In this document: positions 1 through 8,140 of the stretch, piece by piece | Layout: each line of letters opens with the position of its first letter | How positions within the stretch are numbered: position 1 is the stretch's first letter | NCBI GenBank assembly: GCA_004284765.1 | Contig: NQJD01000065.1 | Location: 1 to 8,140 of the forward strand | Source: Candidatus Electronema aureum | GTDB taxonomy: Bacteria > Desulfobacterota > Desulfobulbia > Desulfobulbales > Desulfobulbaceae | Length of the DNA: 8,140 bases | Reading direction: 5' to 3' | Position numbers and translations under genes: made by a program | Notes under the pieces: generated by a model | Told to the model about the DNA's origin: nothing | The model's input: the letters and a program-made list of their open reading frames with translations, nothing else | The model's database searches: none

Positions 1-233
1 AAATTCCCAAAAATTCTCTTGTTGTGATGGACAACGCAAGTTTTCATAAATCAGAAAAAACGAAGGAGCTTGTGAAAAAGTTTTCTTGCAGGCTGCTTTT
101 TTTGCCGCCTTATTCCCCTGATTTAAATCCAATAGAAAAATTTTGGGCTTCCATGAAGGCGAAAATTAAAAAAATAGCTGACGGCATCAAGAGTTTAAGC
201 GTTTGCGTTGAGACGGTTTTCCAGACGATCTAA
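1..233 (+). CDS. IS630-family (Tc1/mariner-like) DDE transposase, C-terminal fragment; the 5' end lies outside the window
   Basis: The frame is open from base 3 (IPKNSLVVMDNASFHK...), so the ATG listed at 24 is internal. The blocks VMDNASFHK and LPPYSPDLNPIEKFW match the second Asp and the Glu of the IS630 catalytic domain, with exactly 34 residues between D and E (DD(34)E). Stop TAA at 231-233. Spot GC is about 28-47%, lower than the adjacent pst genes. Confidence 0.85.
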   Translation, partial: IPKNSLVVMDNASFHKSEKTKELVKKFSCRLLFLPPYSPDLNPIEKFWASMKAKIKKIADGIKSLSVCVETVFQTI

Positions 234-270
234 AAACTGAAATACTATAATCCATCTCAATCTCATAATA
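1..270 (+). mobile_element. Right-hand end of an IS630-family insertion sequence; outer boundary not resolved
   Basis: Transposase 3' end plus an AT-rich tail (234-270). The left inverted repeat is outside the window, so the terminal IR and TA target duplication cannot be identified. The end coordinate is a guess placed before the GC-rich hairpin at 273. Confidence 0.45.
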
Positions 271-272
271 CA

Positions 273-296
273 AGGGGCGAAAAATCTTTCGCCCCT
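273..296 (-). terminator. Stem-loop between convergent pstA and the transposase; probable intrinsic terminator for the pst operon
   Basis: Perfect 10-bp stem aggggcgaaa (273-282) / tttcgcccct (287-296) with loop aatc. On the minus strand it lies 14 nt after the pstA stop and is followed by ttgtattatg, which is only moderately U-rich. Confidence 0.5.
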
Positions 297-310
297 GCTA
301 TGCAAAAGCT

Positions 311-1156
311 CTACTTCCTCTTCCCGCCGACAATCAACCGCGCTGTCAAATTCAGCAGGAGCACGGTGATCATGATCACCAGCGAAGCCCCCCAAGCGAC
401 TTGGTTCCAGTCGTCATACGGCGACATGGCGTATTGGTAGATGGTGACGGTCAGGTTGGCGACCGGCTCATTGAGCGACTTCATCATATACGGGCTGTTC
501 AGAGCAGTGAAGAGCAGCGGCGCGGTCTCGCCGCTGACCCTTGCCACTGAGAGCAGCACGCCGGTGATCAGGCCGGACTTGGCTGCCCGGAAGAGAATGC
601 TCAGGGTCGCCATCCAGCGCGGGTTGCCAATGGCAAGGGCAGCCTCGCGCAGGGCGTTTGGCACCATGCTCAACATGTCGTCAGTGGTGCGGGCCACGAC
701 TGGAAACATCAGGATGGCCAAAGACACGCCGCCTGCGAGGCCGGAGAAGCGGCCAAAGGGAAAGACAAGGATCGAATAAACAAAAAGGCCGATGATGATC
801 GAAGGAATGCCCATCAGCATGTTGACCGTGAAACGCACCCACGCGCCGAGGCGAGTGTGCTTGCCGAACTCGGCCAGATACACCCCGGCCAGCACGCCTG
901 TCGGCACGCCGATCAGGATGGCGATGCCGGTCATCAGCACAGTGCCGATAATGGCATTCATCACGCCGCCGCCTTCCATGCCTGGCGGCGTGGGCAGCTT
1001 AGTGAAGAAGTCCCAGCTGATTGCCGCAATGCCGCGTTGGATGACGACAAAGAGTATCCAGCCGAGAAAGAAGATGCCAAGCAAAGCCGCGCCAAAGGAC
1101 ACTGCCTTGACCGTGAAATCAAGCAGCTTGCGGCCCTTGTCTGAACGAGGAGTCAC
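311..1156 (-). CDS. pstA: Phosphate ABC transporter permease PstA
   Basis: 281-aa polytopic membrane protein. The C-terminal half (LREAALAIGNPRW...ARVSGETAPLLFTAL...VANLTVTIYQYAMSPYDDW) matches my recollection of E. coli PstA (LREAAYALGTPKW...GETAPLLFTAL...ANLPVTIFKFAMSP). GTG start at 1156 overlaps the pstC TGA as GTGA, indicating translational coupling. Stop TAG at 311-313. Confidence 0.93.
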   Translation of the reverse strand: MTPRSDKGRKLLDFTVKAVSFGAALLGIFFLGWILFVVIQRGIAAISWDFFTKLPTPPGMEGGGVMNAIIGTVLMTGIAILIGVPTGVLAGVYLAEFGKHTRLGAWVRFTVNMLMGIPSIIIGLFVYSILVFPFGRFSGLAGGVSLAILMFPVVARTTDDMLSMVPNALREAALAIGNPRWMATLSILFRAAKSGLITGVLLSVARVSGETAPLLFTALNSPYMMKSLNEPVANLTVTIYQYAMSPYDDWNQVAWGASLVIMITVLLLNLTARLIVGGKRK

Positions 1157-2118
1157 AGCAGGTCGCCTCCCATTTTGCGTTTCACCCGCTTGAGCCAGAG
1201 CTGCGTGACCACTTGCAGGCCAAAGGTCATCAGGAAAAGCACCAAGCCCAGTTCCATCAAGGCACTCATATACATCGGATCAGAAGCTTCAGCGAATTCA
1301 TTGGCTAAGCGCGAGGCGATGCTGTTGCCTGCTTCAAAGAGGGAGATGAAGATGTCGCTGCTGTTGCCGATGACAAAGGTCACGGCCATAGTCTCGCCAA
1401 TAGCCCGGCCCAAGCCGAGCAGGCAGGCACCGATCATGCCCTGAATGCCGTAGCGGATGGTCACGTCCTTGGTCACTTCCCAGGTGGTCGCGCCCATGCC
1501 GTAGCCCGCTTCTTTCATTACATCCGGCACCATGGCAAAGACATCGCGCATCACCGTGCTGACAAAGGGCAGGATCATCAAAGCAAGGATGATGCCTGCG
1601 GTCATCATGCCAATGCCCATCTCCGGCCCTTGAAAGAGCGGCAGCCAGCCGAGGTATTTCGACAGCAGCGGCTGCACGTTGTCGGCCATGAAGGGCGCGA
1701 AGACGAACAATCCCCACATGCCGTAGATGATGCTCGGCACAGCCGCCAGCAGCTCAATCGCGCTGCCGACCACGTAGCTGATTTTGGGCGGGGCTAATTC
1801 AACCAAAAAGAGGGCGATGACCATGCTCAGAGGCACGGCCAGCAGCATGGCGATGGCCGTGGACATCAGCGTGCCGTAGATGCTGCTCAGTGCGCCGAAT
1901 TCGTTGCTGACCGGATCCCAGGCTTTGGAGAAGAGAAAGCTGATGCCGGAATGCCGGATGGAAGGCAGCGAGTTCCAGACTAAGGAAACAAAGATGCCCG
2001 CCATGACAACCAGCACCAAGCCTGCACAGGCGGCGGTGATGCCCCGGAAGATCAGATCGGTGCTGCGGCTGGTCTTCCAGCCTTGATGCCGTTCGGTTTG
2101 GCCGTGATGATGCTCCAT
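1153..2118 (-). CDS. pstC: Phosphate ABC transporter permease PstC
   Basis: 321-aa polytopic membrane protein with the EAA-loop region MKEAGYGMGATTWEV...LGLGRAIGETMAVTFVIGN typical of PstC. ATG at 2118 is preceded by gagaacgagc. Position between pstS and pstA matches the canonical operon order. Confidence 0.93.
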   Translation of the reverse strand: MEHHHGQTERHQGWKTSRSTDLIFRGITAACAGLVLVVMAGIFVSLVWNSLPSIRHSGISFLFSKAWDPVSNEFGALSSIYGTLMSTAIAMLLAVPLSMVIALFLVELAPPKISYVVGSAIELLAAVPSIIYGMWGLFVFAPFMADNVQPLLSKYLGWLPLFQGPEMGIGMMTAGIILALMILPFVSTVMRDVFAMVPDVMKEAGYGMGATTWEVTKDVTIRYGIQGMIGACLLGLGRAIGETMAVTFVIGNSSDIFISLFEAGNSIASRLANEFAEASDPMYMSALMELGLVLFLMTFGLQVVTQLWLKRVKRKMGGDLL

Positions 2119-2141
2119 GCTCGTTCTCAGAAAACAGATTG

Positions 2142-2168
2142 CGGGCAGGAAGACCGCCTTCCTGCCCG
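2142..2168 (-). terminator. GC-rich hairpin plus U-tract just upstream of pstC; candidate partial terminator or attenuator separating pstS from the permease genes
   Basis: Perfect 11-bp stem cgggcaggaag (2142-2152) / cttcctgcccg (2158-2168) with loop accgc. On the minus strand it is followed by caatctgttttctg, and then pstC starts at 2118. High pstS relative to low pstCAB expression is well known for pst operons. Confidence 0.45.
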
Positions 2169-2200
2169 TGTGCCGCGCTGCGGTTCAGGTCTGCCGGACC

Positions 2201-2291
2201 ATAGCGCTTATGTCCGGTGGACTATAACGCTTACATCGGTGGGACATAAGCACTTAGGTCGGAGCGACCTAAGCACTATAATCGGCGCGTC
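2201..2291. repeat. Four degenerate tandem repeats of 22-23 bp with nested palindromes (REP/BIME-like intergenic element)
   Basis: Units: ATAGCGCTTATGTCCGGTGGACT (2201-2223), ATAACGCTTACATCGGTGGGAC (2224-2245), ATAAGCACTTAGGTCGGAGCGAC (2246-2268), CTAAGCACTATAATCGGCGCGTC (2269-2291). Neighbouring units are about 70-78% identical by hand alignment. Perfect palindrome cttaggtcg-gag-cgacctaag at 2253-2273. A 10-bp inverted repeat pairs 2206-2215 with 2242-2251. Confidence 0.55.
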
Positions 2292-2546
2292 TCAAACCTT
2301 TTCCTCTTTCAGGCAGAACCAAAGCTCGTCCAGCTTCATTGAACGCACCCGTTTCGGTGCCCAGTGATGCTTCTGCATCAAATAATAATGCACTGCCTCC
2401 AGGCCGGACACCTGCTCATACTTCTCGCGCTTGGCCAGCTTGTCGCCGATTTCCGCCAAGAGCTGCACGTTGATGACGGGCGGTGTGCCCTTGTGCTCGG
2501 CCTCGGCCAGCTCGGCCTCGGTATGAACTTTCTTGCTTTTGGTCAT
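2292..2546 (-). CDS. Hypothetical 84-aa protein encoded between pstS and pstC; no family recognised
   Basis: The ATG at 2546 is preceded by a consensus AAGGAG with a 7-nt spacer, so I prefer it to the upstream ATG at 2570. Third-position GC bias and codon choice resemble the flanking host genes. Charged and helical-looking (MTKSKKVHTEAELAEAEHKG...HYYLMQKHHWAPKRVRSMKLDELWFCLKEEKV). Stop TGA at 2292-2294. Confidence 0.6.
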   Translation of the reverse strand: MTKSKKVHTEAELAEAEHKGTPPVINVQLLAEIGDKLAKREKYEQVSGLEAVHYYLMQKHHWAPKRVRSMKLDELWFCLKEEKV

Positions 2547-2571
2547 GTTGCTGCTCCTTGCTTGTTGCATT

Positions 2572-2627
2572 GGGCAGGCACGGGGGTGTCTGCCCCTACC
2601 GTAGGGGCGAACCCCTGTGTTCGCCCC
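2572..2627 (-). other. Cluster of three overlapping GC-rich hairpins immediately downstream of pstS (RNA stabiliser or processing structure rather than a classical terminator)
   Basis: Hairpin A: ggggcgaac (2604-2612) / gttcgcccc (2619-2627), 9 bp. Hairpin B: gggcag..ctgccc (2572-2595), extendable to 10 bp with one mismatch. Palindrome C: cccctac-c-gtagggg (2593-2607), which shares bases with both A and B, so the structures are mutually exclusive. No U-tract follows any of them on the minus strand. Confidence 0.5.
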
Positions 2628-2637
2628 GGATGTCCAA

Positions 2638-3696
2638 TCAGTTTGCAGGCCAGACCGGCTTGCCGCCAGCGGTGATTTCCTTGGCCCAGGTCTCCTGCAC
2701 CATCTGGATCACGTTCTCCGGCATGGTGACATAATGCAGCTTCTCAGCGGTCTCTTTGCCGTGCTTGTAAGCCCAGTCAAAGAACTTGAGCGTGGCTGCG
2801 GCGATGTCCGCCTTGTCATGCTGCTTGTACACAAGGATGTAGGACACGCCGGTGATCGGCCAGCTTTCCTTGCCCGGCTGGTCAGTGAGGAAGAGGCCGA
2901 AGCCTTCCTCTGCCTTCCACTCGGCGTTGGCCGCAGCGGCTTGGAAGGTGGCGCTGGTCGGCTCAACCTCGCCGCCGTCGCGGTTGCGCAGCTTGACATG
3001 GGAGAGCTTGTTCTGCAAGGCATAGGCGTACTCCACATAGCCGATGGAGCCGTTGACCTTGCGCACATAGGCGGACACGCCCTCATTGCCCTTGCCGCCC
3101 ACGCCCACCGGCCATTCCACGGTCTTGCCTGCGCCGATCTTCTCCTTCCACTCCGGCGAAACCTTGGCCAAGTAGTTGGTGAAGATGCTGGTGGTGCCGG
3201 AGCCGTCAGCGCGGCGCACCACAGTGATCTTCTGCTCCGGCAGCTGGAGGCCTGGGTTCAGGCCAGCAATGGCCGGGTCGTTCCATGTATTGACTTTGCC
3301 AAGAAAGATATCCGCCACCAAGGCGTTCGTCAACAGCATCTTGCCCGGCTCAATGCCTTTGACATTGATGATCGGCACCACGCCGCCCATGATCATCGGG
3401 AACTGGAGCAGGCCGACCTGATTCAGCTCCTCGGTCTTCAGCGGATCGTCAGACGCGCCGAAGTCAACTGTCTTGGCCTTGATCTGGGCGATGCCGCCGC
3501 CGGAGCCGATGGACTGGTAGTTGACCTGCACGCCGGTCAGCTGATTGTACTGATGCGCCCACTGGCCATAGACCGGGAAGGGGAAGGACGCGCCTGCGCC
3601 GCTGACGGCCTGCGCCGCTGCGGGACTGTGGCTGCTCAACGCGGCGGCCAAGGTGATGACGGCTGCCGCTGTCCAACGAAATGCGTTCAATTTCAT
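2638..3696 (-). CDS. pstS: Periplasmic phosphate-binding protein PstS
   Basis: 352 aa with a Sec signal peptide (MKLNAFRWTAAAVITLAAALSSHSPAAAQA). The mature part aligns by eye along its length with E. coli PstS (GAGASFPFPVYGQWA / GAGATFPAPVYAKWA; VNYQSIGSGGGI; VDFGASDDPL; VVRRADGSGTT; GYVEYAYA; FFDWAY). RBS gaggaaaa lies upstream of the ATG at 3696. Confidence 0.95.
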   Translation of the reverse strand: MKLNAFRWTAAAVITLAAALSSHSPAAAQAVSGAGASFPFPVYGQWAHQYNQLTGVQVNYQSIGSGGGIAQIKAKTVDFGASDDPLKTEELNQVGLLQFPMIMGGVVPIINVKGIEPGKMLLTNALVADIFLGKVNTWNDPAIAGLNPGLQLPEQKITVVRRADGSGTTSIFTNYLAKVSPEWKEKIGAGKTVEWPVGVGGKGNEGVSAYVRKVNGSIGYVEYAYALQNKLSHVKLRNRDGGEVEPTSATFQAAAANAEWKAEEGFGLFLTDQPGKESWPITGVSYILVYKQHDKADIAAATLKFFDWAYKHGKETAEKLHYVTMPENVIQMVQETWAKEITAGGKPVWPAN

Positions 3697-3782
3697 GATG
3701 GGATTTTCCTCGCTTGCGGTTGGCTGCTGATTTTTGTTACGATAAACGACTTATGTGTCCGCTTCAACGTTTTTCGTGAACC

Positions 3783-3814
3783 ACGATATCCAAGCCGTGT
3801 TAGGAAAATGTGAG
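3783..3814 (-). promoter_or_regulatory. Candidate Pho box plus -10 element for pstS (weak call)
   Basis: The minus strand reads CTCACAT-TTTC-CTAACAC (3814-3797). These are two 7-mers at 11-bp spacing, each matching 5/7 of the E. coli Pho-box half-site CTGTCAT/C with a T-rich spacer. It is followed after 8 nt by TATCGT (3788-3783). It lies about 100 nt upstream of the pstS ATG. No other evidence. Confidence 0.3.
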
Positions 3815-3856
3815 GATGGGATAAAAAATGCGTCGGCCACTGAAAAATATCGCTTA

Positions 3857-3935
3857 TTACCTGTCCTCATCCACCTTAAACCCACCCGCCCACGAGATCA
3901 GCTTGATCTAACGCAGGGTTTCCTTGGCCGTAAAG
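3857..3935 (-). pseudogene. Degraded partial duplicate of the DUF1232 gene at 5630-5878
   Basis: 3868-3902 aligns to 5656-5690 (32/35 identical) and 3903-3935 aligns to 5796-5828 (28/33). The intervening 105 bp of the intact gene is missing, and the junction falls in an 8-bp repeat AGATCAGC present at 5683-5690 and 5788-5795. The remnant keeps the frame but carries an in-frame TAG (3908-3910, where the intact copy has TAT) and lacks the first 17 or so codons. It ends at its own TAA (3857-3859). Confidence 0.7.
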
Positions 3936-3987
3936 CATTTTTCATCATCAGGACGGTGCAGGGTAGAGGATTAAACTGCTCCAGCTA

Positions 3988-5586
3988 TTATTCATCGTTC
4001 CTTGAATCGGGTATTTTTTCTATTATGCACTTAGAGTTATCGGATGGTATTAATTCTATATCTACCAAGTCACCAATATTAATCTTCTCATATTGATTAT
4101 TTATTACTTTTGTCTTTACATCTGTAAATGTTTCTGACAGCTTTGGAAGAGGCAATTCTTTGTCGAATAGTTTGATTTTCCCGTGTTCGGATTGGTCTAC
4201 CCTAAAATAGATAGATTTCTCTTGATTATTGTATAATATTATTGAATCGCTATTAACTTCCATTTGTTTGATACATAGAGATTTGTTGTATGGGATAACA
4301 GATGAGCCATCTGATAATACCTTATGAATTATTTTTACTTCTGAATATATATCATCCGTTAGTTCAAATAAACTATTATAACATAGCTGATATTTCAATT
4401 TTCTCGATATATCCCTCGCCATCCTGATAAAGTCTAAATAAATAAACTGAGTTGAAAACGATGAGTTCTCGGCGCATTTCTCTGAACACGTTGAAAATAG
4501 AATTCTCCCTTCGCTTTCCACTGAAACAGTCAATATCCAATTATTATTTATCTTGTAGTAAAGATCATAAATTTGGTCAAAATATTGCATTTTATTCAAC
4601 TCACGTCCATCCCATATCTTATAATTTACAGTAATTCTATATTCAACTTTTGCAAGCCCACTTTCTCGGTCAAAAAATATTCCGATTTTTATCAAGAACA
4701 ATCCTCCTAATCCTTCTGCTTTTATGGTCGCTGACTCAGTTCCAGAAACCTCGTCACCGTGCAAATCATAAAATGATACTTCAGATTTCAAATCTGGAGA
4801 TATTGTTTTAATTCTAACTAAAATTGTTCTCTTGCAAGAACAACCTAAGTATATTTTTGAATTTTCATTTATTTCCAAACTTGGAAGTCCTTCAATTTTA
4901 ACTTCGCTGCTGTCAAAAGATACGCAGCTTCCATGCTTAATTAATTCTTTAAACTTTTCGGTCTTTACTGTTAATTTAACATCAATGGGTTCCTTTGGAT
5001 GAAGGAAATGATGAGTTTCTCCGTTGTAAAAATTTGTCTTAACAGTAAATCTTGGATCTAACTTTTCTATATAACCTGATGCAGCCTTGCTGGCATTTGG
5101 CATCAAATTAGGAAGAAAAACCGATGTCTGCCCTGTTGCCGCCGCTACCAGAGTATTTATCGCATCCTGTTCATCAGGAAGTTTTTTTCCTTGCTCACGC
5201 TTTGCGCTTTCCTCCGCCTTCTTTTTCCATTCATGCAGCAATGCTACAGTATATGTTTCCTCATCTTTATCAATTTTGTCAGCACAATTTGCACATAACC
5301 AGATTCCATTTGTTATGGATTGTCTCTCTTCAGATTCTAATGCCTTATTGTAACGCCTGGCACCAGGTCCGGGGGCAGCCGCTGTGATGTGCGCAGCCTC
5401 GCCGATGCTGTTTACTTTTTCCGACCCTTCATCAGATGGCGCATCAGTTGGGACGCGGCACTCAGGATTTGAACATCTGTTTCCTGCTCTTCTTCGTAAC
5501 GAATTTATTGTTTTCTGAGAGAAATCATCTCTGTTGTTCTTCTTTTGCGAGACGGTCATGTTCTGTTTTAATATGGTGTCTTGCAT
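3988..5586 (-). CDS. 532-aa protein: N-terminal HNH (beta-beta-alpha-Me)/zinc-ribbon nuclease-like domain fused to an uncharacterised C-terminal region of about 360 aa
   Basis: Long uninterrupted ORF in very AT-rich DNA, which is unlikely by chance. Residues about 30-112 (nt 5251-5499) carry C38-x4-C43 ... GEAAH66ITAAAPGPGARRY ... ITN93GIWLC98ANC101ADKID. This is the layout of Cys4 HNH nucleases: catalytic His in AHI, structural Asn, and two Cys pairs. The remainder (FTVKTNFYNGETHHF ... IELIPSDNSKCIIEKIPDSRNDE) looks beta-rich and I recognise no motifs. The start at 5586 has only a weak AAGG 10 nt upstream. Confidence 0.8.
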   Translation of the reverse strand: MQDTILKQNMTVSQKKNNRDDFSQKTINSLRRRAGNRCSNPECRVPTDAPSDEGSEKVNSIGEAAHITAAAPGPGARRYNKALESEERQSITNGIWLCANCADKIDKDEETYTVALLHEWKKKAEESAKREQGKKLPDEQDAINTLVAAATGQTSVFLPNLMPNASKAASGYIEKLDPRFTVKTNFYNGETHHFLHPKEPIDVKLTVKTEKFKELIKHGSCVSFDSSEVKIEGLPSLEINENSKIYLGCSCKRTILVRIKTISPDLKSEVSFYDLHGDEVSGTESATIKAEGLGGLFLIKIGIFFDRESGLAKVEYRITVNYKIWDGRELNKMQYFDQIYDLYYKINNNWILTVSVESEGRILFSTCSEKCAENSSFSTQFIYLDFIRMARDISRKLKYQLCYNSLFELTDDIYSEVKIIHKVLSDGSSVIPYNKSLCIKQMEVNSDSIILYNNQEKSIYFRVDQSEHGKIKLFDKELPLPKLSETFTDVKTKVINNQYEKINIGDLVDIELIPSDNSKCIIEKIPDSRNDE

Positions 5587-5597
5587 TGCAATTCAGC

Positions 5598-5614
5598 CTT
5601 ATTAGCATAATAAG
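5598..5614. promoter_or_regulatory. AT-rich perfect palindrome in the 43-bp spacer upstream of the HNH-fusion gene; possible operator or RBS-occluding hairpin
   Basis: cttatta-gca-taataag has 7-bp arms and a 3-bp centre. On the minus strand its 3' arm runs into the AAGG that is the only SD-like element before the ATG at 5586. -10-like TATGCT/TAATAA strings overlap it. Confidence 0.3.
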
Positions 5615-5629
5615 AATATTGCGCCGCAA

Positions 5630-5878
5630 CTATTTATCCTTAGAATTTCCTTCCCCATCCACCTTAAACCCGCTTGCCCACGAGATCAGCAGCGCAGCCA
5701 AGGTTAAATCATCCATCACCCCGATGATTGGCAGCCATTCAGGGATAATATCCCACGGCGAAACGATGTAGAGCAGACCAAACCCCAAGATCAGCTTGAC
5801 ATAACGCGGGGTTTCCTTGGCCCGAAAGACATGCCAAGCATGTCTTGTCATGCTAATGGCACGAGTAAGTGGATTCAT
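5630..5878 (-). CDS. Small membrane protein of the DUF1232 / YkvA family
   Basis: 82 aa with the family signature LLYIVSPWDIIPEWLPIIGVMDDLTLAALL (consensus Y-x-x-SP-x-D-x-IPD-x-x-P-x-x-G-x-x-DD). Its ATG (5876-5878) directly abuts the TGA of the upstream fabI-like gene (TGAATG), implying co-translation with the fab-like operon. Confidence 0.85.
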   Translation of the reverse strand: MNPLTRAISMTRHAWHVFRAKETPRYVKLILGFGLLYIVSPWDIIPEWLPIIGVMDDLTLAALLISWASGFKVDGEGNSKDK

Positions 5879-6679
5879 TCAGCGCACCGCCTTGCTGATA
5901 ATGTCTTTGTCGAAATAGTTGAAGCTCATGCCTGCGTCAACAACAATGGTCTGGCCGTTGATGCCGGAAGAGCGCGGCGAGAGCAGAAAGGCGGCTGCAT
6001 CAGCGACTTCTTCGGTGCGCAACGCCTGCTTGCGGGGAATGGCCTGCTCGGCGAAGATGTAGGAGTCAATGTAGCCGGGAATGCCCGCCGAGGCCGAGGT
6101 TTTCAGTAGGCTGGCCCCGACCGCGTTGAAGCGCACCCGTGAGAAGGCGGAGAAGGACTTGGCGAGAAAGCAGAGCGAGGAATCCAAGGCTGCTTTGACC
6201 GGGGCCATGTAGCCGTAGTTCTCTGAGGCCATGCGGGTGGTGGAAATGGAGATCGTCACCATCGCGCCGTCGGGATCAAGCAGTTCTTTGAAGTGATTAG
6301 CAATGGCGATGAAGGAAAAACAGGAGATGTCTATCGCTTGCAGGAAGTCGCGCTTCACAGTGCCGTGAAAGGGCTGCATTCCTTCGGAGTAATTGGCAAA
6401 GGCGATGGAATGGACAATGCCCGCAATCGGCCCGACGACTTGGGCAGCGATTTCGTCTCGCACCCTGATGATGTTTGCTTCGTTTTCCACATCGCAGCAG
6501 AAAACCGGGCTGGCCGGAAAGAGCTTGCGGCAGGTTGCGGCCCGCTCCTCGCTGCGCACGACATGAATCACTTCGGCTCCGGCTTCAAACAGTGCCTTGC
6601 CGACAGCGCAGGCCACCGACTTCTTGTTTGCCAAGCCGAAGATGACGACCTTCTTGCCTGCCAGCTTGAGAAAATCCAT
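5879..6679 (-). CDS. Enoyl-ACP reductase, FabI-like SDR (266 aa from the preferred start)
   Basis: Aligns by eye with E. coli FabI: [30 protein letters not shown] / [39 protein letters not shown] / CDVAEDASI; GIVHSIAFA / GFVHSIGFA. The catalytic Y-x6-K is present (NYGYMAPVK). The preferred start is the ATG at 6679, with AAGGAGG 6 nt upstream, overlapping the upstream TAA as TAATG. The 28-codon Arg-rich extension back to 6763 looks spurious. Confidence 0.85.
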
Positions 6680-7113
6680 TACTCGCCTCCTTTTAAGGCG
6701 CAGGCGAATTCCACCTGCACGGCAATCTTGCCGCCGACCTGCACACCGCCTTTGAGAAACCAAGCCGGGCCGACCTGCTCTTTCAAGGCCGCTGTGATTT
6801 CAATCAAATCGCCGGGCCGCACCTCGCGCTTGAACTTTGCGCCAAGAATGCGGGTCAACACCGGTACGCCCTGCAAATCCTGCTTGCCGCGCAGCGTTTC
6901 GGCAATCAGCAAGGCTCCAGCCTGAAAGACCGCCTCGCAGAGCAACACGCCCGGCATGATCGGATAGTCAGGATAATGCCCTTTGAAGACATCCAACTCC
7001 GCCGATACGGTTGTTTCTGCCCGGATTGCGCTCTCGGTCAACTCCAGCACCCGGTCAAGCCAAAGAAACGGGGGCCGGTGCGGAATCCGGGCGGTAATAA
7101 ACTCTCTGTCCAT
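6679..7113 (-). CDS. 3-hydroxyacyl-ACP dehydratase, FabZ/FabA-like hotdog fold
   Basis: 144-145 aa. [11 protein letters not shown] ... [27 protein letters not shown] matches the FabZ active-site block (H-F-P-x-x-P-x-x-PGVL ... E). The ATG at 7113 has GGAGGG 5 nt upstream and overlaps the fabG-like TGA as TGATG. A GTG at 7116 is an alternative start. Confidence 0.85.
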
Positions 7114-7883
7114 CACAACCCTCCGGTCACTTCCAGCACCGAGCCGTTGATATAAGCCGCCCGCTTGTCAGCGAGAAACAGCACCGCGTCCGCCACTTCT
7201 TCCGGTGTGCCAAAACGGCCCGCAGGCACCAGTTTCTTGTAGTCCTTCATCTGCTCTTCGGAGAGATCGCCGATGAATTCCGTGCCGATGAAGCCGGGCG
7301 AGACGCAGTTGACCGTGATCTTCCGCTTCGCCACCTCTTTGGAAAGCGATTTCATCAGCCCGACCTGTCCGGCCTTGGAAGCGGCGTAATTGGCCTGCCC
7401 GGCAAAACCGAGATGGCCCATCGGCGAGGTGATGAAGATGATGCGACCGTATTTCTGCTTCAGCATCAGCGGCAGGGCGAAGCGGCACATGTTATAGCCG
7501 CCGGTGAGGTTGACATCCAAGACGCGCTGCCAGTCCTCCTGCCGCATCATGGCTAAGACTGCGTCGCGGCGGATGCCCGCGTTGTTGACGAGGATATCAA
7601 TGGTGTCGAATTGCTCTTCGGTCTCGCGGCAGAAGACTTGCACGGCCTTGCAGTCGCTGACATCCACCTTGTGCAGACGCAGACGCTCGCCCGCTTCAGG
7701 ATGCGCGGCGGCAAAGGCGGAGGCTGCGGCCTCATCGCCGCTGTACAGGCCAAGTACGGTTGCTCCTTGGGCCAGCAGAGCCTCAGTAATTGCTTTGCCT
7801 ATGCCTTTGGTCGCGCCGGTAACAATGGCTTTTTGATTGGTGAAGGTGTTCAAAGGTGATTCTCGCGGTTGTTTTTTCAGCAA
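7113..7883 (-). CDS. 3-oxoacyl-ACP reductase, FabG-like classical SDR
   Basis: Rossmann motif AIVTGATKGIGKAI, NNAG, and the catalytic S...YAASK triad. Length is typical for the family. The start is uncertain. There is no ATG upstream of the Rossmann motif. The ORF opens with TTG at 7883 directly after an in-frame TAA, and another TTG lies at 7853. Neither has a convincing SD. Confidence 0.82.
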   Translation of the reverse strand: MLKKQPRESPLNTFTNQKAIVTGATKGIGKAITEALLAQGATVLGLYSGDEAAASAFAAAHPEAGERLRLHKVDVSDCKAVQVFCRETEEQFDTIDILVNNAGIRRDAVLAMMRQEDWQRVLDVNLTGGYNMCRFALPLMLKQKYGRIIFITSPMGHLGFAGQANYAASKAGQVGLMKSLSKEVAKRKITVNCVSPGFIGTEFIGDLSEEQMKDYKKLVPAGRFGTPEEVADAVLFLADKRAAYINGSVLEVTGGL

Positions 7884-8140
7884 TTAGTTATTGAGCAACT
7901 GCTTGAGCTGCTTCAGAAGTGCTGGAATGTCTTTTTCAATAGCATCCCATACGATTTCATTTTCGACAACATCATAACCGTGGGCAATCACGTTTCTGAA
8001 GCCGATAATCTGCTAATAGAGATCTGTGAGTGATCAATGAAATAAAATACAATCGTTGTAGTGATTAATAAATCTCCAAACAGATGCAGTTAAGTTTTCA
8101 ATGCTTCTCGAAAACGAAAATGTCTTCCTGACTAATGCCG
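7884..8140 (-). pseudogene. HEPN-domain toxin remnant (DUF86 / HepT-like), disrupted by in-frame stops
   Basis: The minus frame ending at TAA 7884-7886 reads QIIGFRNVIAHGYDVVENEIVWDAIEKDIPALLKQLKQLLNN (7887-8012). This carries the HEPN R-x4-H motif (RNVIAH) and the usual DUF86 C-terminal helix. Immediately upstream in the same frame are TAG (8013-8015, where the family often has Trp) and TGA (8034-8036). Further upstream the frame reads ...RSIENLTASVWRFINHYND, only vaguely HepT-like. The 5' end is outside the window. Confidence 0.55.

Follow-up and report, generated by a model that had tools for sequence, protein, structure and literature searches.

A DUF1232 pseudogene next to a low-GC HNH nuclease gene in Candidatus Electronema aureum: a probable recombination scar at the fabI locus

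Introduction

Defence hotspots flanked by core genes, or 'minimal mobile elements', are exchanged by homologous recombination. In the T6SS clusters of Vibrio cholerae, incoming modules displace resident genes via homology-facilitated illegitimate recombination (HFIR) (PMC5361080). The same paper cites the first HFIR studies, made in Acinetobacter, Streptococcus and Pseudomonas, and a related case, the displacement of Rhs C-termini (PMC5361080).

Here we describe a locus of the cable bacterium Candidatus Electronema aureum at which a low-GC nuclease gene lies between an intact gene of the DUF1232 family, whose product is a small membrane protein, and the remnant of a second one. The window, which denotes the whole stretch of DNA that was analysed, comprises 8,140 nucleotides (contig NQJD01000065.1). 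A sequence-only reading had described the low-GC gene as bracketed by two diverged DUF1232 copies, the left one being damaged. This observation and much of its interpretation are borne out by the present analysis; the boundaries had to be redrawn, and a 10-nt deletion had been missed. The remnant is a recombination scar of a kind already known from elsewhere, and it can probably be read as a dated footprint of the entry of a foreign nuclease gene into a housekeeping operon of a cable bacterium.

Organization of the locus

The genes fabG, fabZ-like, fabI-like, DUF1232, the low-GC gene (hereafter the cargo), the remnant and pstS are all encoded on the minus strand (Table 1), and beyond a 92-aa ORF follow pstC and then pstA. 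This ORF, an unusual member for pst operons, weakly resembles the phage-associated family ECs1072, with a score below the cut-off (E 5.5e-7). Among species representatives the best match of the fabI-like protein is found in Candidatus Electronema halotolerans (91%).

Table 1 Features of the locus in window coordinates
Feature	Position	Strand	Evidence
fabG	7883-7113	-	
fabZ-like	7116-6679	-	
fabI-like	6679-5879	-	
Intact DUF1232 gene, 82 aa	5630-5878	-	Pfam PF06803, E 2.6e-12
Repeat-to-repeat stretch of the intact gene holding the 105 bp	5683-5795	.	
Spacer, 43 nt, from intact DUF1232 stop to annotated HNH start	5587-5629	-	
Low-GC HNH cargo gene, 532 aa	3988-5586	-	GC, PADLOC, structure model
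DUF1232 (YkvA-family) pseudogene remnant, nearly full length	3852-3984	-	nhmmer, alignments, translation
Remnant N-terminal part, 'KQLNPFTRAvLMAKH' allele class	3936-3984	-	Orthologue alignment, shuffles
Remnant middle part, gene codons ~19-31, 88% identical to 5788-5828	3895-3935	-	
Remnant C-terminal part; 3864-3902 90% identical to 5652-5690	3852-3902	-	
Deletion junction AGATCAGC, sole remaining copy of the 8-bp repeat	3895-3902	.	
pstS, downstream neighbour of the remnant	2638-3696	-	
92-aa ORF between pstS and pstC	2292-2570	-	

The window is identical to a part of OW818638.1 (assembly GCA_942492785.1). Short-read assemblies made independently from three sequencing runs agree with it at 100% identity in all overlaps, and one independent short-read contig covers fabG through pstS; therefore the two-copy arrangement is not an artefact of assembly. 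One short-read contig (L086, run SRR27356122) is identical to the window over pstC-pstS and ends inside the remnant (window 3885), a break that could be due to low coverage or to a strain difference at the cargo site.

The GC content falls to 37-39% at both window ends (1-300 and 7884-8140). A fragment of a DDE_3 (IS630-type) transposase is located at 24-233 on the plus strand, and GmrSD, DUF4160/DUF2442 and MNT/HepT genes are found in the genome upstream of fabG. The fab-DUF1232 block is a core islet flanked by mobile and defence DNA. An Rfam search of the window found no family, and promoter and terminator scans of 3600-6000 gave counts at the level of shuffled sequence.

The intact copy is a member of the DUF1232/YkvA family, as the 37-residue core (…SPWDxIPExxPxxGxxDD…) is matched with 46.7 bits, the gathering cut-off of Pfam being 23. 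Its N-terminus reads MNPLTRAISMTRH, and its ATG abuts the fabI stop (GCGCTGA directly followed by ATGAATCC); most Electronema DUF1232 genes start with MAIKQLNPFTRA… and overlap the fabI stop. The MNPL class with an identical fabI-stop/ATG junction exists also in the lineage L177 (contig JACCEE012149172). At its C-terminus the intact copy carries the extension GEGNSKDK, which is otherwise present only in a protein of Desulfobulbus sp. F5 (P0122); F5 also has the closest DUF1232 allele.

In a sliding comparison the 3' end of fabI (6095-5879) is 94-96% identical to L177 and 86-92% identical to other lineages. Together with codons 1-18 of DUF1232 it forms one contiguous L177-like stretch from ~6095 to ~5829, which is a candidate homologous-recombination tract. 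Past codon ~18 the best matches become sp. PJ and L092 (95%), and this switch point (~5828) coincides with the point from which the intact copy and the remnant resemble each other. The fab operon (5630-7883) is mosaic when compared with the lineages L176, L092, L174, L005 and L177, with 91-97% identity to sp. VV at 7367-7068 and 96% identity to sp. PJ at 6917-6693. Judged from these alignments, recombination among Electronema lineages appears to be frequent, and because best matches to different lineages alternate along the entire fab operon, the L177-like tract may be an unrelated patch.

The DUF1232 remnant

The similarity of 3868-3935 to two separated pieces of the intact gene, which had been put at 60 of 68 positions (88%), is reproduced exactly: 32 of 35 nucleotides are identical between 3868-3902 and 5656-5690, and 28 of 33 between 3903-3935 and 5796-5828. 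In a direct-repeat search the top repeats of the region are collinear, namely 3864-3902/5652-5690 (90%) and 3890-3935/5783-5828 (85%). The similarity is significant, since the local alignment of 3857-3935 with the intact gene scores 43.4, a value reached by none of 1000 shuffles (mean 7.9, sd 1.4) and about 25 sd above them.

The damage described by the sequence-only reading is likewise present. The missing 105 bp correspond to 5691-5795, i.e. 35 codons in frame, and they contain the conserved DUF1232 core. They are bounded by the 8-bp repeat AGATCAGC with copies at 5683-5690 and 5788-5795, and this octamer occurs only three times in the window (5683, 5788 and the remnant junction at 3895). 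Such a loss between 8-bp repeats is an ordinary slipped or illegitimate deletion and presumably a later event. Furthermore, the TAT codon of the intact gene (5801-5803, minus strand) is a TAG nonsense codon in the remnant (3908-3910).

The homology at 3868-3935 stands, but the remnant itself extends further. With a nucleotide profile made from six Electronema DUF1232 genes, nhmmer matches 3982-3895 (E 2.7e-11) and 3902-3852 (E 6e-5), so that the remnant (~3852 to 3984) is a nearly complete gene; it begins directly past the TAA stop (3990-3988) of the cargo. The two copies do delimit the cargo as had been claimed, with bounds of 3988-5629 in place of 3936-5629, because the remnant reaches ~3984.

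In an alignment with five Electronema orthologues, 3936-3984 represents the ~16 initial codons, with the N-terminus reading …QFNPLPCTVLMMKN… in the remnant and …KQLNPFTRAVLMAKH… in the orthologues. The stretch 3936-3987 is collinear with the 5' ends of the orthologues (32/44 to the gene of sp. VV), a score which none of 1000 shuffles reaches. Between 3936-3984 and the intact copy of the window itself no similarity was detectable, the score being no better than that of shuffles. The N-terminus of the remnant thus differs in class from that of the intact copy and is of the KQLNP type found in most Electronema genomes. Where they can be aligned the two copies are 10-15% diverged, and the first ~50 nt are unalignable. 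All five differences between the copies in the middle part are unique to the remnant, as are six of the eight informative differences in the C-terminal part. The intact copy has an unusual C-terminal extension, to which the tail of the remnant can be aligned if small gaps are allowed.

Altogether the remnant carries four lesions: the start codon is absent, a 10-nt deletion at the 3935/3936 boundary shifts the frame (this is the lesion absent from the earlier reading), and the TAG codon and the 105-bp deletion follow. Both the conserved core and the open reading frame are gone. The remnant, homologous by nucleotide profile, is a DUF1232 pseudogene without function. A structured RNA over the remnant, for which a 12-nt inverted repeat (3820-3831/3935-3946) was considered, was rejected, as the fold is no better than that of shuffles (z = -0.55).

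The locus in related genomes

The order fabG-fabZ-fabI-DUF1232 is conserved across many Desulfobulbaceae, each with one DUF1232 gene and with neither pstS nor a low-GC gene nearby. The empty site that the sequence-only reading had hoped to find in relatives exists in Ca. E. halotolerans (L005), in sp. VV (L174) and in about 30 others, and none of the relatives possesses two tandem DUF1232 genes. An old tandem duplication common to the relatives, which had been named as the finding that would overturn the reading, is therefore rejected, every relative being single-copy. Indirectly, the site also looks cargo-free in Desulfobulbus sp. F5, where none of the listed HNH homologues belongs to the 28-kb contig. 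A search for a cargo-free site within the same species, by exact-protein look-ups with DUF1232, HNH, pstS and fabI, yielded no contig that differed from the window.

The proposed comparison of the interval from fabI-like to pstS does not carry over, since pstS is no conserved neighbour in any relative examined; the adjacency of remnant and pstS is unique to the window genome among those examined. The downstream neighbour of the locus is in fact different in every Electronema genome examined, and a clean double crossover via conserved flanks is therefore unavailable. DAGK, the downstream neighbour in sp. VV, was considered as the ancestral neighbour and rejected because it is present nowhere else. 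In sp. PJ (L176 8250-8395) the contig ends 146 nt past DUF1232 in the C-terminus of an IS3-family-like transposase on the opposite strand.

Second DUF1232 matches were found only in the window genome and in L092/L093, the other ~30 loci being single, which ties the formation of remnants to the occupation of the fabI-linked site. In L092 the order is fabI-DUF1232-HNH531, and the HNH protein is 54-56% identical to that of the window. A remnant of ~50 nt, comprising the last ~18 codons of DUF1232 with a nonsense codon of its own, follows directly after the HNH stop and begins inside the GATGAT codons at this stop. ATGA is shared at this junction; the corresponding junction in the window (TAATAGC vs TGATGGC) is too decayed to judge microhomology. 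The intact DUF1232 gene of L092 switches from PJ-like to JM/VV-like near the start point of its remnant. L092 is an independent event of the same kind as the window, and the suggestion that the locus is a recurrent insertion site is supported by these occupied sites. The fabI-linked spot has thus been struck at least twice independently in the genus, and acquisition there leaves duplicated target-gene scars, not clean replacements.

HNH genes are also found elsewhere. In sp. JM (L091) a DUF1232-HNH535 pair with its own upstream terminator and promoter-like region is located between an acetyl-CoA synthetase gene and yjeF; there is no remnant. JM and L092 share the DUF1232-spacer-HNH unit, at a different locus in JM. 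In two genomes, sp. VV (L089) and the metagenome contig L094, an HNH gene lies between cinA and recA. In sp. VV (L089) its start overlaps the cinA stop and its stop overlaps the recA start; in L094 the overlap of cinA stop and HNH start is seen, and the contig ends inside the HNH gene. These two are the closest homologues of the cargo (L089 8001-9545, 65%; L094 402-1469, 63%). The gene of sp. VV (L089) has 35% GC in an operon of 62% GC, and a nuclease inside a recA operon is unusual.

A different insert is present in sp. VV (L174), where fabI and DUF1232 are separated precisely by a low-GC (38%) gene of the GH114 family (6960-8015). On its two sides ~27 nt of the fabI-stop/DUF1232-start junction are repeated imperfectly, and the relic copy is nearer to the genus consensus than the functional copy.

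The cargo gene

The GC content falls from ~59% to 29-36% across the 532-aa gene (36% in a background of 56-59%). Every cable-bacterial homologue begins (M-x-x-x-K-N-N-R-D-D-F) at the position that corresponds to the ATG at 5559, which is probably the real start, so that the annotated one would lie nine codons too far upstream. No family of Pfam or NCBIfam reaches threshold for the 532-aa protein. With PADLOC, residues ~20-130 match PDC-M68A (7.8e-24, covering only profile positions 4-112 of 253) and CBASS HNH effectors (1e-14 to 1e-11); the neighbouring DUF1232 protein, the only neighbour scanned, matched no PADLOC family. An AlphaFold model based on 38 homologues has a mean pLDDT of 85, and Foldseek matches the N-terminal ~110-120 residues to Cap5 (8fmh/8fmf/9dih, probability 1.0). 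Profile and fold searches thus both identify the HNH nuclease domain known from Cap5. For the C-terminal ~400 residues no credible fold match was found in PDB or BFVD. The Cap5 alignment covers the HNH part only and includes no SAVED domain, and no CD-NTase/cyclase gene was found in the window or the surrounding 20 kb. The cargo encodes the HNH protein alone, with no recombinase domain.

The nuclease part of the HNH genes is conserved among the cable-bacterial homologues, with 82% nucleotide identity between the window and L092, the remainder being highly diverged. The four cable-bacterial HNH genes examined have 33-36% GC in surroundings of 54-63% GC, and the limits of their insertions are within a few bases of the reading frames.

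More distant homologues adjoin PIN, TIR, AbiV, RES, AAA_13 and TniQ genes, and one adjoins a restriction S subunit on a Sulfuricurvum plasmid; the nuclease domain type of the cargo is also found in a variable locus of a P2 phage. The idea that DUF1232 generally accompanies the HNH family was rejected, since 0 of 80 metagenome loci with HNH homologues have DUF1232 nearby. As far as these loci indicate, the link between DUF1232 and HNH is limited to Electronema. Neighbourhood and domain similarity speak most for a nuclease of the defence type, and the cargo is probably an anti-phage defence gene that is carried within the operon. Its family, with a Cap5-like HNH domain and a large region without fold match, is a candidate single-gene defence protein that is so far uncharacterised.

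Origin of the remnant

The remnant is, in our judgement, probably the displaced DUF1232 copy, i.e. the scar of a block of a DUF1232 allele and the HNH gene that recombined into fabG-fabZ-fabI-DUF1232. The incoming DNA would have paired with the chromosome via homology on the side of fabI and DUF1232, and its non-homologous end, which equals the end of the HNH reading frame, would have been fused illegitimately to the other DUF1232 copy, at its start or close to it. Tandem DUF1232 copies with the nuclease gene between them would be the outcome of such a one-sided event. The downstream copy, perhaps the resident one, may then have decayed because only one copy was needed, by loss of the start codon, the 10-nt frameshift, the nonsense codon and the slipped 105-bp deletion between the 8-bp repeats.

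Two proposals of the sequence-only reading hold up here. A fresh target-site duplication had been dismissed, in agreement with the divergence of the copies of 10-15% and their unalignable first ~50 nt. In addition, arrival together with a neighbouring allele had been proposed, and both the L177-like tract and the N-terminus of the remnant, which is of the other allele class, fit this idea.

Besides the mosaic of the operon, the following observations speak against this explanation. Most of the middle and C-terminal differences are unique to the remnant, which also fits duplication in place followed by decay. The end of the mobile DNA coincides almost exactly with the HNH stop in four loci, a precision that random illegitimate joins would not obviously yield. 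Furthermore, the remnant-free DUF1232-HNH pair of sp. JM at an unrelated locus is not explained by one-sided recombination at fabI.

An alternative is a Campbell-type integration, in which a circle with the HNH gene and a piece of DUF1232 enters through a single RecA-mediated crossover in DUF1232 and generates two hybrid copies; recombination between the flanking repeats could release the circle again, so that the cassette would move without a recombinase of its own. The flanking duplications always consist of target-gene sequence and vary in length, from nearly the whole gene in the window to ~50 nt in L092 and ~27 nt at the GH114 insert of sp. VV. Moreover, the intact copy of L092 is a hybrid with its switch point near the start of its remnant, the two copies of the window can be read as reciprocal hybrids of F5-like and L177-like alleles, and JM shares the DUF1232-spacer-HNH unit with L092 at another locus. 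However, neither a circular form nor an excision product is known, homology over 27 nt is marginal for RecA, and the pair in JM lacks a flanking duplication. The middle of the remnant is, in a manual comparison, not L177-like, and reciprocal hybrids would need a mosaic resident allele. We consider this route unlikely.

Still less probable is a tandem duplication of DUF1232 in place, during or before the insertion of the HNH gene, without any foreign DUF1232 allele; the downstream copy would have decayed, and the N-terminus of the intact copy and the 3' end of fabI would later have been overwritten by an unrelated recombination patch. The differences unique to the remnant (5/5 in the middle, 6/8 informative ones in the C-terminal part) would be expected, the intact copy's rare C-terminal extension can be aligned with the tail of the remnant, and recombination patches are common in the fab operon. 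On the other hand, a tandem duplication without cargo is present in no relative, two events would have to end at one point (~5828), and the N-terminal part of the remnant is ~70% identical to any orthologue, compared with 85-90% to the intact copy elsewhere.

Homing, in which the HNH protein would cut cargo-free fabI/DUF1232 alleles (or, in relatives, sites near cinA/recA) and repair would copy the gene in, leaving remnants as by-products of one-sided repair, agrees with the frame-precise insertion of an HNH nuclease at two kinds of site, each between housekeeping genes that are conserved, with the patchy distribution among close relatives and the mosaic flanks, and with a conserved nuclease domain joined to a hypervariable C-terminal region in which target specificity could reside, but it is very improbable given that defence effectors of the Cap5 type are the closest match of the nuclease domain, that distant homologues reside in defence neighbourhoods and not between housekeeping genes, that Pfam, NCBIfam and fold searches found no known homing-enzyme DNA-binding modules in the protein, and that the start positions of the remnants differ between the two occupied sites. 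The wider idea that the cable-bacterial HNH genes propagate themselves, by homing or as a recombinase-free cassette carrying a piece of the target gene, with the C-terminus setting the target, is doubtful as well; if true, the DUF1232 remnants would be the footprints of this propagation.

Insertion by a transposon or an integrase was rejected, as there is no transposase, integrase, terminal inverted repeat or tRNA.

Comparison with known systems

The target-site duplication of a transposon is defined by repeats of 2-15 bp that are initially identical, together with terminal inverted repeats and a transposase. The repeats described here are ~130-250 bp long, 10-15% diverged and unalignable at one end, and no terminal inverted repeats were found at the cargo edges.

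More similar are islands that integrate at the 3' end of a gene (attL/attR), since an intact target gene is followed by the cargo and a displaced partial copy, in L092 exactly so. Unlike in these islands, the cargo contains no integrase, neither a tRNA nor a conserved core sequence is present, and the duplicated length varies from ~50 nt to nearly the whole gene. A site-specific integrative element is not indicated, as the junction positions differ between the window and L092. With free-standing homing endonuclease genes the locus shares a nuclease gene between conserved genes that is patchy among Electronema.

The cargo protein resembles Cap5 (HNH-SAVED, CBASS) in its N-terminal ~115 residues, which match the HNH domain by profile and fold, and differs from it by the missing SAVED domain and the lack of a cyclase gene nearby.

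Like the defence hotspots, the site is fixed by conserved genes, holds different or no cargo in relatives, and its cargo is low in GC and defence-like. Unlike in defence hotspots or minimal mobile elements, only the upstream flank is conserved here, and scars may form because replacement by double crossover is unavailable. As such, fabI-DUF1232 offers a concrete locus for the study of gene flow among uncultured cable bacteria. Of some note is that housekeeping loci of cable bacteria have repeatedly taken up genes of an uncharacterised nuclease family and that scars were left in the process.

The closest published analogue is the orphan-gene model of the Vibrio T6SS. Differences exist in that the displaced DUF1232 copy has no immunity function and decays, that the duplicated unit is the anchor gene itself, and that the mechanism is deduced here from the DNA sequence alone. 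In agreement with HFIR, DUF1232 sequence is retained downstream of the insert and cargo-free sites exist in relatives. As in the T6SS arrays of V. cholerae, a variable module is inserted directly downstream of a conserved upstream anchor, resident sequence ends up downstream of the module, where it persists as an orphan or remnant, and repeated events at one locus have led to outcomes that differ by strain.

Follow-up and report, generated by a model that had tools for sequence, protein, structure and literature searches.

The gene at 3988..5586 on the reverse strand of the analysed window (the whole 8,140-nucleotide stretch of Candidatus Electronema aureum DNA) probably encodes a stand-alone, horizontally acquired immune nuclease of the abortive-infection type, in which an HNH head would be the effector and the C-terminal tail a sensor or regulatory platform. 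The gene, CDV28_1656, was complete in the list of open reading frames, with an ATG start and an intact frame, and its 532-aa product was an exact match to P0001. The order of domains was an HNH head, a helical linker and an uncharacterised C-terminal module, and the AF2 model of the whole protein had a mean pLDDT of 85.9. We favor the immune nuclease reading because the head belongs to an immune-effector clade and has kept its catalytic and zinc residues intact, because heads are swapped on the same tail, and because the family has no conserved neighbour and occurs in mobile and defence contexts. The low GC content relative to the flanks, the patchy taxonomic spread, the fast divergence of the tail and its acidic character, with no catalytic-looking motif, all point in the same direction.

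The HNH head and its relatives among immune effectors

The head spanned residues 19-113 (5248..5532, reverse strand), as defined by PADLOC, Foldseek and PDB profile matches. It carried the motifs C38-S-N-P-E-C43, G62-E-A-A-H66-I and N93-G-I-W-L-C98-A-N-C101-..-K-I-D106, and thus had the Cys4 HNH layout that the earlier note had read in the intact 532-aa frame. The four cysteines C38, C43, C98 and C101 formed the zinc site, and H66 and N93 were the catalytic residues, with D106 and D108 likewise conserved. Across 39 family members, C38, H66, N93, C98 and D106 were invariant, and C43, C101 and D108 were conserved at 90% or more.

PADLOC models matching the head were PDC-M68A (7.8e-24), the CBASS 'Effector Endonuclease' (9.9e-15), SAVED_HNH (1.4e-13) and the N-terminus of SduA (7.7e-8). 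When the fold was compared by Foldseek, the head matched the Cap5 structures 8fmh and 9dih over about 110 residues (E 7e-4 and 109 columns for 8fmh), and in profile searches it matched SPARHA HNH-APAZ (9om4) at 2e-11 and also the Cap5 structures. Pfam HNH_2 (PF13391) aligned to residues 61-101 with 13.7 bits and an E-value of 0.059, compared to a gathering threshold of 21 bits, and weak matches to this model were found in 17 of the 39 members. The HNH identity of the head is therefore based on PADLOC, PHROG, PDB and fold, not on Pfam HNH_2. The head is a Zn-ribbon HNH of the effector clade found in CBASS Cap5, SPARHA HNH-APAZ, some Shedu proteins and STAND NTPases. The HNH clade of Cap5 and SPARHA is reported to be activated by tetramerisation and to have been fitted to many immune platforms (PMC12738770).

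A comparison with Cap5 (HNH-SAVED; 8fm1, 8fmh, 9dif, 7rwm) showed an HNH/Zn-ribbon head that was alike in both sequence and fold, with about 25% identity over roughly 110 residues, and that preceded the regulatory domain as in our protein. By analogy, the two proteins probably share an activation principle in which the HNH heads oligomerise. In contrast, the Cap5 tail is a SAVED domain and the tail studied here is not, and the matches to Cap5 and SAVED stopped at about residue 130. Cap5 also has a CD-NTase in its operon, whereas no CD-NTase gene was present within 10 kb on either side in the source genome, and our protein is stand-alone and about 150 residues longer. By sequence, the best relative of the head among solved structures was SPARHA HNH-APAZ (9om4; PMC12738770), which likewise places an HNH on a beta-rich regulatory body. 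However, this match was limited to residues 5-108 of the 9om4 chain, and the tail showed no similarity to APAZ by sequence or by Foldseek. Since the Cap5 and 9om4 matches all ended near residue 130, both SAVED and APAZ were rejected as identities for the tail. There was no pAgo-system structure among the Foldseek matches listed for the tail, and no short pAgo gene was adjacent to family members in the annotated contexts or in the conserved-neighbour analysis of 35 loci.

The remaining relatives had only the head in common with our protein. The Shedu (SduA) match covered model positions 14-112, which correspond to an HNH that only some Shedu proteins carry at their N-terminus, and the DUF4263 PD-(D/E)xK core of Shedu was absent from the 532-aa protein as judged by Pfam. 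The closest HNH heads, with 50-58% identity, were those of STAND/NACHT (Avs-like) proteins, where they sit on NACHT or NB-ARC domains with TPR or HEAT sensors, as in P0115 (HNH, NB-ARC and TPR). The logic is similar in that STAND proteins keep a constant sensor body and carry an effector or EAD adaptor at its N-terminal end (PMC8195603). They do so with an NTPase domain and a repeat array, however, and our protein has neither, but instead a compact module of 350 residues; no NTPase family in Pfam matched the 532-aa protein or its 39 homologues. Protein A of PDC-M68, the top-scoring PADLOC match, was covered at model positions 4-112 of 253, and the P2-EC46 'lysogenic conversion' HNH gene and a Yersinia phage gene were 47-53% identical in the head. 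PDC-M68A and the P2-like phage HNH proteins are about 250-370 aa long and lack the tail.

A fast-evolving tail with interchangeable heads

The head was followed by a helical linker at residues 114-175 (5062..5247, reverse strand), modelled by AF2 partly at low confidence, with helices at 114-131, 139-151 and 157-176 and a pLDDT of 56-62 over residues 131-160. The C-terminal module that defines the family, delimited by AF2 and profile search, spanned residues 176-526 (4009..5061, reverse strand) and began at a conserved LDPRF motif. It was built from two beta-rich parts, a helical hairpin and a terminal beta domain. Modelled alone, the tail reached a pLDDT of 90.2 and a pTM of 0.82. Foldseek nevertheless returned nothing at E≤1e-3 when this model was compared to the PDB, where the best TM was 0.15, and no credible match in BFVD. 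In the 532-aa protein and 39 homologues, searches of Pfam, NCBIfam and PADLOC 2023 matched only the HNH head, in agreement with the earlier note, which had found no motif it could place in this region. No relatives of the tail were found among PDB sequences, and internal duplication was rejected, as no hhalign comparison among four sub-regions exceeded a probability of 5%. A literature search on PDC-M68, EAD7, single-protein HNH defence and defence in cable bacteria found no description of the family. Thus, the tail was placed neither in a known family nor in an already described defence system by any of these searches.

The earlier note had called the gene an orphan, a label that no longer holds. 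The first search gave 153 homologues and a profile search with the tail gave 1,149 cluster representatives; full-length homologues exist, and the C-terminal module was matched over its full length from the LDPRF motif. The family corresponds to PHROG 29098, which matched residues 16-422 at 1e-37. Within the family, the tail residues D177, R179, G219 and W325 were invariant, and the tail was net acidic in 90% of the members. The tail diverged faster than the head, with identities among the cable-bacteria homologues of 32-58% for the tail versus 72-89% for the head, and of 25% versus 55% across the whole family. Synonymous sites were saturated, at a nucleotide identity of 65-74%.

Four of the approximately 250 tail carriers that were inspected had a different head, so alternative heads are rare. 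These were a DUF4365 REase head in P0130 (1.7e-15), which also matched the PADLOC Aga_REase model and is of the type used by SPARDA, a DUF676 esterase head in P0137, an EAD7 adaptor head in P0218 (8.5e-13) and a PtuB-like HNH head in P0134, the last being a weak match. Swappable heads on a constant body follow the architectural logic of conflict systems (PMC7159879, PMC8195603), and head swapping on a constant tail marks a sensor that stays the same while its effectors are exchanged. We propose that the C-terminal module is this sensor or regulatory platform.

The tail could instead be a reader of DNA that is modified or foreign and steer the HNH head there for direct cleavage, as in modification-dependent (type IV-like) or DNA-directed restriction, and the cell would then not be killed. 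Fusions of HNH with SRA, EVE or McrA readers are a known design (PMC12738770), a GmrSD_N gene is found at a distance of 6 kb, and one family member sits inside a type I R-M operon. Type IV HNH restriction enzymes carry such a reader for modified DNA, but neither Pfam nor Foldseek detected one here; in the tails of the 39 members, Pfam found no SAVED, no DNA-binding family and no SRA, EVE or McrA-N domain. The acidic charge of the tail, its pairing with an esterase or an EAD7 adaptor, neither of which requires DNA targeting, and the position of the head in an oligomerisation-activated clade rather than among the restriction-enzyme HNH groups make DNA-directed restriction unlikely. We consider it slightly less likely still that the tail is the receptor of an unlinked signalling pathway and, like SAVED in Cap5, binds a diffusible signal, nucleotide or otherwise, that is produced by the phage or by an enzyme whose gene lies elsewhere in the genome. 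Such a role would fit the fact that Cap5, a signal-activated effector, is nearest to the head among solved structures, and a pocket could be lined by a few conserved polar and aromatic residues of the tail (D177, R179, W325 and those of the YF and E..G motifs). However, no cyclase or other signal-generating gene was conserved near the 35 loci, the tail was unlike SAVED, CARF and other known ligand sensors when compared by Pfam and by Foldseek against the PDB, and its divergence suits variable phage proteins better than one fixed small molecule.

Acquisition of the gene and genomic contexts of the family

The gene lies between a conserved fab-like/DUF1232 operon on one side and pstS on the other. 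The ORF had a GC content of 0.357 (0.45 in the HNH part and 0.31 in the tail), compared to 0.57 in the enoyl-reductase-like gene and 0.62 in pstS, so the description of the gene as compositionally foreign was correct. Family members had a lower GC content than their flanks at 27 of 34 loci. The same 8 kb also contained the mobile and conflict debris reported before, namely an IS630-type DDE_3 fragment at 24-233 and a decayed HepT at 7884-8012 on the reverse strand (PF01934, E 1.3e-11). In E. aureum, GmrSD_N, MNT/HepT and transposases were all found within 10 kb of the gene. When the surroundings of the gene were scanned for promoters and terminators, no more sites were obtained than in shuffled sequence.

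An intact DUF1232 gene of 82 aa (5630..5878, reverse strand; PF06803, E 2.6e-12) is located 43 bp upstream, in fourth place in the fab-like operon of the host, where it is resident. About 50 bp past the stop codon on the other side lies a decayed, 5'-truncated DUF1232 pseudogene (3864..3935, reverse strand), identified by the direct repeats D1 and D2 and by a tblastn match. D1 and D2 were 85-90% identical to the pieces 5783-5828 and 5652-5690 of the DUF1232 gene, which confirmed that duplicated host sequence brackets the gene. Read in frame, the pseudogene contains a TAG stop codon and has lost 105 bp at a GCTGATCT microhomology. It reads as a scar that the insertion left on its right-hand side. 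DUF1232 follows the enoyl-reductase-like gene in about 20 related metagenomic contigs whose operon does not contain the HNH gene, and these represent empty sites. At the syntenic locus in a relative of E. aureum, identity fell from 96% in the host gene to 76% in DUF1232 and 54% in the HNH gene, and the HNH gene of E. aureum was located at a synteny breakpoint. In Electronema sp. JM, DUF1232 and the HNH gene were found together in a different context, which may be explained by hitch-hiking of a homology anchor. These observations suggest that the resident DUF1232 gene was the site of a homology-assisted recombination that brought in the HNH gene together with a DUF1232 copy, and that the HNH gene would not have been moved by its own activity. 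DUF1232 was also considered as the partner in a two-gene system and was rejected, as it lay directly upstream in three cable-bacteria loci but was absent at the other 32, and as it is a resident operon gene in the contigs with empty sites.

Across many bacterial groups the family was present in a patchy manner, with members widespread in Proteobacteria and also present in cable bacteria. Diverse members came, for example, from Buttiauxella, Pseudomonas syringae, Acinetobacter nosocomialis NIPH 2119 and Sulfuricurvum (pSULKU03). No partner gene was conserved across 35 loci, and this included antitoxin-like and signal-generating genes. Tn7-like cargo was among the contexts, alongside type I R-M, caspase-like and AAA_15 genes, the member in the type I R-M operon is carried by plasmid pSULKU03, and others adjoin integrases, occupy integrase islands or are found on plasmids. 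Neighbours included AriA/GajA/PtuA-like ATPases and NERD, and at many loci housekeeping genes. In three Electronema genomes, a single AT-rich HNH gene was tightly set among housekeeping genes, each time in a different position; in Electronema sp. VV it lay between cinA and recA, and the ends of the genes overlapped. With contexts that vary, no conserved partner and about 20 contigs without the gene, the homologues did not show conserved housekeeping synteny.

The position of the gene in the Electronema genomes and the synteny breakpoint would also be expected of a selfish homing-type HNH gene that spreads by cleaving empty sites, the alternative raised in the earlier note. HNH homing endonucleases reside in phages, introns or inteins and insert precisely and without duplication, but here a duplicated and decayed DUF1232 copy flanks the gene. 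Their DNA-binding modules are typically far smaller than this tail, which is acidic, lacks DNA-binding motifs and is also paired with esterase or EAD7 heads. The head comes from an immune-effector clade, members elsewhere travel as cargo on Tn7-like elements, in integrase islands or on plasmids, and 50,697 phage records contained no full-length copy. A homing gene is for these reasons highly improbable. Two further roles with no link to phage defence, as a module that serves mobile elements in addiction or competition or as a housekeeping nuclease for DNA processing, would agree with the members on plasmids and islands and with the cinA/recA placement. Against this, no antitoxin-like neighbour was conserved at the 35 loci, and the patchy spread, the AT-rich composition and the empty sites contradict a housekeeping role. 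The cinA/recA placement was found in one genome only, and we regard both of these roles as very unlikely.

Proposed mechanism and implications

The head clade, the alternative heads, the R-M operon and the Tn7 and integrase contexts support the earlier suggestion of a single-gene defence or conflict system in which a nuclease effector is joined to a sensor-like domain. In our model, the HNH protein would be inactive in an uninfected cell. Upon infection, the fast-evolving acidic tail would recognise a cue that is more likely to be a protein or small ligand than DNA, and this recognition would lead to self-association. The HNH heads would then be brought together as a dimer of dimers, the active arrangement in Cap5 and SPARHA, and indiscriminate cleavage of double-stranded DNA might follow, so that the infected cell dies or arrests. 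A bolder version of this model, which we put forward only tentatively, is that the tail represents a new structural class of infection sensor, unlike any solved structure, that requires no NTPase, second messenger or guide. It would detect a phage component directly and, through self-assembly, turn on any head that it carries, be it HNH, REase, esterase or a partner recruited by EAD7, and would define a new single-protein abortive-infection family.

Candidate defence families of similar design are already numerous, and what this one would contribute is a new sensor module, not a new principle. If the model is correct, about a thousand sequence clusters would make up an uncharacterised anti-phage family in which the HNH effector of Cap5 and SPARHA is carried by a sensor without a counterpart among the folds searched. 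This would add a further mode of control for the HNH nuclease beside SAVED with cyclic nucleotides, pAgo with guides and STAND NTPases, and would provide a compact single-protein model of the step from recognition to nuclease assembly. With its rapidly evolving tail and exchangeable heads, the family is tractable for finding a new phage trigger via escape mutants. For the cable bacteria, multicellular organisms that conduct electricity and have not been cultured, the locus would illustrate how immune genes may be transferred by recombination anchored at an adjacent host gene.

Insertion of the HNH gene in cable bacteria

The window was part of the reverse complement of positions 1,502,869-1,524,467 of a Candidatus Electronema aureum chromosome. 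The HNH gene (3988-5586, minus strand) was an intact 532-aa ORF, and its product matched the deposited hypothetical protein CDV28_1656 exactly. As the earlier note had described, the gene was GC-poor beside its neighbours, and host sequence was duplicated on either side. Its GC content was 0.357 (0.45 over the first third, 0.31 beyond it), against 0.57 for the upstream enoyl-reductase-like gene and 0.62 for the downstream pstS. The upstream operon (5630-7883, minus strand) ran from a FabG-like gene through ApeI/FabA-like dehydratase and enoyl-reductase-like genes to DUF1232. About 20 related (Desulfobulbales-related) metagenomic contigs (loci L090-L144) kept all four genes in this order, the reductase being immediately followed by DUF1232, and this conservation ties the DUF1232 small membrane protein to a specialised lipid or aryl-polyene-like pathway. 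The HNH gene or pstS was found at that site in none of the 80 contigs examined. Thus, DUF1232 is a host gene resident at this site, and the HNH gene was inserted there.

On the minus strand, the intact DUF1232 copy (5630-5878) was separated by 43 bp from the HNH gene, which was followed after about 50 bp by a DUF1232 pseudogene (3864-3935) and then by pstS. The pseudogene was 5'-truncated, beginning near codon 17, was 85-90% identical to the intact copy, was interrupted by an in-frame TAG and had lost 105 bp at a GCTGATCT microhomology. This suggests that the HNH gene came in together with a second DUF1232 copy via homology-assisted recombination. Precise insertion with no duplication would be expected of a homing endonuclease, whereas this insertion scar contains a duplicated DUF1232; other mobile elements also carried family members as cargo, and no full-length member turned up among 50,697 phage records, making homing the least probable of the alternatives that we considered.

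A related Desulfobulbaceae MAG (L011) had the same upstream synteny, and protein identity there fell from 91-96% in the host genes to 76% in DUF1232 and just 54% in the HNH protein. At the nucleotide level the identity was 88% through DUF1232, 82% in the head and at most 65% in the tail, and no similarity was found downstream of the HNH gene. In Electronema sp. JM the DUF1232 and HNH pair was located in an unrelated context, and in Electronema sp. VV the HNH gene was found alone, with cinA on one side and recA on the other. The simplest reading is that divergent alleles have been swapped among cable bacteria by DUF1232-anchored recombination that left a duplicated anchor, with the tail as the fast-changing part. 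Within the gene, the head was consistently GC-richer than the tail, both here (0.45 versus 0.31) and at 34 homologous loci (mean difference across loci 0.065), and this gap together with the identity drop at L011 suggests intragenic recombination breakpoints or very different evolutionary rates.

Other remnants of mobile or conflict genes were located nearby, including the IS630-type and decayed HepT sequences claimed earlier. The IS630-family DDE_3 transposase fragment (24-233, plus strand; profile positions 85-135 of 146, E 3.7e-18) adjoined the end of pstA, and several DDE_Tnp_1 transposases were found farther along the genome (16222-20154 of L001, the source genome region). The HepT-like HEPN toxin C-terminal fragment (7884-8012, minus strand; PF01934 positions 82-119 of 120, E 1.3e-11) retained an RNVIAH motif and abutted the start of the FabG-like gene; stop codons interrupted its upstream part. 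A separate MNT/HepT pair lay about 0.8 kb past the window end (L001 6157-6679), within a stretch upstream of the fab-like operon and outside the window (L001 4093-6815) that also held a GmrSD_N (DUF262) protein and a DUF4160/DUF2442 pair; with this conflict-gene cluster, the wider region constitutes a small defence/TA island. In the pst operon, a 92-aa ORF between pstS and pstC (2292-2570, minus strand), where the deposited genome calls an 84-aa gene, gave a sub-threshold match to the ECs1072 phage-associated family (NCBIfam, 29.8 bits versus a cutoff of 70) and adjoined an inverted repeat with 29-nt arms at 2187-2270. Finally, an 80-aa gene without a family match occurred three times within 21 kb (L001 7186-7428, 18644-18886 and 20564-20806), the first copy ending just beyond window position 8140. 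The two copies with compared translations were identical, transposases adjoined two copies, and related sequence was present in Electronema sp. JM (L008 16914-17608), so this gene probably belongs to a repeated, uncharacterised mobile element.

A defence-associated head on a family-defining tail

The gene had been regarded as an orphan, which was wrong. A first search gave 153 homologues, mostly 510-540 aa long and co-linear over 95% of their length, none with a Pfam annotation, and a profile search with the tail gave 1,149 representatives of 50% identity clusters at E <= 1e-3 (447 at E <= 1e-30). A single PHROG family of unknown function spanned residues 16-422.

The HNH motifs were located where the earlier note had placed them. 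In a 39-member family alignment C38, H66, N93, C98 and D106 were invariant, and C43, C101 and D108 were at least 90% conserved; with these key residues kept, the head looks catalytically competent. The Pfam match was weak (HNH_2, 13.7 bits, under threshold), and the PADLOC defence library recognised the head strongly (PDC-M68A, 7.8e-24), with further matches to several models of the CBASS 'Effector Endonuclease' (1e-14 at best), to SAVED_HNH (1.4e-13) and to the N-terminal part alone of an SduA model. When the family profile was compared to PDB sequences, the SPARHA HNH-APAZ effector (9om4, 2e-11) and four Cap5 structures were matched, in every case within the first ~110 residues. Likewise, a Foldseek search with the full-length AlphaFold model (pLDDT 85.9) matched tetrameric Cap5 structures across about 110 columns and gave no other credible match. 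According to PMC12738770, the HNH domains of SPARHA and Cap5 can be superimposed, and each becomes active when an HNH tetramer forms that has a composite double active site; the clade to which they belong is attached to many immunity platforms, including STAND, PPR, ABC-3C effectors and MTAN. Among species-representative genomes, the nearest heads (50-58% identity) belonged to NACHT/STAND proteins of 1,240-1,480 aa or to short proteins of about 240-300 aa, and one match of the first search had an HNH+NB-ARC+TPR architecture.

The HNH protein has its head in common with Cap5, with the SPARHA effector and with STAND proteins that carry an HNH head, and it would work in a similar way. In contrast to CBASS Cap5 it has neither a SAVED domain nor a CD-NTase; it differs from SPARHA in having no APAZ domain or pAgo, from STAND proteins in having no NTPase, and from Shedu (SduA) in having no DUF4263. 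Membership in the Cap5, SPARHA and STAND systems was ruled out by the absence of these defining domains and partners.

The tail alone (residues 171-532), modelled with the family alignment, gave a pLDDT of 90.2 and a pTM of 0.82. The predicted fold is well defined, with two beta-rich parts, a helical hairpin and a terminal beta domain. That the tail holds no placeable motif, as first noted, was borne out by searches of Pfam (39 members), NCBIfam, PADLOC and PDB sequences, all empty, and by Foldseek against 350,542 PDB chains, with no match at E <= 1e-3 and a best query TM-score of 0.15. Viral predicted structures gave no credible match, and no internal repeat was found. Conservation was limited to scattered residues (LDPRF 176-180, G219, G233, W325, an LPYF motif, E..G 357-360 and P481), none forming a catalytic-looking motif.

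This HNH head was present on 237 of about 250 inspected tail-carrying proteins, and the remainder were mostly truncated gene calls. Four carried a different head in the same position: a restriction-endonuclease-like DUF4365 (P0130; PF14280, 1.7e-15, also matching the PADLOC pAgo-associated REase model), a DUF676 serine esterase (P0137), the effector-associated domain EAD7 (P0218; 8.5e-13, above threshold) and a different, PtuB-like HNH (P0134; a weak match, E 9e-4, with the motif visible by eye). EADs are non-enzymatic adaptors through which effectors are recruited via homotypic contacts (PMC7159879). By the logic of swapped heads and EAD adaptors, the tail would be the sensor and regulatory body and the head an exchangeable effector. 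The esterase and EAD7 heads on the same tail also argue against a DNA-directed, type IV-like restriction enzyme, as do the net acidic tail (in 90% of members) and the absence of reader domains, and we regard such an enzyme as unlikely.

Genomic context of the family

A near-full-length copy was present in about 33 species-representative genomes with a patchy distribution: cable bacteria and other Desulfobulbales, Methylophilus, Methylophaga, Methylobacter, Halomonas, several Pseudomonas and Acinetobacter (one copy plasmid-borne), Vibrio, Rheinheimera, Buttiauxella, Undibacterium, Duganella, Azonexus, Synechococcales and one Anaerolineae MAG. At 27 of 34 loci the GC content of the gene was at least 0.05 under that of its flanks (mean -0.10).

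Contexts were variable and often mobile or defensive. On the Sulfuricurvum kujiense plasmid pSULKU03 (record 5506-17000), a member lay within a type I R-M operon, overlapping hsdS by 4 nt at its start and followed by XRE, PIN and hsdR; three genes, the member, the XRE regulator and the PIN-domain protein, thus separate hsdS from hsdR. In Undibacterium a member was found in Tn7-like cargo with a caspase-like gene, a type I R-M system and an AAA_15 ATPase. Integrases adjoined members in a Burkholderiales MAG and Methylophilus, and the esterase-headed variant was near a TA gene, a transposase and a NACHT protein. The 139 neighbours included four AriA/GajA/PtuA/AbiLi-like ATPases and two proteins with NERD; ordinary housekeeping genes adjoined members at other loci.

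When four ORFs on each side were clustered for 35 non-redundant loci, no conserved partner gene was found; the commonest neighbour families were shared by no more than four loci, and their positions varied. Thus, the gene works alone or with unlinked factors. A receptor for an unlinked signal is quite improbable, as no signal-generating gene was conserved close by in these 35 loci and the tail diverges rapidly. A role in mobile-element addiction or housekeeping appears more doubtful still, given that empty sites exist and that members have no antitoxin-like neighbour. In Pseudomonas syringae, a 221-aa gene without a family match (L006 7330-7995) ended 5 bp before the member's start; it was not seen at other loci and may be a lineage-specific partner.

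A proposed single-protein defence nuclease

We consider it reasonably probable that the HNH protein is a single-protein abortive-infection nuclease. The tail would recognise an infection cue and self-associate, the HNH heads would then form the active tetramer known for the clade, and the assembled heads would degrade DNA. The full protein had no model in PADLOC-DB 2.0 (2023), PDC candidates included, and the family had no entry in the 2025/2026 copies of Pfam and NCBIfam and no published description in our literature search. Many candidate defence families of similar general design have been catalogued already, and what is added here is an undescribed, proposed sensor module, joined to an effector and a design principle that are already known. 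This widespread tail module has a confidently predicted fold that is structurally unplaced, and the defence hypothesis can be tested directly.
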